IMG/VR virus record: IMGVR_UViG_3300029951_000007
Reading direction: 5' to 3' (one strand)
Origin: a virus
Length of the DNA: 64,000 nucleotides
Part shown: positions 1-64,000 of the stretch, piece after piece
How the letters are laid out: the number at the start of each line of letters is the position of its first letter
How positions within the stretch are numbered: the first letter of the stretch is position 1
The notes under the pieces: model-generated
Seen by the model: only the letters and a program-made list of their open reading frames with translations
Databases searched by the model: none
Told to the model about the DNA's origin: nothing
Position numbers and translations under genes: made by a program

Positions 1-1106
1 GTCTCGTCCTGCGTGATGGAGACGACGCTGTACCCGACGTGGGCCTGCAATTTCAGCTTGCGCATGAACAGGCTCTGGTCGGTGGTGCATCCCAGCTGCA
101 AGGCGTGCACCTCGCGCGGGTAGCCGTACTCGAACTTGTGGTAGTGGCCGATGAGCAGCACCTTCGGCTTCTCGCCGCCCTGGTAGCTCTCAACTAGCTT
201 CTGTGCCGTGTAGCTGGTGGCGTAACTGGAGCCGCCGCCCGGATGCACCAGCCGCATGGGAGCCGATCCGCCGCCCTTGACCTGCAGCTTGATGTCGTGC
301 TCGCCGTAACCCAGGTATTTCAGGTCTGTACGTCCTTGCTCGCGCGCACGAAGCTCCAGGTAGCGGCCGATCTCGACGCCCTCGCGCTGCTGGTACCAGC
401 CTTCGTGGTCGTCTCCGGCGATGTACTGCGTCTCGATGCCCTTGCGGATCGGGTACTTGTCGATCATGTAGTCGCACTGGGCGTCCATGCCCGGACGCGT
501 GATAAGCTCTGTCTTGTTGAAGCGCGCCTCGCCGTCGATCCAGTTGCCGCCGTTGTATACGACCGCGATGCCTTCGCGCTCGAAGTGATCGTATGCCGCG
601 TTGAGAACGTCGAGACGGGAATGCTTGTTGCAAAGGTGGTTGTCGGACACCAGTCCGAACCGCTGCGTGCCGACAACACCTTTGAACACGGTGGTTGCCG
701 GCTCAATGTGCACACCCTCGAGTAGCTGGATGAGTCCATCTTTGCGCGAAGCCAGCATGGAGCCGCCCAGTTGCATAGACTCCACCAGCGCGCGCACCTT
801 GGATGGACCGCAGTCAAGTATGTCCGCCAACTCCTCGGCCGTCTTCGGCCCCTTCTTCAGGGCCTTGCGCAGCAGTTGCTGGTGGTCGGTCTCGGGCACT
901 GCCGGTTTCATAGATTCTGTGATGTCCGGCAGAGTGTTGCGTCGCAGTAGCGACACGTCTAATCCTTCCGCTTTCAGTTGACGTCGCACCTTCGCGACCG
1001 TACCGCTTCCGCACTGTCTCCTTACGATTATCTCGTCGCTGGAATACAGCCTAGACTTGACGTCCTCTGTTATGGCTGCCAGTTTTTCGTCTGACACGTT
1101 GGGCAT
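1..1106 (-). CDS. HTH-like N-terminus + calcineurin-like metallophosphoesterase (C-terminus runs off window edge)
   Basis: Own translation of the minus strand from the ATG at 1106 (MPNVSDEKLAAITEDV...) stays open to position 1. It is absent from the ORF track because it has no in-window stop. Blocks VSDNHL, GGNWIDG, GDDHEGW and LLIGHYHKF resemble metallophosphoesterase metal-binding motifs. Confidence 0.6.
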   Translation of the reverse strand, partial: MPNVSDEKLAAITEDVKSRLYSSDEIIVRRQCGSGTVAKVRRQLKAEGLDVSLLRRNTLPDITESMKPAVPETDHQQLLRKALKKGPKTAEELADILDCGPSKVRALVESMQLGGSMLASRKDGLIQLLEGVHIEPATTVFKGVVGTQRFGLVSDNHLCNKHSRLDVLNAAYDHFEREGIAVVYNGGNWIDGEARFNKTELITRPGMDAQCDYMIDKYPIRKGIETQYIAGDDHEGWYQQREGVEIGRYLELRAREQGRTDLKYLGYGEHDIKLQVKGGGSAPMRLVHPGGGSSYATSYTAQKLVESYQGGEKPKVLLIGHYHKFEYGYPREVHALQLGCTTDQSLFMRKLKLQAHVGYSVVSITQDE

Positions 1107-1305
1107 CGGCACGTGGCGGTATCCTTGTAAGTGTGGTTGCTACTTCACTTTATCTGCGGTGGCCTTGTGGCAGTCGCATGCGCACTTCAGGCTGTAGCAT
1201 TTGTGGTGCTTGCCGTTAGTACAGGGTTTGGTAGTGAAGTCCGGTGCGGCGGTGAAACGACCACGGCCGAACACCAGCACTTCTTCCACTTTTCGTTTGA
1301 CGCCT

Positions 1306-1458
1306 CTAGGCATGGATGAAGCCGAGCAGTTGGAGGATGAGCAGGATCAGCAGCAGGAACCCGAGGCCGCCGTAGCCGTAGCGGTAGCCACCGACCGGGG
1401 CGGTGCCGAATCCGACGCCGTTCATGAGGATGAGAACTACCAAAATAATTACAATCAT
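1306..1458 (-). CDS. small membrane protein (50 aa)
   Basis: Internal ATG of track ORF 1306..1614, preceded by a GGAG RBS. MIVIILVVLILMNG... is a hydrophobic helix followed by a Gly/Tyr-rich stretch and a second hydrophobic stretch. Confidence 0.45.
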   Translation of the reverse strand: MIVIILVVLILMNGVGFGTAPVGGYRYGYGGLGFLLLILLILQLLGFIHA

Positions 1459-1661
1459 TGCTTCTCCTTCTTGCTTTCGTATATTATGTAGACCATGCCA
1501 GGCGGGATCTTGATGGGCTTCGGCACTACGAGCTCGGTTCGCGGCGCGCCGCAGACGCCGCAATGGTCCGCCCCCGGCGCGTACAGCACGCCGCATTCGC
1601 GCGTCCACTTCCAAAGGAATGGCACGCGGGCGCGGCAGTAGGACATCTTGGTGTATGGCAT
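1455..1661 (-). CDS. small Cys-rich hypothetical protein
   Basis: Track ORF. Its stop overlaps the next start. It carries a CGVCG motif. Confidence 0.45.
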   Translation of the reverse strand: MPYTKMSYCRARVPFLWKWTRECGVLYAPGADHCGVCGAPRTELVVPKPIKIPPGMVYIIYESKKEKQ

Positions 1662-1675
1662 CGACGCGCCTCGAT

Positions 1676-2335
1676 CTAATACCTTCGCAGGTTCTTCACT
1701 GGTATGGTGCGCTCCGCGCCGCTCTCCGTCGTTTCCTGGATGAAGAACGGGCCTTCTTTCATCGCCTTCTTGCGAAGCTGCGTCATCGTACCGGCCTGGT
1801 CTTTTGCTGGCTTCTTCGGAAGTAGTTCACGACGCTTCTTGGCAGCAGCTCTGCACTTCTCTATGTGCGCTGCCCACGTTGCTTTTGTATATCCTTTTGG
1901 AACGCCGGAGTCCGCAAAATCTTTATGGCTCAGAGCGTCCAGCCCCAGCGACTTGTGCTTCTTCAGCTCCTTGCCGGTGACGCCCAGAATGGACTCCAGC
2001 AGCCCGTAGTATCGCGGCTCCACGAGGCCCTGGCCAGTGCCGTCCTCGATGGGATGCGGGTCCCACAGCAGCTCGCCGTCCAGGGCGACGCAGGCGTGCA
2101 TTCCGCCGCGCGGGCTGACGCCCTCGATCGTGGAGTAGCCGCTGGGTTTCTTGCCGTCGATGAATGCGCGGCGGTAGGACAGACCGTAACCGGCCAGGAA
2201 GTCGTTGGCGCGCTCAGCCTGATCGTCCGTGGACATCTCCGGCACGGCTTCAAGTGGCAGATCCAAAATTGATGCTAAACACGCCGCGAAGCAATTTCCT
2301 GTTTCTCCCACTCGAGTTTGAACGACTCTATGCAT
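1676..2335 (-). CDS. putative papain-fold cysteine peptidase with basic C-terminal tail
   Basis: GNCFAACLASIL is a candidate nucleophile Cys and GGMHACVALDGELLWDPHP a candidate His/Asp. The tail is Lys-rich. Confidence 0.5.
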   Translation of the reverse strand: MHRVVQTRVGETGNCFAACLASILDLPLEAVPEMSTDDQAERANDFLAGYGLSYRRAFIDGKKPSGYSTIEGVSPRGGMHACVALDGELLWDPHPIEDGTGQGLVEPRYYGLLESILGVTGKELKKHKSLGLDALSHKDFADSGVPKGYTKATWAAHIEKCRAAAKKRRELLPKKPAKDQAGTMTQLRKKAMKEGPFFIQETTESGAERTIPVKNLRRY

Positions 2336-2642
2336 TGTCCTTACGCTCCGTGGCTATGGCGGCGCGCCTGTCGACGGCCTCAGCCACCAAAGCGGACGTC
2401 AATGAACTTGAAACTCCGGCGACATGCGCCGCGTCCGAGAACCCGCTCCGCCATTGCTCGAGACGATCCACCTTCAGGTCCAACCCGCTGAGGCGACTGC
2501 CGTGCTCTTTTTGCCCTAGCTCTAGCTGAATTGTTTTCTTATCTCCGTCGTCCACTCGCTGTGTGAGTCGCCCATAGATTACAGCAGCTACTATGATGCT
2601 AGTCAGTATGCCGCCAATTCCCACCGCTATTTCTGGTGTCAC
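2328..2642 (-). CDS. N-terminal TM helix + coiled-coil protein
   Basis: IAVGIGGILTSIIVAAVIY reads as a TM segment, followed by heptad-like charged sequence. The ORF overlaps the downstream ORF by 8 nt. Confidence 0.5.
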   Translation of the reverse strand: MTPEIAVGIGGILTSIIVAAVIYGRLTQRVDDGDKKTIQLELGQKEHGSRLSGLDLKVDRLEQWRSGFSDAAHVAGVSSSLTSALVAEAVDRRAAIATERKDNA

Positions 2643-2891
2643 TTATCCCGCCTTTCTAGTTTGGCCCGACTGGCGGGAGTCCCATGGTGTACGGCGTTCT
2701 GCAAATATGCGCTCGGTCAGGCGCACTGTGGCGTCTATGAAGAATACGTACGTAAGCAGCGCAGCGGCGTCCTGTCCGCGCGAGAAGCGCATGGCCTGCT
2801 CAACGTCCAGGGTGTAGGCCATCTCGCCGTTGCGCACGGTGAAGTATTGCGGCGTCGCAACATCGGCGCGCTCGATAAGCCATGCGGTCAT
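2643..2891 (-). CDS. hypothetical protein
   Basis: Track ORF, tightly packed in the minus-strand operon. Confidence 0.45.
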   Translation of the reverse strand: MTAWLIERADVATPQYFTVRNGEMAYTLDVEQAMRFSRGQDAAALLTYVFFIDATVRLTERIFAERRTPWDSRQSGQTRKAG

Positions 2892-2907
2892 TACAGTCTC
2901 GGTTCTT

Positions 2908-3156
2908 TCACTGAGTAGCTGTGATCGGTTTCATGTACCACGCCGTAAGCACGTCTCCGTCACCGACAGTCTTGTGCAGAAGCGTGATGGCGTTGTCCAG
3001 GAGCGTGTAGTCCACGTTCTGCGTCAAGAACAGGCCATTGAGATACAGGGCCATGCTGCCGGTTGATGGGGTGTCCACTAGTAGGAAGCGATTGCCAGTG
3101 GCAAGCAGTTGGGTCTGTACGAATACTGGGTTCACACTACCGCCTTGGTTACGCAA
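2908..3156 (-). CDS. hypothetical protein
   Basis: Track ORF with beta-rich composition. Confidence 0.45.
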   Translation of the reverse strand: MRNQGGSVNPVFVQTQLLATGNRFLLVDTPSTGSMALYLNGLFLTQNVDYTLLDNAITLLHKTVGDGDVLTAWYMKPITATQ

Positions 3157-3449
3157 ACAAAGTCATCGTCCATGTCAACCGTGCGCTCCGCCAGCTTGTG
3201 CGAGCTGTCACCGAAGAAGTAGATCATTCCATCCTTCATGCGACAGTGGCACTGCGTGATGCCGGTGTCGTAGTCGAATATGAGGATGGAGGGGTCCACC
3301 GTCGGCGCGTACGTGGATTGGTTCCACTCCCAAGCGTCGTCGCCCTTGATCGGAACTTCGTGGGTGGAGTCGCACCCTGGACAGTGCCACATAAGATGTC
3401 CGTCGTGCGTTACTCCGGCCCTGGCCACTAAAGTACTCCTGCATCGCAC
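3132..3449 (-). CDS. DUF6527-like Zn-binding protein
   Basis: HLMWHCPGCDSTHEV ... QCHCRMKDGMIYFFGDSSH matches my memory of the DUF6527 pattern (CPGC...H...HC...G.I.F..D..H). The start is uncertain: the listed start overlaps the portal stop, and there is an internal M at MWHCPGC. Confidence 0.45.
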   Translation of the reverse strand: MRCRSTLVARAGVTHDGHLMWHCPGCDSTHEVPIKGDDAWEWNQSTYAPTVDPSILIFDYDTGITQCHCRMKDGMIYFFGDSSHKLAERTVDMDDDFVCVTKAVV

Positions 3450-5884
3450 GGTTTCGAATGATCATGCGTCGCCAACCAGCGGCGGAACATCGGCATCGTG
3501 AATGACGTGATGGCTGCGAACGTCATGCTGGACAGATGGTGGCCAAGCATATAGTCTTCTTTCGCGCTTTCCACGGTGTGATAGCCGATCATGCACTTCG
3601 TTTCATCGAAGTTCTTGCCGTTGACATCGTACTGGTCTACCACGAATACGTTGCTGGATTCCGGTGAAGGACCGACGTAGCAGTCGATGGAATCTCCATC
3701 TGAGCCGTTGATCCCCATGTCGATGAAGCCATAGTCCGCGGGCATCGTCGTTGACCAGCTTACACCATCCGGTGTGACTCCGGTGCGCACTCCGCCTTCT
3801 GGCGTCTCGACGCGGACGGGAAGCGCGTGGTAGTCCAGCATGCCTTGCGCCCGGTTGGTGACGCTGGAAGCGCCGTCTTCGTCAAAGGATCTGTGCCTTG
3901 GAACTTCGGCCTTGTACACACTACCTTCACCAGCAAAGCTAAGTTTGTAGCCAAGCCGCTGAAGTTTGTGGCCATCCCAAAGTTCTGCCACATAGACTGG
4001 TTTTCCTTCAATATCGGCCGCGCCTTCTGCGTATTCTTGGGCCGTCTGAAGACTCTTGAACGTACGGTTCGAGAGGGTGTCTTCCGCCTTCTTGCGCAGT
4101 GGTCGTGTGCCATGGCGAGCGTCCGTGGCGTACGCCACGATGGAGCCGTCCGTGAAGCGAACCGGGACGGCTGTTTTTCCGTCCAGGTCCTCAATGGCGT
4201 CGCCGATGGACGCGACGACGCGCGTCTGACCGCCGAACAGCAATGCCTCGCCGACCTTTAGCCCCGTAGGCAGTACTGGAAGATCAGGAGCGATGTCGGT
4301 TGCCTTGCCAGCCTTCTTCTTGACCAGTTCTGGGCCCTTCTTCTCGTCGTTGTCCTCTGGCTTCGCCTTCGGCTCGTCAGGATCCTCGCCTTGGCCCGTC
4401 TTGTTCTCGGCCTTTATGGCCTTGGCTGGCGAGTCGGCCTCGCCCAGACCAGCGCCCTCGCCTCCGAAGAGGCCCTCGCCAAGCTCACCTTCCGAAGTCA
4501 CGTCGTCGCTGAGCTTCTGGATGAACTCGTCGTCCAGCGTGGAGCCGATACCGGTGACGTCGCTGGTGCGCTTGACTTCCTGCGCGACCTTGCGCGGCGA
4601 CATGATGCCGCCATTGAGGTACACCGTGGTGGTGTCTGCGACAGCCTTGGCCAGCTCGGCCTTGTCCTTCTCGTCCAGCACGCGGATGGAGGGGCAGAGC
4701 AGGTCGAGATCATCGGGCACCTCGCCCAGCTCGGACATGCAGACGACTGGATACAGTTTCTCTAGCTGTGGGAGCAGGTATGTGGCCTGATCAGTGGAGA
4801 TCTTCTCTTCGTAGATCTTCTCGTCGCCATCACCAGCTTGACCCAGGCCGTTGTATGTGCGTCCGAACAGGCGTGTAACCGGCATCTGCGCCGCACCAGC
4901 CAAATTCAACTGGAACAACTGGAAGATCTCGCCGAGACCGCCGAAGCTGAACTGCGTCGACTCTATAGAGCCGTCAGCCGGCAGCGGGATAAGCGAGTTG
5001 TTGCTCATCAGGTGGTTGAGCGCCGTCATGCGCTGCTCGAACTTTTGCGTCGCCATCTGCGACGAGCCGAGGCCGGACAGCATCTGCGCCAGCTCCGGGA
5101 ACTTCATGCCCAGCAGGTTGGCTCGGAACGTTAGCGACAGGATGTTCCACATCGTGTTGTCCAGCATGGTGATGGACTCGTACGACGGCTCCAACACCGA
5201 GATGCCCCACCACGACTGCGCCTCAACCTCAGGCGTCGGAACGGTGGGCCCGAGGAAGCGCAGCACGCGGCTGGAGTGGACCTGGAATGACGTGCCGCCG
5301 GCCGGCGTGACGTCGTACGTCTCCGGCTTGCCGAAGTCCAACGGCCGGTTGATGTCGGTGCACACGTCGCCGCTCGGGTGAATTCCCGCCCAGCGGTCGA
5401 AAGGTATTACGCCCTTGTACGCACCGATCTTGACGGACTCGAGGTCGAGCGGCTGGTCGAGCTCGTTCTCCTGGCCGTCGATGACCATCAGGCCGCCGGC
5501 GCCGCCGAACAGGCGCCCCCACGTCAGGCCGGTGAGGATGTTGTTCTTGGTGTTGGTCTTGCGCAGTGCGCGGTTGATGCGCGTGATATCCTTCGGCTCG
5601 ATGTCGCTGGTCATCGTCGGCCAGGCCTTGACCATGTCCTGCGCCGGCACCTCGACGATGCGGCGGCTGATCCAGTGGTTGCGGAACAACGTGATCAGGT
5701 TCCAATAGTCGTACGACAGGCGCACGAGGTTGTACTCGGCGCCCTGGCCGAGCGACGGCGTGCCGAAGCCCATGCGGGCCCCGGAGTTGGAGAACAAGTC
5801 GGCGGCCTGCGCCGTGGTGGCTCCGCCGATGCCCAGCAGCTTCTCGACGTTGTTCGCTATTTTGCGCTTGCGGGGCTTGGGCAT
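3428..5884 (-). CDS. portal protein (DUF1073-type) fused to ~330-aa C-terminal extension
   Basis: 818 aa. The N-terminal ~480 aa have typical portal length and composition (LSYDYWNLITLFRNHWISRRIVE..., QSWWGISVLE). A low-complexity acidic/Lys linker follows, then an extra globular region. The gene sits in a packaging module with MuF and TerL. Confidence 0.85.
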   Translation of the reverse strand: MPKPRKRKIANNVEKLLGIGGATTAQAADLFSNSGARMGFGTPSLGQGAEYNLVRLSYDYWNLITLFRNHWISRRIVEVPAQDMVKAWPTMTSDIEPKDITRINRALRKTNTKNNILTGLTWGRLFGGAGGLMVIDGQENELDQPLDLESVKIGAYKGVIPFDRWAGIHPSGDVCTDINRPLDFGKPETYDVTPAGGTSFQVHSSRVLRFLGPTVPTPEVEAQSWWGISVLEPSYESITMLDNTMWNILSLTFRANLLGMKFPELAQMLSGLGSSQMATQKFEQRMTALNHLMSNNSLIPLPADGSIESTQFSFGGLGEIFQLFQLNLAGAAQMPVTRLFGRTYNGLGQAGDGDEKIYEEKISTDQATYLLPQLEKLYPVVCMSELGEVPDDLDLLCPSIRVLDEKDKAELAKAVADTTTVYLNGGIMSPRKVAQEVKRTSDVTGIGSTLDDEFIQKLSDDVTSEGELGEGLFGGEGAGLGEADSPAKAIKAENKTGQGEDPDEPKAKPEDNDEKKGPELVKKKAGKATDIAPDLPVLPTGLKVGEALLFGGQTRVVASIGDAIEDLDGKTAVPVRFTDGSIVAYATDARHGTRPLRKKAEDTLSNRTFKSLQTAQEYAEGAADIEGKPVYVAELWDGHKLQRLGYKLSFAGEGSVYKAEVPRHRSFDEDGASSVTNRAQGMLDYHALPVRVETPEGGVRTGVTPDGVSWSTTMPADYGFIDMGINGSDGDSIDCYVGPSPESSNVFVVDQYDVNGKNFDETKCMIGYHTVESAKEDYMLGHHLSSMTFAAITSFTMPMFRRWLATHDHSKPCDAGVL

Positions 5885-5983
5885 CTATCGGATTCCTTTC
5901 CAAGACAACGCCCTTGCGCCGCTTCGGTTGTGGTGCCTAGAACCACCGGGCGCAGGATACAAGTCACTGCGCCCGATCTTTGC

Positions 5984-6412
5984 CTAAAGTACGTCCAGCG
6001 AACTGCGCAGGAATAGACCAGAAAGATTGTTTAGTCTGTAGAACGTCAAATTATTGGATATTTCATTGTTCTTGATGGTGTAGACCTCGTCGGTGTGCTG
6101 TCCCCGCACACGAACCGCCCTGCCGGGTTCCAACACAGGCTCTTCTTCGACGCTCGGCAGCTGACCAACATGGTTTTCAAACACTTCCGCGCACATCGCA
6201 CGCCGCCGAAGCAGCAAATCCGCACCCTCTCGTATGAGCGCGTATGCGCGCTTCCAAGAAGGATTCGGCGTATTGTCCTTCCATGCGGTGGCCCAATCAG
6301 CTAGATGCGCCAGATCGTGGTCGCTGAGATCGTTGTTATTTCCATGCAGCAATTCAGATAGGTTCATACATGCTCCATTGCATCCGGACTCCACCGGTGG
6401 GTTGTACAGCAT
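5984..6412 (-). CDS. hypothetical protein
   Basis: Track ORF. The ATG at 6412 overlaps the upstream stop (TGATG coupling). An alternative start lies at 6367. Confidence 0.45.
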   Translation of the reverse strand: MLYNPPVESGCNGACMNLSELLHGNNNDLSDHDLAHLADWATAWKDNTPNPSWKRAYALIREGADLLLRRRAMCAEVFENHVGQLPSVEEEPVLEPGRAVRVRGQHTDEVYTIKNNEISNNLTFYRLNNLSGLFLRSSLDVL

Positions 6413-6591
6413 CAAAACGTCGCGAAGTCCTTGACGGCGGAGGCCTCCATCACGACGTCGCCCTTGTCCATGACGACCTGGCCCACGGCCGCGTTGTCCT
6501 TGTAAAAGACGATTTCGCAGCCGACCTGCTTGTAGCAGTCGGCCTCCACGGTTAGCTCCTTGCCGCCCGCGTATATCCTGAACTTCTTCAT
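6412..6591 (-). CDS. hypothetical 59-aa protein
   Basis: Own translation: MKKFRIYAGGKELTVEADCYKQVGCEIVFYKDNAAVGQVVMDKGDVVMEASAVKDFATF. It falls below the track length cutoff and fills an otherwise empty gap. Confidence 0.4.
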   Translation of the reverse strand: MKKFRIYAGGKELTVEADCYKQVGCEIVFYKDNAAVGQVVMDKGDVVMEASAVKDFATF

Positions 6592-6592
6592 G

Positions 6593-6913
6593 TCAAATCT
6601 CCACTTCCGACTCCGGCAGGATGTCCGTCTCCTCCATCCAGATTACGTTCGTCTCGCTGTAAGGCACCGCCATGACGTCGCCCTCGTCGCTCTTCACGAA
6701 CGCCCACAGCAGGCGCTTGTTGGAGCTGAGAATGGCCTCCAGCACCTCGTCGTCTATCAGCATGCCGCGCCAATGGATGACGTCTCCGGCTTGTATCTCC
6801 ACCTGTCTGCGTTCGTCAGGCAACGTCTTACTACGGCGACGAATGCGCAGCGCCATAACACCCCTCTTGCGGGTCTTGCAGACCCGAGTCACGTACGGCA
6901 GGCGGTAGTTCAT
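6593..6913 (-). CDS. hypothetical protein (106 aa)
   Basis: Internal ATG (MNYRLPY...) of track ORF 6593..7204. It forms an ATGA overlap with the stop of the MuF-like gene. Confidence 0.5.
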   Translation of the reverse strand: MNYRLPYVTRVCKTRKRGVMALRIRRRSKTLPDERRQVEIQAGDVIHWRGMLIDDEVLEAILSSNKRLLWAFVKSDEGDVMAVPYSETNVIWMEETDILPESEVEI

Positions 6914-7800
6914 GCCGCCTCCGCGATGTCGCCGCTGGCCACTTGCTTGAACTGCGTGAGCGTCATTGTCTTGATGGAGCCGTTGCGGTAGACCCGGTGC
7001 GGCCAGCTGACGTCCGAGAACGCGAGCAACGGTATGATGAGGCACCTGCAGTTGAATATGTTGCCCGGCGCGTACTTTCCAAGCGGCTTCTCGTCGACTA
7101 GCGCCTCTGGATCCGGTAGGTCGCCCCACGAGCAAAGCACGCCGTTCAGGTTCTCGTGGCTGGCGCGGGTGCGCTGGTCGTGCGACGTCGCCCACTCGAA
7201 CCACTCGAGGTTCAGCGCCTCGGACCGCGCCCGGGTGAGCGCCGAACTGGCCTTCTGCGCCTCGGTCCTGGATATGAGCCGCGTCCTGGAGCGCAGCAGC
7301 TCGGGGAACCGCTTCTGGTACATCTTGGCAATCGTTGCCGGCCGAGCTCCGGCCTGCTGCGCCTTAGTGACTTCGTTGGTCAGTGTAGTGGCAGCTTCGA
7401 GTGGTAGGGAACTAATCAGCGAAGCATTCTCCCTGATCAGTTGCTGGACGCGTGCGCCCGTCGGGCCCCGCATCTCGGCCTCGAGCAGTTGATAAAGTTT
7501 GCCGGCTTGGCTCGACCTGCTGGCCGCCTCGCGCCAGGAGCGCCAGTTGGATTTCTGCGCGCCGTGGACCATGCGCGTGGCCAGCAGCTCACTAGCGGCC
7601 AGTATGTCTGGCATGCGGGAACGCAGAGCGAGCTCGTTCAGCCATTGACTGAACGTCTGCTCCGGCTTCTGCTTTACCAGTACGCGGCCGATGATCGCCT
7701 TGATGCCTTTCGCGTAACCGTGTTCTAGGCGCTGCGTGGCATGGAACTCTACCGGCGCCTTCTTGGCGGGATTCTTGCTCGTCTTTTTCATCGGGGGCAT
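6910..7800 (-). CDS. head morphogenesis protein, SPP1 gp7 / Mu F-like
   Basis: SHDQRTRASHENLNG and NIFNCRCL motifs are typical of the MuF/gp7 family. Confidence 0.8.
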   Translation of the reverse strand: MPPMKKTSKNPAKKAPVEFHATQRLEHGYAKGIKAIIGRVLVKQKPEQTFSQWLNELALRSRMPDILAASELLATRMVHGAQKSNWRSWREAASRSSQAGKLYQLLEAEMRGPTGARVQQLIRENASLISSLPLEAATTLTNEVTKAQQAGARPATIAKMYQKRFPELLRSRTRLISRTEAQKASSALTRARSEALNLEWFEWATSHDQRTRASHENLNGVLCSWGDLPDPEALVDEKPLGKYAPGNIFNCRCLIIPLLAFSDVSWPHRVYRNGSIKTMTLTQFKQVASGDIAEAA

Positions 7801-7806
7801 GGCGGT

Positions 7807-7974
7807 TCAGTCCGAGACGGCGATGATGGATCCGTCCGGCATGACCAGCACCTCGCGGTTGCGAGCGCCGCCGAGCACGGAGTTCAGCTCATGGGCCGTA
7901 TAGCGCCGCGACTTGCCGCCAACCAGTTTCTTGGCGGCGTACTTGTAGAGAAACAACCAGAATTTCTGCATCAT
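7807..7974 (-). CDS. hypothetical 55-aa protein
   Basis: Internal ATG (MMQKFW...) of the track ORF. It forms an ATGA overlap with the upstream stop. Confidence 0.35.
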   Translation of the reverse strand: MMQKFWLFLYKYAAKKLVGGKSRRYTAHELNSVLGGARNREVLVMPDGSIIAVSD

Positions 7975-8231
7975 ACAAGGTTCCTGGCGCTCCACTTCGG
8001 CGTCATCTGTTCTTTCCAGTTCTCTTTCGCCGACGTACAAGTGACTCCAAATCCAGTGGTATCGTCGTCGCCCTCGAACGTGAACACACCCGGCCACTCC
8101 TTGTAGACCACGCACGGATGGTCCGGGTCACCACTGTCGAGCGGGTCTACTTGGTCGGCAGGAGCGACAGGCGGCGCGGGTTTAGTGTGATGGAACCAGC
8201 TTGCGAACAGCAATACAGCGATTGGAAGCAT
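7971..8231 (-). CDS. small membrane protein
   Basis: MLPIAVLLFASWF reads as a TM segment, with GAGG upstream of the ATG at 8231. The track lists a longer version starting at 8330. Confidence 0.4.
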   Translation of the reverse strand: MLPIAVLLFASWFHHTKPAPPVAPADQVDPLDSGDPDHPCVVYKEWPGVFTFEGDDDTTGFGVTCTSAKENWKEQMTPKWSARNLV

Positions 8232-8304
8232 GGTCAGTACCTCGTGGACAGGAACCAAACTAGGAATGGGTACCAACGCGTCGTGGTCGCTGCGCACAGG
8301 AGGT

Positions 8305-9189
8305 TCACACTGGTGCGACGTCCTTCGCATACCCAGAATCTTTATGCGTCTTCTTCAACTTCTTGCTGACTAAGTCGTCAACAAACGACGCGCTGAACCC
8401 GTATTTCTTCACGATATTTGCCGGGGTCATTCCCTGCTCGAGCTCACGTTTGACCAGCTTGGCCGATCCAGCGTCGGTGTCGCGTTTCCAGGCGTCCTTC
8501 TCGGAGTCGGAGGCTTTCGCCGTGGTGAGCCGAGACTTCTCGGCCTTTAGAACGGCCGTAACCTTAGCGAGAGGAACGCCTTCAGACAGTGCTTTGCGCG
8601 CAATTACTTCGTACTTAGCCAGCGTGTCTTTCATAGTAGCGGCTGTCTTAACTTTTCCCAGAGCGCCTTCACTTACGGCCTTGATCTGCGCCTCGAAGGA
8701 CGCGGCATCTTCCGCCGGACGCTTGGAGCGTGGAATCACCTTCGCCATGGGCGCTACATTGGCCGGTGCCTTCTGTACGTCGTGGCGCGTGGAGCCTACT
8801 GGATTGACGGCGTCCTTCCCCTGAGCGGCGGAGGACTTCGCTTCTTCGGCCTTCTTGGCCACGTAGCGATCCAGGAAGGTGACGATGGGCTTCGCCTGCT
8901 TGGGCTTCTCGGCGTACTTGTACTCGTCTTTGGCGCTACCTTTTTCGTACTGGTTGACCCACTTGATCGCCGCCGCTTCACTGGGGAACCCGGTTTGTTC
9001 TTTGCCGTCTGGCAGCTTGACGTACGCACGTCCGCTGGGCATGGTGCGAATCTCACAAGATTTATACGGCATGCGTGCTTCGTCCCGCGCCGCCCTCGCG
9101 TCCAGAGCGGCGTCCAGCGCGCGGTGCAGCCGGGCCTTGCGGTCGTTGATTGTTCCCGGCCCATCACGTAGTACCGTCGGCTTGCCCAT
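8305..9189 (-). CDS. hypothetical 294-aa Lys/Ala-rich protein
   Basis: ATG at 9189 with an AAGGAG RBS. The track ORF extends upstream into the GIY-YIG gene, which is implausible. Confidence 0.55.
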   Translation of the reverse strand: MGKPTVLRDGPGTINDRKARLHRALDAALDARAARDEARMPYKSCEIRTMPSGRAYVKLPDGKEQTGFPSEAAAIKWVNQYEKGSAKDEYKYAEKPKQAKPIVTFLDRYVAKKAEEAKSSAAQGKDAVNPVGSTRHDVQKAPANVAPMAKVIPRSKRPAEDAASFEAQIKAVSEGALGKVKTAATMKDTLAKYEVIARKALSEGVPLAKVTAVLKAEKSRLTTAKASDSEKDAWKRDTDAGSAKLVKRELEQGMTPANIVKKYGFSASFVDDLVSKKLKKTHKDSGYAKDVAPV

Positions 9190-9257
9190 TTCAGTCTCCT
9201 TCGTCCAAACGTAAAATGCCCTCGCATCCAGGTATGAATACGAGGGCTCTTCCAAAC

Positions 9258-10118
9258 TTATTTTGCTAGAGCTTTGCGGCGTGCCCAAGAAGCTAGTCTG
9301 CTCTTCGACTGCCGTGATCTGTAGTCTCTGTCGGCCCACTGTGACTTAGCACGTTGTGATAGTACTTCCGTAGACTGTGGTGCACGATTCATGTTCTGCA
9401 GCCCACGTTCTAGTTTAGCGCGGCTTTCTTTATTGGCCCATTGCGCTTTGGCGCGCTCGGAACATGCTTGTTTCTGCGCAGGTGTTTTCTTCTTACCAAC
9501 GTTAGCGCCGTGGTTAGCTCGCCAAACAGGGTCTTCCCACAAGCGTTTGAACATCTTGCTAGTATTGGCTTTGAATTTAGCCGTCCTAGGGCGCGCACAC
9601 CGTTTGCGCAGATCAGGATCGGCTGCGTGCTTTGCCTTCAGTTGCGAGCTAACGTAAGCCCTAACTTCTGGGTCAGCGAATGTCTTCCTACATGCTGCTG
9701 CGACACTAGCACGTACAGCCGGGTCAGAGAATCGTTTTAACTGCGCTTTGCGCATGTTGTTTCTAGCTACGGCACCGAATTCTATGTGCTGTCCACCGCC
9801 GCGTGTCAGGTTGTAGCCACCACCTAACGGGTCGTCAACGAACGTGTGCAGCTTCGCGATGTAATACGTTTCCATTTCATTCAGACGACTTATTGGGCCA
9901 GTCCAGATCACTTCCCAACTGAAACCCTCTTCGTACTTGTTCTTACGCAGTGCACTGTGGAAGTAGGACTTGCATCCTTTACGTGCTTGTCCTACGTGAC
10001 CTTTCCATCGTTTCAGCACAGTCAGCACGTTCTTATGCTGACCAACGTATCCCATGTCATTCTTTAGATTTACAGAATGGTATATACACCCAATCTGTTC
10101 TTGCTTCGATTTCTTCAT
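9258..10118 (-). CDS. GIY-YIG homing endonuclease (free-standing)
   Basis: It has GCIYHSVNLKNDMGYVGQ, a KxxRWKGH block, YNLTRGGG, and a C-terminal repeated (A/E)DPxxR DNA-binding-like module. It is a paralog of 15098..15826. Confidence 0.8.
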   Translation of the reverse strand: MKKSKQEQIGCIYHSVNLKNDMGYVGQHKNVLTVLKRWKGHVGQARKGCKSYFHSALRKNKYEEGFSWEVIWTGPISRLNEMETYYIAKLHTFVDDPLGGGYNLTRGGGQHIEFGAVARNNMRKAQLKRFSDPAVRASVAAACRKTFADPEVRAYVSSQLKAKHAADPDLRKRCARPRTAKFKANTSKMFKRLWEDPVWRANHGANVGKKKTPAQKQACSERAKAQWANKESRAKLERGLQNMNRAPQSTEVLSQRAKSQWADRDYRSRQSKSRLASWARRKALAK

Positions 10119-10153
10119 CGCTATCTCCAGCGGCTCCGGTAGTTAAATCAAAG

Positions 10154-10179
10154 AAGGCCGCCCGGAGATGAGCGGCCTT
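10154..10179 (-). terminator. putative rho-independent terminator
   Basis: 8-bp stem AAGGCCGC/GCGGCCTT with a 10-nt loop. On the minus strand it is followed by CTTTGATTT and lies just downstream of the 10216 stop. Confidence 0.4.
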
Positions 10180-10215
10180 GTCGGTCTGCAGGACCTATCT
10201 TTGAAGATTTATTTC

Positions 10216-10551
10216 TTAAGCCACTTGGGCAAAAACCCCTCCGCTGACATCATCGACGATGCCTTCCTCGGTGACGGTGCCGGTGACAGTCGCCACGGTG
10301 CCATCAAGATTTGTGTAAGTCCAGGTTACTTGAATGGCCTCACCACCAGCAGCAATTACTGCGCCAGCAGGAATGGCAGCCGAGAACGTGGTGCCGGTGG
10401 GGTCGGAGGGAACCAACGCGACCGGGAAGTTGGTCATGTCGGACGAAGTGACTGCGGCCTTGGTGCCGTCGAGCGTGAAAGCCGCGCCGGTGAACGCAGG
10501 GGTTACTTGAAATACGGGGGTGTTGCCGGGCTGAATCGGAAGAAGAGCCAT
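10216..10551 (-). CDS. small beta-rich protein (possible Ig-like decoration protein)
   Basis: ATG at 10551 (MALLPIQPGNTPVFQV...). Composition is Thr/Ala/Gly/Val-rich. The functional guess is weak. Confidence 0.45.
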   Translation of the reverse strand: MALLPIQPGNTPVFQVTPAFTGAAFTLDGTKAAVTSSDMTNFPVALVPSDPTGTTFSAAIPAGAVIAAGGEAIQVTWTYTNLDGTVATVTGTVTEEGIVDDVSGGVFAQVA

Positions 10552-10565
10552 GTCTGTGTTACTCC

Positions 10566-10751
10566 TTATTTGATTTGTGCGATGGACCCGCCATCGACGT
10601 TGTCTTTCGCCTTGTCGGACAAGAGCTTGATTAACTGGCGCAAATCGCAACAGACTTCGCGCAACAGTTTGTTCGTCTCTCGTAGTTCACGTGCTAGATC
10701 ACCCTCTACATCAGGCGGGTAGCCGGGGTGTCTACGGAAATCATCAGCCAT
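10566..10751 (-). CDS. hypothetical 61-aa protein
   Basis: ATG at 10751 (MADDFRRH...) with a GGGAG RBS. The track starts this ORF at a GTG at 10769. Confidence 0.4.
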   Translation of the reverse strand: MADDFRRHPGYPPDVEGDLARELRETNKLLREVCCDLRQLIKLLSDKAKDNVDGGSIAQIK

Positions 10752-10790
10752 AGACTTGGCTCCCTTCACGCAGCGGTTGCTGCTGGTTTA

Positions 10791-10796
10791 ATTATA
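10791..10796 (-). promoter_or_regulatory. TATAAT box (minus strand), member of recurrent motif
   Basis: The minus strand reads GCCACTATAATTAAACC, ~40 nt upstream of the ATG at 10751. Confidence 0.35.
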
Positions 10797-10879
10797 GTGG
10801 CCTGGTGGGTGGTCTGGCTAGTTACTGCGACATGCGTACAACGGGTGTTACAAATAGCTCACTGGCTGGACAACCAATT

Positions 10880-11065
10880 CTACGCTAGTACTTCGGCCAT
10901 GTTGGTGTTGCGGCGCTCCGGATCGACAAGACTATTCGGTCGCCAAAAGATGCGCAGACCTACTTGCTTGGATAACTCACGAGCTTCTTCACAGGTTACG
11001 AACTTGCGTTCTACTGCGTCTGACTTCACGACTGCTTTGCCCTTCACTGTCACGCACCTCGCCAC
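10880..11065 (-). CDS. hypothetical protein
   Basis: Track ORF, contiguous with neighbouring genes. Confidence 0.4.
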   Translation of the reverse strand: MARCVTVKGKAVVKSDAVERKFVTCEEARELSKQVGLRIFWRPNSLVDPERRNTNMAEVLA

Positions 11066-11361
11066 TAAGCTCTTCCCGTTCCTGCTGCGATGGCAGCTAC
11101 GTATTCGGCCGGCAGCCAGATATATGTGAATTCTGTCTGCGCTTCCAGCGGACTGTCCTTCATCTTAGCGAGGCGTCCGTGCGCCAGCTTCAGTGTAAGC
11201 TGGCCCTCGACCGGGCCACCGCAATCGCGTAGACGAGCTAGGAGCAGTTGATTGTACTGGTCTGGGTTGGTCTTACATGCGTACAATGCCTGGATGTCGT
11301 CGGTGGATATGCTGAACGAAATGGGCTTCGGCGCTTTGAGGATCTCTTGCTCGAGGGTCAC
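11065..11361 (-). CDS. hypothetical protein
   Basis: Track ORF with start/stop coupling to its neighbours. Confidence 0.5.
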   Translation of the reverse strand: MTLEQEILKAPKPISFSISTDDIQALYACKTNPDQYNQLLLARLRDCGGPVEGQLTLKLAHGRLAKMKDSPLEAQTEFTYIWLPAEYVAAIAAGTGRA

Positions 11362-11579
11362 CGCGCATTCCTCAGCTTGTCGTAGAACTTCACGGCATCG
11401 TTGTATGGCGCGAATTCAGCGCGTCGCGCTTCGTCGTAAAACCGTTGCGTCTTGTAGTTGCGCCTCGCGATCCAGTAACCATTGTACGCTTCCTTCCAGC
11501 TTGGCCAATGTAACTTCGGCATGGTCGGAATTGAGCCATCCACACACACTTCGAACAGTAACATCCCTAGAAACTTCAC
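11358..11579 (-). CDS. hypothetical protein
   Basis: Track ORF with ATGA-type overlaps on both sides. Confidence 0.5.
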   Translation of the reverse strand: MKFLGMLLFEVCVDGSIPTMPKLHWPSWKEAYNGYWIARRNYKTQRFYDEARRAEFAPYNDAVKFYDKLRNAR

Positions 11580-11752
11580 TTCTTCACGACCTTCCTTATC
11601 GACAATGCACAGTTACAATCCCCGCCGCAGGCGGCGCGCGCCAGTACTTCGCGGCGACGCATCTCCTTGGTCAGCTTGATACCTGCCATGCCGTAGACAA
11701 TGAGTTCACGCAGCGCGTTAGCGTGTTCTCTGCGGACTTCGTCCTTGCTCAT
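11576..11752 (-). CDS. hypothetical 58-aa protein
   Basis: Internal ATG (MSKDEVRREH...) that forms an ATGA overlap with the upstream small ORF. Confidence 0.4.
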   Translation of the reverse strand: MSKDEVRREHANALRELIVYGMAGIKLTKEMRRREVLARAACGGDCNCALSIRKVVKK

Positions 11753-11898
11753 AGTTCCGCTTCTCCGACGTAAACCGCGAAGGTCTGCGACACGCCGTTC
11801 ACGCTTACGTCGATCGACGACACGAAAGGCATCGCGCCGCAAACATCCTCAGCGAACCGCTGCAAATCAGACAGTAGTCTAGACGTATCACATTCCAT
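11749..11898 (-). CDS. hypothetical 49-aa protein
   Basis: Own translation: MECDTSRLLSDLQRFAEDVCGAMPFVSSIDVSVNGVSQTFAVYVGEAEL. It falls below the track cutoff. Confidence 0.35.
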   Translation of the reverse strand: MECDTSRLLSDLQRFAEDVCGAMPFVSSIDVSVNGVSQTFAVYVGEAEL

Positions 11899-11914
11899 CT
11901 TCACTACGTACTCG

Positions 11915-12235
11915 TCAAGTGCTGGCATCTTTGTACCTCTCGAACCAAAAGATCACTGGCTGTCCCAGTGGGAGCCACTTCAGCGATGCTCGCCATGTTT
12001 CAATGTCCAAAGAACTTTTCGAATCGTTGCACTCTTTGCAGGCAGGAACGATGTTGTCCAGCGTGTGATTCTCAGGGTACTTGCACCCATGACGTCCGGA
12101 AAACGACCAGCGCACGTTACGGAAGCGCACAATCGGCTTGACGTGTTCGCGGCACCAATTACGCTTTAGCGGTTGGCCACAGTACGCGCACCTATTACCA
12201 AATTTGGCAGCTATCTTCTTCCTAGATACGATCAT
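11915..12235 (-). CDS. HNH endonuclease (terminase-associated)
   Basis: CAYCGQPL ... REHVKPIV ... NIVPACKECNDSK. It overlaps the TerL stop by 4 nt. Confidence 0.8.
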   Translation of the reverse strand: MIVSRKKIAAKFGNRCAYCGQPLKRNWCREHVKPIVRFRNVRWSFSGRHGCKYPENHTLDNIVPACKECNDSKSSLDIETWRASLKWLPLGQPVIFWFERYKDAST

Positions 12236-13521
12236 CCTAACGAGATTCGCCAGTTGGGGATCTTACCGTGCACACCGTAACGCAACGCGTCCAGATCGTC
12301 ATCCTCAATCTTCAGTGGCTGCTCGATGCCACGTTTAGCAGCGTTAGAATCCCATGCGTAATTGGGAATTCGCTTCACGAGCTCCGGGCAACCATTCTTA
12401 CTAATCATCAGCTTCCGGCGCTGCAGCAGCGTAGACACTGTATGGATGCCTTCCTTGACGGAGTTGTCGGCGTCCGTGACCCAGAAGCCACGTTGTATGA
12501 GCTCCTGCTTGAACGACGCCGCTTCGGGCGGTACAATCACCTGGAACTTATCGGCTCCGATTGCGACTAGATCGTCGGCGTATTGGCCGTCGGTCTTCAT
12601 GCGCATTTCTTTGCGGCTGTCCCAACGCTGCTCGCGCACACACCATATAACGTCGCCGTCGTCGTAGAACTCTAAGTGCGACTGGACGTGATCCACGCCA
12701 GGATCGACAGCGAACCAATGGTCGACAAACCCACCCGCGTTGCGCAGAGCGATGGGCTCCGGTGGAAGCACCGTAACCACTCCGTCCTTAGTCAACACGC
12801 CGTCGAATAGGTTAGCCGTCTCGTCGTAGCTGTCCCGATAGATGCTGCCTTCAGCAACTACCCACTGCGCAAGTATGTAGCGTTGGTAGTAGACGCCGGT
12901 CTGCGAAGCGATGATGGCCAGCTTTGACTTCTCATCGATGTTGGGGTTATCGGCCAGTCCGAAGTTGATGATCTCCAGGTCGTCCTTGAACGCCGGAGAG
13001 TCGATGACCTCAGCCTTTAAATAGCAATAGGGATTCGACGTGTTGGTGGAGGCGTAGAAGCGCGCTCCAGCCGGGGACATACGAAGGAACAGCTGCGCGA
13101 GGAATGACTTTGGATACTCGACAACTTCGTCGCCAATGGCGATGCCGATTGTCATACCAAGGATTTGGCGATAAGACGCTTCGTCCTTGGCACCCATAAC
13201 GAACCACTGCGTGCCGAACAGCCAGAGCTCGCCAGTGGACGAGTTGTAACTGTAGTTGTCCTTGCCTACAACGTTGAACAGATCGATGAGTACGTTGCGG
13301 TAGATCGTTTGCTTTGACGCGCCCGTCATCAGCCGCTTGGCGTTGGGCGGTATCTTATAACGGCACAATTGCACGATCGTCTTGGCGTTCAGCGTGAAGG
13401 TCTTAGAACTTCGCACTGTGCCAATAAGGATGGTGTACCGCTTGTCCTGCTCCGGCGGTCGCATGATGAAGGAATGCGACTTCTTGCCGAAGGGCTTGAT
13501 GATCAGCTCGGTGTCACTCAC
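12232..13521 (-). CDS. terL: terminase large subunit
   Basis: Walker A-like ILIGTVRSSKTF and Walker B-like IAIGDEVVEY, with a C-terminal nuclease-like region. At 429 aa it fits the Terminase_3/PBSX size class. Confidence 0.9.
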   Translation of the reverse strand: MSDTELIIKPFGKKSHSFIMRPPEQDKRYTILIGTVRSSKTFTLNAKTIVQLCRYKIPPNAKRLMTGASKQTIYRNVLIDLFNVVGKDNYSYNSSTGELWLFGTQWFVMGAKDEASYRQILGMTIGIAIGDEVVEYPKSFLAQLFLRMSPAGARFYASTNTSNPYCYLKAEVIDSPAFKDDLEIINFGLADNPNIDEKSKLAIIASQTGVYYQRYILAQWVVAEGSIYRDSYDETANLFDGVLTKDGVVTVLPPEPIALRNAGGFVDHWFAVDPGVDHVQSHLEFYDDGDVIWCVREQRWDSRKEMRMKTDGQYADDLVAIGADKFQVIVPPEAASFKQELIQRGFWVTDADNSVKEGIHTVSTLLQRRKLMISKNGCPELVKRIPNYAWDSNAAKRGIEQPLKIEDDDLDALRYGVHGKIPNWRISLG

Positions 13522-14206
13522 TCGGCCCAGCCTTTAGTGCTGCAAACAAACCTTCCAGCTGCTCGTTCTTTCCACCGCCGCCGAGGTCAGGCTGGCGTCC
13601 ATGCTTCTTGGGCTGTAGATGGCCCAATGTCCACTGTAACCCGGCGAATGCGAGCTTGGCTCTCTCGACGTTGTCGACGATGCGACTCTCTACTAGATCC
13701 TCAACGTCGCCGTCCCGAGTAACGACTTGCTTATGGGTGACGATGGAGTAGCTTGTAGGACGTTGAGTTATTGCCCTTGCGTCGTCTTCGAAAAGTGGTA
13801 CAAGAAACTCTTTCGCGCGCGCATGGATTTTCGAGAAGGAGTGTTCTTTATCTGCAAGCCACTTCACGAGTTGATACAGACTCGGGTTTCCTTCGATGGC
13901 TGCTAATTCACGTAACGTGCTGCCAGTAGCGATCAGCGCAAAGAGTTGCTCGCCGAGCTCGTCTGTCCATGGAAATTCTGGATTCGGTGGTCGACCAACC
14001 TTCCGCTCTGAAACTACTTGGTCCTGAATGGCGAGCTTTACTTCGGCAACAGATTCTTTGGCTTTACGTTGTGATTCTGCTTGCACAGCACGAAACACAG
14101 TCTTATTGGCTGCGGACTTCTCTGCTCGTGTGGGACGACCGTCGTGCGTTTTTGCCGGCACCTTAGCAGCAGGCGCGGTGGCCTTAGACTGCTTCTTAGA
14201 TGCCAT
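13514..14206 (-). CDS. terS: terminase small subunit (HTH)
   Basis: ATG at 14206 with a GGAG RBS. GRPPNPEFPWTDELGEQLFALIATGSTLRELAAIEGNPSLYQLVKWL is the classic TerS HTH pattern. The gene overlaps the TerL start. Confidence 0.65.
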   Translation of the reverse strand: MASKKQSKATAPAAKVPAKTHDGRPTRAEKSAANKTVFRAVQAESQRKAKESVAEVKLAIQDQVVSERKVGRPPNPEFPWTDELGEQLFALIATGSTLRELAAIEGNPSLYQLVKWLADKEHSFSKIHARAKEFLVPLFEDDARAITQRPTSYSIVTHKQVVTRDGDVEDLVESRIVDNVERAKLAFAGLQWTLGHLQPKKHGRQPDLGGGGKNEQLEGLFAALKAGPSE

Positions 14207-14685
14207 GCGGTTATATCTCCTGGGACTTAAAGCAAGGAAGGGCCGCGAACCACGTTGTGCGGTCAGCAGCCCCTCTGGACGTCCGTCTACTTGCACTCTT
14301 CTTCAGAGCAGGCAGCTATTAGGTGTTCTTACTGGTCAACTCGTACTACTTATCGAGTGACACCCTGGTCGCTGCTAACCACGCTCAATGTCGTGCGGCC
14401 TCCGTAGAGTGCCGCCGATGTAACTGTTTCCGTTATGGGTGCCAATGGCATGCTCACTCTAAAGTAAGCTGAACGGTCGTCGTTACTCACGAGAACTTTG
14501 CCGCACTCACTGCGGCTGCCCTATCCGGAGAGCGCGGAGGAAGGGTGCTCGATAACCCCGAGTCCAGGACATGCACACTCAAAGAGTGTCTCTCAACAGT
14601 TTGGTCAAAGAACGTGAGTACATCTATCTGGGTAACGTGGTGGTCCAGCCTAGATGGCTCGATTGCCCATAGCTTCTGAGCAATA
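14207..14685 (-). other. ORF-free hairpin-rich leader between tRNA-like element and terS (candidate pac region or ncRNA)
   Basis: About 480 nt with no credible ORF. Several short hairpins appear on the minus strand, for example GCCGCA-GTGAG-TGCGGC and ACACTC-TTT-GAGTGT. Confidence 0.3.
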
Positions 14686-14749
14686 TGGTCGGTGAAGAAG
14701 GATTTGAACCTCCGGCATCTAGCTCCCAAAGCTAGCGCGCCATTCACCG
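14686..14749 (-). tRNA. tRNA-Pro(UGG)-like element lacking a D-arm, CCA encoded
   Basis: The minus strand reads CGGTGAA-TGGCGCG-CTAGC-TTTGGGA-GCTAG-ATGCC-GGAGG-TTCAAAT-CCTTC-TTCACCG-A-CCA. It has a 7-bp acceptor stem, a 5-bp anticodon stem and a T-arm with GGTTCAAATCC. Only 7 nt occupy the position where the D-arm should be. Confidence 0.5.
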
Positions 14750-14836
14750 TAATCTTTAGGGCACTCGCGGGCTAACTGGTAATTTGCGCGGTTTTCATGT
14801 TCCGCCGTTCCCTGCCGCTAAACGCACCCTACATAT

Positions 14837-14842
14837 ATTATA
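14837..14842 (-). promoter_or_regulatory. TATAAT box (minus strand) upstream of tRNA-like element
   Basis: The minus strand reads AGCCTATAATATATG. It is followed by TGTAGGG..TTTAGCGG boxes similar to the 16.5-kb repeats. Confidence 0.35.
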
Positions 14843-14844
14843 GG

Positions 14845-15033
14845 CTAACTAGCTTGTTCCGACATCATGCTGCGGTAGGAGTACACCACCATCAACTCCT
14901 CGGCCGTGAGCTTCTCATCGAACAGCACGGTGCCTACCTTGCCGGCCCAACAAGCATGGACGTACTCTTCAAGCTTCTTCAAGCTCTCTATCAAATCCAT
15001 CGCCATACCTCGATCGCTAACCAAACCGCCCAT
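14845..15033 (-). CDS. hypothetical small protein (start uncertain)
   Basis: This is the 3' part of track ORF 14845..15243, whose 5' part overlaps the GIY-YIG gene. Candidate starts lie at 15033, 15006 and 15000. Confidence 0.3.
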   Translation of the reverse strand: MGGLVSDRGMAMDLIESLKKLEEYVHACWAGKVGTVLFDEKLTAEELMVVYSYRSMMSEQAS

Positions 15034-15097
15034 GCCGCCATCCACCACGCGGTGCACCCAACCACCAGCGCCGAACCCCACACTACAATGGACCGTA

Positions 15098-15826
15098 TCA
15101 CTTCGCAGCCAATTTCTTAGCTGCATTTGCGCGACGCGTTTCCCAAATCTTTGCGGATAAAGCTGCTCTGTCTTCTGCCGAACGTGCTGCCCAACCACGT
15201 TTAGAAGCTTCGGAACACTTAGCAACAAACTCTGGGCTTTCAAACTTGGACATCAAGAGTTCACGTTTTGTGGCCCACATAGACTTAGACTGTTTACTGA
15301 CTAAGCTACGTCTACGTGGTGATCGCACCTCTTCCAGATGCGCAGCTTTCTTTACGGGATCCTTAAACCGCTCTTTACATGCTGCGCTTACTGAGTCACG
15401 AAACTCTTTACTAGCGAAGAGTACGGTTTTCTTTGCTCGGTAGTCTGGATCTGCCCACACAGCTTTCTGTTTCTTAGAAAGAAGTTTTAATGATCTCTTT
15501 GAAAACTGCATTCCACCACAACCACCAGTGGTGAGATTGTAGCCGTGACCATTGTCGATGAACGTGTCAAGCTTCGCGATGTAAAATTCTTCTTTCTCAT
15601 TCAACAGCGAAACAGGCCCACGCCAAACAACTGATTTCTCAAACGCTTCCCACCCATACAAACGCATCGCATTATACAGCGGATGCTTTATCTTCTTCAC
15701 AAACGCAGCACATTTGTGCCCACGCCAACGAACGAGTTCATTTACTCGTTCATGCTGCCCTACGTAACCCTTACCATTTACAGTACAATGAAAGTAGTAT
15801 ATGAGACCTTGCTGTTCATTCTTCAT
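15098..15826 (-). CDS. GIY-YIG homing endonuclease (free-standing), paralog of 9258..10118
   Basis: GLIYYFHCTVNGKGYVGQ, RWRGH and YNLTTGGCGG are followed by a repeated DPxxR/K module. Confidence 0.8.
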   Translation of the reverse strand: MKNEQQGLIYYFHCTVNGKGYVGQHERVNELVRWRGHKCAAFVKKIKHPLYNAMRLYGWEAFEKSVVWRGPVSLLNEKEEFYIAKLDTFIDNGHGYNLTTGGCGGMQFSKRSLKLLSKKQKAVWADPDYRAKKTVLFASKEFRDSVSAACKERFKDPVKKAAHLEEVRSPRRRSLVSKQSKSMWATKRELLMSKFESPEFVAKCSEASKRGWAARSAEDRAALSAKIWETRRANAAKKLAAK

Positions 15827-15839
15827 ACGTACTCCTGCA

Positions 15840-16121
15840 CTATACAGTTCTTGGAAGTCCCCAAATTCTTAAACCATTTACAGGCTTGCCATTCCAATCA
15901 GAGCATGGCACAGGTTGCCAAACCGAACCGACGTTCACCGATACGATGTACGTACTGCATTCAACCGCCGTATTCATACCGCCCACTTGCCGATGCGTCT
16001 CTGCTTTGATCAACGTCTCAGCGTCACGTTTCGATATGTGCCGATGATGCTTACACGTTGGCCAGATACCGTAATGTTCCATACGTCCAGCTTCTTCTAA
16101 CGATAGCACGCAGTAATTCAA
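15840..16121 (-). CDS. hypothetical protein, first gene of leftward operon
   Basis: Track ORF adjacent to the divergent control region. Confidence 0.45.
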   Translation of the reverse strand: MNYCVLSLEEAGRMEHYGIWPTCKHHRHISKRDAETLIKAETHRQVGGMNTAVECSTYIVSVNVGSVWQPVPCSDWNGKPVNGLRIWGLPRTV

Positions 16122-16290
16122 GGGATAGCTACGCCTCAGGATGAACTCGGGCTGTTAGGACTCGGGGTATACCGCCCGGTCACGGTATCTAAGATCGAGC
16201 CGCCCTGGCTCCATCTAGACCACTCTCTAAGCAAACCACCCTACCCACTCTTCTATCCTTGTTGTTGATCTAATTCTAAACTAACCAGCG

Positions 16291-16626
16291 ACGTAGCGGG
16301 GAGCTAAAGTGACCGTCTGCTACCGCTACAATTGCGACGAATCATATCTAACGCAGAATGTGCCACTGGCTAACTATTTCTCCATTCCGCTGTAGACCGC
16401 TAACTTTGATGGTGGTAGATAACCCACGCAGAATGTGCCACTCGCTGGCTTGCTAACTATTTATTACTTATATTTAAACCAAGTAGAATAGGGTGAGTAT
16501 ATATATATGCCAACTAAGTACTATAGCAGGGAGTGAGAGCGAATTGTAGCGGAATTGTTAGCGGGACCTAACCACCAGCTTTAACAACTACATAGCGAAA
16601 AAGCCGCTAACTTCCAATTGTAGCGG
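16291..16626. promoter_or_regulatory. divergent control region with iteron/operator-like repeats and AT-rich core
   Basis: ACGCAGAATGTGCCACT occurs twice (16351-16367 and 16426-16442), each time followed by CTAACTATTT. AATTGTAGCGG-type boxes lie at 16542-16552, 16553-16564 and 16616-16626, and inverted at 16323-16334 and 16387-16395. CCGCTAAC occurs twice. An AT-rich block spans 16461-16527. Confidence 0.55.
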
Positions 16627-16725
16627 TTTACTCTTGCGGCCGCTTTGACCTTAAAACCTAGTCACGCTTCTACATAAAATATATACTTGCGTTAACACTA
16701 ATTGGAATCGGAGGACGACCAATAT

Positions 16726-17244
16726 ATGGCGCGACGCGTTATGCGTGCCTTCACTTTATCGCCTGAGACGTCAGCCGCTTTGGACAGACTACTGTCCGAT
16801 CCGCCTGAGCGCGAAGTACTCAGCCGTCTGTTGCAAGCACCAAGTACCGTAGATCTAGACAAGCATTTCCTGTCTACGCAAGACTACGAGTACCTTTACA
16901 CACTACTGCCGCCAGTAACTCCAGGCGCTGACATGAAGAGCATTAAACGCTGGCCGACTCTTAATGGGTTCGACACACATCTATCGCGGTGCAGTGAATT
17001 CGACCGCTTTCTGACGAAGCGCGTCTTACTGCAAATGAACCAGCGTATACGCATCAACAAGCGTAGCGTTAAGACTCCTTCAATCAACGTAAGTCGTATT
17101 GTGGATGCGCTGCTATTACCAGCTATCAACAAGTTGTACGAAAGGGCTCGCCAGAGTGAAGCTGCTCCAAGCAAGAGAACTGATGCTAAAGAAGGCCGCA
17201 ACAAGTTGTCTGTCTCCAGCCGACGTAAAGGCGTTGCAGTTTGA
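16726..17244 (+). CDS. hypothetical 172-aa protein, first rightward gene
   Basis: ATG at 16726 with a GGAGGA RBS. The track starts this ORF at a TTG at 16702. Confidence 0.5.
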   Translation: MARRVMRAFTLSPETSAALDRLLSDPPEREVLSRLLQAPSTVDLDKHFLSTQDYEYLYTLLPPVTPGADMKSIKRWPTLNGFDTHLSRCSEFDRFLTKRVLLQMNQRIRINKRSVKTPSINVSRIVDALLLPAINKLYERARQSEAAPSKRTDAKEGRNKLSVSSRRKGVAV

Positions 17245-19474
17245 TCCGTACCCAGAGGGCCACGAACTAGACATCTATCCAGCCGGGTTGGCCGGATTCA
17301 AGATACCGTACTTCACGCTGGACGGCAAGGTAGATACGAGCGTGTATCGTTTCCGTTTGCTACAGAGCAAGCCCAGTAAAGGCTGGAAGTCTGTTACCGA
17401 AGAAGCGGAGAAGCCAAGACGCTACACCCAACCACAAGGCACCCAGTGCGGAGTGTATCTCTCGCCCATATTAAAGAATATGGATGGCGCGCCACTGACC
17501 TGGAAGGAAGTGGCCAGGAATACAAAGATACCCATCGTCATAACCGAAGGTGAGCTCAAAGCTGCTTGCGCCTGTAAGCTGGGCTTCCCAACTATAGGAT
17601 TGGGTGGCGTCTACAACTGGCGCTCGTCAAAGCAAGGATTTGATTTACTACCCATTCTGGAGAAGTTTGATTGGCACGACCGCAATATCTACATCGCGTT
17701 TGACAGTGACACGAAGACCAATCCAATGGTGCGTATGGCGGCTTCACGCTTGGCCTGGACACTAGGAGTGCGTAGCGGTCTGGTTAATATGATGGAATTA
17801 CCGGAGGGCGAAGAAGCCAAGAAGCAGGGTCTGGACGACCTAATCTTCTCGAAGGCGACCACCGGAGGGCGAAGTGCTAAGAATCTGAGCACGCTAACAC
17901 CAGACGCGCAGATATTGGCGGTTGATGCTGCTGACTTCACGGCAGGTGTTGAAGTAGTCGGCGAGCTTGTCGTGAACAGTAAGAGCATCGGCCCGGGAAA
18001 AGAGCTGCACCGGCTCAACAGCGAGGTAGGGTTGGTACGTAAAACCAACGAGATCGTGGAAATTCTCACTGGTAATGTATACACCCCAGCCGCGTTCACG
18101 GAATCATTGTACAAGAATCGCACGTACACTGATAATACAGAGACAGAGAACGCACGCATGCAGCGTAAGTTCGCGGCTAAGGAATGGCTGGCCATTGAAG
18201 AACGCACGGAGTTCAGCGAGTTTGCGTACGACCCAAGCTGTAATCGCATCGTCACTGATAGCGGCGCGTACAATACGTGGTATCCGCAACGCTGGGCTAT
18301 TGAGCCATCCAAGCATCTACGTGACTCAGTCACTGGGGCTAAGAAGTTGGTATCGATAGCACCGTGGGAGACACTATTCAACCACGTATTCCAAACCCTT
18401 ACAGATGAGCAACGCCAATGGATGAAGTGTTGGTTAGCGTACCCCATTCAGTTCCCGGGCACCAAGTTATTCACAGCCATATTGGTTTGGGGCCGTACCA
18501 CCGGCACCGGCAAGTCGCGCATCGGTGAGACGATGAAGACCATCTACGGCAAGAATTACACCATGATCAACAACGCCCATTTGACAGCCAATTTCAACGA
18601 GTGGGCAGAGAATAAGCAATTCATCGTGGGCGATGAGATTTCGTTGGGCGATAAGCGTGGTGTAGCCAATACCTTGAAGGGCATGATTACCGGTACGACC
18701 ATTCGGTTGAACATCAAGAATCGCAAGAGCTACGACATAACAGATTGCATCAATTACTACTTTAGCAGTAACCATGAAGACGCCATGTACCTGGAGAATC
18801 ACGATCGGCGGTACTTCATCGTACACGCCGACATTGAGCGGCTTCCAGGGTCGTTCTACACCGATTACATGCAATGGCTGGACCACGAAGGGGGGGCCGC
18901 GCGGCTGTTCCATTATCTGAAGTACGAAGTGAACGTTGACGCACACGAACTGGTTGTTTCGGCCGACACGCCTGGAGCCGTGCGCAGAGGTAACAGTTGG
19001 GTGAAGGAAGTAGCGGCTTTCAATCCCAAGGGCGAAGCTCCTGTTACCACTGCCAAGCTCGAGATGATGGCTAGTGGGCGGTCCGACGTGGAGGATTGGG
19101 CGTTCGGCTTGAAGGCTGATCCCGATAAGCAATTAGGTGCCGGGCCTAAGCGGGTGTACGACCTGTACACGACAAAAGAATTGTTGGCCTTTTACGATAA
19201 AGGCGATGGTAAGGTTAAGTCTAACGGCATGGCGCGCGCGTTGAATGCGGCTGGTGTGTTCAAGTGTGCCAACGGATCAAATCATGTGCAGATAGCTGGT
19301 AGCCGTGACGTCGTTTACGCGGTGCGCAACGTCGACAAGTACAAACGGTCAGGACCAGCAGAGATATCGAAGGCTTACGCGTTTGAACGTCGTAACGAGT
19401 TCGTTCCACCATCTGAGCGAGTCGGCAAGAGTGAGAAGTTCGTGTCCTCGACGGCCAAGGCGCGCTTGAATTAG
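17183..19474 (+). CDS. primase-helicase (Toprim/DUF3854-like N-terminus + D5/P4-type SF3 helicase)
   Basis: Toprim-like VITEGELKAACA and IYIAFDSD. Walker A is GRTTGTGKSRIGE and Walker B is FIVGDEISL. The start is uncertain, either ATG 17183 or GTG 17099. Confidence 0.8.
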   Translation: MLKKAATSCLSPADVKALQFDPYPEGHELDIYPAGLAGFKIPYFTLDGKVDTSVYRFRLLQSKPSKGWKSVTEEAEKPRRYTQPQGTQCGVYLSPILKNMDGAPLTWKEVARNTKIPIVITEGELKAACACKLGFPTIGLGGVYNWRSSKQGFDLLPILEKFDWHDRNIYIAFDSDTKTNPMVRMAASRLAWTLGVRSGLVNMMELPEGEEAKKQGLDDLIFSKATTGGRSAKNLSTLTPDAQILAVDAADFTAGVEVVGELVVNSKSIGPGKELHRLNSEVGLVRKTNEIVEILTGNVYTPAAFTESLYKNRTYTDNTETENARMQRKFAAKEWLAIEERTEFSEFAYDPSCNRIVTDSGAYNTWYPQRWAIEPSKHLRDSVTGAKKLVSIAPWETLFNHVFQTLTDEQRQWMKCWLAYPIQFPGTKLFTAILVWGRTTGTGKSRIGETMKTIYGKNYTMINNAHLTANFNEWAENKQFIVGDEISLGDKRGVANTLKGMITGTTIRLNIKNRKSYDITDCINYYFSSNHEDAMYLENHDRRYFIVHADIERLPGSFYTDYMQWLDHEGGAARLFHYLKYEVNVDAHELVVSADTPGAVRRGNSWVKEVAAFNPKGEAPVTTAKLEMMASGRSDVEDWAFGLKADPDKQLGAGPKRVYDLYTTKELLAFYDKGDGKVKSNGMARALNAAGVFKCANGSNHVQIAGSRDVVYAVRNVDKYKRSGPAEISKAYAFERRNEFVPPSERVGKSEKFVSSTAKARLN

Positions 19475-19535
19475 AGGCTGGGTTGCTCGGCCCGCGCTGT
19501 AATTTTACGAAATTCCTCAGGAAATCGGTAGGGGT

Positions 19536-19541
19536 TATAAT
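19536..19541 (+). promoter_or_regulatory. TATAAT box, recurrent motif
   Basis: GGGGTTATAATCAATAC, 21 nt before the RBS and ATG at 19562. Confidence 0.4.
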
Positions 19542-19561
19542 CAATACAGAGGTACAAGAGA

Positions 19562-19957
19562 ATGGCTGCTAAGAAAAGAGAACTGACCGCGCCACAGCAG
19601 ATGTGGGTGGACGCGCTGACTAGCGGGAAATACAGATGGGCCACGGACAGTCTACAGTCCGACGACGGCAAGAGGCAGTATTGCTGTCTTGGCGTGGCGT
19701 GTGTGGTGGCCGAGCAGCAGGGCGTTCACGTCAAGCGCACTGACGGTCGCATCGACGGCACATCGCTGGAGGACCAACACGCTGTGCGGAAGTGGCTGGG
19801 GCTGCGCACCGACACAGGCGACTTTTCCGACTACGACAGTTTGACGGAGTATAACGACGAGTCGAAGCGCAACCCGTTCAAGAAGATCGCGGCGCTGATC
19901 GTGGAGAGATCGGACGTGTTGTTCGTGGCGCAGCGGAAGAGGGCGGTGAAGAGATGA
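19562..19957 (+). CDS. CCLGVAC-motif family protein (paralog 1)
   Basis: PQQMWVDALTSGKYRW...YCCLGVACVVAEQQGV. It is homologous by eye to 20530..21114. Confidence 0.6.
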   Translation: MAAKKRELTAPQQMWVDALTSGKYRWATDSLQSDDGKRQYCCLGVACVVAEQQGVHVKRTDGRIDGTSLEDQHAVRKWLGLRTDTGDFSDYDSLTEYNDESKRNPFKKIAALIVERSDVLFVAQRKRAVKR

Positions 19958-20364
19958 CAGAAATGACGCCGTTGCACGAGTATCGCCTGAATGGCAAGAA
20001 GGTCTCTAAGAAGAAGCACGACCAGGTCGTGGACACCATCGTTGCAAAATACGGCAAGAGCCCGGACAGCACCAGTCAGCAGCTGTTTTCTGTGCCGTAT
20101 GGCCTCGGACGCGGCGTGCGCGCGCTCGACGTGCAGGCCGTGTTCGGCAAGGGCAGGTTGACGCCCAGCGAGCGCGCCATTACGGCTGCGATATTGGCAT
20201 TCGTGCGTGCCGGTGAGACCGGGCCGAAGAGCGGAGATGCGGCGATCCTGCCATTCATCATGCATTACTGTCTGGTGAATGGTCTGTCATACACGCTTCA
20301 TTCCATGGTCGCTTCGGGACACAAGAAGCGCGCCTGGAAGCTGGTGCTGGAGGTTGCCAAGTGA
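19954..20364 (+). CDS. hypothetical protein
   Basis: Track ORF with an ATGA overlap. Confidence 0.5.
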   Translation: MTEMTPLHEYRLNGKKVSKKKHDQVVDTIVAKYGKSPDSTSQQLFSVPYGLGRGVRALDVQAVFGKGRLTPSERAITAAILAFVRAGETGPKSGDAAILPFIMHYCLVNGLSYTLHSMVASGHKKRAWKLVLEVAK

Positions 20365-20540
20365 AGACGCCGACGCGCTGGAACCCCAATAGATTGTCGT
20401 TTCTGCCCGGAGAAATGCGCCCTTCCAAACACGGCGAGTACGTGCGGTGGGAGGACTACGAGGCTTTGCTGAAGAAACTGAAGAAACTGAAGGAACTGAA
20501 GAAACTGAAGGAGGCGAGAGGAGAGCACCATGGCAACTGA
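20361..20540 (+). CDS. 59-aa protein with (LKK)5 repeat
   Basis: GTG start in a GTGA overlap. Translation: MKTPTRWNPNRLSFLPGEMRPSKHGEYVRWEDYEALLKKLKKLKELKKLKEARGEHHGN. Confidence 0.4.
   Translation: MKTPTRWNPNRLSFLPGEMRPSKHGEYVRWEDYEALLKKLKKLKELKKLKEARGEHHGN
20469..20513 (+). repeat. 9-nt tandem repeat x5 (CTGAAGAAA)
   Basis: The sequence reads ctgaagaaa ctgaagaaa ctgaaggaa ctgaagaaa ctgaaggag and encodes LKK/LKE repeats. Confidence 0.9.
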
Positions 20541-21114
20541 GTTGACAGAACCGCAGAAGCTGTGGGTGGCCGCGTTGCGTAGCGGCGAGTATGGGTGGGC
20601 GAAGTCCACGTTGCAGATGGAGGGCGACAGGTATTGCTGCCTTGGCGTGGCGTGCGTCGTGGCCGAGAAGCACGGCGTGACTGTCCACCGCGTCAGTATC
20701 GACGGTGCCGACTTTCTGAAGGGCGGCGCGCTGGAGGATCAGCCCGAGGTAATGGATTGGTTGGGGCTGCGCGACGACAACGGTGCCTTCACGGTGCCAC
20801 TGACGAACCCGGTCGCGGATATGGGGTGCGTAGTGGGTCTGGACCGTTCGCGCGTGCTGCTGACGTACACGAACGATCAGTCGCCGGAAGTGCCCTTCTC
20901 CAAGATCGCGGACATCATTGAGACCAGGCCCGAGGGCTTGTTCGTCGACCCACCAGTCGCCGGGATTCAGGACGAAGTCATGCTGGTCGAGGACTCTACA
21001 GCGCCGAAGTCGTTGGAGCAGGCCATGACGGAGCAGCCGGAGTTCCTGACCCTGGAGGATCTGATTGATGCGCCACCGGCCAGCCTCGTACGGCCCACGG
21101 AGGACATAGAGTGA
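20530..21114 (+). CDS. CCLGVAC-motif family protein (paralog 2)
   Basis: PQKLWVAALRSGEYGW...YCCLGVACVVAEKHGV, with an acidic C-terminal extension. Confidence 0.6.
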   Translation: MATELTEPQKLWVAALRSGEYGWAKSTLQMEGDRYCCLGVACVVAEKHGVTVHRVSIDGADFLKGGALEDQPEVMDWLGLRDDNGAFTVPLTNPVADMGCVVGLDRSRVLLTYTNDQSPEVPFSKIADIIETRPEGLFVDPPVAGIQDEVMLVEDSTAPKSLEQAMTEQPEFLTLEDLIDAPPASLVRPTEDIE

Positions 21115-21296
21115 TGAAGCAGACCTACGCAATACTTCGCTGCCACGCCGAGGGCGAAGAGTATCGTATTGTGCAGGACGGCTACCCCACACGCGCCGTC
21201 GCGCTACGAGCGGCCAAGGCGATGAAGATTGCGGCTACGAAGCTCGGCGGCAGCTGGGCCGACCGGTTCTTTGTCTGTATTCTGGAGGCGGTATGA
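21111..21296 (+). CDS. hypothetical protein
   Basis: Track ORF with an ATGA overlap. Confidence 0.45.
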   Translation: MMKQTYAILRCHAEGEEYRIVQDGYPTRAVALRAAKAMKIAATKLGGSWADRFFVCILEAV

Positions 21297-21431
21297 ACGT
21301 CGAGGACCTTGCCCGGCTGGCGCGCAGATCTGGCAGTACATGCAGGACGTCGAGGACAGCGGCGAGTGCAAGCCCGACAGCGAGATAAGGGCGGAGAGCG
21401 TGCCGGCAACTCCGGCGAGGTTGAGGTTGTG

Positions 21432-21878
21432 ATGGAGCAGGGCGCGAGGCACCACATGGCAGAGTGGAGTGCACAGCAAGTGCAAAAGGTAGAAGCAAAG
21501 TTGATTCAGAAGGCCCGGGAGCATGGCGCCATACTCTCGTTCGAGAAGCCCAAGAAGCTGCGGCCCACGACCGAGCACGCCGAGGAGTATCAGTCCGACA
21601 CCAATATAGCCGGAACCTACGTGCCGAATATGTCCGAGGCCGACAAGCTGAAGTGGAAGGCCAAGCGCGTGAAGAGCGGGGACGATCCGCGCGTCGAGAT
21701 TCGCAAGACGCTTAGCGGCGCTGCTGGGTTGTACGCGCAGGTGCTGCTGGTTGTGCGAAAGGACAGCGTGGTGATGTCGGCCAACGGCAAGATGGGATTC
21801 TCCAACCTGGATTGGATGAACCTGCTGGAAGCCGTGGCCGAGGCGCACGTGGCGCTCCACGAGAAGGAGGCGGTATGA
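21432..21878 (+). CDS. hypothetical 148-aa protein
   Basis: Internal ATG (MEQGARHHMAEW...) of track ORF 21309..21878. Confidence 0.5.
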   Translation: MEQGARHHMAEWSAQQVQKVEAKLIQKAREHGAILSFEKPKKLRPTTEHAEEYQSDTNIAGTYVPNMSEADKLKWKAKRVKSGDDPRVEIRKTLSGAAGLYAQVLLVVRKDSVVMSANGKMGFSNLDWMNLLEAVAEAHVALHEKEAV

Positions 21879-22090
21879 GAAGAGCGGACATCTTGTTCTT
21901 TACGTCGGTGTTCTTGATGGTCGGCGGCATTGTCGAGGAATCGATGGGCCGCGTTTGGCTGGACGACTTGCTCGTGGCGATTCTGTTCGCACTGTTCGGC
22001 ATCGCGCAGCTTATCCACAATGCGTCGTGTGGCACCCAGGTCAGCCATCAGGTGGCCATCACGGTACCAAGGAAGGAGGAGGAGAAGTGA
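21875..22090 (+). CDS. small membrane protein
   Basis: MRRADILFFTSVFLMVGGIV... contains two hydrophobic segments. It forms an ATGA overlap. Confidence 0.45.
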   Translation: MRRADILFFTSVFLMVGGIVEESMGRVWLDDLLVAILFALFGIAQLIHNASCGTQVSHQVAITVPRKEEEK

Positions 22091-22323
22091 GAGCCCGAGG
22101 CAAGCGCCTGGAAGATATCGACCCGGTATGGCTGTGCTGCGACGCCATGCGCGCGGAAGGCAAGCAGTACGAGTGCCAGGTGATGGAGCTGGAGGGACCG
22201 CCACTCGAGGTGCGAGGCATCTGCAAGTACTGTGGCGTGGAGAAGGTCGGCATAGCCTACAGGATCGTCGGCGAGCCTCGCGGATCATTCATCTTCACCA
22301 TTGACATAGAGGAGGGAACGTGA
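22087..22323 (+). CDS. hypothetical Cys-containing protein
   Basis: GTG start in a GTGA overlap, in frame with track ORF 21955..22323. Confidence 0.4.
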   Translation: MRARGKRLEDIDPVWLCCDAMRAEGKQYECQVMELEGPPLEVRGICKYCGVEKVGIAYRIVGEPRGSFIFTIDIEEGT

Positions 22324-22466
22324 AGCGCTGCGCCACGTGCGGTCAACCACTGTACTACGACGGCAAGCGGTGGTGGCACATGTATAATGGTTATATAGGC
22401 CAGGCAACACTGAATCAGTATTTGACGGCGGCTGGACTTCGCTGCTTTGGGAAGGGGAGGCCGTGA
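22320..22466 (+). CDS. 48-aa zinc-ribbon-like protein
   Basis: Own translation: MKRCATCGQPLYYDGKRWWHMYNG.... GTGA overlaps occur at both ends. Confidence 0.35.
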   Translation: MKRCATCGQPLYYDGKRWWHMYNGYIGQATLNQYLTAAGLRCFGKGRP

Positions 22467-22756
22467 AGAAGGCATTCCAGGCCAAGCACATCGATGACAA
22501 GGCAGTCATCAAGGTGATGGTGATCCTTTGTGAAAAGAATCAGCGACGGTCGCCAGACAACCCGTACTTCGCAGTTTGCAGCCGCTGGGAGGTTGTAGAT
22601 GCATTTGCGCCCATACCGTGGAAGCTGATTCAGGCCAAGCTCACGGCTCTGCACCGAAAGGGATTTATCACGGACGGCTGCGTCGGGTGCACGTGCTCCA
22701 CCGGCTTCAAGGTCGGCGACGCCGGAATGGCGCTATTGGAACAGCCGCCTGAGTAG
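22463..22756 (+). CDS. hypothetical protein (possible winged-helix)
   Basis: Track ORF. Confidence 0.5.
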   Translation: MKKAFQAKHIDDKAVIKVMVILCEKNQRRSPDNPYFAVCSRWEVVDAFAPIPWKLIQAKLTALHRKGFITDGCVGCTCSTGFKVGDAGMALLEQPPE

Positions 22757-22804
22757 CTGGCGGGAGTCAGCGAGAAGGTTTGCAGAAGAACTGGAGGATG
22801 AGGA

Positions 22805-22966
22805 ATGTTGATTACATATCGAATGTGGATGGTGCTCTTTTGGAGCTCGACAGCAATCCCTCTAGAGCTACTTATGTTCTGGGCGTGGTATTGGCTAGAG
22901 CCAAAATTAGAAGCTAGAAAGCGACGCGGTTATAGGATCGGAAACGCCTTTGATAGTCCAAGATAG
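22805..22966 (+). CDS. 53-aa membrane protein in lower-GC spacer
   Basis: Own translation: MLITYRMWMVLFWSSTAIPLELLMFWAWYWLEPKLEARKRRGYRIGNAFDSPR. A GGAGGATGAGGA RBS precedes it. Confidence 0.35.
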   Translation: MLITYRMWMVLFWSSTAIPLELLMFWAWYWLEPKLEARKRRGYRIGNAFDSPR

Positions 22967-23037
22967 GCCCCCACCGACCAAAGTAGCTGGCAGGAGTCGT
23001 ACCTGCAATTTCTGTTGGAGCAAGAGGAGGAACTTTC

Positions 23038-23241
23038 GTGAGTGTTACCCGAGATGAAGTAAGGCACGGGAATACGCTGTTGATCCCAGTGAAGGGTCAT
23101 GGTATGCAGAAGGTGATGCTGGGAGACGTGAGCAATGGCGTAGCCCTCTACGTTCTCCTCGACATTGAGGATAGTGATTTCTTTACTTTGCCGGTTGAGG
23201 AAATAATGCAGCACGCAGAGCCATCTAAGGAGACCCCATGA
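23038..23241 (+). CDS. hypothetical protein
   Basis: Track ORF with a GTG start. Confidence 0.45.
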   Translation: MSVTRDEVRHGNTLLIPVKGHGMQKVMLGDVSNGVALYVLLDIEDSDFFTLPVEEIMQHAEPSKETP

Positions 23242-23519
23242 AGGCAATAGCACTCTTGATGTTTAGCGTGGCACTCACGGCGGGATGCCAAACCGTAGAG
23301 GATGACACGTTGTCTGTAGTGAACGCTCGTAAAGCTGAGTATGTTCGCACCCACGATTGCAAAAAGATCGAGTATATTCCTGCCTCTGATACGATGAGCT
23401 TGGACGGCAAGGTCGTGCCCGATACGGGATTTTGGGTCTGGGAATGCAAAGGCATCGGAAACCAAATCTACGTGCACGACACGCCATACCCACCCAAGCC
23501 AGCAGCCCCAAAGCACTAA
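23238..23519 (+). CDS. lipoprotein
   Basis: MKAIALLMFSVALTAGCQ is a signal peptide with an LTAGC lipobox. Confidence 0.6.
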   Translation: MKAIALLMFSVALTAGCQTVEDDTLSVVNARKAEYVRTHDCKKIEYIPASDTMSLDGKVVPDTGFWVWECKGIGNQIYVHDTPYPPKPAAPKH

Positions 23520-23549
23520 CCCCAGCTACGACAAAGGAATGGAGAGACC

Positions 23550-23741
23550 ATGAGCGAGAAGATTTGGATAGCGAAGGACGGATTTCCCGTTGAACACATC
23601 GAGGGACGTTGGTTTACCAACTGGCTGTGCGACCTGATCCACGGTCGAGAATTGATGACGCGGGACGAATGGAATGAGGAGCAGCACAGGCGTCGAGTTG
23701 CGAGTGCACTAATGGGCGGATCATCCACGCGCCTTCCTTGA
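23550..23741 (+). CDS. hypothetical protein
   Basis: Track ORF with a GGAG RBS. Confidence 0.45.
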   Translation: MSEKIWIAKDGFPVEHIEGRWFTNWLCDLIHGRELMTRDEWNEEQHRRRVASALMGGSSTRLP

Positions 23742-23792
23742 ACCCCCCGTAGCAAAGAACTGATGCGCTACTGCGTGAAATGAGGAAATGAA

Positions 23793-24017
23793 ATGAGTCT
23801 CGGGACCGAGCCGGTGATTACGGTGAATGGCGTTACGCTTAGCACGGCTGAAGCTATGACGATGCGGGTTGCGCTTGGATCGTTCCTCATCTCCCTTCAG
23901 GAAGGACTGGGAGACGATGAGACCGGGAAATCCATCACTCGTGGGTACAAACGGTGCGCGGATAATATCCACCAATTTATGTTTCGCACACCACCTGAAC
24001 CAACACCTAAGCATTAG
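23793..24017 (+). CDS. hypothetical protein
   Basis: Track ORF. Confidence 0.45.
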   Translation: MSLGTEPVITVNGVTLSTAEAMTMRVALGSFLISLQEGLGDDETGKSITRGYKRCADNIHQFMFRTPPEPTPKH

Positions 24018-24042
24018 GGGCGTTAGCCCTTGGAGGAGAGAG

Positions 24043-24264
24043 ATGGCAAATGAAGAGTTTCATGGATTGAGTGTTGATCTCACGAATTGCTTGGCGCAAC
24101 GCAACCGAGAACTTGCTGAGGCGAAGAAAGCTATCGGAGCTTTGATTGTCACTACGGTATTGCCGAAAGCCGATAAACAAAGAGCCCTAGTTCAAGGACG
24201 CGACTGGCTAAAACGCTACAACGATCGAATGCATCCCCCTCGGTTTGCACCTGAAGCAAAGTAG
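24043..24264 (+). CDS. hypothetical protein
   Basis: Internal ATG (MANEEFHG...) with a GGAGGAGAG RBS. Confidence 0.45.
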   Translation: MANEEFHGLSVDLTNCLAQRNRELAEAKKAIGALIVTTVLPKADKQRALVQGRDWLKRYNDRMHPPRFAPEAK

Positions 24265-24289
24265 TCCCACCACACCATAAGGAGCAGAG

Positions 24290-24928
24290 ATGGCAGACGT
24301 AGAAGAGATGAAGGAATTGTGCGAGTGCGGCTGCCAGAAGGGTTGGCATAGTTTGTCGTCGCAGGAATGGTTGCCATCAAAGTCAGGCTGCCTCTCAGGA
24401 TCAAGGTGCGGCTGCACTAAATTCAAGGCCAAGCTCCCAGCAGATGCTAGCCCCTCAGAGCCGCAGGATGCGTGCGAAGGCGGCAAGTGCTGGCTCAACC
24501 CTGAAAGCGGATGGCTTGAAGCATGTACGAAGCACGAAGGGGTGTTCATGGACAAGATGATGGAGAAAGAGGCAGCCCCAACAGCAGCAGGGAGCGAGGA
24601 GCCGAAGCCGCTCAAGTTCAACCTTGAGAATCCAGGAGAGATGATTGCCGCGTCTGGAGCGGTGAAAGCATTACATGACGCTGGATATAGGGCGGCTCCT
24701 GTGGCATCCCAAGCCCCAGCCCCGAAGCGGCCTGAGGCTATCAAAGATGCTGGATTGGGAAAGAAGTATTGGGCACACGAAGCCGACGCCTACATGGATT
24801 ATCAAGAAGGTCTAGCGAAGCGTCTTTATGTCGCCCTCAACGCGATGAAGATGTACGCAGACGAGGAGCATAAAGGTCTAAAGATAGCCGACGATGTTCT
24901 TAGGGAGTACGAGGCCAACCATGAATAA
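24290..24928 (+). CDS. hypothetical Cys-rich protein
   Basis: Track ORF. The N-terminus carries a CECGC...C..C.C cluster. Confidence 0.55.
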   Translation: MADVEEMKELCECGCQKGWHSLSSQEWLPSKSGCLSGSRCGCTKFKAKLPADASPSEPQDACEGGKCWLNPESGWLEACTKHEGVFMDKMMEKEAAPTAAGSEEPKPLKFNLENPGEMIAASGAVKALHDAGYRAAPVASQAPAPKRPEAIKDAGLGKKYWAHEADAYMDYQEGLAKRLYVALNAMKMYADEEHKGLKIADDVLREYEANHE

Positions 24929-25103
24929 GCCCCTCACCCCGACACCGAAAACAGAAGCGGAAGTCATTGCTGGCATGGACGATAGTGACCTACTGCTTGC
25001 GGTAATAACTGGTTTTCCTTTCTGCCTTCTGTTTGAAATGGGGCGGTTCGCATTAGCTTGCCGGGAAGAATGGAGTAAGAGACGGAGAAAACCGAATGAA
25101 TAA
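24921..25103 (+). CDS. hypothetical membrane-associated 60-aa protein
   Basis: Internal ATG (MNKPLTPTP...) of track ORF 24894..25103. Confidence 0.4.
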   Translation: MNKPLTPTPKTEAEVIAGMDDSDLLLAVITGFPFCLLFEMGRFALACREEWSKRRRKPNE

Positions 25104-25220
25104 GACCCTAGCTGTTGCAGATTCTTGGCACCGCCAACGAGCACATCTACGGTGTGTGGCACGACGCGCGTGGAGGAAGACAATGAAAGAAATTAAAACG
25201 ACGCATGTAAAGAGGATACC

Positions 25221-25508
25221 ATGACACTGCTACTGCACGGCGCGCTCCTACTCGGGCTATCCACGCAACCCAACAATCATCACGACCCGTTCTGGAGCTA
25301 CGACCCGTCGGCCAACGAACTGGAGTATTGGATCGCCCCGGCTGGCGAGGCATACCATACGTGCGGCTTCGTGTCGGCGTACCACGGCATGTTTATGGCC
25401 GACGCGCTATATAGCGGAGGCGCGAAGGACTCGGTTTCGAGGGAGTTCAACGTCGTGGACAAGGCGGAGGAGTTCGTGGAGTACCAGTGCGACGCGAGGA
25501 GGGACTGA
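25221..25508 (+). CDS. hypothetical protein
   Basis: Track ORF. Confidence 0.5.
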   Translation: MTLLLHGALLLGLSTQPNNHHDPFWSYDPSANELEYWIAPAGEAYHTCGFVSAYHGMFMADALYSGGAKDSVSREFNVVDKAEEFVEYQCDARRD

Positions 25509-25688
25509 TGAGCGAAGTTGTCGTGAGAGTGGACAAACCAAAGCAACGATGTGTGAACGCCAGAGGCCTGATATTTGTAGATGGACGCGACGCGCCGTGC
25601 CAAAGACGCTTGTCGGTGAGTTGTTTCTGGATGCTGCGCTACAAGAGGACGCAAGGAATGGCTACGTGCCGTGGATCGAGGAGAAGTG

Positions 25689-25970
25689 ATGGCGAAACTA
25701 GGAATGCGCGGCATTGTGGAAGCGAAGGTAACGATGGAAATTACGGAAGCTGAGGCCGGCGCGCTGGACGCACTGGTCGGATACGGCTTCGAGCCGTTCA
25801 AGAAGGTGTTCTACGAGAAGCTGGGCGCGGCGTACATGGAGCCGTACGAGGCCGGTCTGAAGTCACTGTTCGAGTCCGTGCGCGGAGGAGAGGCCGGCGT
25901 CAGCGGCTTCTTGCAGCGCGCCAAAGCCGCTCGGGCGGTGATGAACGGCACTTTGGAGGCGAGGAAATGA
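25689..25970 (+). CDS. hypothetical protein
   Basis: ATG at 25689 (MAKLGMRGIVE...) within track ORF 25671..25970. Confidence 0.5.
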   Translation: MAKLGMRGIVEAKVTMEITEAEAGALDALVGYGFEPFKKVFYEKLGAAYMEPYEAGLKSLFESVRGGEAGVSGFLQRAKAARAVMNGTLEARK

Positions 25971-26212
25971 GCAAATGGGCAACAAGGAACTTGCCGCGAC
26001 CGAATGCGTTCATCCAGTGGAAGGGTACCAATGTCTGCATGGACGTGTACTGCATTTGCGGCGAGCAATTCCACATAGACGCTGATTTCGCATATGCTGT
26101 TCGCTGTTGCCACTGCGGCAGAACGTATGAGATGTCGGCCATGATCGAGATGCGAGAGTTGAAGGATGGCGAGGTCTGGAAAGGCTGCGCGCCGAGGGAG
26201 GATAAGGGATGA
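25967..26212 (+). CDS. zinc-finger-like hypothetical protein
   Basis: CICGEQFH...CCHCGRTYE. ATGA overlap. Confidence 0.5.
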   Translation: MSKWATRNLPRPNAFIQWKGTNVCMDVYCICGEQFHIDADFAYAVRCCHCGRTYEMSAMIEMRELKDGEVWKGCAPREDKG

Positions 26213-26490
26213 CATTTGAGATGCTTTGCTGGGGCGAGAACACCGAGCTCCGGTTGCTGGACGAGATAGGCTGCTGCAGGCAGGTATGGGTGAAAACCGT
26301 TCCGGCGGTCTTCACGGTGGCCGTGGAGTTTCCTGTCAACGCCAAGGTGCTGTTCTGGGCCATGGTACTGCGCAGCGAACCGCCTTACATCGGCGGTGTG
26401 TGGGCGCACATGCATCCGTACACTGTCGGCCGCGAACTGCTGCTTGTCGAGGCCAGGAAGGAGCTAGAGAATGCCGGAGTCAAAGCGTGA
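26209..26490 (+). CDS. hypothetical protein
   Basis: Track ORF with an ATGA overlap. Confidence 0.5.
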   Translation: MTFEMLCWGENTELRLLDEIGCCRQVWVKTVPAVFTVAVEFPVNAKVLFWAMVLRSEPPYIGGVWAHMHPYTVGRELLLVEARKELENAGVKA

Positions 26491-26701
26491 CCTTTGGATC
26501 GTGGAGTTGCAACGCGAAGAAGGAGAAGCGGTGCTGTCCGTGTTGGACACTCACCAGAAGGCGCACGGCTGGTACGACCACACTTGCGCTCTTTGCAGGG
26601 CGCGGTCTCGCGTATCTATTGGGCGCGACTACACCGCGCTGCAAGGGCTGACGCCCGAGGCGAAGAAGCAGGTAAAGGAGGAGTTGGAATGGCCGACCTA
26701 A
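26471..26701 (+). CDS. hypothetical protein
   Basis: Track ORF. Confidence 0.45.
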   Translation: MPESKRDLWIVELQREEGEAVLSVLDTHQKAHGWYDHTCALCRARSRVSIGRDYTALQGLTPEAKKQVKEELEWPT

Positions 26702-26949
26702 GTAGGAGAGGCTTCATCGGCCTGTTCGCGGCCTCCACCACGGCGTACTTCCTACCGCCGCTGCGTGGCTGGACGACCGCGCCGTCTGGGCTCGTCTTCC
26801 TGGAAACAAAGCTAGAAGTGCTGAGCGAGCGTTTGTGCATGCCGTTGGGTTACGTATACACGCTGAACAGTCTTACGAGAATGCTTGGAGAATCAGATAC
26901 AGAGCTTAGAAGGAGGCACCATGAAGCAATTGACGGAAGAGCAGATTGA
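26689..26949 (+). CDS. protein with twin-arginine (Tat)-like signal
   Basis: MADLSRRGFIGLFAASTTAYFLPP matches the S-R-R-x-F-L-type Tat motif. It uses an internal ATG of track ORF 26494..26949. Confidence 0.4.
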   Translation: MADLSRRGFIGLFAASTTAYFLPPLRGWTTAPSGLVFLETKLEVLSERLCMPLGYVYTLNSLTRMLGESDTELRRRHHEAIDGRAD

Positions 26950-27337
26950 GGCGGCAGCGAAGGCGGCGTACGAGGTTTGGCATGGCATGGCATACCTGTC
27001 TAAGTGCCCTTGGAGTGAAAACAATGCTGAGTTTAAAGAACGGTGGTACGTGCGGGTTCGGGCCACGGTGCCGTTCCTGCAGCTGCCGTGGGAGGACATC
27101 ACGGAAGTAGAGCGGTCTAACTGGCTGAGCTACCTGCGTAGAAAGGCGGTGTACGATGTAGATTGGGAGGATCTTGGCAGGCTGCTGAACGGATTCATAA
27201 CCGACCGCAACAACAAGCTGCTGCCCAAGAAGCCAAACCCAGTGGTGCGGCAGATCGCGGAGCGGCTGGCAGGGCAGGTGCTGTCGGAGGACGCTGCCAA
27301 GACGCTGCACGAGCTCATCACTGCGAGGACGCGATGA
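26921..27337 (+). CDS. hypothetical protein
   Basis: ATG at 26921 with an AGGAGG RBS. Confidence 0.5.
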   Translation: MKQLTEEQIEAAAKAAYEVWHGMAYLSKCPWSENNAEFKERWYVRVRATVPFLQLPWEDITEVERSNWLSYLRRKAVYDVDWEDLGRLLNGFITDRNNKLLPKKPNPVVRQIAERLAGQVLSEDAAKTLHELITARTR

Positions 27338-27864
27338 GGCCGGCAAGGACGTGGCTGATCACGGACACGCACTTCAACCACGACATGCTGGTGCGCGAGG
27401 GTCATAGACCGGCCGACTTCCAGGAGCGGGTGATTGCCAATTGGCGCAAACTGGTAAGCCTTGAAGACCTTGTATTCCACCTTGGAGACGTCATACTGGG
27501 CAAGAACGGAACGTTGTTCAACATTTTGGTGCATCTGCCTGGCAAGAAGGTGCTTGTGCGAGGCAACCATGACCACGAGTCGAATGGCTGGTACATGCGG
27601 AACGGCTTCCAGTTCGTCGCGCAGGGCATCCTGCATGGCGGAGTCTGGCTGACGCACGCGCCGCAGGTCACGCTGCCCGACGGGGCGGTGCTGAACGTGC
27701 ACGGCCACCTGCACACGCTGGAACTCGAACTACCGAAGCATTGCAAGCTGTTGTCATTGGAGCGCGAGAACTACGCACCGGTCGAATTCAATTCGTTCGT
27801 GGGATTCAGTCCCATGACGCGCAAGCTGCTGGGAACCACGGACGAAGAAGGAGATACCGATTGA
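27334..27864 (+). CDS. calcineurin-like metallophosphoesterase
   Basis: ITDTHFNHD, HLGDV, VRGNHDHE and VHGHLH motifs. ATGA overlap. Confidence 0.7.
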   Translation: MRPARTWLITDTHFNHDMLVREGHRPADFQERVIANWRKLVSLEDLVFHLGDVILGKNGTLFNILVHLPGKKVLVRGNHDHESNGWYMRNGFQFVAQGILHGGVWLTHAPQVTLPDGAVLNVHGHLHTLELELPKHCKLLSLERENYAPVEFNSFVGFSPMTRKLLGTTDEEGDTD

Positions 27865-28037
27865 TGGACTTCTTGTTCGACCATCCGATCGTCGTGTTGA
27901 CGGCGTTCATCTTCAGCCTGCTGACGGTGGCCAACATCTGGAGCAATTTCTGCGACTTGATGGTGAAGCTGCGCTGGGAAGGAGCCGCCAATGCCAAGCT
28001 CGACAAGAAAGACGACGACCAAGCCGGTACTGCCTAA
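27864..28037 (+). CDS. small membrane protein
   Basis: MDFLFDHPIVVLTAFIFSLLTVANIW reads as a TM segment. Confidence 0.4.
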   Translation: MDFLFDHPIVVLTAFIFSLLTVANIWSNFCDLMVKLRWEGAANAKLDKKDDDQAGTA

Positions 28038-28152
28038 GCTTCCGAGCGTCTGCACCGCGTGCTCGGGCACCGGCGTGGTCACCTGCGCCCAGTTCGAGCA
28101 GATCGTCAAGAAGCACTGCCTGTTCTGCGGCGGGAAGGGTACGAGGTTATGA
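27991..28152 (+). CDS. 53-aa DnaJ-type zinc-finger mini-protein
   Basis: Own translation carries CTACSGTG and CLFCGGKG, which are CxxCxGxG repeats. It overlaps the 3' end of 27864..28037 in another frame, so one of the two calls may be wrong. Confidence 0.3.
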   Translation: MPSSTRKTTTKPVLPKLPSVCTACSGTGVVTCAQFEQIVKKHCLFCGGKGTRL

Positions 28153-28319
28153 GTGACGTGTTAAAGGAGCTTGTGCCGGAGGAGCGCGTGTTGGAGCTGA
28201 TTGAGGCTTCGGAAGCGTACCCCGGTTATACCAAAGTGATAGACGCCAGCGCCGCTTACAATGACGTGGCCATGCTTCTACACGAACTGCTAGAGCGACG
28301 TAAGGAGGCCGTAAAATGA
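28149..28319 (+). CDS. hypothetical protein
   Basis: ATG at 28149 (MSDVLKEL...). Confidence 0.45.
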   Translation: MSDVLKELVPEERVLELIEASEAYPGYTKVIDASAAYNDVAMLLHELLERRKEAVK

Positions 28320-28501
28320 GGATCGAGGCCGTCGAAGAGGCGAAGGTCGCCGCGAGAAGGTTTCTCACACTCGCAGACATGTTAACTTACAGAACAGGCG
28401 GCGACGCAAACTGGGTGGATTCATCGCCGAAGCTCACCGGAGCGCTGCGGCGCGCGTCCATGGACCTTACGCGAGCGCTGGCGGAAATGAGGAAACTGTG
28501 A
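28316..28501 (+). CDS. hypothetical protein
   Basis: Track ORF with an ATGA overlap. Confidence 0.45.
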   Translation: MRIEAVEEAKVAARRFLTLADMLTYRTGGDANWVDSSPKLTGALRRASMDLTRALAEMRKL

Positions 28502-28503
28502 TT

Positions 28504-28623
28504 ATGCCTCTGGTCGTAGTCGTTGTCGCGCTGGCGGCGGTTGGCGTATTTGCCGTCGTGGCGTTCGTAATGTTGCTGTTCGCGGTCTTGATCGCGTCGA
28601 AGTGGGCTGGGTGGGATGATTGA
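28504..28623 (+). CDS. 39-aa single-TM peptide
   Basis: MPLVVVVVALAAVGVFAVVAFVMLLFAVLIASKWAGWDD. Confidence 0.35.
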   Translation: MPLVVVVVALAAVGVFAVVAFVMLLFAVLIASKWAGWDD

Positions 28624-28647
28624 CCCTGGAAGCGCCTAGCTTATAAT
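28620..28647 (+). promoter_or_regulatory. sigma70-like promoter (TTGACC-16 nt-TATAAT)
   Basis: TTGACC at 28620-28625 and TATAAT at 28642-28647. The RBS and ATG at 28679 lie downstream. Confidence 0.5.
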
Positions 28648-28678
28648 TAATTCACTAAGCAACCAGACAAGGAGAACC

Positions 28679-28855
28679 ATGAAGAACATTCAGTACATCG
28701 AGCGCGCAGAAAGCACCAATCGCACTTGTGCAGTCTGTACCTCGTCAGCCATTCGCTTCGGTTACACGCAAAGTAAAGCCAGTAAGAAGCCTAACCCTTC
28801 CGCTCGTACGCCACTTTGTCTGGCACACGCTGTCACTGGACCCGTAGCGGTCTAG
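28679..28855 (+). CDS. hypothetical 58-aa protein
   Basis: Own translation MKNIQYIERAESTNRTCAVCTSS... with an AGGAGA RBS. Confidence 0.4.
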   Translation: MKNIQYIERAESTNRTCAVCTSSAIRFGYTQSKASKKPNPSARTPLCLAHAVTGPVAV

Positions 28856-28877
28856 CCACCAAGCAAGGAGCAGCGGT

Positions 28878-29021
28878 ATGAGAAACGAGCTGTATGAGCC
28901 GTACAAGATCGGCGCGGATTGGTACTTCGACTGCAGGGCCGGAAGGCGCGGACCGTTCGTGTCGGAGCAGCGTTGCGTAGAAGCGGCAGCGAGCAGGCAG
29001 GAAGCGGAGGAGATGGCGTGA
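28878..29021 (+). CDS. hypothetical 47-aa protein
   Basis: MRNELYEPYKIGADWYFDCRAGRRGPFVSEQ... with an AAGGAG RBS. Confidence 0.4.
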   Translation: MRNELYEPYKIGADWYFDCRAGRRGPFVSEQRCVEAAASRQEAEEMA

Positions 29022-29479
29022 CTATCCCAGAGTATTGCGCCGAGGAGGTGTGGCGACAGGGGCACAACCTCGGCGAACTGGACGGCGTGGAGCGCGTCGG
29101 CTGGATGCTGGACGCCTGGAGCTACATGATATACACCGGGCGGCACGCTAGGACGCTGCTGACGGAGGACGTCGTCGCGCTGGGCACACGCGTCGAGCGC
29201 TACAAGAACCGTCGCGGGCTGAGGACGTGCGAGGTGCGGGTGGGAAACTCCATTCCGCCGCGCGCCGTGGACGTTCCGAACCTGCTCGCGGACCTGCTGG
29301 CGCGGCAAGCGGAGCTCGCCCCGCTCGACTTCTACCGCCAGTTCGAGCTCATCCACCCGTTCGAGGACGGCAACGGGCGCGTGGGCAAGGTGCTGCTGAA
29401 CTGGAAGAACGGCACTTTGCTTAACGATCCCATATTCCCTCCGGGCGACTTCTGGGGGACGACGATCTTGAATCCGTAG
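29018..29479 (+). CDS. Fic/DOC-family protein
   Basis: HPFEDGNGRVGK matches the Fic core HxFx(D/E)GNGRxxR, with the last R replaced by K. GTG start in a GTGA overlap. Confidence 0.7.
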   Translation: MTIPEYCAEEVWRQGHNLGELDGVERVGWMLDAWSYMIYTGRHARTLLTEDVVALGTRVERYKNRRGLRTCEVRVGNSIPPRAVDVPNLLADLLARQAELAPLDFYRQFELIHPFEDGNGRVGKVLLNWKNGTLLNDPIFPPGDFWGTTILNP

Positions 29480-29536
29480 CACCAGGAACCAAGGTGCTTG
29501 TCCATCACGCAGGTCAAACCAAGTCAAGGAGACACA

Positions 29537-29857
29537 ATGAATTTGAAGCACGCAGTACTCGCAGCAATGCTCGTAGCGCCGGTAGCATTCGCCCAAGCGG
29601 TAAAGCAGCCTAACGAACTGCAGAGCAGCAAGATTCAGCTCGCCATCAAGGACTATCAGCTGGCGCAGAAAGACCAGCAGATGCTGAAACAAGCTGAGGC
29701 GTACAGCGCCAAGGCACTGCAGTCAGCGGGACAAAACGTGGAGGCTACCGTGGCCAAGGTGAAAAAGGAACTCGGCTTACCCGATGACTACACATTCAAC
29801 TACCAGACTCTGCAGTACAAGAAGCCAGCCGCACCACCGGCACCGGTCAAGAAGTAA
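29537..29857 (+). CDS. secreted protein (Sec signal peptide)
   Basis: MNLKHAVLAAMLVAPVAFAQA, with an AAGGAG RBS. Confidence 0.55.
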   Translation: MNLKHAVLAAMLVAPVAFAQAVKQPNELQSSKIQLAIKDYQLAQKDQQMLKQAEAYSAKALQSAGQNVEATVAKVKKELGLPDDYTFNYQTLQYKKPAAPPAPVKK

Positions 29858-29901
29858 TGCAACCGAGAACGGCTAATCACAGCATCAACCTGGCGCGCAA
29901 G

Positions 29902-29947
29902 CCCAATCGGAACGTGCACCATCCGGTTATAGCGGATACCGATTGGG
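29902..29947 (+). repeat. 9-bp inverted repeat in 188-nt intergenic spacer
   Basis: CCCAATCGG (29902-29910) and CCGATTGGG (29939-29947). Confidence 0.6.
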
Positions 29948-30045
29948 GTCAGCGCGGCATGCGCGAAGGGCACTTGCGGAAGGTGCCATTCGCTGAAGTG
30001 CGCACATCCGTGCCATAAAGCCCTGCGAGGGGAAAGGAACAAGAT

Positions 30046-30528
30046 ATGAGAAACGCACTGCTCGTAATCGCATTACTGCTTGCCGCTTCGCTGGGAGCCT
30101 CAGCGCAGACCGCCACCGTGGCGCAGCTAACACCAGCAGAGGCCGCACAAGCCAAGGCGCTGCATGAAGCCAAGCTCGACCTGGAGAAGCGGCAGGGCGA
30201 ATTCGACGCCGCCATTCTGGATAAGTACAGCAGTATGCACGAAGCCGCGCAGTCCACGCACCCAGGACGCAGAATTCAATTATATGCATGGACGTACGGA
30301 TTTGAGTACAGCAGCGACTTCAAGTTCATTGTGTCGAAGTCAGCGCCGTGCTACGGCTCATCATGCGGCGCTACACTGCCTTGCGGCAGTTGGGTGACGT
30401 CGACTCCTGCCATTGTGCTTGACAGTGTTAAGCCAACCAACTGTATCAGCCTGAATGGAGGCCCTATGAACTGCGGTAGCAGCAGCGCTCCAACTTCGAT
30501 AGGTAGTACTACGCCTTCAACCCACTAA
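30046..30528 (+). CDS. secreted Cys/Ser-rich protein (Sec signal peptide)
   Basis: MRNALLVIALLLAASLGASAQ. Confidence 0.55.
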   Translation: MRNALLVIALLLAASLGASAQTATVAQLTPAEAAQAKALHEAKLDLEKRQGEFDAAILDKYSSMHEAAQSTHPGRRIQLYAWTYGFEYSSDFKFIVSKSAPCYGSSCGATLPCGSWVTSTPAIVLDSVKPTNCISLNGGPMNCGSSSAPTSIGSTTPSTH

Positions 30529-30557
30529 AGCAGCGACAGTACAAAGGAGAAATCACA

Positions 30558-31256
30558 ATGAAGCTAAGCGAAGCGATGATGTTGGGCAGCACGACGGTGA
30601 AGATGGTGGCGGGAGACTGGAACAGCTGCGTGCTGGGCGCGGCGTGCAATGCCATGGGAGTGGCGAAGCACAAAAGTTTGTACGAGACGATGATGGAATC
30701 AGGGTTCACTCTCGCCGACATGAAGATGGTGGATGGGAAGCCAGAAATCACGTTTAAGGGCTGCAAGGAACGCGAGGAGACCGTGAACCGCCGTCTCAAG
30801 GTGGTCGAACTTTGGCCGTGGCTCGCGCAGTGGATGAAGGCGTCGGAGGCTCCCGACTGGTTCCAGCAATGGTCGGTCAATATGAATATGGTTATCTCTC
30901 CAGTTACTACGGTGAAGGTCAGTACGATCATCGTAACGGCATTCGACTTCTTCATCTGCGAAGGAAAGATGACCCTGGAGCAGCTCGTGGATTGGGTGGC
31001 GTCGGTCGAGCCGTCCTGCGGCGAGTGCTGCGAGTACGAGTGCAAGTGCGGCAAGACGGAACTACTCGCCGTTGAGGACGAAGTGGCAATGCTGGAGCGC
31101 ATGGCGTCATTGGGCGCGCCGCTGGATCTGGATGACGATGAGGAAGACGATGAGGACGATGAGGAAGACGATGAGGACGATGAGGAAGACGATGAGGACG
31201 ATGAGGAAGACGAACTCGGCAGTGTGAAGCAGCGGAAGGGACGCATTCATGCCTAG
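30558..31256 (+). CDS. C(V/C)LGxAC-motif family protein (paralog 3) with polyacidic C-terminal tail
   Basis: WNSCVLGAACNAMGV resembles the motif in the 19562 and 20530 paralogs. The C-terminus reads DDDEEDDEDDEEDDEDDEEDDEDDEEDE. Confidence 0.6.
   Translation: MKLSEAMMLGSTTVKMVAGDWNSCVLGAACNAMGVAKHKSLYETMMESGFTLADMKMVDGKPEITFKGCKEREETVNRRLKVVELWPWLAQWMKASEAPDWFQQWSVNMNMVISPVTTVKVSTIIVTAFDFFICEGKMTLEQLVDWVASVEPSCGECCEYECKCGKTELLAVEDEVAMLERMASLGAPLDLDDDEEDDEDDEEDDEDDEEDDEDDEEDELGSVKQRKGRIHA
31137..31212 (+). repeat. 21-nt tandem repeat x3.6 (GATGAGGAAGACGATGAGGAC)
   Basis: Three perfect units plus a 13-nt partial unit, encoding a DEEDDED repeat. Confidence 0.95.
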
Positions 31257-31458
31257 ACGACCGCAGGAGCAGTACGTCGACATCGTCGTAGCCGCGTTGT
31301 CGGCGGCCTACGGTCCTAGGTACGAGGGCGGTTTCGCGCCGGTCACCGCCGCAATGGAGCGCTGGGCCTGCCAGAAGTGCGGCTCCGTGGTGGTCGACAA
31401 GGAGTCGCACGGGAGGTGGCATCGTGAGATGGCCGTGGTTTCATCAACGACTTACTAG
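31249..31458 (+). CDS. hypothetical protein
   Basis: Track ORF with a CQKCG motif. Confidence 0.45.
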   Translation: MPRRPQEQYVDIVVAALSAAYGPRYEGGFAPVTAAMERWACQKCGSVVVDKESHGRWHREMAVVSSTTY

Positions 31459-32356
31459 GAAAGACGATTGGGTTGAGCGGCAGAAGAGGCCGCCATGGAA
31501 CGTAGCAAGACCGTACTTCAAACCGCCGGTAACCGTTACGCGACCAAGCGCGACGCAGCAACTGCGGGAGCTTATCGACTGGCATCAACGAATGGAAAGG
31601 GAGAAACAGATGGCGAAGTTCAAGATCGGCGATCGAGTGAAGACCAGGAGCGGAATCATCGGTCACGTGGTAAATGAGGGTTCGCCGCAGTACCGCGTGC
31701 GAGCAGCGTACGGCGAATATTATTGGTGCGCTTCTGAGTTCATGGAACCCTGGCAGGAGATCAAGGTCGGGCAGAGGGTGCGTATTACTAGTGTGCCGCA
31801 CGGCAGTGTCGCTTCTGAGTACATTGGCTACGTCGGAACGGTACACCAGCCGGAGTTCAACGGGATATTTGCGGTCCGGCTAGGCGAAGGAACTTTGCTC
31901 TACTGCGCCCGTTCCATGGTGCAGTTCCTGGAACCGTTGTTGGATCCGGACTACTCGTTCATGTATCTTGGTTGCGACAAGGCGAAGAAGCCGCTGCTGG
32001 ATCAAACGTTCATCACCACTAGCTATCAAAGCTCGGATGCGCGCTGCATCGGACAAGAACTGTACGATGTGACGCTGAAAGGTGTAGTTAAACTGCCGGG
32101 AAATTGCTTCAGCTCTGAGCTGAAGCTGACGCTGGATAAGGTGGGCGCACTCGCCGATCCGGCGAAGAAGTTCCGCGTCACCGTGACGGAGGTCGAGGAG
32201 CCAACACCGCTGCCGTGCCCTTGTTGCGGTACCAGCAATTACGTGTGCAGCCGAGATTTTCCAACCAGCATCTACTGCGTAACTTGCAGCCTGTCGATCA
32301 CCGGCAAGACGTTCGCCGAGTGCGCGGCGAAGTGGAACCGGAGGTGCGGCAAATGA
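31424..32356 (+). CDS. tandem SH3/KOW-like repeats + C-terminal Lar-like (restriction alleviation) zinc ribbon
   Basis: KIGDRVKTRSG and KVGQRVRITS repeats. The C-terminus CPCCGTSNYV...IYCVTCSLSITGKTFAECAAKWNRRC matches my memory of the Lar family. An alternative start lies at 31610 with a GGGAG RBS. Confidence 0.5.
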   Translation: MRWPWFHQRLTRKDDWVERQKRPPWNVARPYFKPPVTVTRPSATQQLRELIDWHQRMEREKQMAKFKIGDRVKTRSGIIGHVVNEGSPQYRVRAAYGEYYWCASEFMEPWQEIKVGQRVRITSVPHGSVASEYIGYVGTVHQPEFNGIFAVRLGEGTLLYCARSMVQFLEPLLDPDYSFMYLGCDKAKKPLLDQTFITTSYQSSDARCIGQELYDVTLKGVVKLPGNCFSSELKLTLDKVGALADPAKKFRVTVTEVEEPTPLPCPCCGTSNYVCSRDFPTSIYCVTCSLSITGKTFAECAAKWNRRCGK

Positions 32357-32559
32357 GGGGTGCCATTATATGCGACTTCCACCCGGCGGCCGAGGAGCCG
32401 CCGCTTACGCGCAAGATATACGGCTCCGCGTACAGTCCTGACTGCCTGTTGAAGCTGGAAGGCGGCGGTTGGGCTGTCGGCATGTACATCAAAGGCGAAG
32501 GCTGGGAAAGTGACGAAGGCTACACCTACAATGTGAAGGAATGGGCCCTGCTGCCATGA
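32353..32559 (+). CDS. hypothetical protein
   Basis: ATGA overlap; MRGAIICDFHP.... Confidence 0.45.
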   Translation: MRGAIICDFHPAAEEPPLTRKIYGSAYSPDCLLKLEGGGWAVGMYIKGEGWESDEGYTYNVKEWALLP

Positions 32560-32756
32560 TAGAAGACGTTTGGCGCGACACGCCCGAACTGTACGAACGA
32601 GTGCGGGACACCGAACCGAAGACATGCTGTATTTGCGGAGCGAGGCCGGCGCTGCGCAAGGTGGCTAAGAAGGGCTACTGCAGGGACCACTACGCCAACG
32701 CCGTCAGCGCGGCGTCCGGCGCTCCACTGGTGCTGAAGGAGGAGGAACTGCTGTGA
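32556..32756 (+). CDS. hypothetical protein
   Basis: ATGA overlap; MIEDVWRDTPELYE.... Confidence 0.45.
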   Translation: MIEDVWRDTPELYERVRDTEPKTCCICGARPALRKVAKKGYCRDHYANAVSAASGAPLVLKEEELL

Positions 32757-32817
32757 GCTATGTCGTGGTATTTGTCCTGCTGATGCTGGCGGCCTGCTAT
32801 CTGGGAGCGCGGCGCAG

Positions 32818-33138
32818 ATGAGGCTGCAGAGGCGCCTGGAGCAGGTGTACGATGAGGTCAACCGCGGCCACTACGGGGGCAGGCTGCCGGAGGACCTGGA
32901 GATAAGGATCTACAAGATGAGGCTGGCCGGGCGCTGGGTGCTGCACATGGATGATACCCACGCCATATGGGTGTCGGACGACCTGCCGGAGTTCGCCGCC
33001 TGCATCACGCTGGTGCACGAGGTGGTACACGTGCGCTGCCACCAGATGGGCTGGACGGACCATGAGACACACGGGCCGAGTTTCTTGAAGGAAAGGAAGC
33101 GCCTCCGCGACCGCGGGGTGTTTGATAGGTGGCTGTGA
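32818..33138 (+). CDS. SprT-like zinc metalloprotease domain protein
   Basis: HEVVH (HExxH) in an SprT-like context: FGGRL-type N-terminus and ITLVHEVVHVRCH. Confidence 0.6.
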   Translation: MRLQRRLEQVYDEVNRGHYGGRLPEDLEIRIYKMRLAGRWVLHMDDTHAIWVSDDLPEFAACITLVHEVVHVRCHQMGWTDHETHGPSFLKERKRLRDRGVFDRWL

Positions 33139-33181
33139 TGGTCGTAGCTGGGCTGGCAGGTTACGGCAGCTTGACTGGCGT

Positions 33182-33187
33182 TATAAT
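33182..33187 (+). promoter_or_regulatory. TATAAT box, recurrent motif
   Basis: GGCGTTATAATTAGGC, ~40 nt before the ATG at 33226. Confidence 0.4.
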
Positions 33188-33225
33188 TAGGCAACGCAGT
33201 AAGAAGAACCCTCAGGAGAAATGAA

Positions 33226-35514
33226 ATGACTGTAAAGACTAAGAAAGTGACGCAGACCGACCTGGACTTCACCGTGTTCAGTCGCGCGGTGGCCGCCCAG
33301 TTCCAGCGCATGAGCGCGCATCCGCTGTTCCGCGCATCAACCAGCAAGGACGATATGTGGGCCATATACCAGGCCGCTTGGCCGGAGGGCACCAACGAGA
33401 TCTTCCGCGAGCGGCGGGAGCATGATTGCCAGAAGTGCAAGCACTTCATCCGAGCGGTCGGCGGCGTCGTGGCCGTGATCGACGGCGAGCTTGTCAGTAT
33501 TTGGGACGCGGAGATGCCCGAGCCGTACGCCACGGTGGCTGCGGCCATGTCGCGCTACGTGGAATCTTGCGCCATCGACAACGTGTTCCTCACGTCGGAG
33601 CGCACGGCGGGGGTGGCGAAGAATTTTCAGCAGGTCATAACTGCCCTAGAGTTCCAAGACTCATTCGCGAAGGCTTCGGCTACACCGCTAAAGAGCGAAC
33701 GCGTGATCGAGTGGAACCACTTCAGCGTCGCCATCCCGGACCGCTTCGTCGTCTCGAAGAAGGACATCGGGCCGAAACTGGCCGACGCCCGCGCCACGCA
33801 CGACGTTCTGCTGCGCGGACTGCAGGAGCTCACGCTGGACTCGGTCGACACGGTGCTCGAGTTGATTGCGCAGAACTCGCTCTACCGTGGGGAGGAGTAT
33901 AAGCATTCGTTGCAGACGTTCCGGGCGTTGAAGGTGAAGTTCGACGCCGTGAGTCCTGCCATGCAGCTTTCTCTGAATAACCGAGCGGCAGCGGATGAAG
34001 TGCTGAACGAACGACGCGACCAGTTCGCGTGGCTCCACGCCCAGGCCGCGCACCCGACAGCGAGTCGGATTCGCAACACGGCCATTGGCACGCTGCTGAT
34101 CGACCTGTCGGCCGGGATCGAGCTCGAGGACGCCGTCAAGAAGTTCGAGACGTCCGTCATGGCCCCATCCAATTACAAGCGGCCCACGGCGCTGGTTTCC
34201 AAGGCCATGATCGAGAAGGCGCGCGTGAAAATCGACGAGCTGGGGCTGGCGTCGGCTTTGGAGCGTCGCTACGCCGTCATAGACGACATCACGGTGAACA
34301 ATATCCTGTTCGCCGACCGATCGGCCAAGGTGCTGAGGGGCCAGCGCGGCGGTGGTAAGACGGCCGAGAGCGCGTTCGCGGAACTGGCGGAGAAGATCCC
34401 CGAGGACGTCAAGAAGCTGGACCGCGTGGAGGAGATCGGCATCGAGAAGTTCCTCAAGGACGTGCTTCCGAAGGCGACCTCGCTGGAGGTTCTGTTTGAG
34501 AACAAGCACGCCGGGAACCTCGTCAGCCTTATCGCGCCAGTCGACCCCACGGCTAAGAACCTGTTCAAGTGGCCCAACAAGTTCTCCTGGTCGTACGCGG
34601 GGGACGTGGCGGACTCCATCAAGGAGCGCGTCAAGCGCGCCGGAGGAAGCGTAGTCGGCGACCTTTGCTGCCGGCTGGCCTGGGACTACACGGACGACCT
34701 GGATTTCCACATGATTGAGCCAGCTGGCGCGGGGCGTGGAAGAGGCGGTTTCGGCACCGGTAGCACGCATATCTTCTACGGCAACGTACGCAGGCCGTCT
34801 GCCAGCGGAGGCATTCTGGACCTGGACGCCAACGGTTGCGACGGCCTGAAGGCTGAACCAGCGGAGAACATCTTCTACGCCGACAAGGCCAACATGGCGG
34901 AGGGCGTGTACGAGCTGACGGTAAACAACTACTCGCGACGCTCGACCGGAAGTGGATTCGAGGCGCAGGTGGAGTTTGGCGGCGTCACGCACAACTTCGT
35001 CTACGAGAAGGCGCTGCGCACCGGAGAGACGGTAAGCGTAGCCAAGGTGAAGTACAGCCATGCGGCTGGGTTCGAGATTATCGAGTCGTTGCCGTCGACG
35101 CAAACCTCCAAGGAGGTTTGGGGTATGCAGACGCAGACCTTTCGCAAGGCGAACGTGGTCATGCTGTCGCCGAATTGGTGGGATGGCTACGCGCCTGGCA
35201 CCGCGACGTTCGAATCACTCGGAGACGTGGAAGCTGACGAGCGGGTGGCGAAGGCGTTCGGTATCGGCAACAAGCACTACTTCTTCATGCTGGAGGGCTG
35301 CGCCAACGAGGGCAAGGCTCGCGGCTACTACAATGAATTCTTGCGCGCGGACCTGGAACCGCACCGCAAGGTCATGGAGATGGTGGGGGCCAAGATGCGC
35401 ACGGACGAGGCCGCGCACCAGTTGTCTGGCTTAGGCTTCTCGTCTACACAGAGGGCTGAGCTAACCGTGCGGGTCGGCGGAACGTTCAGCCGTGTCGTAA
35501 AGGTGGTGTTCTAG
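33226..35514 (+). CDS. large (762 aa) conserved-looking protein of unknown function
   Basis: It is the longest ORF in the right arm other than the primase-helicase gene and has a good RBS. The central block reads DDLDFHMIEP...IFYGNVRRPSASGGILDLDANG...AENIFY. Confidence 0.7.
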   Translation: MTVKTKKVTQTDLDFTVFSRAVAAQFQRMSAHPLFRASTSKDDMWAIYQAAWPEGTNEIFRERREHDCQKCKHFIRAVGGVVAVIDGELVSIWDAEMPEPYATVAAAMSRYVESCAIDNVFLTSERTAGVAKNFQQVITALEFQDSFAKASATPLKSERVIEWNHFSVAIPDRFVVSKKDIGPKLADARATHDVLLRGLQELTLDSVDTVLELIAQNSLYRGEEYKHSLQTFRALKVKFDAVSPAMQLSLNNRAAADEVLNERRDQFAWLHAQAAHPTASRIRNTAIGTLLIDLSAGIELEDAVKKFETSVMAPSNYKRPTALVSKAMIEKARVKIDELGLASALERRYAVIDDITVNNILFADRSAKVLRGQRGGGKTAESAFAELAEKIPEDVKKLDRVEEIGIEKFLKDVLPKATSLEVLFENKHAGNLVSLIAPVDPTAKNLFKWPNKFSWSYAGDVADSIKERVKRAGGSVVGDLCCRLAWDYTDDLDFHMIEPAGAGRGRGGFGTGSTHIFYGNVRRPSASGGILDLDANGCDGLKAEPAENIFYADKANMAEGVYELTVNNYSRRSTGSGFEAQVEFGGVTHNFVYEKALRTGETVSVAKVKYSHAAGFEIIESLPSTQTSKEVWGMQTQTFRKANVVMLSPNWWDGYAPGTATFESLGDVEADERVAKAFGIGNKHYFFMLEGCANEGKARGYYNEFLRADLEPHRKVMEMVGAKMRTDEAAHQLSGLGFSSTQRAELTVRVGGTFSRVVKVVF

Positions 35515-35774
35515 TGGGCGATTGCACCGTATGTGGCGAAAACTGCATGGCCGATGTGCGCGAAGCATTTCCAGGCTGTCGTTACCAAGACTATAACAAC
35601 AGCATTTGGAAAGTAGCTAGCGGCGACATGCGCGATGATGACCCACCACTCGGCAGTGGACCGACAGAGGCATTTGCATACCATGACGCCGCCGGTCGGC
35701 TGTTCAAGGTGCAAGAACTCCGAAGACGTCGTGAGCTGGTAAAAGAAGAGAAGACGGCCGAAGATGAGAACTGA
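35514..35774 (+). CDS. hypothetical protein
   Basis: Track ORF with a GTG start and a CTVCGENC motif. Confidence 0.45.
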   Translation: MGDCTVCGENCMADVREAFPGCRYQDYNNSIWKVASGDMRDDDPPLGSGPTEAFAYHDAAGRLFKVQELRRRRELVKEEKTAEDEN

Positions 35775-35964
35775 GTTCCATGGACTGTTGGTGCTGAAGA
35801 CGGGAGAGTTGGTAGTTGTGGACGCTGAAGTAAAGCTGTTCACAACTAGCAGCGCTGCTAAAGACTTCTACTTTGCAGAGTTTACACTAGAGCAATGTAT
35901 TCCCGTCGTAGTGACGATTGAGAGCGTGGTGTCGCAAGTTGTGTTAACGGAAAGGAAGCAATGA
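35764..35964 (+). CDS. hypothetical protein
   Basis: Track ORF. Confidence 0.45.
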   Translation: MRTEFHGLLVLKTGELVVVDAEVKLFTTSSAAKDFYFAEFTLEQCIPVVVTIESVVSQVVLTERKQ

Positions 35965-36197
35965 TGTTCACATTAGATGCAGCACAGAAGAGTAAGCTAC
36001 GCACTTGGCAGCAGGAACAGGAAGAACTGGTTAAAAGCGAAGGCAAGAATGTCGATCTAAATGGCGAGCCTTACTACGGCGCTATAGGCGGCGAACTTAC
36101 ATATTCATTCACGCCAACTTCACTGGCGATAATTGTGAAAGTAAAGCACGCTGTAACAGAGAACGAGATTGATCTCAGCGACTACGACAGCTTCTAG
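35961..36197 (+). CDS. hypothetical protein
   Basis: Track ORF with an ATGA overlap. Confidence 0.45.
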   Translation: MMFTLDAAQKSKLRTWQQEQEELVKSEGKNVDLNGEPYYGAIGGELTYSFTPTSLAIIVKVKHAVTENEIDLSDYDSF

Positions 36198-36199
36198 GC

Positions 36200-36205
36200 T
36201 ATAAT
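36200..36205 (+). promoter_or_regulatory. TATAAT box, recurrent motif
   Basis: TAGGCTATAATCAAACC, 45 nt before the ATG at 36251. Confidence 0.4.
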
Positions 36206-36250
36206 CAAACCAATGGCACCATACTCGCACCACAGAAAAGGAGAACCACA

Positions 36251-36649
36251 ATGTCAGAAGCAAACTTCGAACGTGCGTCACGGCTGAAGATCCGTTTCGC
36301 GACCACCCTCGGCACCATCTCACCCGAAGATCTCTGGGACCTTCCGCTCACTTCCGGCCGCTCGGTAAGCCTGGACGACATCGCCCGGTCGCTGAATAGC
36401 GAACTCAAGAGTGCCATGAACGAGAGCTTCGTGCTGAAGGCCACGGAGGCCGACGAGAAACTCCAGTTGGGCTTCGACATCGTGAAGCATATCATCGATA
36501 TCAAACTGGCGGAGCGCGAAGTGGCGGCGACCGCAGCGGCGAAGAAGGCCGAGAAGCAGAAACTGCTCGGTCTCATCGCGGAGAAGCAGGAAGGAGCCTT
36601 GAAGGAGAAGTCCGTCGAGGAGCTCCAGGCTATGGTCGAGGCGCTGTAA
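36251..36649 (+). CDS. hypothetical 132-aa helical protein
   Basis: Track ORF with an AAGGAGAA RBS. Confidence 0.55.
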   Translation: MSEANFERASRLKIRFATTLGTISPEDLWDLPLTSGRSVSLDDIARSLNSELKSAMNESFVLKATEADEKLQLGFDIVKHIIDIKLAEREVAATAAAKKAEKQKLLGLIAEKQEGALKEKSVEELQAMVEAL

Positions 36650-36775
36650 TTGATTCCTGCCACAGGAAACCGCCCACGTGCCGCTTGACGTCGAAGTGGA
36701 AGATCGGGCTTGTGGCTGGAAAGATGCGGAAAGCATTGAGCGGCTTCCGTATACCAACAGAGCAAAGGAGCGCCT

Positions 36776-36997
36776 ATGTTAGACATGATTGCAATAGAGA
36801 TGGCGCTGGAGAAGTTCAGAGCGAAGTGTCCTGATTCATACAAGGGCGTCGACGACTCTGAAACTATCTGCGCCATCTTGGGCTCTGCCGGCATGTTTGG
36901 AAGCATGGCGGCGCGTGCTACTAGCGAGCTGTGCCGTCTGCAAGCGAACATCGATGCGACGTTGTCGCCGGAATTTTGGAAAGAGGTAGACAAATGA
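36776..36997 (+). CDS. hypothetical protein
   Basis: Track ORF. Confidence 0.45.
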   Translation: MLDMIAIEMALEKFRAKCPDSYKGVDDSETICAILGSAGMFGSMAARATSELCRLQANIDATLSPEFWKEVDK

Positions 36998-37200
36998 GAA
37001 CCATGTCGGTAGGGAAGTGGAGTAAGCTGCCAAGCGTGTACAAGGAAGTCCGCAACGGACGATACTGTGTCATGCTGGCTGGCAAGATGAGGCCGGTGAT
37101 GCTGATCGGAGCCGCTACCAGGGAAGCGGAGACGGATATGAAGACTGAGTCGTGGACGCCGGCGCATTCGTTGGCGGCGTTCGCAAGGGAGGCGGGATGA
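36994..37200 (+). CDS. hypothetical protein
   Basis: ATGA overlap; MRTMSVGKW.... Confidence 0.45.
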   Translation: MRTMSVGKWSKLPSVYKEVRNGRYCVMLAGKMRPVMLIGAATREAETDMKTESWTPAHSLAAFAREAG

Positions 37201-37553
37201 GCTTGAAAAGCGTGCGGTACTGCGACGAATGCGGAGCGGCCAAGACCATCGCCAACCATTGGTGGGCCGTCTCCAACACGGCGGAAGCGCCTCTGTTCAT
37301 GACCTCCAAGAGCGCCGACAAGCTGCTGCACAAGGACGCGTTCCGGCTGGATTACTGCAGCTACACCTGCGTCGGCACGGTGTTCAACCGCTGGCTGGAC
37401 ACTGGCTCCGTCGTCAAGAAGAAGCCGCGCCCGATCAAGGCGGTGGCCGTTGCCAAGGCGATAGAACCCGAACTCGACGAGACAGAGGAAGAGTACGCTC
37501 GGTTGCTTACACCGTCAGAGGTAGAAAAGGAAGCGTATGCAGCTGTTTATTGA
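37197..37553 (+). CDS. hypothetical zinc-ribbon protein
   Basis: ATGA overlap; YCDECG...CSYTC. Confidence 0.5.
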   Translation: MSLKSVRYCDECGAAKTIANHWWAVSNTAEAPLFMTSKSADKLLHKDAFRLDYCSYTCVGTVFNRWLDTGSVVKKKPRPIKAVAVAKAIEPELDETEEEYARLLTPSEVEKEAYAAVY

Positions 37554-38007
37554 TTGTGACGGTGTGTTAGCGGACTTCGATCAATACTTCATCGACCACT
37601 ACGGACGACATCCGACACTGGTGGAGGAAGAGCACGGCAGTAAACGACTGTGGCAAGATCTGCAGGACCATGAAGATTACTACTTCAAGCTGCCGCTCAT
37701 GCCGGACGCCATGGAGCTGTACGATAGCGTCAAGCATCTGAATCCGATCATTCTGACTGGAAGACCAGCAAGCGGACTATGGGCCGTGGATCAAAAGATT
37801 CGTTGGACGGCCAAGCATTTTCCAGGCGTACCGACCATCGTCTGTCTATCGCGTGACAAGTGCCATCACATGACCGCGCCTGGAGACATACTCGTGGATG
37901 ATCGGGTGAAGTACGCACCATTTTGGACTGACGCTGGCGGAGTGTTCGTTCATCACAAGTCGGCGGAAGCGACGATTGTTACACTAGAGAGGCTGGGTTT
38001 GCTGTGA
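37537..38007 (+). CDS. 5'(3')-deoxyribonucleotidase (HAD family)
   Basis: The N-terminal FIDCDGVLADF matches HAD motif I (DxDGV) as in the NT5C family. ILTGR and VDD motifs are also present. Confidence 0.7.
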   Translation: MQLFIDCDGVLADFDQYFIDHYGRHPTLVEEEHGSKRLWQDLQDHEDYYFKLPLMPDAMELYDSVKHLNPIILTGRPASGLWAVDQKIRWTAKHFPGVPTIVCLSRDKCHHMTAPGDILVDDRVKYAPFWTDAGGVFVHHKSAEATIVTLERLGLL

Positions 38008-38089
38008 AACATTTATGGCACGAGTTCATCGGCGTGCTTGGTATGATCTGGAGCGCTATTTTATTTCTATTCACAGGACTTGGTGATCA

Positions 38090-38263
38090 ATGAAGATATG
38101 GATTCTGAACGTACTGGTTAGTGACCAATACGGCACCATTGAGGACGTTGGTTACTTCTCTTCAAAGGAACTAACCGAAGCGGCGCAGGCTTCCATTCCA
38201 ACGCAACTTAGTTTGGTGCGAGAGAAAGAGCTGGACAGACCGCTGGAACCGAGGTGGTTGTGA
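38090..38263 (+). CDS. hypothetical 57-aa protein
   Basis: Own translation MKIWILNVLVSDQYGTIEDVGYF.... Confidence 0.35.
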   Translation: MKIWILNVLVSDQYGTIEDVGYFSSKELTEAAQASIPTQLSLVREKELDRPLEPRWL

Positions 38264-38598
38264 CGCCCTACTGCATACTGTTGGCGAAGCCAAACGACTC
38301 TGACGAGATCATTCGTAAATTATACCATGGGCTGGCGCGGTACTGCCATCCGGATGCGCGGCGTGGAATGCCAGAGGCGTCGCAGGAGAAGTTGAACTTC
38401 CAGTGGCACCGCATCACCGAAGCGTACTCAGCCATCAAGACTGACGCGCTGCGTGCACAGTGGGCGGCGTCGCAGTTTCTGCTGTCAGGGCAGTGTGGCA
38501 AGTGCGCAGGCTCGGGCGTGGTCGGTACACGTATGTTCAAGGGCAAGATAACGGAGTGCAAGGATTGCAAGGGAGAGGGACGCACGCGTGATGGCTGA
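38254..38598 (+). CDS. minimal DnaJ-like protein (J-domain + CxxCxGxG zinc finger)
   Basis: An HPD tripeptide sits in LARYCHPDAR. Zinc-finger motifs are CGKCAGSG and CKDCKGEG. Confidence 0.7.
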   Translation: MVVTPYCILLAKPNDSDEIIRKLYHGLARYCHPDARRGMPEASQEKLNFQWHRITEAYSAIKTDALRAQWAASQFLLSGQCGKCAGSGVVGTRMFKGKITECKDCKGEGRTRDG

Positions 38599-38611
38599 AA
38601 ACCGGTCACGC

Positions 38612-38617
38612 TATAAT
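38612..38617 (+). promoter_or_regulatory. TATAAT box, recurrent motif
   Basis: CACGCTATAATTGAAGC, 18 nt before the ATG at 38636. Confidence 0.4.
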
Positions 38618-38635
38618 TGAAGCAAGGAGGTCGTT

Positions 38636-39091
38636 ATGGCCAAGAGAAAACAGAAACAGCAAGAAACAGTAGTTCAGCCAACCAACCACGACCGTGCCCC
38701 TTACTGGGAAGTATTCTTCAAGTGTCAGCGTAGTCCTGTTCTACGGAGCCAGCTGATTACTGCACTCATGGCAGGTAAACCGTTGGAAGTTGAACGGCTT
38801 CCACCAGCCGCGCTGCTGGACGTCGTAATGCTGTCCATGGTTACGCGTGAGTATTATCAAGCTGAGATAATTGACGATTACGTGGCTCTTCTTCGCAAGA
38901 CTGACACTATTTGGCGCGAGCCGATGTGGACGTGCAAAATTTTCGACCAATACCACTTGCACACGGCGGACTACGTGGTACGCGGTTCTACTGAGCTCGT
39001 CAGCTACGAGGACAGATATTTGCCAGGGTTAGTGCAGTGGTATTTGAACGCCGAAGCACCATCGTACTTCAAGGAGGAAATCACTAAGTGA
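38636..39091 (+). CDS. hypothetical protein
   Basis: Track ORF with an AGGAGG RBS. Confidence 0.5.
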   Translation: MAKRKQKQQETVVQPTNHDRAPYWEVFFKCQRSPVLRSQLITALMAGKPLEVERLPPAALLDVVMLSMVTREYYQAEIIDDYVALLRKTDTIWREPMWTCKIFDQYHLHTADYVVRGSTELVSYEDRYLPGLVQWYLNAEAPSYFKEEITK

Positions 39092-39245
39092 TGAAGACGC
39101 TGCGTAAGGAATGGCGGATAGCGCGCTACTACGGGGCCAGCAGGAAACTTGCTTTAAAGATAGTGTTTAGAAATTGGCGCTACAAGCGCCTGGGCCTCTA
39201 ACGCAGCAACAACAATTCGTTTGGTTGAAAGAAGGAGCTTTACGA

Positions 39246-39500
39246 ATGTACGCATCGATCGATTTCGCCAATAAGACAGAACTCCGCGCAGCAATCAAGC
39301 AAGGTCAGACCGTAGTGGCATACTCACCCACGCTCGGTATGGCGGCTGTAACTGGTCGAACTAAGATTGAAGGGCCGTGGCCGATTGGCGCGGTCGCAGC
39401 AGACGCCACCACGCAACAACCGGTGGTACGCTATCGCGGTCTGAACAGGTGGAGCGCGTGGGTCGACGTACGCGATATGCGCGTGGTGGCGGTGCACTAA
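39246..39500 (+). CDS. hypothetical protein
   Basis: ATG at 39246 with a GAAGGAG RBS. Confidence 0.45.
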   Translation: MYASIDFANKTELRAAIKQGQTVVAYSPTLGMAAVTGRTKIEGPWPIGAVAADATTQQPVVRYRGLNRWSAWVDVRDMRVVAVH

Positions 39501-39585
39501 GTTCGCAATGCGTGACCTCAGCTCGCTGGCAGACCGGGTGCGAAGTGTCTGCCGACTAAGGAGCTACGGACCAGGAAACTGGACG

Positions 39586-39719
39586 TACGCTTCTCTGGAC
39601 CTACCGCAACAACCTACCGAGTGTCCGGAGGGTTCTCTCGGACAGAGCAGCGCGGGACGCGGGTGCCCTTTCCATCCGGGTGCGCTGCGAGTGGTGAGTG
39701 GTAGGTCCAGAGAAGCGTA
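39586..39719 (+). ncRNA. candidate structured RNA / 5' leader element closed by a 20-bp perfect helix
   Basis: 39586-39605 (TACGCTTCTCTGGACCTACC) is the exact reverse complement of 39700-39719. Internal helices are TGTCCG/CGGACA (39622-27/39639-44) and GCAGCGC/GCGCTGC (39647-53/39682-88). The only ORF here (39508..39720) has no RBS and odd composition. Confidence 0.45.
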
Positions 39720-39736
39720 AGATCAAGGAGAAAGAG

Positions 39737-40204
39737 ATGAGCACAACAACGAATGGAGAAGTTTGCTTTGGAGTACTGCTAAATGACGAGGCGGAGGAAT
39801 TTGAGCTGCCTTGGATGGCGGCAGACGTTGACTGTGACGAAGAGGAGTGGTGGCTGAAGGTGAACGGCTACAAGCCGCCGTTTGAGCTCTTCACAGAAGA
39901 TGGCGACTACATCGGCGGTGTAGAGCCGCCGCGTGCGAAGGTGCGTGAGTACTACGCGCACAAAACCGCGTGGATGAAGCTGAACCCATTGCCGTTCGAA
40001 TTGGTTAATTACCGCAGCGGTGATTGCCCCATGTACATACTGGCCGTGCCTGGAACGGTGCAGACGGCCAATCGTGGATATCCGAAGGAGTTGACGCTGG
40101 ACACGCGCATCCGCCCACTGAGGCAGATAGTGCTGCGTGAATTTTGCAAGAAGTACAACCTACCCACTGAATTCAAGTGGTGGCTTACAAGCTACTGGGG
40201 CTGA
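39737..40204 (+). CDS. hypothetical acidic 155-aa protein
   Basis: ATG at 39737 with an AAGGAGAAAGAG RBS, immediately after the RNA element. Confidence 0.5.
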   Translation: MSTTTNGEVCFGVLLNDEAEEFELPWMAADVDCDEEEWWLKVNGYKPPFELFTEDGDYIGGVEPPRAKVREYYAHKTAWMKLNPLPFELVNYRSGDCPMYILAVPGTVQTANRGYPKELTLDTRIRPLRQIVLREFCKKYNLPTEFKWWLTSYWG

Positions 40205-40205
40205 C

Positions 40206-40652
40206 ATGCAGACCTTCCTTCCCTACAAGTCGTTCGTCAAATCGGCCGCGTGCCTGGATAATAAGCGGTTGGGCAAGCAGCGCGTGGAAGCCTACCAGCT
40301 GCTGAACGCGCTGCTAGGCTTGACGCACAAGCCAGGATCCGCCGTGCGCAAAGGATGGACCAACCATCCGGCAGCGTTGATGTGGAAAGGCCATGAAGGC
40401 GTTTTGTACCAATACGCTTGCATTGTATGCGACGAGTGGAAGCGACGCGGATTCAAGAACGAGGCCATGGAGGCTAATCTTCTGCGGCTGTTCAACGTAG
40501 TCGCTGTGCGCTTGATAAAGACATCGACGAGTCCAACGTGGCTAGGTAGTAGGAAGTTCCATGCGTCGCATCGCAGCAATCTACTGCGGAAGGATGCAGC
40601 GTGGTATGGGAAGTTCAACTGGAAGGAGCCGGCAGACCTGGAGTACGTCTGA
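40206..40652 (+). CDS. conserved hypothetical, possibly pyrimidine-dimer DNA glycosylase (DenV/Pyr_excise)-like
   Basis: MQTFLPYKSFVKSAACLDNKRLGKQRVEAYQLL...WTNHPAALMW resembles the N-terminal LD..L..Q.RE pattern of that superfamily. This is from memory only. Confidence 0.4.
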   Translation: MQTFLPYKSFVKSAACLDNKRLGKQRVEAYQLLNALLGLTHKPGSAVRKGWTNHPAALMWKGHEGVLYQYACIVCDEWKRRGFKNEAMEANLLRLFNVVAVRLIKTSTSPTWLGSRKFHASHRSNLLRKDAAWYGKFNWKEPADLEYV

Positions 40653-40674
40653 CCGGTGCAGAAGGAGAAGTAGC

Positions 40675-41602
40675 ATGCCATTTGACGCAATGTACGACCA
40701 AGGAGTAGGTTTGAACCTGACGTCTAAGCCGCCTCTAGTAATACACCACAGTCCATGTCTTGACGGCTTCACCGCTGCGTGGGCCATGTGGCTGCAGTAC
40801 CCTGACGCCGAGTTCGTGCCGGGCGTGTACGGACAGGCTCCTCCGGATTGCACCGATCGTGACGTGTACCTGTTGGACTTCAGCTACAAGCTGGAAGTCA
40901 TCGACGCCATGCAGCGTGTCGCCAAGAGCATCACCATCTTGGACCACCACAAGACGGCCGAGAAGGACCTGTCCAATCTCTGGTCGCTGAACGACTGCAA
41001 AGGGGGTCACGAACGTGACGTGCATCTTCGACATGACCAAGTCCGGCGCGCGGTTGGCATGGGAGTGGTTCCATCCGCACACCGAGGTTCCCATGCTGGT
41101 CAGGGCAGTGGAGGACCGCGACCTGTGGCGCTTTTCTCTCGCGTACACCAAAGAACTAAACGCCGTATTGTTCAGCTACGACTACGACTTCAAAATATGG
41201 GGTTCCTTATCGCGACAAATGGAGTCTATTCCTGGTCTTGCCAGCATGCTGGAGGCCGGTCGAGCCATCCTTCGCAAGCAGGACAAGGACGTTCGCGAGC
41301 TTATCGGCATGACGAAGATGCGTCGTAGCATCGGCGGAATCATGGTGCCGTGTGCCAACATGCCGTATACGCTGGCCTCGGATGCAGCGAACTTGATGGC
41401 GGAGGGTAAGCCATTCGCCGCCACGTACTACAGCGACAAGGACGGCTTTGCGGTGTTCAGCCTGCGCTCCAGGGAGGATGGCGCTGACGTCAGCGAGATA
41501 GCCAAGAAGTACGGCGGAGGAGGCCACAAGCATGCCGCTGGGTTCCGCATCGAGTTGGTGAATCACATGCTCGGGTTGTACGACTATGAGAGGACAAAAT
41601 GA
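40675..41602 (+). pseudogene. DHH/DHHA1 phosphoesterase interrupted by +1 frameshift at an A3G5 run
   Basis: Frame A (40675..) carries HHSPCLDGFTAAWA, VYLLDFS and ILDHHKT. Frame B (..41602) carries DHHA1 GGGGHKHAAGF. The frames switch at AAAGGGGG (40999-41006), and deleting one G gives ...NDCKGVTNVTCIFDMTKSGA.... Confidence 0.65.
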
Positions 41603-41946
41603 CGGAGATCAAGATTCTAAGCGCGCTGTTCGTATTGTTGTTCGGCCTGAACGTGTGGTTGCGCAGCCATCCAGTCAAGAAGCGGAATACAAGCATGAAG
41701 CTGATACCACTTCTGTTAGTAGTAGTTGGCTTGACCGGTTGCTCTTTGCGTCCAAGTCTGGACGTTCACCTTTATTGCGGAAAACACGATACATGGCAGG
41801 TCTGTGTGCGGTGCCCGGCAGGATTCAAGCCAAAGGTGCAATGGAGACCGCTTAACGGCGAAGTTGGCGACAACGTAGTTACGGCATTCACCGATGCGCA
41901 GGCCGCGCGGTGTGTCGTCGACTGGAAAAGCTTGGTGAAACGCTGA
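41599..41946 (+). CDS. TM segment + in-frame lipoprotein (internal lipobox start at 41695)
   Basis: MTEIKILSALFVLLFGLNVWL is followed by MKLIPLLLVVVGLTGCS (lipobox LTGC). Confidence 0.5.
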   Translation: MTEIKILSALFVLLFGLNVWLRSHPVKKRNTSMKLIPLLLVVVGLTGCSLRPSLDVHLYCGKHDTWQVCVRCPAGFKPKVQWRPLNGEVGDNVVTAFTDAQAARCVVDWKSLVKR

Positions 41947-42134
41947 TGGCGCACTTGTGGAGATGGTCGGTGCCGAAGGACGAATGGGAGCTGATCACGC
42001 AGGCTACGGACGAGAACAGGCAGACCGTGCTGCGCGGCTACAAGCGACGCGACCGCAAGGGCGTGCGGTTCAAGTGGACTGCCACGCAGGAAAAGCCGAA
42101 GAAGTTCAGGACGAGGGTGAAGAAGGAGGTTTGA
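41946..42134 (+). CDS. hypothetical basic protein
   Basis: ATG at 41946 (MAHLWRW...). Confidence 0.45.
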   Translation: MAHLWRWSVPKDEWELITQATDENRQTVLRGYKRRDRKGVRFKWTATQEKPKKFRTRVKKEV

Positions 42135-42135
42135 G

Positions 42136-42294
42136 ATGACAAGGGAGCATGGCACGGACTACGGTGCGCCGTTAACTGACTATGAGATAGAGGCATTGCG
42201 CTGTCTTATCGGCAGTCATAAGTACAAGGATGTCGGCAATGAGGATGGCAAGGGCCGGTGTGTAACCTGTGGGGAGGAAGAATCCGATGAGTAA
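42136..42294 (+). CDS. hypothetical 52-aa protein
   Basis: Own translation MTREHGTDYGAPLTDYEIEALRCL... with an AGGAGG RBS. Confidence 0.35.
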   Translation: MTREHGTDYGAPLTDYEIEALRCLIGSHKYKDVGNEDGKGRCVTCGEEESDE

Positions 42295-42306
42295 ACTCTG
42301 GAGGCT

Positions 42307-42579
42307 GTGGTGAAGATTTTCAAGTATGCACTACAGATAGAGGATGAGCAAACGGTGGAGCTGCCATTATGCTCTACCATACTATTCACTGGCGCGAATA
42401 ATGGCGAGCTTTGTATCTGGGTACAGGTCCTGAACCCAAACGCGGCTAAGAAGCCGCACAAGCTGTTTATTCATGGTACTGGGCGTGAAATTAACGGCAT
42501 GCTACAAAAGAAGTATCTAGGTTCAGTCGTGATGGAACCCTTCGTTTGGCACGTATTTCTCGAGGTGCCGCGTGGCTAA
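42307..42579 (+). CDS. conserved phage hypothetical protein
   Basis: Track ORF with a GTG start. The KIFKYALQ...LFIHGTGREI...FVWHVFLE pattern is common in phage ORFans. Confidence 0.5.
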   Translation: MVKIFKYALQIEDEQTVELPLCSTILFTGANNGELCIWVQVLNPNAAKKPHKLFIHGTGREINGMLQKKYLGSVVMEPFVWHVFLEVPRG

Positions 42580-43570
42580 CCTCTGGAAACCTATGCTCGC
42601 CGCCAAACCCGATCCCAAGGAACTAGACGCCACCCTGGAGAAGCTCTTCACGCTCGGTCGCACGTGGCTGGCGTCGCCGAAGCTGGACGGCATACGCGTA
42701 ACGGTGCAGAACGGCAGGCTGTACAGCCGATCGTTGAAGCTCATCCCCAATAAGGCCATGCAGCAGCTATGGGGGCGTGAGGAGCTCGACGGTCTTGATG
42801 GAGAAGTTATCGTTGGATCGCCCACGGCTGAGGACTGCTTCAATCGCTCCACCAGCGTGGTCATGAGCCGGGATAAACCAGCCGACGATGCTACGTTCAA
42901 CATATTTGATTGCTACGACGAGATGGAGCCCTTCGAGATTCGACTGAGTAATGCGACATCGACGGCCGATCAACGACCATTCATGAATCTTGCTGGTAAC
43001 CACTCTACTACTGAGCGCTTCATACGTCGCGTGCCGCACACGGTTATCAAGACTCTGGAGCAGCTGGCCTCTTACGAAGGAAAGCAGACAGGCTTAGGCC
43101 ACGAAGGAATCATGTTGCGCGACCCAATCGGCGCGTACAAGCACGGCCGCTCCACGGTCAAGGAGGGCGGGCTGATCGCCGTCAAGCGGTTCGTGGACGC
43201 CGAGGCCGTGGTGATCGGCACGTACGAGCAAATGGAGAACACGAATCAGCGGGTGGTTAACGAACTCGGCAAGATGAAGCGCTCCAGCCACAAGGCCGGT
43301 AAGGTCGGGAAGGGGACACTGGGAGGGTTCACGGTAAGACCGTTGGCGTGTGCTTGTGAAGCATGTCTTCGTGACAGGTCCGAGGCGTGTCTGCGACAGT
43401 TCAGCATCGGCACCGGTCAGGGTCTTACGGACGCGGTGCGCCTGGAGCTCTGGAAGAAGCGTAATACGCTACCGGGTAAGATCATCAAGTTCCGCTACCA
43501 GCTTATAGGCACCAAGGACGCACCTAGACAGCCGATATTTCTGGGCTGGCGGGACCCGCGCGACCTGTAG
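42572..43570 (+). CDS. ATP-dependent DNA ligase
   Basis: KPMLAAKP and the adenylation motif SPKLDGIRV (KxDG), followed by EGIMLR and an OB-fold-like C-terminus. Confidence 0.85.
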   Translation: MANLWKPMLAAKPDPKELDATLEKLFTLGRTWLASPKLDGIRVTVQNGRLYSRSLKLIPNKAMQQLWGREELDGLDGEVIVGSPTAEDCFNRSTSVVMSRDKPADDATFNIFDCYDEMEPFEIRLSNATSTADQRPFMNLAGNHSTTERFIRRVPHTVIKTLEQLASYEGKQTGLGHEGIMLRDPIGAYKHGRSTVKEGGLIAVKRFVDAEAVVIGTYEQMENTNQRVVNELGKMKRSSHKAGKVGKGTLGGFTVRPLACACEACLRDRSEACLRQFSIGTGQGLTDAVRLELWKKRNTLPGKIIKFRYQLIGTKDAPRQPIFLGWRDPRDL

Positions 43571-43581
43571 CCCATCCGGGT

Positions 43582-43587
43582 TATAAT
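43582..43587 (+). promoter_or_regulatory. TATAAT box, recurrent motif
   Basis: CCGGGTTATAATTAAGCC, right after the ligase stop. Confidence 0.4.
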
Positions 43588-43597
43588 TAAGCCAGCA

Positions 43598-43654
43598 ACC
43601 AAACTTTACAGTAACTAGATACCAAGACGTACGTGACCAAACTACACCGTAACT
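43598..43654 (+). repeat. imperfect 19-nt direct repeat in 5' leader
   Basis: ACCAAACTTTACAGTAACT (43598-43616) and ACCAAACTACACCGTAACT (43636-43654). Confidence 0.6.
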
Positions 43655-43674
43655 CAGAAGCCGAGGACTACAGA

Positions 43675-43959
43675 ATGATCATGCAGTGGAAACAGCAAGG
43701 CAATGATTACACAGCAAGCTGGCAGGGGATTCATTTCGTGCTATTTGAGCATCCTACAACGAAGCGTTGGAACTTGTTCGCCGACGGAAAGCAAGTTCGG
43801 CAGACTTGGTCCAAGGCTCGTTTGGCGATGGAGCAGATTGACGGCAAGCAGCAAGCGTTGGTGCTGAAGGCGTCGAGGGCGCAGGCACCTCGTCTGAGTC
43901 TGGAACTGCACACTACGTCGGCTCGTACGAGCGAGGTTGGTGAAGCGCGTGGCCACTAA
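43675..43959 (+). CDS. hypothetical protein
   Basis: ATG at 43675 (MIMQWKQQG...). Confidence 0.45.
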   Translation: MIMQWKQQGNDYTASWQGIHFVLFEHPTTKRWNLFADGKQVRQTWSKARLAMEQIDGKQQALVLKASRAQAPRLSLELHTTSARTSEVGEARGH

Positions 43960-44455
43960 GACCGCACTCAAGCTGGACATCACTCCGGAGGTTACAGCGG
44001 CCAGCAAGGCACTGTCTCCGGCTGTGAAGCGACTGACGAAGATACTGGCTGGATTCGACGCCGACAGCATTCCGTACGGCGCACTTGCCGATTCGCTCTA
44101 TGATCTGAAACAACTCAGCAAGATTCTCAACAGTATTACAGTACCATTCGACGACCTACTACTTCCGTCGGTGAAAGCTACGGAAGAGCATTTTGTGCAG
44201 AAGCTGGCCGTGGGCGAGTCCAGCGGCGTGCAAGGGCTGAAGAGCCGCGTGCAGGTGACGGAGTCCATTATTCCGGTTGTGAAGGATTGGGAGAAGTTCT
44301 ACGCCCACATCAAGAAGAAGGGGGAATTCGAATTACTCAATCGAGCAGTGAACCGAGCGGCGGTACAGGAGCGCTGGGACGCGAAGAAGCAAGTTCCGGG
44401 CGTAGACAAGTTCCATGCAAAGAAAGTGAGTGTGACGAAGTTGAGCGGGAAGTAA
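43937..44455 (+). CDS. hypothetical 172-aa protein
   Basis: Track ORF with a GTG start. Confidence 0.5.
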   Translation: MVKRVATKTALKLDITPEVTAASKALSPAVKRLTKILAGFDADSIPYGALADSLYDLKQLSKILNSITVPFDDLLLPSVKATEEHFVQKLAVGESSGVQGLKSRVQVTESIIPVVKDWEKFYAHIKKKGEFELLNRAVNRAAVQERWDAKKQVPGVDKFHAKKVSVTKLSGK

Positions 44456-44506
44456 CTCCGGTCGATCCAGAAGATATTCTTCCCTCCATCTACTAAGGAA
44501 TTGCTA

Positions 44507-44725
44507 ATGAGAGAACATTTCTGCGAAGACTGTCGAGACGAACGAATTCAGTTGAATCATCTGGTCGGTCAGCGAATCACAAAGGCGCAGGTCAACTGCG
44601 ATGGACCCGGTACCTACACGTTTGAATTTGAAGATGGTACCGTACTTAGCATTACGTCGTCAGGTAGCGATCTTACTACTACCGATGCAACGTTCACGAT
44701 ACCAAAACACACCAAGAAAATGTAG
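44507..44725 (+). CDS. hypothetical protein
   Basis: ATG at 44507 (MREHFCEDC...). Confidence 0.45.
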   Translation: MREHFCEDCRDERIQLNHLVGQRITKAQVNCDGPGTYTFEFEDGTVLSITSSGSDLTTTDATFTIPKHTKKM

Positions 44726-44738
44726 TGCAAGGAGCATT

Positions 44739-45650
44739 ATGGATTTCGCAACAATCGCAATGTACGTGGGACTGGGCGTTCTAGCCATCATAGTCCTGAG
44801 CATATTCTTCGGGTCGTTCTACACGGTGCCTACGCAGGAAGCGGCTGTAGTAGCGCGCTTCGGCAAGTTCAGTCACATCGCACGGCCAGGGCTCAACTTC
44901 AAGCGGCCATTCGTGGACTCTGTCGAGTTAGTTAGGCTGGCCACGTACCAGCTAGACGACACCATTGAGACGAAGACCAAGGACAACGTGTTCGTCACGC
45001 TGCCGGTGTCCTGCCAGTGGCAGGTGGGTAGTTCGGATCAAGCCATCCAGGACTATCATTACAAGCTAACCAACAACGAGCAGATCAGCTCCTACCTGTC
45101 CAACATCCTGTTGGGACACATTCCGGACATGGACCTGGACACACTCTTCACGTCGCAGCAGCAGGTATCGGACAAGGCGTCGGCAGAACTTGAACTACAG
45201 ATGTCCAAGTTCGGTGTCGAAATCACCAAAGTAATGATCACTGACATCCAACCGGACGCCGGAGTGGTCAAGGCCATGAACAGTATCAACGAGCAGACCC
45301 GGCTGGCCGTGGCTAATAAGGCACAAGGTGACGCGGAGTATATACTCAAGGTGCGGCAGGCTGAGGCTGATGCCGAGGTCAAGCGCCAAGAAGGTTTGGG
45401 CGTGGCTAACGAGCGTAAGGCCATCGCTGACGGGTGGGCTGACTCGATCGACAAGATAAAGGGCAGTACCGACCTGTCGGATAACGACGCTACGTTCCTG
45501 CTGCTGTTCACCAACTGGACCGACATGATGCAGAAGGTCGGCGGCTCTGACAACACCACCATGGTCTTTATGCCCTCTGGACCGGAGGGCTTGCAGAACT
45601 TCCAGGCGACGATGGCCAACGCGCAGTTGCATATGCTGGCGGCGAAGTGA
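44739..45650 (+). CDS. SPFH / band-7 (prohibitin-stomatin-HflK/C) family membrane protein
   Basis: An N-terminal TM segment (IAMYVGLGVLAIIVLSIFFG) is followed by YTVPTQEAAVVARFGKF...PGLNFKRPFVD and a coiled-coil AEAD region. Confidence 0.8.
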   Translation: MDFATIAMYVGLGVLAIIVLSIFFGSFYTVPTQEAAVVARFGKFSHIARPGLNFKRPFVDSVELVRLATYQLDDTIETKTKDNVFVTLPVSCQWQVGSSDQAIQDYHYKLTNNEQISSYLSNILLGHIPDMDLDTLFTSQQQVSDKASAELELQMSKFGVEITKVMITDIQPDAGVVKAMNSINEQTRLAVANKAQGDAEYILKVRQAEADAEVKRQEGLGVANERKAIADGWADSIDKIKGSTDLSDNDATFLLLFTNWTDMMQKVGGSDNTTMVFMPSGPEGLQNFQATMANAQLHMLAAK

Positions 45651-45662
45651 TAAGGAGAAAGT

Positions 45663-45923
45663 ATGAACAACGAAGCAAGCGATGAAGTGGAATTGTACCA
45701 AAAGAAAATGTTGATCACGTTCGGCCGTCCGGTTGCCGTCATGATTGCTGGTAGTCCGGTGTTTACGGAAGTGGTGATTGCCGAAGTGAAAGACAAGAAT
45801 CGAGACTTTATATACGGCGGCTCGATACGTGTCGTCGGTATGCCCAATCGTCCTGACTTTGAGAAGGCGCAGATTATGCACATTCACAGTATCAGCATTG
45901 CTGCTATGATCGAGCTCGATTAG
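45663..45923 (+). CDS. hypothetical protein downstream of SPFH gene
   Basis: Track ORF with an AGGAGAAAG RBS. Confidence 0.45.
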   Translation: MNNEASDEVELYQKKMLITFGRPVAVMIAGSPVFTEVVIAEVKDKNRDFIYGGSIRVVGMPNRPDFEKAQIMHIHSISIAAMIELD

Positions 45924-45985
45924 GTCGGGTTGCTCAGCGTCGCAGAAACCAAGCACCAATACGAACGCAGCACAAGGAGAACTGA

Positions 45986-46804
45986 ATGCCAGTAGTAAAG
46001 AAGACAGCAGCCAAAGGTAAGAAGACAACGTCCACGGCGATAATTCCTTGGACGGAAAAATTTGCGAAGTACGCCAAAGAAACAAAGGAACAGACCAAGA
46101 ACATCGGAGTCGGCGGCGTCAGTATTAAGTTCGGCCGTGGACGCATCTCTATCGGCGACGTCGAAGTCAAGGGCGGCAAGCTGGAGTGCGTCATTGTCGG
46201 CAGCTGCGCGCTCAATCGCTGGAACGAGCAGCCGTTTGATGCGTCCAATCCGCTGCCGCCGGATTGCTACGCGTTCTCTGTCATCTCGGACGACCCAGAG
46301 ATGGCTCCTCACCCGTCGGCACCTGACAAGCAAGCTGTGAAGTGCGCCGATTGTGAAAAGAACCAGTTCGGTACGGCGCGCGTTGGCAAGGGCAAGGCAT
46401 GCGGCAATACTATTCGTCTCGGCCTGCTGACCGGCAATGACGCCACCGAGGACGCTGACAGCGTCGCCGCTGCGGAGATGGCCAATGCCGGTGTCAGCCC
46501 TACCAACCTGAACCATTACAAGAAGTACACCGACCTGTTGGAAGAGGAGTATGGTCGTCCGCCGTGGGCCGTGGTGACGGAGATTGCCAGTTACGATGAT
46601 CCGAAGACACAGATTCGTCTGGAGTTCAAGATGGTGTCTCTGATTGACGACGACGACGTTCTCCAGGCTCTTGAGAAGCGTGTGCTCAAGGTGCAGGAGC
46701 AACTTCAGAAGCCGTTCTCCGTGGCCGATAAGACCGCGAAGAAGGCTCCGGCTGCGTCGAAGTCCAATTCCAAGTTCGCCGGCAAGAAGACTACACGGCG
46801 GTAG
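45986..46804 (+). CDS. conserved hypothetical with Cys cluster (possible ssDNA-binding/replication accessory)
   Basis: Track ORF with CADCEKNQFGTARVGKGKACGN. The functional guess comes only from its position next to replication genes. Confidence 0.5.
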   Translation: MPVVKKTAAKGKKTTSTAIIPWTEKFAKYAKETKEQTKNIGVGGVSIKFGRGRISIGDVEVKGGKLECVIVGSCALNRWNEQPFDASNPLPPDCYAFSVISDDPEMAPHPSAPDKQAVKCADCEKNQFGTARVGKGKACGNTIRLGLLTGNDATEDADSVAAAEMANAGVSPTNLNHYKKYTDLLEEEYGRPPWAVVTEIASYDDPKTQIRLEFKMVSLIDDDDVLQALEKRVLKVQEQLQKPFSVADKTAKKAPAASKSNSKFAGKKTTRR

Positions 46805-46869
46805 AATTCTAAGTCGTACTTGGTCGGTAGCCCTCACTGCTGGCCAAGTACGGCGAAGAAAGGAGTACT

Positions 46870-46974
46870 ATGAAACTGATCTTACTGATCCCGCGCATCT
46901 TCCTCATCATTTGTTTGATTCCTTTTGCGTTGGTTTTTGGCCCTGCACTATTTACGAAGCGGAGATTGTTTTGA
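46870..46974 (+). CDS. 34-aa hydrophobic peptide
   Basis: MKLILLIPRIFLIICLIPFALVFGPALFTKRRLF with an AAGGAG RBS. Confidence 0.3.
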   Translation: MKLILLIPRIFLIICLIPFALVFGPALFTKRRLF

Positions 46975-47402
46975 TTCTATCGCGGCAAGATCTTATGAAG
47001 TACGTAGAGCGGGGTGCGCTACGGTTCGAGCCAGCATTGGCTGACGATCAGTTTCAGCAAAACGGCATTGACATGATTGTGAGTCAGGTGGAGAGCGACT
47101 TGTTGGCCGCAGGTGGATTCACGTTAGGTCGTACGCGCGAGATTATAACCATGCCTGACGACCTTATGGCGTTCGTGCAAATACGGTCCACTTGGGCGCG
47201 TATGGGCTTCATCATGCCACCGACTGTGATAGACGCTGGCTTCCAGGGCAGTATCACCCTGGAGATAGCCAAGTTCGGCGCGCCGGGTTACGTGCCTGTT
47301 GGACAGCGATTCGCCCACGTCATCTTCGCGAAGCTTACCAGCGCCACCGAGCCTTATCGCGGCAAGTACCAGGGCCAAGTGGCCATTACGGGGGCGCTGT
47401 AG
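46971..47402 (+). CDS. dCTP deaminase / dUTPase-fold enzyme
   Basis: The TTG start gives MILSRQDLMKYVERGALRFEP, the classic Dcd N-terminus. IDAGFQGSITLEI, GQRFAHVIF and YRGKYQGQ are also present. Confidence 0.65.
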   Translation: MILSRQDLMKYVERGALRFEPALADDQFQQNGIDMIVSQVESDLLAAGGFTLGRTREIITMPDDLMAFVQIRSTWARMGFIMPPTVIDAGFQGSITLEIAKFGAPGYVPVGQRFAHVIFAKLTSATEPYRGKYQGQVAITGAL

Positions 47403-49382
47403 ATGCCACGTGCGCCGCAGGTGATTCTCGCAGATTTTGAAACGAAGGGTATTCAGTCGCGGCCAAAGTACCCACCGAAGCCGGGTTCGCTCGCTCTTAA
47501 GTGGCCCGATCAGTCAGATTACAAACTCATGGCATGGGGTCATGGGGATGGAACGCGTGCGTTCGACAACAATTGCACAGAGAAGGAAGCGCGCGGCGAG
47601 CTCAAGAAGGCACAGGAAAGCAAGTATCCAGTGCTTTGGCAGAACGAGAAATTCGATCTGGACGTCGCCGAAATACATTGGGAACTACCAATCCCGGATT
47701 GGCGGAAGCGTCACGATACTATGTATCTTCTCTTCCTCGAGAACCCTCATGCTCCGTCTCTAGCGTTGAAGGAATCGGCCCAGCGCATACTAGGGATTGC
47801 GCCTGAGGAGCAGGACAAGCTGAAGGAGTGGATCCTAGCCAACATCGAGGCGGCGCGTAAGAAGCCCAGCACATGGGGTGCGTATATCTGCGAAGCGCCT
47901 TATCGAATTGTCAAGCCCTACCACAAAGGCGATCTCACGCGCATGGGTCGGTTGTTCAATAAGATCTACCCGTATATCGTCGAGTCCGGAATGCTGGAAG
48001 CGTATCAACGTGAATTGAAGCTCATGCCAATACTGCTGGAGAACGAGCGGGTGGGGATGCGCGTGGACATGAATGGCCTAGAGCGTGACTTGCCGGCGAT
48101 GATAGCTGGCGTAGAGAAGACCGATGTCTGGCTGCGCAAGAAGCTGGGTATTGAGAACATCGACAGTGATCGGCAGCTTGGCGAGGCGCTTTACAATAAA
48201 GGAATCGTAAGCGACTTTAAGAAGACAGCCAAGGGCCATCTGTCGGTGAGTAAGAAGACACTTACGTTGAATAAGTTCAAAGACCCGAAGGTGTATCAAG
48301 CCCTGCAGTATCGCGGTCAGATGAGTACGTCCATCTCGATGTTTATCAAGCCTTGGTTGGAACTTGGTACAGCCGGCAAGGGTACCATTCACCCTAACTG
48401 GTCGCAGGTGCGCAGTCCGAAGGGTAACAACGATACAGGAGGAGCGCGCAGCGGTCGCATCATTTGCTCAAAGCCTAACTTCTTAAATATTCCGAAGAAA
48501 TGGAAGCGCGCAGCTTCTGCCGGTTACGTCCATCCAGCATTCTTGAAGGTTCCAGAATTGCCGTACGTACGTAGTTACTGCTTACCGGATAAGGGTCAGC
48601 GGTGGGGCAAAAGGGATTTCGATCAACAAGAATTGAGATTGTTCGGCCACTTTGAAGAAGGACCCGTTATGGCAGGTTTCTTATCTGCCCAAATAGATTT
48701 GCCATGCTCTAAGTGCGGCGCACCTGTAGGTAAACAATGCGTTGGTGGCAAATTTCACGCAGAACGCAAATACGACATCCATGAACTGGTGCGTGCAGAA
48801 GTAGAACGGCGTTTGATTGAAGCGTGTTTACGCGAAGGATTCGACCGTGACACTGCCAAGAGTTGCGTGTTCGGTCGTCTGTATGGCCAGGGTATAACCG
48901 GCCTGATGCAGCTTCTACAGCTACTAGATGAAGAGAAGCCTATTGCGCAGATCATCCAGGCTTCTATCAACGCGGCTGTGCCATCGATCAAGGAACTGGA
49001 CAATCGTTTGAAGGCGCTCTCGGATGAAGGCTTGCCGATTCGCACGTTTGGGTCACGTCTGTACTATTGTGAAGAGCCGAAGTACAGTCCTCTGTATGGC
49101 AGAGACATGACATTTTCATATAAACTTCTCAACTACCTCATGCAAGGTAGCGGAGCTGATGTAACGAAAGAAACATTGATACGTTATAACGAAGCCAAGA
49201 AGAATAGCAGATTCGTCGTCACTGTGTATGACGAAGTTAATTTCAGTGCACCTGCTAAAGCAATGAAAGAAGAACAGAAAATAATGCAAGATTGTATGCG
49301 TAGTATCGCCACCGACGTTCCCATGTTGTCGGAAGGCGAATCTGGTGTTAATTGGGGGACTTTGACAAAATGGCAGGATTAA
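47403..49382 (+). CDS. family A DNA polymerase with 3'-5' exonuclease domain
   Basis: ADFETKG (Exo I), DFDQQELRL (motif A), RDTAKSCVFGRLYGQG (motif B) and VTVYDEVNF (motif C). Confidence 0.9.
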   Translation: MPRAPQVILADFETKGIQSRPKYPPKPGSLALKWPDQSDYKLMAWGHGDGTRAFDNNCTEKEARGELKKAQESKYPVLWQNEKFDLDVAEIHWELPIPDWRKRHDTMYLLFLENPHAPSLALKESAQRILGIAPEEQDKLKEWILANIEAARKKPSTWGAYICEAPYRIVKPYHKGDLTRMGRLFNKIYPYIVESGMLEAYQRELKLMPILLENERVGMRVDMNGLERDLPAMIAGVEKTDVWLRKKLGIENIDSDRQLGEALYNKGIVSDFKKTAKGHLSVSKKTLTLNKFKDPKVYQALQYRGQMSTSISMFIKPWLELGTAGKGTIHPNWSQVRSPKGNNDTGGARSGRIICSKPNFLNIPKKWKRAASAGYVHPAFLKVPELPYVRSYCLPDKGQRWGKRDFDQQELRLFGHFEEGPVMAGFLSAQIDLPCSKCGAPVGKQCVGGKFHAERKYDIHELVRAEVERRLIEACLREGFDRDTAKSCVFGRLYGQGITGLMQLLQLLDEEKPIAQIIQASINAAVPSIKELDNRLKALSDEGLPIRTFGSRLYYCEEPKYSPLYGRDMTFSYKLLNYLMQGSGADVTKETLIRYNEAKKNSRFVVTVYDEVNFSAPAKAMKEEQKIMQDCMRSIATDVPMLSEGESGVNWGTLTKWQD

Positions 49383-49530
49383 AACATTAGCAGTAGTAAA
49401 GAGGCAGCCTGGACCACTGTGCTGACCGGGTTACTGCATGAAGTAGATTCACTGCTTGATCCTGAGCATGTCTATCACTTGCCAAGTACGCAAGACGACG
49501 GCGAACCAACCACTGAGTAAGAAAGGCACA

Positions 49531-50322
49531 ATGGCACCTAAGAAAGTACCCGCACCCGAGGTCAAGAAGACAACAACTACATTCACAGTGCCGCAGAAGT
49601 TAGCGACCCTTTCCTCGTGGTCATATTCGGTGTACACTTCGTGGCTGCGCTGCCCAGCAGCGGTGTGCTACGACAAGATTAAACGTATAAAGATATTCGA
49701 GCCGGAGAACCCAGCATTCGTCAAGGGCAACGCTGTCCACAAATTTGCCGAGGATTACATCGCCGGAAGACTTCCGGCCAAGGAGCCAATCCATCCAGGC
49801 TTAAAGCAAGTGCAAGATCGTGTGACTACGTATCGCAAGGTCAAAGCCATGGTGGAGCAAGACTGGGCGTTCACGAAAGAATGGGTTCCCACCAAGTGGA
49901 ATGATTGGACTCATTGCTGGTTGCGTATCAAGGTTGACGTCTGCGCGGTTACGGAAGCCACCAAGAAGGCGCCACCGCTGGTACATATAACGGATTGGAA
50001 GAGCGGTAAGGTGTATGAGGAGCATAAGCAACAGCGTAGCCTGTACGCGCTGGGAGGACTGCAGCTAGTCGAGCTCGGCTTACTAGCCGGTGGAAACAAG
50101 GATACCAAGGTAGTAGCCGAGCATCTATACACCGACACCACCCAGTCGGCGACGGAGGAGTATTCACTCAAGGATCTGAAGCCGCTGAAGAGTGAGTGGT
50201 TGACGCGTACCAAGCAAATGATGGCCGATACAAAGTACGAGCCGAAGCCGGGTTACCATTGTCGGTGGTGCAGGTTTAGGGCTTCTAACGGTGGGCCTTG
50301 CGAGGCGGAGCAGAAGTCCTAG
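49531..50322 (+). CDS. PD-(D/E)XK nuclease, Cas4/RecB-like with Cys cluster
   Basis: ITDWKSGKV...QQRSLY core, an N-terminal Cys (RCPAAVC) and a C-terminal CRWCRF...C. Confidence 0.65.
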   Translation: MAPKKVPAPEVKKTTTTFTVPQKLATLSSWSYSVYTSWLRCPAAVCYDKIKRIKIFEPENPAFVKGNAVHKFAEDYIAGRLPAKEPIHPGLKQVQDRVTTYRKVKAMVEQDWAFTKEWVPTKWNDWTHCWLRIKVDVCAVTEATKKAPPLVHITDWKSGKVYEEHKQQRSLYALGGLQLVELGLLAGGNKDTKVVAEHLYTDTTQSATEEYSLKDLKPLKSEWLTRTKQMMADTKYEPKPGYHCRWCRFRASNGGPCEAEQKS

Positions 50323-50498
50323 TGGGTAGAACTGCGAAGTATCGCTCGTCGGACGCACTCCTAGTTGATCTGTTCTTCTTGACCAAGGCTGTACCGCCGA
50401 AGGTAGAGCAACTAGGAGAATGGATAGCGGATCTACAGAGCATGTACGCGCAGTATCAGAAGGCGCTACGAAGGGAGAAGCGGCGTGCTAAAAGTTAG
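50322..50498 (+). CDS. hypothetical protein (start uncertain)
   Basis: The GTG at 50322 overlaps the upstream TAG. The track lists 50298. Confidence 0.35.
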   Translation: MGRTAKYRSSDALLVDLFFLTKAVPPKVEQLGEWIADLQSMYAQYQKALRREKRRAKS

Positions 50499-50739
50499 TG
50501 CTGGGTACGAAACGATAGAAGAAGAGTTCGAAGCGAGTTTGCGCCGAGTATTCGTTGACGGCAAAGCTGATTTTATACGTCTGGACGATCGTAGACGTGA
50601 ATTTCTAGTGCGAAGTGCAGGCTATGGAGAAGAGCAAGGTTGGTTGCGCTTAGAGTTAATTGAAGTAGACGAACAATCTAGTTACCTTGAGGGACGTCTA
50701 ACATCTGCTGGGAAGGTTCACTTTGGCCTCGCGGTATAG
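50485..50739 (+). CDS. hypothetical protein
   Basis: Track ORF. Confidence 0.45.
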   Translation: MLKVSAGYETIEEEFEASLRRVFVDGKADFIRLDDRRREFLVRSAGYGEEQGWLRLELIEVDEQSSYLEGRLTSAGKVHFGLAV

Positions 50740-51106
50740 GCGTGAATCCCCCACGGAGGCGTGGTGCGTGGCATGGGCACGATTCCGTGGTGTCGTAGTG
50801 GCCAAGATGACCGGCTGTAATGGCATTCCGGATCGTATCTTCTTCTTACCCAGTGGAGCGCCAATCATCGGCGAGTTCAAAGCCAAAGGTAAGAAGGGTA
50901 AGGGGCTCCAGGCTGAGACTCAACCGTACTACCTGACTAAGCTGATTGAATACGGCTACGAGGCGTACTGCTGGGACACCAAGGAAGCGTTTCTAGAGGT
51001 CATGAAAGGTAGGCTGGAATGTCCGCAAACCGCACCATCCAGGACGAAGAAGTCGAAGAAATCATCGATCGCGTCGAGCAAACGCAAGACGGCTTTATCA
51101 TCGTAG
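50723..51106 (+). CDS. VRR-NUC domain nuclease
   Basis: GIPDRIFFLPSGAPIIGEFKAKGKKGKGLQAETQPYYLTKL matches the VRR-NUC pattern G.PD...E.K...Q. Confidence 0.6.
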   Translation: MASRYRRESPTEAWCVAWARFRGVVVAKMTGCNGIPDRIFFLPSGAPIIGEFKAKGKKGKGLQAETQPYYLTKLIEYGYEAYCWDTKEAFLEVMKGRLECPQTAPSRTKKSKKSSIASSKRKTALSS

Positions 51107-51148
51107 AACTGTTGCATGAACTTTTGAAACTGAGACGGAAGGTTAGAA

Positions 51149-51391
51149 ATGACTCCAGTAATTGAAGGCGTAAAGATTGGCGACGAGGTGAAGGCGCACG
51201 GTATCAAGTGGCGTGTGGCAGCGTTGAACGAGAAGAATGGTCACGTGTACCTGGAGCGAGGCGCTGTGGGTTATGAGAAGGGCGCGCAGTGGGTGCAGAC
51301 GGTAACGGCTGAGACGGCGAAGGATTACGCAATTGTTAAAGAAAACAGCGTAAGCATAACCAGTAGGAAGGGACTTGACCTTGCCGACTGA
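51149..51391 (+). CDS. hypothetical protein
   Basis: Track ORF. Confidence 0.45.
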   Translation: MTPVIEGVKIGDEVKAHGIKWRVAALNEKNGHVYLERGAVGYEKGAQWVQTVTAETAKDYAIVKENSVSITSRKGLDLAD

Positions 51392-52871
51392 CCTCGTACC
51401 AAAATCACTGGCTCTGAAGATGGAGCAGTGGCGGAAAGCGGCTAAACCGTGGACGCCATGGCCGTATCAGGAACGCACACTGAAGTTCATGCTAGAGAAT
51501 CCTCGGTCTGGCTTGCTGCTCGATCCTGGAATGGGCAAGACAAGCGTTTCATTGGCTATGTTCAAGATATTACTGAAGAAGAAGTTAGCCAAGCGCATGT
51601 TGGTCATCGCACCGTTACGGGCGTGCTACTATACTTGGCCAGCGGAGGTGTGTGATTGGACAGACTTCAAAGACATGCGTATCGCTCTGTTGCATGGTGC
51701 CGACAAGGAGAAGAATCTACGCAATTTGCAACCAGAGCATCAGATCTGCATTATTAATCCTGAGGGCATTCCATGGTTATTCGAGACCATGAAGCGCGCT
51801 AAATTGCTGGAAGCTGATGTGCTGGATATTGATGAATCGTCTCTATGGAAGAGTAGTGCAACGGTGCGTTTCCGCGCTTTGCGGAAGCACCTGCGTACGT
51901 TTAAGCGGCGACATATACTCACAGGTAGCCCTCGTCCTCGTAACTATCTGGACTTGCATGGGCAGGTGTATCTACTGGATCAGGGTGCAGCGCTGGGAGA
52001 GTACATATCCAGCTATCGCAATACGTACTTCTTCCCTACCGGCTACCAGATGCGCGAGTGGCAGATACTGCCAGGTGCTGAGAAGAAGATCGACGCGCTG
52101 GTAGCGCCCATGATGATGCGTCTGGACGCCAAGGACTATCTGAAGCTGCCTAAGGAGATGGAGCGCACCCACCGGGTTGATCTACCCACGGCGGCGCGCG
52201 TTGAATATGACAAGATTGAGAACTCGCTACTCAGTACACTCTTCACGCAGCCGTTGGTGAATTCAGCCAGCGCGCGGTCGAAGTGCTGCCAGATTGCCAA
52301 CGGATCGGTATACCTGGACTACGACCCGGAAGAGAATTGGGGTAACAAGCAACGACCAGTTAAGGTAGTGCACACGGCCAAGGTGGAAGCGGTAGTGGAC
52401 CTTGTACGTGAGCTACAGGGTGAGCCGTTACTACTTGGTATCGGTTTCCAGCATGACGTAACGGCGCTGCGGTTGGCGCTGGGTAAGGACGTTCCATGCA
52501 TCAACGGGCAAACCACACGGTCGCAAGCGGCGGACTACATCGAGCGGTGGAATAAGGGCCAATTGCCGTTGCTGCTAGGTCACCCGGCCAGCATGGCGCA
52601 TAGTTTGAATATGCAGAAGTTCAGCTCTAGACACGTCGGTTACTTCGACATACCAGACAACTACGATCTTTATCACCAATTCTTCCTGCGTGTATTGCGC
52701 CAAGGCAACAAATCGGCGTGGGTCATGAAGCACCACTTCGTCGTCAACAATACGGTGGACATACCAAAGATTCGAAATTTAAGGTCTAAGGAAACTGGGC
52801 AGAAGGCGTTTCTAGCGTCCATGAAGGAGTACTCGGAAGAAAGAGCTGGTGGTAAGAAAGGGAAGAAGTGA
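51375..52871 (+). CDS. SNF2/DEAD-like superfamily 2 helicase
   Basis: DPGMGKTS (motif I), DIDESSLWK (motif II) and LLLGHPASMAHSLNMQ (motif VI-like). Confidence 0.8.
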   Translation: MTLPTDLVPKSLALKMEQWRKAAKPWTPWPYQERTLKFMLENPRSGLLLDPGMGKTSVSLAMFKILLKKKLAKRMLVIAPLRACYYTWPAEVCDWTDFKDMRIALLHGADKEKNLRNLQPEHQICIINPEGIPWLFETMKRAKLLEADVLDIDESSLWKSSATVRFRALRKHLRTFKRRHILTGSPRPRNYLDLHGQVYLLDQGAALGEYISSYRNTYFFPTGYQMREWQILPGAEKKIDALVAPMMMRLDAKDYLKLPKEMERTHRVDLPTAARVEYDKIENSLLSTLFTQPLVNSASARSKCCQIANGSVYLDYDPEENWGNKQRPVKVVHTAKVEAVVDLVRELQGEPLLLGIGFQHDVTALRLALGKDVPCINGQTTRSQAADYIERWNKGQLPLLLGHPASMAHSLNMQKFSSRHVGYFDIPDNYDLYHQFFLRVLRQGNKSAWVMKHHFVVNNTVDIPKIRNLRSKETGQKAFLASMKEYSEERAGGKKGKK

Positions 52872-53323
52872 GCAGTAAAACTGAAGCACAATACTTACGC
52901 GAAGCTACGAAAGTAGGCAAGTGTCGTCTTCATCCTTCGCGAAATGTAGCCAGACGCGTTTACATTCTACGTCATGGCTACGTACCCAGTCACATATACG
53001 TTTGCCATAAATGTGATCAACCGCAATGTATCGTGGATACGCATCATTTTCTTGGTACGCAGCTTGACAATGTTCGTGACATGATTCGCAAGGGTAGAAA
53101 ACGACAGGTAGAGTGGACGTCTGAAATGCGTGCTAAGAAAGCTGAATCATCTAGAAGTATGTGGGCCGATCCGAAGTTTCACAAAGCACAGAAGAAGCGT
53201 ATAAAGGATGCTTACGCGAAGAAAGTGTGGACTAAAGAAGAGCTCGCAGCGAAGTCTGCCGCTGTGAAGCTTGGCCACATCACCAGAGCGATAAATAAAG
53301 CAGCAAGAGCGAAGGCGCTATAA
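52868..53323 (+). CDS. HNH (HNH_3-type) homing endonuclease
   Basis: CHKCDQPQCIVDTHHFLGTQLDNVRDM, followed by a basic repeated C-terminal module. Confidence 0.7.
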   Translation: MSSKTEAQYLREATKVGKCRLHPSRNVARRVYILRHGYVPSHIYVCHKCDQPQCIVDTHHFLGTQLDNVRDMIRKGRKRQVEWTSEMRAKKAESSRSMWADPKFHKAQKKRIKDAYAKKVWTKEELAAKSAAVKLGHITRAINKAARAKAL

Positions 53324-53324
53324 T
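53319..53324 (+). promoter_or_regulatory. TATAAT box, recurrent motif
   Basis: GGCGCTATAATTCAAAG. It is followed by the hairpin AGAGCG..CGCTCT with the RBS in its loop. Confidence 0.4.
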
Positions 53325-53355
53325 TCAAAGAGCGTCAGAAGGAGGCGCTCTGAAA

Positions 53356-53646
53356 ATGAACTGCATCGCGAGAGTTCCCATGGGTGGGCGCAGCGTTAGT
53401 ATGCGCTCGTGCTTACGCGCCGCATGCGTGGGCGGTTACTGTACGCAGCACAATCCAGAAAATGTGGCTAGGAAAGCTGAAGAGCGAAGCGCCAAGTGGG
53501 ATGCCGCGCAGAAGGAGCGCGTAAAGAAGTTTAGCTGTCTACCGTGCGCTATTGCGCTACTGAAACGTGCGCAAGCCCAGCTTCGCGTTGACAGCAAGTT
53601 GAACAAGGACGTTGAGAAGTTCCTGCGGGAGGTCTCCAATGGTTGA
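53356..53646 (+). CDS. hypothetical protein
   Basis: Track ORF. Confidence 0.45.
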   Translation: MNCIARVPMGGRSVSMRSCLRAACVGGYCTQHNPENVARKAEERSAKWDAAQKERVKKFSCLPCAIALLKRAQAQLRVDSKLNKDVEKFLREVSNG

Positions 53647-54133
53647 GCAGCTGGAACTCCCCGTAAACGCGGTAGAAGTAGTGCCGCAGCCTGGACTCTT
53701 GGCTACGTGGGCCGAGGTCCAGGCATTCATCTTTGCCGGCAAGGCGACGTTCACCCTGGTGTCGCTGAAGACGGGCGTACGCTTCACGTACAAGGTCACC
53801 AAGCGCAAAGAGAATCCGGCCGACGACACTGTGTACTTCGCAAACCTACTGCGTGGCCCCGACAACACGTCGGACTTTGCGTACATGGGTGTTCTTCGTA
53901 AAGACCCGGCGCGCTTCTTCTGGACGGCTACCAGCGGCAAGGTCGGCCGGCAAGCGGCGGCGTACAAGGCGCTGGTCTGGTTCGTGGACGCCATGAAGTG
54001 TGGGCGCGAGGTGCTTGGCGATACGCTGGCGGTCTGGCATGAGGGAGCGTGCGGTCGGTGCGGTCGGAAGCTTACGGTTCCAGGCTCCATCGCGGCGGGT
54101 CTTGGCCCCGAGTGTGCAGGGAGGATGGTATGA
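53639..54133 (+). CDS. hypothetical protein with DUF6011-like C-terminus
   Basis: CGRCGRKLTVPGSIAAGLGPEC matches my memory of the C.RCGR.LT.P.S...G.GP.C pattern. Confidence 0.5.
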   Translation: MVEQLELPVNAVEVVPQPGLLATWAEVQAFIFAGKATFTLVSLKTGVRFTYKVTKRKENPADDTVYFANLLRGPDNTSDFAYMGVLRKDPARFFWTATSGKVGRQAAAYKALVWFVDAMKCGREVLGDTLAVWHEGACGRCGRKLTVPGSIAAGLGPECAGRMV

Positions 54134-54321
54134 CCTTTGAGCAAGAGTACACCGAAGAAGAGGTCACGATGTTACTGCGCGGATTAGACCTGTTGGCAAC
54201 TGAGATGCGTCAAGCGCAGTACGTTGCCGTGCGTGACGGCAACAAGCCGTTCGTCAAGCACAATGCGTATTTTCTTGGAGTTTTACGTAAACTCCGCGAG
54301 AAGCTGCGTTCAGAGGTATAA
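54130..54321 (+). CDS. hypothetical protein
   Basis: ATGA overlap. Confidence 0.45.
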   Translation: MTFEQEYTEEEVTMLLRGLDLLATEMRQAQYVAVRDGNKPFVKHNAYFLGVLRKLREKLRSEV

Positions 54322-54322
54322 T
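54317..54322 (+). promoter_or_regulatory. TATAAT box, recurrent motif
   Basis: AGAGGTATAATGTTTTC. Confidence 0.35.
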
Positions 54323-54353
54323 GTTTTCAGCGGACTGAAGGGGCCGCCAAGAC

Positions 54354-54539
54354 ATGACAAAGATAATGGCACGGCATCACAAGACACGCGTTGCGAACTG
54401 TAAAGGGCGCATGCGTGGTGAACGTTCTGAATACGGTGTGTGGGCTTATTGGTGTCCAGAAGCTCAGAAGTCGACGAAGACTAGTGGCTGGACCGCGCAG
54501 CCTTGCACGTGCGCAAAGAAGGCGGCCAGCGATGCCTAA
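54354..54539 (+). CDS. hypothetical basic protein
   Basis: Track ORF. Confidence 0.4.
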   Translation: MTKIMARHHKTRVANCKGRMRGERSEYGVWAYWCPEAQKSTKTSGWTAQPCTCAKKAASDA

Positions 54540-54756
54540 GCTCACCGTCCTTTGCCTGAACGACTATCCGATAGGCGTCTACTCATCCGAGCAGTTCGCC
54601 GAGTTCGCCGCCGTCGTGGACTGGAAGGGCCGCGAGCCGCGCTGGCGGGAACAGGGCTTGAAGTTCAAGGAGTCGTTCGACGGTACCATCGGCTCCTACG
54701 TCAAATGGCACTACCACCAGCACGAGTTTGAAGTGGATGCGGAGGCGCGGCTATGA
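54532..54756 (+). CDS. hypothetical protein
   Basis: ATG at 54532 (MPKLTVLCLNDYP...). Confidence 0.45.
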   Translation: MPKLTVLCLNDYPIGVYSSEQFAEFAAVVDWKGREPRWREQGLKFKESFDGTIGSYVKWHYHQHEFEVDAEARL

Positions 54757-54953
54757 GTGAACAATCTAGACGCATAGCTGCAGAGCAAAGACGCTCCACT
54801 ATTCTCTCTAAGCGTTTCAAGACAATGGCCGATCACATTAACTCGCTTCGTGACAGTCAGTTTGAAACTCTAGACATCAGCGAAGAAAAGTTGCTTATCA
54901 ACATGGAACAATGCTTACTGGCGCTGGCAAAAGCGCGGATTGGAGCGAGATGA
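54753..54953 (+). CDS. hypothetical protein
   Basis: Track ORF with an ATGA overlap. Confidence 0.45.
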   Translation: MSEQSRRIAAEQRRSTILSKRFKTMADHINSLRDSQFETLDISEEKLLINMEQCLLALAKARIGAR

Positions 54954-55180
54954 GTAAGCCATTCTCCGTCATGGTTCCTTGCCCCGGCGTTACCAACGAC
55001 GGTCTTGCCGGCCACTCTATGCGCGACTTCTGTTCGTCGTGCGCGCCGCATTGGGAGCAATATCCAACGTGCCCAACGCATCATCGGAAGCTACCATCCA
55101 GCGGATTCTGCAGCGATTGTAAGAAGTTCTACCGCGAACCGGAGCGTTTGGATCTCTCGGAGTACAAGGGGTTTGCATGA
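54950..55180 (+). CDS. hypothetical Cys-rich protein
   Basis: ATGA overlap; MSKPFSVMVPCPG.... Confidence 0.45.
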   Translation: MSKPFSVMVPCPGVTNDGLAGHSMRDFCSSCAPHWEQYPTCPTHHRKLPSSGFCSDCKKFYREPERLDLSEYKGFA

Positions 55181-55356
55181 AACTCTTGAGCGATCCAATC
55201 ACCTTGGAAGAGCTTGAAGTCGTCCTAGCGCGCGTACTGGATTCGCCATTCGAAGTTGACAAGTGGCGGTCCACTGTAGAGGACGCGTACATCCGCATCG
55301 GCGGAAAGAACGCGCGGCTGGTACAGCCAACGAAGAGGGAGTTCCTCCATGGCTAA
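55177..55356 (+). CDS. hypothetical 59-aa protein
   Basis: Own translation MKLLSDPITLEELEVVLARVLDSPFE.... ATGA overlap. Confidence 0.4.
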   Translation: MKLLSDPITLEELEVVLARVLDSPFEVDKWRSTVEDAYIRIGGKNARLVQPTKREFLHG

Positions 55357-55540
55357 ACAACGCGTGGTCGTCAACGGCACGGAGTACAACCTGATCATAC
55401 CGCATGGACAAGAAATCACGCTTTCCAGCGATAAGCACGCTGCGACTATGACCACGACCCTCCACGAACTTCAAACGCAGTACGGCGTGAAGACGGCGTA
55501 CTTTGTGCGGTTGGCACTGAATGAGTGGAGACGGCGATGA
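55349..55540 (+). CDS. hypothetical protein
   Basis: Track ORF. Confidence 0.45.
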   Translation: MAKQRVVVNGTEYNLIIPHGQEITLSSDKHAATMTTTLHELQTQYGVKTAYFVRLALNEWRRR

Positions 55541-55821
55541 TCTTCCTACTATTCGTAACGAACATACTCACGATGTGGCTGCTGTGGCTGGCGATCTACC
55601 GCCTGCATCAAGCGAAGAAGCGCCCACTGATTACGGCTGAGCTCAAAGTGGAACGCACGCAGCGCGTAGAGCATTCCACGTTGACCGACGATGTGATCAG
55701 CGCGTTGATGAATCTCGGTTACAAGAAGAAGGTAGCGCAGCGTGCGGTAACTGAGGTGGTCGGCAACGGCTGGACGACGTTCGACGACCTGTTCCGCGCG
55801 GCGCTGAGGAGGGCGGGATGA
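55537..55821 (+). CDS. TM protein with RuvA-domain-III/UBA-like C-terminus
   Basis: MIFLLFVTNILTMWLLWLAIY reads as a TM segment. DDVISALMNLGYKKKVAQRAVTEV resembles the RuvA C-terminal motif. Confidence 0.45.
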   Translation: MIFLLFVTNILTMWLLWLAIYRLHQAKKRPLITAELKVERTQRVEHSTLTDDVISALMNLGYKKKVAQRAVTEVVGNGWTTFDDLFRAALRRAG

Positions 55822-56006
55822 CACCGGATCGTGGGACTGAGGTCGTGTATACAGCGCCCAATGGAACGTCGTTCCAGGCGGTCGTAGTGAATGGTCGTCT
55901 GGAGGATGACGGGCTTTTGGCGATTCGGCACAAAGCGGATGGCCGGTTGGTGTTCGCGAATCCAGATTTTCTGGAGAAAGTCGTAGTTCCAGAAAACGAG
56001 CTATAA
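55818..56006 (+). CDS. hypothetical protein
   Basis: Track ORF with an ATGA overlap. Confidence 0.45.
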   Translation: MTPDRGTEVVYTAPNGTSFQAVVVNGRLEDDGLLAIRHKADGRLVFANPDFLEKVVVPENEL

Positions 56007-56007
56007 T
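56002..56007 (+). promoter_or_regulatory. TATAAT box, recurrent motif
   Basis: CGAGCTATAATCCTAATC, 29 nt before the ATG at 56037. Confidence 0.4.
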
Positions 56008-56036
56008 CCTAATCAGCGCACAAGGAGCGCTACCCA

Positions 56037-57068
56037 ATGCCTGAAGTGATCTCAGAAAACATCGTCCGCAAGATTCAACTCCTCCTCCAACTCGCAGAGC
56101 GCGCCGCTGGTAACGAAGTGGAAGCCGCCGCCGCCATGGCGAAGGCTCAAGAGCTTCTAGCACAGTACAACCTGGACCTCGCCACCGTACAAGACAAAGT
56201 CGTCAAGGGCGGTACGAACACGCCGGACGACGCCATGGCGAAGCGTGATTACGCCGTAACGAAGCGTTCAGCCATGTACCAGTGGCAGCGGAATCTTGTG
56301 CGCGCTTTGGCCGAGGCGAACTACTGCATCTACTGGACGGCCGAGGTACAGGAAGAGCTCTACATTCCGAAGAGCAAACGGAAGTACGATGATGACGAGG
56401 CCATGCAGAAGCGTTGGGTGAAGCGTCATAAGGTGCTTGGACGCACCGCCAACACGATGTCGGTCTTGATGATGGTGGACTACTTGATGGACACGATTGA
56501 ACGTCTACTACCGTACGAACAGAAAGAGCGACTCAGCCGGTCGGCTAGCAGCTGGCGCGAGGGCTGCTCTGATCGTCTGATTCAGCGCATCCAGGCGAAG
56601 GCCGAAGCCATGAAGAAAGCGGATTACGCCACTCAGGGAGAAGCTGCTTACACCACGGCCATCGCGTTACGGAACGTCGCTACCGCTGAGGAGATCGGGA
56701 ACTACGACTTCCAGAACGGCGCGGGTGCGTGGGCGGCGCGCGCCGCACGTATGAAGGCGAACGAAGAGCGTTGGGCCGCGCAGGACAAGTTGAACGCTGA
56801 ACGCGAAGCCAAGGAGCTCGCGGAACTGGAAGCGAAATTGGCACTGGAAACGCCTGCGCAGAAAGCCAAGCGTCTGAAAGCGGAAGCGCGTGAAGCGGAA
56901 CGGCGCGCTAAGTACAGCGAACGGTATTGGGAGGCTCAGGATCGCAAGGCGTATCGTGAAGCTTCGCGACGTGACCACGGAGCGTATCGGGCCGGGTCGG
57001 CAACGGCGGAGAAAATCGGCCTTGACGACCAGCTGAAGTCTGGTAAGACTGCTGGAAATCTAAGCTAA
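56037..57068 (+). CDS. DUF2786-family protein with coiled-coil C-terminus
   Basis: KIQLLLQLAERAAGNEVEAAAAMAKAQELLAQYNL is the DUF2786 signature. Confidence 0.65.
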   Translation: MPEVISENIVRKIQLLLQLAERAAGNEVEAAAAMAKAQELLAQYNLDLATVQDKVVKGGTNTPDDAMAKRDYAVTKRSAMYQWQRNLVRALAEANYCIYWTAEVQEELYIPKSKRKYDDDEAMQKRWVKRHKVLGRTANTMSVLMMVDYLMDTIERLLPYEQKERLSRSASSWREGCSDRLIQRIQAKAEAMKKADYATQGEAAYTTAIALRNVATAEEIGNYDFQNGAGAWAARAARMKANEERWAAQDKLNAEREAKELAELEAKLALETPAQKAKRLKAEAREAERRAKYSERYWEAQDRKAYREASRRDHGAYRAGSATAEKIGLDDQLKSGKTAGNLS

Positions 57069-57092
57069 GTCGTTGAAATTGGGCCAGTTGCA

Positions 57093-57131
57093 CTCCAGAA
57101 AAATAGTTTTCAGATTCTCTGTTTTCTGGAG
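57093..57131 (+). repeat. 10-bp inverted repeat abutting a TATAAT box
   Basis: CTCCAGAAAA (57093-57102) and TTTTCTGGAG (57122-57131) with a 19-nt spacer. Confidence 0.7.
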
Positions 57132-57137
57132 TATAAT
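57132..57137 (+). promoter_or_regulatory. TATAAT box, recurrent motif
   Basis: GGAGTATAATCATTTC, 38 nt before the ATG at 57176. Confidence 0.4.
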
Positions 57138-57175
57138 CATTTCAGTGGCAAGAAGCCACTCAAAAGGAGCCTCAA

Positions 57176-57559
57176 ATGAACCTCACCGATAAACTCACAA
57201 TCGCCGCCCTAGTTGGAATCGCCTCCATCGGTCTGTCACAGACCCCGACCGTCAAGCCGGTGTCGCTCGCCACCACCGCGCCGTCTACGTCATTCGTAGT
57301 GCCTACCGCTCAGCCCGTTACCGCGTCGCTCTTCGCGAACGACGGTCCGATCAAGCCGGGTGCGAAGCTCGTAGTGGTAGGTAACGGTTGGTACAAGGCG
57401 TCGCCCACTACGTACGAGTTCCGTTCGGCCGGCAAGCTGATCGCGACGGTCGATTGCTCTCCTAACGGTACGTGGTACGCTCACCTTCACGCTGGTGCCA
57501 CGCTGGTTGCATTCACCACCCTGGACGCCGCGCAGTCGTTCATTGCTTCCAGCCGCTAG
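57176..57559 (+). CDS. secreted/membrane-anchored protein
   Basis: MNLTDKLTIAALVGIASIGLSQ is a signal- or anchor-like N-terminus. Confidence 0.5.
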   Translation: MNLTDKLTIAALVGIASIGLSQTPTVKPVSLATTAPSTSFVVPTAQPVTASLFANDGPIKPGAKLVVVGNGWYKASPTTYEFRSAGKLIATVDCSPNGTWYAHLHAGATLVAFTTLDAAQSFIASSR

Positions 57560-57625
57560 TAGCTCGTCTTCACGCCTCTCTAACCTTCGTAGATATAGCG
57601 GTACAGGCCGCTAAGGAGAAACAAA

Positions 57626-57781
57626 ATGCCACAGTCCATGCAACAGAAGCGCAAGAACTCCCTCGAACTTCTCAAGTCAGCACTCATCAGCCGCATCGCG
57701 CAGGAAGAGTTCAAGAAGGCTGAGAACCTCGCCCGCATGATCCAGTTCACCGAAGCCGCCATCGCGAAGGGTGGACGCTAA
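57626..57781 (+). CDS. hypothetical 51-aa helical protein
   Basis: Own translation MPQSMQQKRKNSLELLKSALISRIAQEEFKKAEN... with a TAAGGAGAA RBS. Confidence 0.4.
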   Translation: MPQSMQQKRKNSLELLKSALISRIAQEEFKKAENLARMIQFTEAAIAKGGR

Positions 57782-57782
57782 C

Positions 57783-59342
57783 ATGGCAAAGTCAATCCTG
57801 AAGAACATCAAGGCAGCACCGAGCGCGAAAGCTGTCAAGGCTGTTGGCAAGAAGTTGATCAAGACGGCTAAGGGCGAAACAGTCGTAGCCACGCACGACA
57901 TCCACAATAAGTCGCTCGCTCCCACCGCGCCCGTAACGCCGCTGACTCAGGCGTTCGTCAAGGCCGGATTCGTATACAGCCGCACTGAGGAGGTAGATAA
58001 CAATACCGCTCATGGCTATACACGCGAAGACGGTGCGGCGCTTCTATTCACGCACGCTGGCAGTTCGTCCAGCATCAACACCGCGTGGCAGGTGAAGTTT
58101 GCGGACGGCTCCACGGCTGAAGGCAAGAACGCTCAGCAATTCGTAAAGACCATGTACGACGCTAAGGGACCGGCTCCGTTACCTAGCAACGTCGTGGCCG
58201 CGCTGGACGCGCTACGTAAGCTGACGGCTGGCAAGTATCGCATCAGCGATCTGGCTGGCGACGCCAACTACAAGGCGCGCGTGCAGCTTCTGAAGCTGCT
58301 ACGTAAGACTGACAAGGTACTGGTCAAGGAGAGCGGCGTCAACAAAGTGCTGACCGAGTTCTACGTCGCGCTCGGCATCGCGAAGTCGTCCGTGGCCGGT
58401 ATGGAGTCGGCATTCAGCGCGAAGTGCATGGAGCTCGCGAAGAGTGCCAGCAAGACGGAGCGCGCGGTAGCGAAGGTAGAGAAGGCTGTAATCGCTGACG
58501 AGCTTCGGAAGACGGTACACACCCGCGTCGTATTCGATGGCAAGCCGATCCTGGACGCGCCCAAGAAGATGAACAAGAAGCAAGAAGCCAAGGACAGCGC
58601 CGATTTCAAGCTGGAACTGGCGGCACGAGTCAAGCGTGCGGAGCGCGAAACGGCGAACATGCCAATGGCGCAGCCGAAGTCGGATGCTGATATCTACGTC
58701 AACCTGGACGAGATATTCCTGCTGGAAGATCCCAATAATGGTATCGTTTTGCTACAGTTGGAAAAACCCAATTCGCAGGGCGCGATTTGCGTGTATAATA
58801 ACGGGAGTCGCGTTGCTGCCGGAGTAGTACCGACAGAAGTTCTGAGAACACTGCGTCAGATCACAAGTAGCGATCTAGTGAGAGACGTAAATCAGTTACT
58901 ACACCCCATTACGGCTGGAGTTGTAGTTTCGTCCGTGGCTGAACGCCACCTTACAGCGGTGTTAGATCACTGCAAGGAGAACATCATGACCACTGCAACC
59001 GTTGAAACCAAGAAGCAGAAATTCGCACCTCCCGCTGGAACAGCCAAGAAGACCGCGAAGAACGCTGTCACGACCAAGGTCAAGGCAACCGTAACCAAGA
59101 AGGCCGACAAGGCACCGCGCGCCGCAGCCGCCGATCGCAAGATCAAGGCGTTAGTAACGTTGAAGTCGGAGTCGTTGCCCCGCGAAGGCAGCTTCTGCTA
59201 CGGTCAAGTTGAGGCCATCATCGGCTCCAAGACCGTGAGCGAGGCTCAGGCCAAGCTGGACAAGTCCAAGCTGAATCCCAGCGGTCGCAAGCTGGAAGTG
59301 GCGTGGCTGGTGAAGCAGGGCTACCTGTCCGTCATCGAGTAG
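57783..59342 (+). CDS. hypothetical 519-aa protein with Lys-rich (histone-H1-like) segment
   Basis: ATG at 57783. KKTAKNAVTTKVKATVTKKADKAPRAAAADRK is a basic low-complexity region. Confidence 0.6.
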   Translation: MAKSILKNIKAAPSAKAVKAVGKKLIKTAKGETVVATHDIHNKSLAPTAPVTPLTQAFVKAGFVYSRTEEVDNNTAHGYTREDGAALLFTHAGSSSSINTAWQVKFADGSTAEGKNAQQFVKTMYDAKGPAPLPSNVVAALDALRKLTAGKYRISDLAGDANYKARVQLLKLLRKTDKVLVKESGVNKVLTEFYVALGIAKSSVAGMESAFSAKCMELAKSASKTERAVAKVEKAVIADELRKTVHTRVVFDGKPILDAPKKMNKKQEAKDSADFKLELAARVKRAERETANMPMAQPKSDADIYVNLDEIFLLEDPNNGIVLLQLEKPNSQGAICVYNNGSRVAAGVVPTEVLRTLRQITSSDLVRDVNQLLHPITAGVVVSSVAERHLTAVLDHCKENIMTTATVETKKQKFAPPAGTAKKTAKNAVTTKVKATVTKKADKAPRAAAADRKIKALVTLKSESLPREGSFCYGQVEAIIGSKTVSEAQAKLDKSKLNPSGRKLEVAWLVKQGYLSVIE

Positions 59343-59408
59343 TTCAGCGTAGTAGCGCGAGTCCGGCGCGTTATCCGGACACATCTCAGCCTGAAAAGGA
59401 TTGACATC

Positions 59409-59603
59409 ATGCCTACCTCTCTAGCTCGTCGTATCCGCCGCATTGGCATCCTGCCTTCCATAACCGTTGACGGCGTTACGAAGCGTCGCTTCGAGGAAAT
59501 GAGCTCGTCTGCTCGTTCTAAGATGGAAGACGCCATACGAGCCGAACGAGCGCCGCGTCATGCGAAGTTTCTGGCGGCGCGCAAGTCGGCTAGAAGCAAG
59601 TAA
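59409..59603 (+). CDS. hypothetical basic protein
   Basis: Track ORF. Confidence 0.45.
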   Translation: MPTSLARRIRRIGILPSITVDGVTKRRFEEMSSSARSKMEDAIRAERAPRHAKFLAARKSARSK

Positions 59604-59635
59604 ACCACTACAGATAGCCTGAACACGAAGAGTAT

Positions 59636-59667
59636 GAGACGCCCAGAACATCGGGCGTCTTTGTATT
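59636..59667 (+). terminator. rho-independent terminator
   Basis: Stem AGACGCCC/GGGCGTCT (8 bp, 8-nt loop) followed by TTGTATTT. Confidence 0.55.
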
Positions 59668-59689
59668 TCCCCGGGTGTCTTAGACGCCT

Positions 59690-60613
59690 TTGCCACGTAA
59701 GAGGAGAACGATCCTGAAAAACCTAACACTCATCATCCCCACGCACGGTCGTGTTAACAAGCAGATAACGCTCCAGGCGCTGCCGACTGCGCTCCAGGCC
59801 GAGGTCATCCTCGTGGCTTCGTTGCCTGACGAAGCCAAGGCGCTGAAGAAGCTGTACCCGGCTAACCAAGTGCTTACAGCCAAGGGCACTACATCCATCG
59901 CTACGAAGCGTCACTGGATTATGAAGAACGTAGCCGGCAAGTTTCTATTTATGATGGACGACGACCTGGCGTTCTTCGAGCGCTGCCCGGCTAAGTGGCG
60001 CGTGTGGGAGGAGCATCGCAAGGCGTACGCCGTAGCTCCGGACGCACCGGCTGGAACCTCGCTGATGATGCGTCGCTATCCTAAGGACAAGGTCCTCTTG
60101 AAGCTATTCCAGGAGATGGATTCCTACGCTGGTAAAGAGCACGACCTCGGTATGATCGGCATCGCGCATCGGCGTCACTCTGACAAGAAGAAAGCGGCGT
60201 GGGAGAAGAACGCAAGGATGATGTATGCTTTCGGTGTCAACCGAGAGCTCTATCTCAAAGAGAAGATTCGCTTCGACGCCATAGGTCTGCGCGAGGACTT
60301 CCACGTGGTGTTGTCCATGTTGCGTAAAGGCCATGAGTGCCACAACTACGTCGAGCTACTCAACAACGAGTACGGCACATTCGGCGCGGCGGGAGGGTGC
60401 AGCGGCGAGCGCAGTATGGAGTACAGCGACGCCCAGTGCTTCGAGTTGGCCAAGCTACACCCCGGCTTCGTGAAGGTGGTGGACCGCGCGTACACCACGA
60501 CGGCTGTGCGTAAGGAGGTCGTGGTAGCCTGGAAGAAGGCTTACCTCTCCTCTCTGGCTCAGCCCAAGGTTCCAAGCGTACGGAAGGCAGCAAAGAAAGC
60601 GGTGACGGCATGA
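59690..60613 (+). CDS. GT-A fold (GT2-like) glycosyl/phospho-group transferase
   Basis: LTLIIPTHGR is a typical GT-A N-terminal strand and FLFMMDDDLAFF a DxD motif. The start codon is uncertain: the track uses the TTG at 59690, and a GAGGAGA RBS precedes a CTG at ~59715. Confidence 0.6.
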   Translation: MPRKRRTILKNLTLIIPTHGRVNKQITLQALPTALQAEVILVASLPDEAKALKKLYPANQVLTAKGTTSIATKRHWIMKNVAGKFLFMMDDDLAFFERCPAKWRVWEEHRKAYAVAPDAPAGTSLMMRRYPKDKVLLKLFQEMDSYAGKEHDLGMIGIAHRRHSDKKKAAWEKNARMMYAFGVNRELYLKEKIRFDAIGLREDFHVVLSMLRKGHECHNYVELLNNEYGTFGAAGGCSGERSMEYSDAQCFELAKLHPGFVKVVDRAYTTTAVRKEVVVAWKKAYLSSLAQPKVPSVRKAAKKAVTA

Positions 60614-60777
60614 AGTGCGAAAATTGCAAGAAGAAGTGTGCGAATCGGTTCTGTAACCTTGGCTGCTTCAACCGGTGGGTGCGGCGTGGTAATCGCAAAC
60701 TGGTGGAGGACGCGCACAAGAGCGGCACGGAGGATTACCGCGTCGTCGTACGGAAGATGATGGGAGGCACGGCGTGA
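60610..60777 (+). CDS. 55-aa zinc-ribbon protein
   Basis: Own translation MKCENCKKKCANRFCNLGCFNRWVRRG.... An ATGA overlap lies upstream and a GTGA overlap downstream. Confidence 0.4.
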   Translation: MKCENCKKKCANRFCNLGCFNRWVRRGNRKLVEDAHKSGTEDYRVVVRKMMGGTA

Positions 60778-61511
60778 TCATTCACCACAAGATTCAGCGC
60801 AACAGCGGAGCAGCCCTAGAGCCGTGTATCTATAAGAGTGGCCATGGTGTGCCGACGCAAGGCGCTAAGATGCGCGCCTATCCGGACGTATTTGTGCCGG
60901 TGCTAGGTATAACGACTGGCGGCTACGTCATGCCGGTAATGGGCGAACCATCGCCGGTACTGGACCTGCCGTTGGCGCTGGCCCGGTTGGCTGCTTTATG
61001 GGACCTGCCGGTGGCGCATGTCTACGATTATGAGGGCCGCCGTCGCCACCACGTAGTCCAAGTAGAGCCGTTCACTCGCACAGAAGGCTTTCCGCCTATT
61101 ATCCGGTCGGCGCTGACGACGTGGTACGAACGAATTGGTAGTACGCAAAGCAAAGGAGCACAGGTCGTACATGGTGATCCCACCCTGGAGAACTACGTAC
61201 GCGACGGTTATTGGCTAGACCCTAGTACGCGTCCATTGCCACAAGAGGCCGAGCTTGACGGCGGCAAGCTGCTGCAGTCGTACTTCCACTACGGTCGCCC
61301 TTGCCTGGAGTCGGAACGTTACATGATACGTAAGTTCTTGGTCGAGCAAAAATTGAACCTGGACCTCTGTATCTACTACATGCTGACGCACATCATTCGG
61401 CTGTATGGTGTGCAGCCGCAGGCGCGTGTATGGGCCATTGACGTCGTATCGGGCCTGCGTAATTTGGCGGAAGAACTTCGCACGGAAATGAGAGTGGATG
61501 CATGCAAGTAG
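60774..61511 (+). CDS. protein-kinase-like fold small-molecule kinase (APH / choline-kinase-like)
   Basis: VVHGDPTLENYV is the catalytic-loop HGDxxxxN and YWLDPS the metal-binding D. Confidence 0.6.
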   Translation: MIIHHKIQRNSGAALEPCIYKSGHGVPTQGAKMRAYPDVFVPVLGITTGGYVMPVMGEPSPVLDLPLALARLAALWDLPVAHVYDYEGRRRHHVVQVEPFTRTEGFPPIIRSALTTWYERIGSTQSKGAQVVHGDPTLENYVRDGYWLDPSTRPLPQEAELDGGKLLQSYFHYGRPCLESERYMIRKFLVEQKLNLDLCIYYMLTHIIRLYGVQPQARVWAIDVVSGLRNLAEELRTEMRVDACK

Positions 61512-62221
61512 TTATTCTGGCGGCAGGACGCGGTGAACGATTTGTCAGTAACGGGGTAATGACGCCTAAACCGCTGCTCCCAGCGCGCGGTCGCACGATG
61601 ATACAGCATGCGCTGGTCCAGGCGTCTGAAATCATCAAGACGCCTGTCGTTGTGTGCTTGGTGGATTTGTACAGTGAGCTTCACAAGCAAACGCCGAAGA
61701 ACATGCATCCGATCCGCGTGCCCATTCGGTTCGTGCAGAAGGGTGCGGCCATGTCTTTGTTGGCGGCGTCAGGTGTGATTCGCGATACCGATCCGGTGCT
61801 GGTCATGGACTGTGACACCATCTTCAAGAGTGGTGTGCTTGCTAAGTTCTCTGAGTTTAGTGAGGCTTGCTTCAAGTCTGGCGTGCAGTCTTCTATGCTG
61901 TGCTTCCGTCCTAAGGATGACAGCGAGCGCTACAGTTTCGTTATCATGAAGGATCACTTAGTGACGCAGGTGGTGGAGAAGCAGCGCATAAGCGGTATTG
62001 CTTCTTGCGGCGTTCATGCATTCCAGTCGTGGGAGCTTGCCAAGCGCGCCATCTACGAGATGGTGATTCTCAGTACGATGACTAACGGTGAGTACTATCT
62101 GGCACCGTGCCACAACAATTTGCAGTTGACCACGGCCATGGTGATCGCAGCCGATGAATTCAACCACGTAGGCACACCGGCTGAACTGGAGGCGTATGAG
62201 CAAGCAGTTCCCAAGGCTTGA
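61502..62221 (+). CDS. sugar-/alcohol-phosphate nucleotidyltransferase
   Basis: MQVVILAAGRGERF (LAAGxGxR), PKPLLP and an LVMDCD acidic motif. Size and pattern resemble the RmlA/GlmU-N/LicC class. Confidence 0.75.
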   Translation: MQVVILAAGRGERFVSNGVMTPKPLLPARGRTMIQHALVQASEIIKTPVVVCLVDLYSELHKQTPKNMHPIRVPIRFVQKGAAMSLLAASGVIRDTDPVLVMDCDTIFKSGVLAKFSEFSEACFKSGVQSSMLCFRPKDDSERYSFVIMKDHLVTQVVEKQRISGIASCGVHAFQSWELAKRAIYEMVILSTMTNGEYYLAPCHNNLQLTTAMVIAADEFNHVGTPAELEAYEQAVPKA

Positions 62222-63068
62222 AGAGTTCGTGTACTTCGTGAACGAGCGTTGGTCCATACATCAGAAGCGATTGGCTGGGAAGCCTGCTCCGTGGACGAAG
62301 GATCCTATCCTGTTGGAATACCGCTTTACCAACGTACGTCGCGAAGACGACAGGGTCACTAAGTGTATACACGAAAACTGGTTACAGCCGCACGCGGAGG
62401 ACTACGACACGGTAGTCTTCGCAATGGCGCTGGCACGGTTGGTGAACTTGCCGGCGAGCCTGGAAGCGCTCGGTTATCCATCAAAATGGAATCCGAAGCG
62501 GTTTGTGAAGCTGATGGAGGCGCGCAAGAAGGACGGCATGGCGACGTTCACAGGGGCATACATGATAAACGCCGTCGGTGCTACCAAAGGACAGTCCAAG
62601 GCGTCGTACTTGGCCGACCAGGTGCTTGGGCCGTTGTGGAACAGCCGTAAGCTGCTAGGTAACTTGGTGCGTACCGGGTGTGAGCTTAGTACGTTGCAAG
62701 AAGCGCTCATGTTACATCACGGCTTCGGAGGTGGGTTCATGAGTGCGCAGGTCGTGGCGGATATTAAGCACCTGCCTTCTATGAAGAAGGCTGAAGACTG
62801 GATGACGTTCGCAATGTCAGGGCCAGGAAGTCGTAGAGGGTTAAACTGGCTCGTGGGAAGAGAACCAACTGCGCGCTGGAACGAAGAGGAATGGCATGCT
62901 ACGCTGCTGGATTTGATGAAGGTAGCTCAGCCAAAGTTGAAATGCCCAGTGTTGGATGCGCAGAATCTACAGAACTGTCTGTGTGAATTCAGCAAATACT
63001 GCAAGGTGAAGTACAACGGCGGCAGAGCGAAGCAGAAGTTCCGCGCCAGCGGCGAAGCTTATAATTAA
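62196..63068 (+). CDS. aGPT-Pplase-like / 5-hmdU-DNA-kinase-associated helical domain protein (DNA base hypermodification family)
   Basis: NERWSIHQKRLAGKPAPWTKDPILLEYRFTNVRREDDRVT matches my memory of the PWT.DPIL..YRF.NV.RE.D..T signature of that family. The protein looks all-alpha and is 290 aa. Confidence 0.55.
   Translation: MSKQFPRLEEFVYFVNERWSIHQKRLAGKPAPWTKDPILLEYRFTNVRREDDRVTKCIHENWLQPHAEDYDTVVFAMALARLVNLPASLEALGYPSKWNPKRFVKLMEARKKDGMATFTGAYMINAVGATKGQSKASYLADQVLGPLWNSRKLLGNLVRTGCELSTLQEALMLHHGFGGGFMSAQVVADIKHLPSMKKAEDWMTFAMSGPGSRRGLNWLVGREPTARWNEEEWHATLLDLMKVAQPKLKCPVLDAQNLQNCLCEFSKYCKVKYNGGRAKQKFRASGEAYN
63060..63065 (+). promoter_or_regulatory. TATAAT box, recurrent motif
   Basis: AAGCTTATAATTAACCC overlaps the stop of 62196..63068, 28 nt before the ATG at 63094. 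Confidence 0.4.
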
Positions 63069-63093
63069 CCCATAGCAGCGAAAGGAAGTGAAG

Positions 63094-64000
63094 ATGTACA
63101 GTTACAAAGCTAGAGACGTAAATGAGGCGCTTTCACTTGGACTACAGCATTTGTTACACAGTGGAATCAAAGAGGACTCCAGAGTAGGTCCAGTGCTAGT
63201 AGCGCCAGGGCCGGTGTGTATCGAGTATACCGACCCAAGGCAGCGAGTGCTGTATTCACCAACGCGCGATGCGAACCACGTATTCCATGTGATGGAGGCG
63301 TTGTGGTTTTTCTCGGGGAGCAACGAACTGGAGTTTCCGGTTTTCTTTAATGCCTCATACTCGCAGTTTTCAGATGATGGCAAGACTATGTGGGACTCTT
63401 ACGGATGGCGCTGGCGAGAATTCTTCGGCTATGACCAGCTCGATGCCATAGTGGAGGAGCTCAAGTCGAATCCGGGAAGCAGGCGCTGCGTATTGGCGAT
63501 GTGGAACGCTGATATTGCGCCAAGCGCCCCGCAATGGGAGGCGAAAAGTGGCGTACAGTACAGCGATGATCTTGGCGTTGCGTGCAACGGTGGTAAAGCC
63601 GTTCCGTGCAACACGCACGCTTACTTCGCCATACGAGCCGGCAAGCTGAACATGACCGTCATGAACCGCAGCAACGACAGTATGTGGGGCGCATTCGGCG
63701 CGAACGCGGTCCACTTCAGCTTCCTGTTGGAGTACATGGCGATGCGTATCGGTGTGCCGATGGGCAGTTACTATCAGTTCACGAACAATCTGCATACGTA
63801 TACCGACAAGTTCAGTATTGACAAGCTGAACGCCATTGAATACGAGTGCGTTACGCTCGATCAGTTGGAACCTCTTGGACCCTCTATCACAGAAGGATTC
63901 GACGACGACCTGAAGCTGTTCATGCCGTGGGCGCTGAAGGTGATACGTGCCACCCCACCGCCGGCAACGTTCCCGTCAGACGTATTACCAGAAGCTACGC
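63094..64000 (+). CDS. divergent thymidylate-synthase (ThyA)-fold enzyme, candidate dUMP hydroxymethylase (3' end beyond window)
   Basis: Own translation from the ATG at 63094 stays open to the window end. GSRRCVLAMWN, VPCNTHAYFAIRAGKLNMTVMNRSND, GANAVHFSFLLEYMA and NNLHTY align with ThyA SRRIIVSAWN, PCHAFFQFYV..GKLSCQLYQRSCD, PFNIASYALL and GDTHLY. Confidence 0.75.
   Translation, partial: MYSYKARDVNEALSLGLQHLLHSGIKEDSRVGPVLVAPGPVCIEYTDPRQRVLYSPTRDANHVFHVMEALWFFSGSNELEFPVFFNASYSQFSDDGKTMWDSYGWRWREFFGYDQLDAIVEELKSNPGSRRCVLAMWNADIAPSAPQWEAKSGVQYSDDLGVACNGGKAVPCNTHAYFAIRAGKLNMTVMNRSNDSMWGAFGANAVHFSFLLEYMAMRIGVPMGSYYQFTNNLHTYTDKFSIDKLNAIEYECVTLDQLEPLGPSITEGFDDDLKLFMPWALKVIRATPPPATFPSDVLPEAT

Follow-up and report, generated by a model that had tools for sequence, protein, structure and literature searches.

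The 64-nt element at 14686 to 14749 (minus strand) of the window, a 64,000-nt stretch from the ~100-kb genome of a tailed phage, is very probably a very young pseudogene allele of tRNA-Pro(UGG) that came from a recurrent slippage hotspot. The allele is without 13 nt of the D-arm; its acceptor, anticodon, and T arms and its CCA end are intact. By itself, a D-armless allele has little significance, as it is one more broken accessory tRNA gene. The deleted and the intact alleles occur in a near-identical background within the phage population, and they constitute a natural pair with which to ask whether carrying such a tRNA costs the phage, benefits it, or makes no difference.

Structure and detection of the 64-nt element

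Read on the minus strand (14749 to 14686), the element has an acceptor stem with 7/7 pairs, A73, and an encoded CCA, together with a 5/5 anticodon stem, a 7-nt UGG loop, a 5-nt variable region, and a canonical T arm. The spacing between the acceptor and anticodon stems is only 7 nt. An earlier note on this DNA had listed these features (stems, UGG loop, T arm, CCA, and 7-nt gap), and all of them read as described there. By homology the element is a tRNA-Pro: it has in common with the tRNA-Pro(UGG) of bacteria and phages (RF00005, the proM type of E. coli) the C1-G72 pair, A73, CCA, the UGG anticodon with G37, the 5-nt variable loop, and the T arm. It differs from them in the 13 nt of the D-arm, namely a 9-nt loop (with G15, G18, and G19) and one stem strand, and does not have the four arms of a cloverleaf.

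Recognition of the element depends on the method. ARAGORN, which the earlier note had suggested as a check, called no tRNA gene over the window and missed the element, whereas the Rfam tRNA model RF00005 recognises it at 49.4 bits (E 5.8e-9; cut-off 29 bits) with 11 D-loop model positions deleted. The fold z-score of the element is -3.32, with none of 200 shuffles equally stable. In the predicted fold, the leftover GGCG pairs with the variable loop to give a compact three-helix RNA.

Intact alleles in the sister strain and in relatives

L029, a sister contig from this ~100-kb phage, was reached through a TerS variant, and its upstream genes lie 13 nt farther from terS. It carries an intact 77-nt tRNA-Pro(UGG) at 2445-2521, a textbook member of the family that is called by ARAGORN. 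The contig matches the window without a mismatch over 2,457 nt before the gene, over 536 nt after it, and at each of the 64 bases that both have. The sole difference over that span is one 13-nt gap in the BLAST alignment, corresponding to the 9-nt D-loop and one GCGC strand of the D-stem. A single GCGC is left over (14737 to 14740, minus strand), and the deletion junction lies inside this 4-nt microhomology. Relative to its intact orthologue, the element thus carries a 13-nt disabling lesion of the kind by which a tRNA pseudogene is recognised. A matching 13-nt offset, known from gene coordinates alone, suggests an intact allele in ERZ27249652 as well.

The phage is present in many assemblies, and 13 further contigs, of ENA and JGI origin, have the identical deletion (L030 and L208 being the same contig). 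The allele tally is 13 deleted contigs against one intact allele that was read and one that is likely, counts that are biased toward the strain of the window because the look-ups were seeded with its own proteins. The index blocks listing phage proteins numbered 58 and 52 for TerL and 107 for the nuclease. An assembly or sequencing artefact as the source of the deletion is scarcely credible. PCR can delete between short repeats, and one bacterial look-alike (L183) was set aside, not accepted as a genuine deletion, since it sits in a visibly garbled region and is likely an assembly artefact. However, the same junction is present in 13 contigs from different samples in both ENA and JGI, and a repeat of 4 nt is too short for long-k-mer assemblers to collapse.

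More distant relatives bear on the direction of the change. In three of them (L199, L201, and L203), whose TerL is 77-83% identical, the matching region contains a canonical tRNA-Pro(UGG) with the D-arm unchanged. Among the four intact lineages, all nine variable stem pairs have changed on both sides, that is, in a compensatory manner, and 0 of 84 cells are mispaired. Because of these compensatory pairs, the lack of mispairs, and the D-arm shared with the outgroups, the full tRNA is the ancestral and selected form in this phage family. Comparison of the alleles therefore shows the deletion to be derived, since intact relatives show selection on the full tRNA, and very recent, since no other substitution stands alongside it. 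The D-armless form is confined to one phage population, the sister strain and the outgroups being intact, and so it is not conserved across lineages.

That all remaining tRNA features are perfect fits a new lesion but would equally fit a working RNA, and the tidy three-helix fold could be held against a pseudogene in the same way. The phage allele, however, has zero substitutions since the lesion and is too young for decay; the perfect stems of the 64-nt form reflect its youth, not selection on the short form. The suggestion in the earlier note of a pseudogene with a clean D-loop deletion thus gains support from full-length tRNA-Pro genes in the sister strain and three more distant relatives, while its word "decaying" is slightly too strong, as no substitution has accumulated. 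The same genes, which the note itself had named as contrary evidence, speak against its alternative of a functional D-armless tRNA or tRNA mimic, and nothing specific favours the decoy for host anticodon nucleases that it mentioned.

Other relatives have no tRNA gene at the locus. In L010 the tRNA has been lost almost exactly, with both flanks shared with L199; L202, L204, L205, and L207 are likewise without a tRNA gene, and of these four only L202 and L204 carry a permuted tmRNA. Since such relatives exist, the phage tRNA-Pro is dispensable. The contigs of the nearest TerS relatives (69-78%) begin too close to terS for the tRNA site to show.

Elsewhere in the window, a block of ~230 nt at approximately 11090-11320 with some 45 substitutions splits two haplotypes (L024, L029, and L151), which are otherwise more than 99.9% identical. 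This block points to recent recombination in the phage population.

Recurrent loss at the GCGC repeat

In tRNA-Pro, each strand of the D-stem reads GCGC, and the strands form a 4-nt direct repeat and a hairpin at once. Slipped-strand deletion is classically found where a short direct repeat also closes a hairpin. The loop of 9 nt and one GCGC would be removed if the two copies mispaired by slippage or were joined by microhomology repair; what is observed is the loss of 13 nt with its ends, and slippage is the probable cause. The loss would have been tolerated because a phage tRNA is an optional extra, and the allele may have spread along with the dominant strain.

The same loss is found in bacteria. 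A scan of 185,579 genomes for D-armless tRNA-Pro gave 16 matches. In seven of them, the L183 copy that was set aside included, the acceptor stem is complete and the 13-nt loss is the same (with a shifted register in L187). The other nine have broken acceptor stems and were not counted as deletions, except for L191. The loss recurs in 7-8 bacterial assemblies, the tRNA-Pro copies concerned being L184, L186, L187, L188, L189, L191, and L194. Copies with a like loss at GCGC come from Colwellia sp. 12G3, Undibacterium TS12, Arsenophonus ARAF (in a shifted register), Scytonema, a Neisseriaceae MAG, and a Micromonosporaceae tRNA array. These copies stand in a cellular or array context, and some have decayed further, unlike the phage allele. 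An intact tRNA-Pro(UGG) is present elsewhere in all five bacterial genomes checked.

The Colwellia copies illustrate two stages. The short copy of Colwellia sp. 12G3 is the same as the intact copies apart from the missing 13 nt. Its orthologue in another Colwellia (L191) has gained 6 changes more; three of these break stem pairs (two in the acceptor, one in the T stem) and one breaks the CCA end, and this is the expected later fate of such a deletion allele. A decayed tRNA-His-like sequence lies just upstream of the short tRNA-Pro in this Colwellia pair.

Taken across these genomes, the GCGC D-stem of tRNA-Pro is a recurrent deletion hotspot; a literature search found no publication on it. The hotspot yields convincing D-armless look-alikes that ARAGORN misses. 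Therefore, D-armless matches should not be taken as minimal tRNAs before a sister strain has been checked. Exact-pattern scans of viral contigs found neither the allele of the window nor a similar D-armless tRNA-Pro. A looser viral scan gave 28 matches, which were rejected as D-armless tRNAs because they are intact tRNAs out of register or 3' att-like fragments.

The 64-nt RNA is probably still transcribed. Published E. coli data make a role in translation unlikely, since this RNA is missing the D/T elbow, G15, and the loop recognised by EF-P. G18 and G19, the elbow bases of tRNA, are also among the lost bases. The 9-nt D-loop of tRNA-Pro is a determinant for EF-P (PMC4890201), and G15-C48 (the Levitt pair) is a determinant for ProRS and an identity element for proline (PMC9976931).

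A precedent for a functional D-armless tRNA in translation is animal mitochondrial tRNA-Ser(GCU), in which, as in the phage allele, the D-arm is absent and the acceptor, anticodon, and T arms are present. A comparable role for the phage RNA is very improbable, even though C1-G72, A73, the anticodon, G37, and CCA are all present and a compact alternative fold is predicted. The mitochondrial tRNA is old and conserved, and its partners have adapted to it, as mitochondrial D-armless tRNAs require (PMC9976931, for SerRS), whereas the phage allele is recent and polymorphic, has an intact sister, and gives no sign of adaptation. Its age is near zero, and it has no compensatory changes. C47, which enables the alternative pairing, was rejected as such a change, since the intact allele already has it, as do many cellular tRNAs. 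Moreover, none of the 28 viral pattern matches is a D-armless tRNA-Pro with a full acceptor stem.

The RNA cassette upstream of terS

Downstream of the element lie terS and terL, upstream lies a GIY-YIG homing endonuclease gene, and a primase gene is on the opposite strand. Between a conserved 93-aa gene and terS, a TATAAT box is followed by an RNA cassette of variable content. The terminase small subunit gene (13514 to 14206, minus strand; 230 aa; PHROG 1482, Pfam PF20901) is located downstream of this cassette. The TATAAT box that the earlier note had placed upstream of the element on the same strand is present at 14842-14837, 87 nt before the gene, and a TATAAT or TATACT occurs in the matching intergenic region of seven of eight relatives. 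The box (14837 to 14842, minus strand) is probably the promoter -10 box for the RNA cassette and terS. It is absent from the promoter scan output because it has no recognisable -35 box.

Window-wide, there are 20 perfect TATAAT boxes, and all 13 on the plus strand fall in the rightward-transcribed arm. Most of these lack a clear -35 box, a pattern that suggests promoters relying mainly on the -10 box.

Two further roles for the DNA of the element were considered. The deletion opens an 86-aa frame at 14747-14487, which was rejected as a gene: in the intact allele it stops after 6 codons, a ribosome-binding site is not evident, gene calling does not report it, and Pfam gives nothing above the cut-off. 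As for an attP role, both ends of the gene are present, and the acceptor stem is unlike that of cellular tRNAs sharing its anticodon arm.

The endonuclease gene (15098 to 15826, minus strand; PHROG 314/7168/5123) is free-standing and is the same next to the deleted and intact alleles, L029 having no differences here. Another possible reading is that the deletion was selected, either as a D-armless decoy or inhibitor (of anticodon nucleases, ProRS, or EF-Tu) or through a benefit from losing the tRNA or a DNA target, for example by escape from the GIY-YIG enzyme. We regard this as quite improbable. The deleted allele is at high frequency, and its dominance among the assemblies read could signal selection and so tell against a pseudogene, although the look-ups were seeded with the proteins of the window. 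The T4 enzyme SegB, a GIY-YIG enzyme of a tRNA region, cleaves tRNA genes, but its site is the part from the T-loop to CCA, which the deletion leaves untouched (PMC2330249). Phage tRNAs are linked to tRNA-targeting defences (PMC10264068). The anticodon loop is unaltered here. In L029 the intact allele adjoins an identical nuclease gene (metagenome contigs may be chimeric), and the same loss arises in bacteria without such a context and then decays.

It is likewise a long shot that the 64-nt RNA is useful, as a processed and possibly charged tRNA mimic or decoy, and has driven the allele to high frequency. If true, the phage would offer a natural, D-armless, tRNA-like effector at the moment of its origin, and the intact allele would be its isogenic control.

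Related GIY-YIG genes vary in place around the terminase genes among relatives, lying between terS and terL or after terL; the genes compared are those at 15098-15826 and 9258-10118 of the window and those of L015, L020, L203, and L204.

The leader upstream of the tRNA has no unusual structure (z -0.07), and the 471 nt downstream of the tRNA fold with a z-score of -3.24. Within the cassette, ~200 nt downstream of the tRNA element and upstream of terS, lies a conserved structured RNA motif (14390 to 14486, minus strand) that is not part of the tRNA. It comprises an outer stem, an internal loop, a second stem stacked on the first, a variable inner hairpin, and a trailing GC-rich hairpin. The motif is found in five lineages (window 14486-14390, minus strand; L199:3875-3972; L010:1074-1172; L201:3855-3972; L203:3791-3888). 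In the window the motif has a local z-score of -3.03. In these five sequences helices 1 and 2 are fully paired. Two-sided changes occur in 11 of 23 pairs, and the covariation exceeds shuffles and slid controls, but this calls for caution, as the structure comes from the same five sequences. The motif has no match in Rfam, and a strict pattern scan of viral contigs matched two of these same phages only. It is possibly an undescribed ncRNA or leader element, and it is a better lead than the tRNA allele.

Processing of the 64-nt RNA is plausible because the acceptor and T arms with CCA are kept, as in RNase P minihelix substrates, and RNase P may still cleave its 5' end because these arms are intact. 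The acceptor and T stems are the parts that bacterial RNase P contacts, and the enzyme also takes minihelices and other minimal substrates, though with lower affinity (PMC11221534). The tRNA-like domain of tmRNA also has an acceptor and T arm with CCA and no D-stem; in contrast to it, the phage element keeps an anticodon arm, has no known reading frame or protein partner, and is not conserved in its short form. The element could accordingly be a processing mark, cut by RNase P at its intact acceptor/T arm so as to free the downstream structured RNA or the terS leader, with the D-loop loss being neutral. This is unlikely, although the tRNA heads a structured-RNA cassette in this phage family and the sequence after it is strongly folded. 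L010 retains the downstream motif despite having lost the tRNA, so the motif is independent of it, and in relatives with the intact tRNA the D-arm and anticodon are conserved, features that a role in processing would not by itself require. A processing mark and a young pseudogene can hold together.

The cassettes of the relatives contain other RNA elements. A sequence of the form CAGTACGGTAAG ... CCCGGAGGG ... CCCTTCCA, apparently structured and spotted by eye, is shared by three of them (approximately L202 225-340, L204 3190-3360, and L205 3150-3290) and has no Rfam match. Directly after the tRNA-Pro of L201 (3054-3153) there is an odd tRNA-like element that scores 34.1 bits in Rfam and is not called by ARAGORN. 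A permuted (two-piece) tmRNA gene is found at L201:3327-3827, L202:361-732, and L204:3422-3790, and its tag is long, 27 residues, ending in LAA or MAA.

Follow-up and report, generated by a model that had tools for sequence, protein, structure and literature searches.

A covarying, long-stemmed RNA-like element bordering a variable gene slot in peat phages

Does a short intergenic stretch of an uncultivated phage, closed by a perfect 20-nt inverted repeat, encode a structured RNA, and does it serve the gene directly after it? The initial annotation had described the stretch as a structured RNA-like element and considered it a leader of gene 39737. The locus was analysed with respect to fold, relatives, covariation, gene order and distribution. 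The structured element on the + strand, for which no Rfam family was found, was borne out; its assignment as leader of gene 39737 was not.

The locus and its fold

The window, i.e., the whole stretch of DNA analysed, comprises 64 kb of a phage genome of ~100 kb, so about 36 kb lie outside it. The - strand carries portal, terminase and head genes as far as about 16 kb. A + strand block with primase/helicase, DNA polymerase, helicase, ligase and many small genes begins at 17 kb, and the element sits in this replication/nucleotide-metabolism module. In the Pfam survey, the + strand genes included a thymidine-hypermodification set (5-hmdU DNA kinase, TET-associated glycosyltransferase, InPase, a dCTP-deaminase-like protein and two nucleotidyl transferases), due to which the phage DNA is probably hypermodified, as well as Fic, SPFH/Band_7 and HNH proteins. 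A tRNA-like sequence is found at 14689-14749 on the - strand; it scores 49.4 bits with the Rfam tRNA model, lacks the D arm (11 model positions missing), has the anticodon loop UUUGGGA and was not called by ARAGORN.

The features of the locus are as follows (window coordinates, unless a relative is named):

39246..39500, + strand: 84-aa gene, whose homologs always precede the element
39584..39721, + strand: whole element (covariance-model footprint), one copy per phage, MFE z = -7.4
39586..39607, + strand: 5' strand of P1, the 22-bp closing helix; foot UACG kept in all versions
39612..39618, + strand: weak junction helix, pairs with 39689-39695; repeats CCUACC of P1, alternative partner possible at 39700-39706
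39622..39644, + strand: P2, a variable branch hairpin; differs in L011/L014 and L013, missing in L012
39647..39688, + strand: P3 arm of the MFE fold, outer helix GCAGCGC/GCGCUGC bearing the conserved apical hairpin
39660..39678, + strand: conserved apical hairpin CGGGUG-CCCUUUC-CAUCCG, with one compensatory G-C to C-G change and one G.U
39698..39719, + strand: 3' strand of P1, foot CGUA; the last base, 39719, is the homology breakpoint against the minority strain
39720..40725, + strand: variable gene slot with the 155-aa gene and a pyrimidine-dimer glycosylase; ~380 nt instead in the minority strain
39725..39739, + strand: RBS and start codon of the 155-aa gene, outside the conserved unit
L011 3339-3481: L011 version of the element
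L014 1936-2075: L014 version of the element
L012 3374-3488: L012 version, found without change in L016-L023 as well as in two IMG/VR contigs and one JGI contig
L013 3257-3368: L013 version, more divergent

The left arm TACGCTTCTCTGGACCTACC (39586-39605) is the exact reverse complement of 39700-39719 over 20 nt. The extension by a G.U and a C-G pair, which had been noticed together with the repeat, gives P1 its 22 bp (39586-39607/39698-39719). Two further helices had been proposed inside it, and both are present in the MFE fold, namely 39622-27/39639-44 in P2 and 39647-53/39682-88 as the outer helix of P3. The arms are the sole long perfect inverted repeat within the 64 kb; a second copy of the arm was absent from the window even when 3 mismatches were allowed, and none of 100 shuffles gave a match.

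The + strand of the region 39580-39725 folds with an MFE of -82.8 kcal/mol (z = -7.4), and none of 200 shuffles was equally stable; the - strand of the same region reaches -74.8 kcal/mol. In a GC-corrected scan with 150-nt windows, the element was the top outlier of 3,200 windows per strand on both strands (z about -7). The next most stable 150-nt folds are at 36761-36950 and 10681-10830, both on the + strand, with GC-corrected z about -3.7 and -4.0. GC content is 63% in the element vs 55% in the flanks.

At the base of the junction, the sequence ACCTACCG is present in two copies with an offset of 13 nt (39599-39606 and 39612-39619). Since both copies are able to pair with GGTAGGT at 39700-39706, the junction base could take an alternative register; L012 has a similar arrangement (CCUAC/CCUGCC). 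Other intergenic hairpins with a (C)GUAC foot were seen in L013 (873-935) and in the window (46816-46851), and the window shows a mild over-representation of GTAC (307 vs 242 expected) and CGTACG (37 vs 19). GUAC-footed hairpins as a general feature were rejected, since one other small hairpin is all that the window contains.

The conserved unit does not include everything that had been noticed at the locus. The repeat CCGGGTGCG at 39534 and 39676 and the upstream hairpin at 39528-53 are both present; both lack significance and conservation and are outside the conserved unit. The spacer 39501-39585 folds with z = -0.6 and is 33-47% identical to that of the relatives.

Relatives, covariation and strand

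Four clear versions of the element (window, L011, L014 and L012-type) and one divergent version (L013) were found. Each of the versions in the relatives L011, L014, L012 and L013 is itself unusually folded (z = -6.1 to -7.5). All follow a common plan: P1 with the foot UACG/CGU(U)A, an optional P2, an irregular arm and a 6-bp tip hairpin with the 7-nt loop CCCUUUC. In the relatives, P1 consists of 19-22 uninterrupted bp, or of 27-29 bp with single bulges. P2 sequences are unrelated between versions, and P2 and the internal loops are free to vary, while hardly any change is seen in the apical hairpin GGUG-CCCUUUC-CACC. Four versions share the block GGUGCCCUUUCCA without a difference, and all five contain CCCUUUCC; in L013, the apical hairpin reads GACGG-UCCCUUUC-CCGUC.

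A covariance model (R1) was built from the four alignable versions. It gives one match per phage, with 110-148 bits on the + strand and 29-36 bits on the - strand. The match in the window covers 39584-39720 with 132.7 bits (+) vs 36 bits (-); a second copy in the window was not found, and phages without the 84-aa gene gave no match. L013 is matched weakly (19.7 bits, E about 5e-4, filters off), this being the best match in that locus, and is probably a family member, judged by architecture and synteny.

Conservation and compensatory covariation in relatives had been set beforehand as a check on the proposed structure, and both were found. In a register-correct hand alignment of P1, 85 of 85 pair-cells are paired (78 Watson-Crick, 7 G.U, 0 A.C), with compensatory double changes at 6 positions. 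A tool count on a MAFFT alignment of P1 and the apical hairpin found all 96 cells paired and a change on both sides in 9 pairs. Since L012 is shifted by one pair in this alignment, which accounts for 2-3 of the 9, the hand count is the more conservative of the two. None of 500 shuffles reached either value of the tool count, and slid controls were 31-46% paired. These numbers rest on four alignable versions, two of them close to each other, plus one divergent version, and hence comprise few independent events.

Every P1 pair that is not Watson-Crick is a G.U on the + strand. All five versions fold more stably as + strand than as - strand, by 8-21 kcal/mol, and G.U pairs number 27 on the + strand vs 10 on the - strand. 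Therefore, the functional strand should be the one transcribed with the surrounding genes. Between L011 and L014, identity is 93% in the element, compared to 74% in the upstream gene, 76% in the spacer and 48% in the next 40 nt; the differences within the element fall in the P2 loop, in a bulge, or change G-C/A-U to G.U. Selection acts on the pairing, and it does so on the + strand. The element is very probably a functional structured RNA read from this strand.

The element represents a new family of RNA whose general kind is already known. A long closing helix with the foot, the CCCUUUC apical hairpin and a position directly 3' of the 84-aa family occur together in the window, L011, L014 and the L012-type phage. 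Rfam 15 gave no match at the gathering threshold; for 39400-39800 on either strand with E <= 10, two noise matches of 12 and 10 bits were all that was returned. Like the metagenome-derived structured motifs collected in Rfam (phage-associated motifs, ribozymes, Y RNA/YrlA, 6S, SRP), the element is intergenic, supported by covariation and found in contigs of uncultivated phages alone; in contrast to them, it matches no Rfam 15 family.

The phage is abundant in peat metagenomes, with an identical protein in 95-110 blocks of the assembly collection, and three assemblies as well as the contigs of all eight peat runs show the element at 100% identity. Near and distant nucleotide searches of INPHARED (50,697 sequenced phages) found no close relative, and tblastn against INPHARED phages found remote relatives only. 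The paired-arm pattern had no copy in 185,579 prokaryotic genomes, and viral-contig scans with both flanking proteins and the arm gave no match. In IMG/VR, the L012-type phage (two contigs) was all that three pattern scans and one protein-profile scan yielded, and one pattern scan of JGI metagenome contigs returned a single L012-type contig. A loose hairpin pattern gave 13 matches in IMG/VR; all are in long ORFs without a closing helix and were discarded as chance. As far as these collections show, the element appears confined to a small clade of peat phages.

Gene content on either side of the element

Upstream, a conserved block consisting of a DnaJ-like gene, a 151-aa gene and the 84-aa gene precedes the element. 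Sequence searches of Pfam, PHROG and PDB gave no match for the 84-aa protein, and its predicted structure (pLDDT 57) was too poor for a fold search. Homologs of the gene were found at 80-53% identity. In every readable contig with such a homolog, an uncalled gap of ~225-300 nt follows the gene and holds the element architecture. In five runs of the L012-type phage (L016-L020), the gene of the 84-aa family is frameshifted at a G run and the element is identical, which argues weakly against the 84-aa protein being an obligatory partner of the element. In L012 (3232-3337; also in L016-L023), a second, unrelated long-stem module with 27-nt arms (z = -5.3) lies between this gene and the element.

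Downstream, the gene content changes. In the window, the element is followed by the 155-aa gene (39737-40204) and the glycosylase gene, in a minority strain by a small unrelated gene, in L011 and L012 directly by the DHH phosphoesterase gene, and in L014 by a 114-aa gene. The minority strain (L010 3476-3690) has ~8-9x depth vs ~60x for the main strain, makes up ~13% of the population in two runs, is also present in one ENA assembly and keeps the element. It diverges from 39719/39720 to about 40725, where the two strains come together again within the first codons of the DHH phosphoesterase gene; the ~380 nt in between encode a small protein (MKLKELDYEVKAVVEF...). The first four DHH codons differ as well (MSDE).

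The DHH/DHHA1 phosphoesterase gene of the window (40675-41602) is broken by a change of frame near a G5 run at about 41002. Its N-terminal part of ~100 codons is read in one frame and the C-terminal 195 aa, which are 76% identical to the intact 298-aa homolog of L011, in another. A contig of peat run X21 is shorter by 1 nt at 41002, so that DHH would again be one ORF of ~308 aa there.

In two independent pairs, main vs minority strain and L011 vs L014, homology stops at the 3' foot of P1, and the assembly graph of the contigs from four peat runs branches exactly at 39719. Since the downstream gene varies and homology ends at this foot, the element forms the fixed left edge of a slot for accessory genes. 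By the same variability, it is not the leader of one particular gene: it is syntenic with the upstream 84-aa gene, and the next gene varies. Homologs of the 155-aa gene occur in other phages at 67%, 46% and 45% identity, and the gaps upstream of these homologs contain no such element and no notable structure. A recent insertion before gene 39737, suggested by these relatives without element, was overturned by the relatives of the 84-aa gene. A genome end inside the left arm, where one MEGAHIT contig starts, was dismissed as a bubble artefact of the strain branch. Alternative junctions were found neither in the window nor in viral or JGI contigs.

Candidate functions and known systems

No sigma-70-like promoter was found in 39100-40000 or in the gaps of L011 and L012, bearing in mind that the promoter type of the host may differ. 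There is likewise no intrinsic terminator near the element in the window, L011 or L012, and no U tract follows P1. Across 30-48 kb, promoter-like and terminator-like signals are both below chance, and the flanking genes are all on one strand, which fits a polycistron.

An idealised E. coli RNase III substrate is 22 bp, i.e., two turns, long (PMC3867540). P1 of the window has this length. The long uninterrupted helix, the enclosing topology and the intercistronic position together favour a processing stem; bacterial RNAs seldom retain at least 20 uninterrupted bp unless meant for cutting. We tentatively propose, at somewhat less than even confidence and by analogy, that P1 is an RNase III-type double-stranded-RNA processing stem enclosing a small RNA. 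The element would be read from the + strand within a long early/middle polycistronic transcript. A cut in P1 would part the upstream from the downstream message, the former ending in a stable structure and the message of the slot gene beginning a few nt before its own RBS. Cleavage would also free an RNA of ~90-100 nt, whose C/U-rich loop would bind a protein or a purine-rich RNA, e.g., a Shine-Dalgarno region.

Among known systems, the element may work most like the RNase III signals of the T7 early intercistronic regions and the pre-16S/23S rRNA stems. There as here, a helix of about two turns is formed from flanking sequences or between cistrons, the genes run in one direction with no promoter or terminator nearby, and the position is kept while the stem sequence covaries. 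The T7 sites consist of irregular hairpins that contain an internal loop and are not known to share an invariant apical loop. In contrast, the element encloses a branched interior and the invariant CCCUUUC hairpin, and it has no sequence similarity to any known site. An RNase III site needs no invariant loop, thus processing may be secondary to a function mediated by the loop.

This leads to the closest rival, a trans-acting small RNA or protein decoy, stand-alone or processed, whose function would lie wholly in the CCCUUUC loop, with P1 just stabilising it. Examples would be pairing with the purine-rich Shine-Dalgarno of host or phage mRNAs, or titration of an RNA-binding protein; a protein-binding decoy, also suggested in the initial annotation, is possible. 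The rival overlaps with the processing-stem reading and differs in what matters, the loop instead of the cut. It would account for GGUGCCCUUUCCA being identical between phages whose flanking proteins are only 62-65% identical, with covarying stems and a freely varying branch hairpin and internal loops around it, and for the element staying unchanged beside the frameshifted upstream gene of L016-L020. However, a promoter or terminator of its own was not found, and the window shows no enrichment of the loop complement GGAAAGGG (3 sites vs 1.3 expected, one being the element itself). We consider this reading possible but rather doubtful.

A more specific version joins both ideas. The invariant pyrimidine loop CCCUUUCC seems to resemble CCUCCUUUC, the 3' tail of many bacterial 16S rRNAs, and this likeness makes an action in trans on Shine-Dalgarno sequences conceivable. 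The element could then be an sRNA excised by a stem similar to that of pre-rRNA, which would reprogram translation via Shine-Dalgarno sequences or a host RNA-binding factor, and at the same time a fixed docking edge for exchanged cassettes of RBS plus gene. We regard this combination as unlikely.

Could the element be a translational regulator in cis of whichever gene comes next, with the structure or the C/U-rich loop controlling the RBS 5-20 nt after P1? An RBS directly after the helix had been noticed before and is confirmed (AAGGAG, 5-6 nt downstream); in every version, RBS and start codon lie within 6-25 nt of the helix, and the pyrimidine loop is complementary over 4-6 nt to each purine-rich RBS. 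However, such complementarity is expected from composition alone, and the RBS lies beyond the helix, where the fold leaves it unpaired. The downstream genes are different and unrelated between phages and strains, and phages with a 39737 homolog but without the 84-aa gene have no element. A leader of this kind is accordingly quite improbable.

The element could also act as DNA, i.e., as a + strand ssDNA hairpin or a cruciform, for single-strand initiation or primase loading, or as a recombination site at the slot edge. Its location in the replication/nucleotide-metabolism module and the two gene-content breakpoints exactly at its 3' edge would agree with this, and G.T is the mildest DNA mismatch and is tolerated in single-stranded DNA. 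However, purifying selection on any functional element also yields breakpoints at its edge, the strand asymmetry follows the transcribed strand, and no iterons or AT-rich tract are nearby. With a single copy per genome, recombination between copies as for PeSL is not available. We think that a function in DNA form has only a slim chance of being correct.

PeSL cassettes of T4-type phages consist of a strong sigma-70-like promoter and a terminator stem-loop, flank ORFans and recombine between the many copies of a genome (PMC2839356, PMC4122927). Similar to them, the element is an intergenic stem-loop with the Shine-Dalgarno sequence and start of the next gene directly after it, and it borders a hyperplastic region with breakpoints of insertion, deletion or replacement between close relatives. 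Unlike PeSL, it has no promoter-like or terminator-like signal, is present as a single copy within the 64-kb window, is much larger and branched, and shows covariation of the RNA type.

A mobile origin is very improbable. Bacterial MITEs (e.g., Correia/NEMIS, Nezha) are ~130 bp long, intergenic, foldable as RNA and have ~20-bp terminal inverted repeats. A MITE of ~134 bp recently inserted before gene 39737 would share size, repeats and intergenic site with these; its perfect 20-bp arms, the GC content of 63% vs 55% and the lack of the element in L004, the nearest relative via gene 39737, would speak for it. However, the window contains one copy and the 185,579 genomes none, no direct repeat (target-site duplication) flanks the arms, and in the contigs of 8 peat runs, which drop rare forms, no other context at >=80% likeness and no empty site were found. 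The element keeps the same syntenic position in diverged phages, and its arms covary instead of being conserved, so copy number and synteny effectively refute this reading. An inverton was rejected too, as there is no promoter-like site and no recombinase family, and the contigs of 8 runs and 3 assemblies, which miss rare forms, show one orientation.

That the region encodes a protein has a negligible chance: the overlapping 70-aa ORF 39508-39720, noticed initially, does exist, as chance predicts at 63% GC, but it has no RBS and no Pfam hit, was called by no gene caller in three assemblies and is not conserved in frame; counted from the 5' arm, the conserved core is in frame 0 in the window, +2 in L011 and +1 in L014 (indels of 1 and 2 nt).

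In retrons, the msr-msd RNA of ~100-200 nt has internal hairpins and is closed by long inverted repeats (a1/a2). Unlike a retron, the element has no adjoining reverse transcriptase, and its neighbours are variable; the Pfam survey of the 73 ORFs of the window found no reverse transcriptase, recombinase, RNase III, Ro or RtcB, and the lack of an RNase III gene there speaks against the processing-stem reading.

To our knowledge, conserved structured phage RNAs are few, with almost none from soil or peat viruses. The element described here adds one with clean compensatory evidence, a clear strand and an invariant loop that must contact something. If the processing-stem reading is true, the element illustrates how expression of swapped-in genes is insulated in a large uncultivated phage, and the compact module of stem and RBS-proximal cut would possibly be usable in synthetic operons. 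If the loop targets translation of the host, the element would be a new phage takeover RNA.

Follow-up and report, generated by a model that had tools for sequence, protein, structure and literature searches.

The operon starting at position 59690 of the analysed window, a 64,000-nt stretch of a ~97 kb contig from an uncultured soil tailed phage known only from metagenomes, is predicted, with a probability of roughly 60%, to direct a DNA modification in which thymine is swapped for 5-hydroxymethyluracil (5-hmU) and then receives a sugar from an NDP-sugar activated by the phage itself. The evidence consists of protein families and folds, diagnostic residues and a conserved co-occurrence of genes. 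From the decorated 5-hydroxymethylpyrimidine proposed in the original prediction, the sugar-decorated form was favoured and narrowed to T, and a phospho-linked form was kept as a rival. The relevant features are as follows.

37537..38007, + strand: NT5C-type 5'(3')-deoxyribonucleotidase, HAD superfamily (PF06941, 1.1e-08)
46995..47402, + strand: dCTP deaminase/dUTPase-family protein (PF22769 DCD, 3.6e-18; PF00692 dUTPase, 4.4e-06)
47403..49382, + strand: family A DNA polymerase (phrog_17, 1e-56; PF00476)
59636..59667, + strand: terminator-like hairpin that ends the upstream transcription unit (9-bp stem with 6 G-C pairs, 8-nt loop, tail TGTATTTCCC)
59690..60613, + strand: TAGT-family GT-A glycosyltransferase, 307 aa, predicted DNA (5-hmdU) glycosyltransferase (Pfam, PHROG, motifs)
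60610..60777, + strand: Cys-rich (Zn-ribbon-like) protein, 55 aa (position kept in relatives)
60774..61511, + strand: APH/choline-kinase-fold small-molecule kinase, 245 aa (AF2 model, Foldseek, conserved catalytic residues)
61502..62221, + strand: sugar-1-phosphate-type nucleotidyltransferase, X-1-P + NTP to NDP-X, 239 aa (Pfam, NCBIfam, PHROG, PDB)
62196..63068, + strand: aGPT-Pplase clade 1 protein (Pplase1; Pfam HMUDK_hel), all-helical, 290 aa (Pfam, AF2 model, invariant residues)
63094..64000, on to 64185, + strand: ThyA-superfamily enzyme, 363 aa, predicted dUMP 5-hydroxymethylase (Pfam, PHROG, residues)
64182-64760, beyond the window, co-oriented: HD YfbR-like 5'-deoxynucleotidase (read from the source contig)
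64714-64998, beyond the window, co-oriented: DUF3310 protein (read from the source contig)

All of the ORFs, overlaps and motifs previously described for 59690-64000 were found in place, and the quoted motifs (IIPTHGR, DDD, GRGERF, PKPLL and others) were all present in the translations. The four claimed stop/start overlaps are exact, with ATGA at 60610, GTGA at 60774, 10 nt shared by the kinase and nucleotidyltransferase genes at 61502/61511 and 26 nt at 62196/62221. Pplase1 and ThyA are separated by a 25-nt gap that holds GAAAGGAAG, and the ThyA frame, opening at ATG 63094, runs off the window end, its full length being taken from L004. Upstream, the hairpin proper spans 59636-59661 and is followed by a T-rich tail. 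The six genes of the claimed cluster stand as placed, but the operon comprises eight genes and continues past the window; it sits inside the replication module and contains translationally coupled genes including Pplase1 and ThyA. Significant family or fold matches were obtained for five of the six products, and the five earlier guesses (GT-A, APH/choline-kinase-like, nucleotidyltransferase, aGPT-Pplase and ThyA fold) agree with them by profile or fold, leaving the 55-aa Zn-ribbon protein without a family.

In the pathway that we infer, before replication the ThyA homologue would turn dUMP, derived from the dCTP-deaminase/dUTPase-family protein, into 5-hydroxymethyl-dUMP, the HD and NT5C nucleotidases would drain the dTMP/dTTP pool, and 5-hmdU would enter DNA in place of T through host kinases and the PolA of the phage. 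Meanwhile, a free sugar would be phosphorylated by the APH-fold kinase, the anomeric carbon being the most likely site, and the translationally coupled nucleotidyltransferase would convert the sugar-1-phosphate to an NDP-sugar. After replication, TAGT would move the sugar onto the 5-hydroxymethyl oxygen of 5-hmdU in DNA, while Pplase1, a conserved ThyA companion, would aid modification by recognising or flipping 5-hmU in DNA, perhaps with the help of covalent Cys chemistry. The pathway would yield an O-glycosylated thymine analogue, similar to base J, that protects the genome from restriction. Substrates, step order, the hmU acceptor and the role of Pplase1 are all predicted elements of the scheme. 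Among the nucleotide-pool genes, the 46995..47402 product, whose gene immediately precedes that of DNA polymerase A, is a likely source of dUMP or dUTP; the 37537..38007 nucleotidase, which has no significant similarity to RB69 gp51, possibly depletes the dTMP pool; and the family A polymerase would have to incorporate 5-hmdUTP.

The glycosyltransferase matched Pfam PF20691 TAGT at 1.1e-14 (55.3 bits against a cut-off of 27.5 bits) and phrog_842 ‘beta-glucosyl-HMC-alpha-glucosyltransferase’ at 2.6e-43, whereas the generic GT2 family was matched only below the Pfam cut-off. It carries the IIPTHGR strand and the DDD (DxD) motif, and shares 37% identity with RSL1 ORF237 and 72-76% with relatives. 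Phage GT-A glycosyltransferases have been demonstrated to glycosylate 5hmC in DNA (bioRxiv 10.1101/2023.12.21.572611), and TAGT also includes the T6-type second glucosyltransferase, which acts on DNA (PMC13390438). No report was found of a TAGT member active on 5-hmU, the characterised members using 5hmC or glucosyl-5hmC.

The kinase, predicted to be an anomeric sugar kinase converting X to X-1-P, matched no Pfam, NCBIfam or PHROG family and gave no tblastn match across 50,697 phage records. Its AF2 model (pLDDT 91.8, pTM 0.88) matched choline kinase, APH(3')-IIb, LicA and fructosamine-3-kinase in the Foldseek PDB search with a probability of 1.0 and TM of 0.5-0.63. Among 62 family members, K21, H133 and G134 do not vary, and at least 90% have D135, N140 and D149; the family has ~279 representatives, all unnamed where checked. 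The kinase has no detectable sequence homology to any characterised sugar kinase, and choline and aminoglycoside kinases lead its fold neighbours. The Zn-ribbon protein, which had no match in Pfam, PHROG or NCBIfam, probably serves the kinase as an accessory or as an N-terminal module, as a small ORF occupies its position in the relative L007 and a Cys-rich extension is joined to the kinase N-terminus in the relative P0015. The nucleotidyltransferase passed the cut-offs of both PF12804 (NTP_transf_3, 6.8e-14) and PF00483 (NTP_transferase, 2.7e-10), with the motifs GRGERF and PKPLL, partial NCBIfam matches to the GlmU N-terminal domain, MurU, AglF and RmlA, a phrog_3980 match over the N-terminal half (8.7e-33), PDB matches to 4evw and MurU 4y7t, and an RSL1 homologue in ORF235 (1e-20).

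Among characterised viral proteins, the one nearest to the kinase in fold is RB69 gp52 (ORF052c, second match in BFVD, E 4.9e-4), the kinase half of an AfhE-type enzyme. AfhE of RB69-like phages is a fused nucleotidyltransferase-kinase that makes UDP-arabinose for DNA glycosylation, and this donor activation has been characterised for arabinosyl-5-hydroxycytosine (PMC13326640). Since the sequence similarity of the nucleotidyltransferase to RB69 gp53 is not significant, the analogy is limited to fold and architecture.

Pplase1 matched PF18723 at 1.9e-41 (142.7 bits, cut-off 25 bits), which places it inside the aGPT-Pplase family as anticipated. In its AF2 model (pLDDT 95.9), the sole fold match above noise was Pplase2/PUGT 8z2n (probability 0.89, TM 0.44). 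Residues C263, E264 and K267 are invariant in 57 homologues, and it is 33% identical both to Yuavirus ORF86 and to RSL1 ORF231. It is predicted to be a 5-hmU-recognising partner with a conserved Cys-Glu. Assignments as a P-loop 5-hmdU DNA kinase or a clade 2 amino-acid:DNA transferase were rejected, the protein falling in clade 1. As a separate observation, its Cys-Glu local motif resembles the catalytic Cys247 motif of Pplase2, and Pplase1 may catalyse a step absent from the proposed model. Neither a P-loop 5-HMUDK nor a clade 2 Pplase (Pplase2) is encoded in the 73 kb read of the ~97-kb contig, and either is unlikely at 73-97 kb because that block looks structural.

Close relatives keep the eight genes in the same order at 42-76% identity. 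Pplase1, ThyA, HD nucleotidase and DUF3310 occur in the same order in the M6/YuA-type thymidine-hypermodification cluster, which has been experimentally characterised in M6. In place of the M6/YuA tailoring genes (Pplase2, PLP enzyme, radical SAM enzyme and P-loop 5-HMUDK), for which no homologues were found in the window or in 52-73 kb, this operon has TAGT, Zn-ribbon, kinase and nucleotidyltransferase. Ralstonia RSL1 ORF230-238 (GT, APH-domain protein, nucleotidyltransferase, GT, GT, sulfotransferase, Pplase1, ThyA) holds the same gene set and order as this operon. The TAGT-Pplase1-ThyA core is shared with PhiJL001 (Pplase1, TAGT, Nmad5, ThyA, HD) and LuckyBarnes (ThyA, GT, GT, Pplase1). Further arrangements occur in MW202897 (TAGT, ThyA, HD, DUF3310) and in the metagenomic lineages L024 (Pplase1, TAGT, TAGT, kinase, ThyA, HD), L018 (ThyA, kinase, nucleotidyltransferase) and L023 (kinase, nucleotidyltransferase, GT2). 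The expected co-occurrence was therefore seen in relatives, unrelated phages and several metagenomic lineages, and this recurrence links the genes to DNA modification rather than to surface glycans; none of the computable grounds named for refuting the original prediction applied. Its statement that the combination is known from no characterised pathway was overstated, given the same set in RSL1 and the characterised AfhE activation. Pyle et al. had also surveyed GT-A DNA glycosyltransferases beside ThyA homologues and noted APH phosphotransferase neighbours (bioRxiv 10.1101/2023.12.21.572611). The operon parts are of known kinds, and we found no literature report on the DNA product of a cluster combining TAGT with a dUMP hydroxymethylase.

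The suggestion that the target of the kinase, nucleotidyltransferase and GT-A is a surface glycan of the host, in the manner of LicA/LicC, or else a virion or host protein, and that the three are mere neighbours of a plain 5-hmdU (or other) DNA-modification module, appears very unlikely. LicA and choline kinases are among the top PDB fold matches of the kinase, and LicC-type cytidylyltransferases share the nucleotidyltransferase fold. On about 65% of the contigs that carry a phage GT-A or GT-B homologue, a base-modification gene is missing from its neighbourhood (Pyle et al., bioRxiv 10.1101/2023.12.21.572611). However, the glycosyltransferase is a TAGT rather than a generic GT2 protein by Pfam cut-off, it belongs to one coupled operon with Pplase1 and ThyA in the replication module, and a LicD-like or membrane-associated transferase is missing. 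A further argument against a surface glycan is that the kinase family accompanies ThyA and TAGT across several unrelated lineages of phages, adjoining ThyA, TAGT and Pplase1 in at least five. A phospho-linked modification, which we regard as unlikely, would have the kinase phosphorylate 5-hmdU in DNA in place of 5-HMUDK, the nucleotidyltransferase and/or Pplase1 perform group transfer at the activated C5-methylene, and TAGT add sugar later, giving a sugar-phosphate or otherwise linked, SP-15-like hypermodified thymine. It would fit the lack of a P-loop 5-HMUDK in the 73 kb read, and the sole fold relative of Pplase1 is the Cys-dependent 5-PmdU transferase Pplase2, with a similar motif around the invariant Cys-Glu. 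A PF18723-type domain is fused with 5-HMUDK in SP10 gp186 (PMC5889632, Table 3), and SP-15, YerA41 and Carin-5 have phosphate- and sugar-bearing thymidines of unknown biosynthesis (PMC12686479). Yet the known substrates of APH-fold kinases are small molecules, not DNA bases, and kinase and nucleotidyltransferase genes overlap or adjoin in several lineages, a signature of sequential small-molecule steps. Moreover, in the regions examined of LuckyBarnes and PhiJL001, Pplase1, TAGT and ThyA are present but a homologue of this kinase was not detected, so Pplase1 does not depend on the kinase; the M6 reconstitution could also do without Pplase1 (PMC8989533).

The ThyA homologue (PF00303, 3.2e-18; phrog_5131, 1e-88) has the ThyA fold and catalytic Cys expected, and in E. 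coli numbering carries C146, N177, D169 and Ala at L143. That it serves ordinary nucleotide metabolism, as a true thymidylate synthase among unrelated morons with no DNA modification, is extremely improbable: its Pfam family is thymidylate synthase and deposited relatives are so annotated, but the curated NCBIfam equivalog models all score far under their cut-offs. Instead of the bulky Leu found in methyl-forming enzymes, position 143 holds a small or acidic residue, Ala in this phage and Asp in Yuavirus, RSL1 and LuckyBarnes, which fits a hydroxymethylase, and ThyA is closely and repeatedly linked with Pplase1 and TAGT. A cytosine-derived base (5hmC or 5-hydroxycytosine), glycosylated later as in T-even or RB69-type phages, is likewise highly improbable, despite MilA, a CMP hydroxymethylase, being the best PDB sequence match, the hmC derivatives used by characterised TAGT members, and the RB69 cytosine pathway to which the kinase's viral fold neighbour belongs. 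Asn177, one diagnostic residue read together with its context, indicates dUMP specificity, T4 gp42 and RB69 gp48 having an equivalent Asp one alignment column earlier. As D169N is the signature of 5-hydroxy-dCMP synthases (PMC13326640), the Asp at 169 excludes it. These two residues narrow the earlier ‘T or C’ for the modified base to T. The homologue shares 47% identity with RSL1 ORF230 and 38% with the ThyA homologue of Yuavirus (annotated dUMP hydroxymethylase), and DNA of M6, a Yuavirus, carries a 5-hmdU derivative (PMC5889632). Pplase1, neighbours of the Nmad5 type and a dCTP-deaminase-family gene go along with thymidine pathways, and no dCTPase was seen.

For the glycosyltransferase gene, the gene-caller start at 59813 in the metagenome annotation was rejected, since the conserved IIPTHGR strand would be lost. 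The true start may be CTG 59714 rather than TTG 59690, because the start codons of relatives' glycosyltransferases (ATG/GTG/TTG) align with this CTG, which stands 7 nt 3' of the RBS AAGAGGAG.

Re-reading of the sequence placed all six open reading frames, the four stop/start overlaps and every motif quoted in the original prediction at the coordinates given there, and a terminator-like hairpin is present upstream of the cluster. The six genes are real, but the operon is longer than was predicted: it runs past the window, in that the ThyA gene ends at 64185 and is followed by an HD (YfbR-like) nucleotidase gene and then by a DUF3310 gene. The window corresponds to the initial 64 kb of a ~97-kb phage contig (JGI 3300028879, Ga0302229_10000053), and the same genome was found in other samples as contigs of ~100 kb; the exact protein at 62196-63068, a clade 1 aGPT-Pplase (Pplase1), occurs in 108 indexed blocks of the assembly collection. 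At the nucleotide level, the 50,697 phage records searched by megablast with 59600-64000 yielded a 96-bp match only. The cluster forms the end of a plus-strand replication block, and the features are arranged as follows.

First 16 kb of the window, minus strand: terminase and portal genes
Long block in the window, plus strand: primase, ligase, dCTP-deaminase-family gene, PolA and SNF2 helicase
59690-60613, plus strand: TAGT glycosyltransferase
60610-60777, plus strand: Zn-ribbon protein, 55 aa
60774-61511, plus strand: kinase
61502-62221, plus strand: nucleotidyltransferase
62196-63068, plus strand: Pplase1, 290 aa
63094-64185, plus strand: ThyA homologue, ending outside the window
64182-64760, plus strand: HD (YfbR-like 5'-deoxynucleotidase), beyond the window
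64714-64998, plus strand: DUF3310 protein, beyond the window

Directly 5' of the cluster lies a 523-aa protein (57771-59342, plus strand) that matched nothing in Pfam or PHROG; relatives have a large unannotated protein (519-678 aa) at the matching position, a correspondence of position that does not imply homology.

The product of 59690-60613 matched the Pfam family TAGT (PF20691, TET-associated glycosyltransferases, which are DNA glycosyltransferases of GT-A fold) at 55.3 bits against a cut-off of 27.5, over profile positions 3-205 of 205, and phrog_842 at 2.6e-43, which PHROG names T-even beta-glucosyl-HMC alpha-glucosyltransferase. Two apparent GT-A hallmarks, a LTLIIPTHGR strand (residues 12-21) and the DxD-containing MMDDDLAF, are both kept in the relatives. 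Since TAGT genes stand beside ThyA homologues in at least five lineages, genomic context supports a predicted transfer of sugar onto a hydroxylated base, or onto a base-borne sugar, in DNA. The start of the glycosyltransferase in relatives aligns with CTG 59714 of the window, 7 nt downstream of AAGAGGAG. Four relatives use ATG, GTG or TTG there, while the window phage has CTG with a strong Shine-Dalgarno sequence (AAGAGGAG); translation starts either at this rare CTG or at the upstream TTG 59690.

Which base would be modified was judged from the ThyA homologue. A dUMP hydroxymethylase is recognized by Cys146, by Asn177 for uracil specificity, by a non-bulky or acidic residue at 143 and by a retained Asp169 (PMC13326640). 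In E. coli ThyA numbering the window protein has C146, N177, D169 and A143, and thus shows the dUMP hydroxymethylase pattern at the level of aligned residues, as do the homologues of Yuavirus, RSL1 and LuckyBarnes. It is 38% identical to the Yuavirus homologue, which is annotated as a dUMP hydroxymethylase, and 47% identical to RSL1 ORF230. Three other assignments were rejected on residue grounds: a true thymidylate synthase; a dCMP hydroxymethylase, as T4 and RB69 have Asp at the position equivalent to 177; and a 5-hydroxy-dCMP synthase of the RB69 gp48 type (D169N plus N177D), as D169 and N177 are kept here; in the alignment RB69 gp48 carries N at position 169 and D at 176/177.

By sequence, the kinase matched nothing in Pfam, NCBIfam, PHROG (E up to 0.1), a PDB phmmer search or a phage tblastn search; it does not belong to the Pfam APH (PF01636) or Choline_kinase (PF01633) profiles and was placed by fold search only. 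Its AF2 model, built from a 16-sequence alignment, had a pLDDT of 91.8 and a bilobal kinase fold, for which Foldseek gave probability 1.0 and TM 0.5-0.63 to choline kinases, APH(3')-IIb, LicA and fructosamine-3-kinase; among viral fold matches, RB69 gp52 was second-best. Residues K21, H133, G134, D135, N140 and D149 are invariant or at least 90% conserved among 62 family members, and they correspond to the ATP-binding Lys, the HGDxxxxN catalytic loop (H-x-D-x4-N) and the downstream metal-binding Asp. Searched with a profile, 1.84 billion representatives yielded ~279 relatives, 200-270 aa in length. Clusters were looked up for ten of the distant relatives, which are all metagenomic proteins bearing no functional name, and no characterization of the family was found in the literature searched.

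The nucleotidyltransferase gene overlaps the kinase gene by 10 nt. Its product matched PF12804 and PF00483 at 52.8 bits (cut-off 27) and 40.7 bits (cut-off 21.2), respectively, and carries the G-x-G-x-R...K signature (AAGRGERF, PKPLL). By these sequence features, 61502-62221 is a sugar-1-phosphate-type nucleotidyltransferase; no equivalog such as GlmU, MurU, RmlA, AglF or LicC was assigned, as every NCBIfam match fell far short of its cut-off, the best being Arch_glmU at 66.7 bits against a cut-off of 292. The nearest characterized parallel is AfhE of RB69-like phages, in which a nucleotidyltransferase fused to an APH-like kinase makes UDP-arabinose (PMC13326640). The two window proteins fall outside the AfhE type, a single polypeptide with the nucleotidyltransferase N-terminal and the kinase C-terminal, in that they are encoded by two genes with the kinase first. 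Sequence similarity to the RB69-type counterparts was not significant, the kinase resembling RB69 gp52 at the level of fold or motif only and the nucleotidyltransferase having no significant match to RB69 gp53. By analogy, the pair is predicted to resemble AfhE in its working. An NT5C-like protein considered as an AfhF-type sugar phosphatase was rejected, as it has no similarity to RB69 gp51.

Pplase1, which the original prediction had assigned to the aGPT-Pplase/HMUDK family, proved to be a clade 1 aGPT-Pplase (PF18723 'HMUDK_hel', 142.7 bits against a cut-off of 25, profile positions 4-276 of 281) but not a P-loop 5-HMUDK, the 5-hmdU DNA kinase of related pathways: its model consists of helices throughout (pLDDT 95.9) and shows no P-loop match. 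The Pfam name probably derives from SP10 gp186, in which a P-loop 5-HMUDK is fused to a domain of the Pplase1 family (PMC5889632, Table 3). Tblastn of the window plus 52-73 kb gave nothing significant with YuA gp13 for a P-loop 5-HMUDK (M6 gp54 / YuA gp13), and no match with YuA gp10 for a clade 2 aGPT-Pplase (amino-acid:DNA transferase, AADT; M6 gp51 / YuA gp10 / PaMx11 gp46). The only fold match of Pplase1 above noise was the clade 2 enzyme PUGT (Pplase2; 8Z2N), and the region around C263 resembles the motif around Cys247, the catalytic cysteine of Pplase2 (PMC11472151). Comparison by hhalign of the Pplase1 profile with the single YuA gp10 sequence was not significant; the kinship of the two clades rests on the fold match and this local motif. 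Across 57 homologues, C263, E264 and K267 do not vary; clade 1 enzymes carry an invariant Cys-Glu-x-x-Lys near the C-terminus, and YuA gp14 has the same LCEF.KY motif. Such invariance would be surprising if Pplase1 were merely a structural 'helical domain'. At least 376 deposited phage genomes encode a clade 1 Pplase.

The gene association recurs both in close relatives and in unrelated phages. Close relatives have all eight genes in the same order, with 42-76% identity per protein; one of these relatives has the Zn-ribbon and the kinase joined in a single protein. Unrelated carriers are RSL1 (ORF230-238, where an APH-domain protein and a nucleotidyltransferase are also encoded), PhiJL001, Brevibacterium phage LuckyBarnes and a Manatee Spring myovirus. 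A further four contigs, from metagenomes, have a distant homologue of the kinase next to one or more of TAGT or another GT-A glycosyltransferase, a nucleotidyltransferase, ThyA and Pplase1.

A four-step pathway can be proposed from these parts. The ThyA homologue would convert dUMP to 5hmdUMP, with dUMP supplied by the dCTP-deaminase-family protein and with the HD and NT5C nucleotidases remodelling the pools, much as pool-remodelling enzymes are described to do in other thymidine-hypermodifying phages (PMC13458397). PolA would then incorporate 5hmdUTP, the kinase and nucleotidyltransferase would turn a free sugar into an NDP-sugar, and TAGT would move the sugar of this donor onto 5-hmdU in DNA. 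We leave the sugar unnamed, because homology to AfhE was not significant by sequence and neither the isomerase nor the phosphatase of the arabinose route is present.

Pplase1 has no place in these four steps. Its constant partnership with the ThyA homologue in amino-acid and sugar pathways alike, the SP10 fusion to 5-HMUDK and the conserved Cys-Glu suggest that it recognizes 5-hmU in DNA, and it may be catalytic. Phospho-activation could instead proceed independently of a P-loop kinase, through the APH-fold kinase and Pplase1; the invariant Cys-Glu would suit such a role, but Pplase1 was dispensable in the in vitro reconstitution of the M6 pathway (PMC8989533), and we consider this course unlikely. 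A specific version, in which the Cys-Glu Pplase1 and the kinase activate the C5-hydroxymethyl of 5-hmdU in DNA independently of a P-loop and the operon adds a phosphodiester- or other non-glycosidically linked sugar to thymine, appears distinctly unlikely; if true, DNA hypermodification would gain a new class of chemistry, and clade 1 Pplases their first assigned function.

That the base derives from cytosine is very improbable given the residues of the ThyA homologue. The surface-glycan alternative raised by the original prediction, for which LicA stands among the fold matches of the kinase, is disfavoured by the conserved co-occurrence of the genes in relatives and in unrelated phages, and a target other than DNA likewise has little to recommend it. 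Scarcely credible is the case in which these genes bring about no modification at all. O-glycosylation of 5-hmdU in DNA is the preferred reading.

Among known systems, the thymidine hypermodification clusters of Pseudomonas phages M6/YuA/PaMx11 and Salmonella phage ViI encode a dUMP hydroxymethylase, the activity predicted for the window ThyA homologue, and have Pplase1, the HD 5'-deoxynucleotidase and DUF3310 in the same order (PMC5889632, PMC8989533); they make 5-hmdU before replication and tailor it on DNA later, as is predicted for the window phage. Of the M6/YuA-type order (Pplase2, PLP enzyme, radical SAM enzyme, P-loop 5-HMUDK, Pplase1, Nmad protein, ThyA, HD nucleotidase, DUF3310), the window phage shares the right-hand half, whereas the left-hand half is replaced by TAGT, Zn-ribbon, kinase and nucleotidyltransferase; homologues of the M6/YuA tailoring genes (P-loop 5-HMUDK, Pplase2, PLP decarboxylase, radical SAM) numbered 0 of 4 in the first 73 kb of the ~97-kb genome. 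The M6/YuA product is aminoalkylated, while that of the window phage is predicted to be O-glycosylated.

Ralstonia phage RSL1 has the same families in the same order in ORF230-238 (identity to the window proteins: TAGT 37%, nucleotidyltransferase 30%, Pplase1 33%, ThyA 47%; an APH-domain protein lies between TAGT and nucleotidyltransferase). It differs in being a 231-kb jumbo myovirus whose other genes are unrelated, in having its APH domain, for which no sequence similarity to the window kinase could be detected, within a 477-aa protein, and in encoding three TAGT-like glycosyltransferases, a sulfotransferase and an APS kinase. The sulfotransferase (ORF232, PF03567 4e-21) and the APS-kinase-like P-loop protein (ORF238) lie in NC_010811.2 165261-171498, and together with the three glycosyltransferases they suggest that RSL1 DNA bears a longer, possibly sulfated oligosaccharide; no report on its DNA chemistry was found.

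The arabinosyl-5-hydroxycytosine pathway of RB69/DLP3/HY126 (AfhE/AfhF) also has a ThyA-superfamily enzyme that makes the acceptor as a mononucleotide (PMC13326640), a phage-encoded nucleotidyltransferase and APH-like kinase for the NDP-sugar donor, and glycosyltransferases acting on DNA, all of which are predicted for the window phage. There, however, the base is cytosine (N177D, D169N), whereas the window residues point to dUMP; the nucleotidyltransferase and kinase are fused rather than separate and in reverse order; the glycosyltransferases are GT-B-like rather than GT-A (TAGT); and the pathway also requires a HAD phosphatase and an arabinose-5-P isomerase, neither of which is in the window operon.

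TET-linked TAGT/GT-A DNA glycosyltransferases and the T6-type second glucosyltransferase share PF20691 and the same PHROG with the window enzyme (bioRxiv 10.1101/2023.12.21.572611; PMC13390438). The characterized members act on 5hmC or glucosyl-5hmC, an acceptor formed after replication by methyltransferase and dioxygenase, while the acceptor in the window phage is predicted to be pre-replicative 5-hmdU. Base J is an O-glycosylated 5-hydroxymethyluracil in DNA made through a GT-A-fold enzyme, as the window product is predicted to be, but it arises from thymine oxidized in DNA by a dioxygenase, replaces few of the T residues, takes its glucose from the UDP-glucose of the cell and is regulatory; in the window phage hmU would come from the nucleotide pool, the donor would be phage-activated and the role presumably anti-restriction. 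SP-15, YerA41 and Carin-5 have sugar-decorated thymine derivatives, namely thymidines that bear oligosaccharide and phosphate, with glycosyltransferase and nucleotidyltransferase genes near replication genes. They differ from the window phage in a (di)hydroxypentyl linker with phosphate, a UDG-fused PolA and their gene sets (PMC12686479), and reports on them describe no Pplase1/TAGT module.

The claim that this combination is absent from characterized pathways held in part: no chemical or biochemical characterization of a TAGT plus dUMP-hydroxymethylase pathway was found in the literature searched, but the gene class had been surveyed by Pyle et al., who described GT-A homologues beside ThyA homologues, sometimes with an APH phosphotransferase (bioRxiv 10.1101/2023.12.21.572611, section 9). 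The module has been present in deposited genomes since the 2000s, annotated piecemeal. Its parts are all of known kinds, and the prediction is well supported and testable rather than a categorically new system; as cultured phages RSL1, PhiJL001 and LuckyBarnes carry the module, it can be tested directly. The literature searched contained no account of O-glycosylated 5-hmdU from a bacterial virus; if true, this would be the first such 5-hydroxymethyluracil (a base-J analogue) reported there, and a single pre-replicative 5-hmdU 'chassis' (ThyA homologue, Pplase1, HD nucleotidase) would accept tailoring modules of both kinds, amino-acid and sugar. The analysis also delimits a kinase family of ~279 sequence clusters, unannotated and apparently virus-borne, whose occurrence follows that of DNA-glycosylation genes, and sharpens the question of what clade 1 aGPT-Pplases do. 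Such DNA would resist restriction enzymes and can bias sequencing, and the enzymes could be used for 5hmU labelling.

Several further observations were made. In Logan contig ERR4450733_30336 (4114-8680), ThyA, a distant kinase member, a nucleotidyltransferase, a 403-aa protein of unknown function, a PP-binding (acyl-carrier-like) protein, a dCMP deaminase and PolA occur in series, which hints at a different, carrier-protein-dependent base modification. In JGI 3300047552 Ga0485239_002003, which has a distant version of the cluster, the gene after the kinase (5886-6317) has a sub-threshold HAD phosphatase N-terminal motif, reminiscent of the step that the phosphatase AfhF performs in the arabinose pathway. 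The 818-aa portal protein of the window phage (3428-5884, minus strand) has a C-terminal domain of ~140 aa (residues ~675-813) that has matches among PHROGs of large virion proteins, minor-head and DarB-like ones included, and may be a portal-fused ejected or decoration domain. The early region encodes, on the plus strand, a Fic-domain protein (29018-29479), a Pyr_excise protein (40206-40652) and a DHHA1-domain protein (41015-41602). The Pyr_excise protein is a T4 endonuclease-V-like pyrimidine-dimer glycosylase, and a DNA glycosylase in a phage with predicted hmU-derived DNA is possibly noteworthy.
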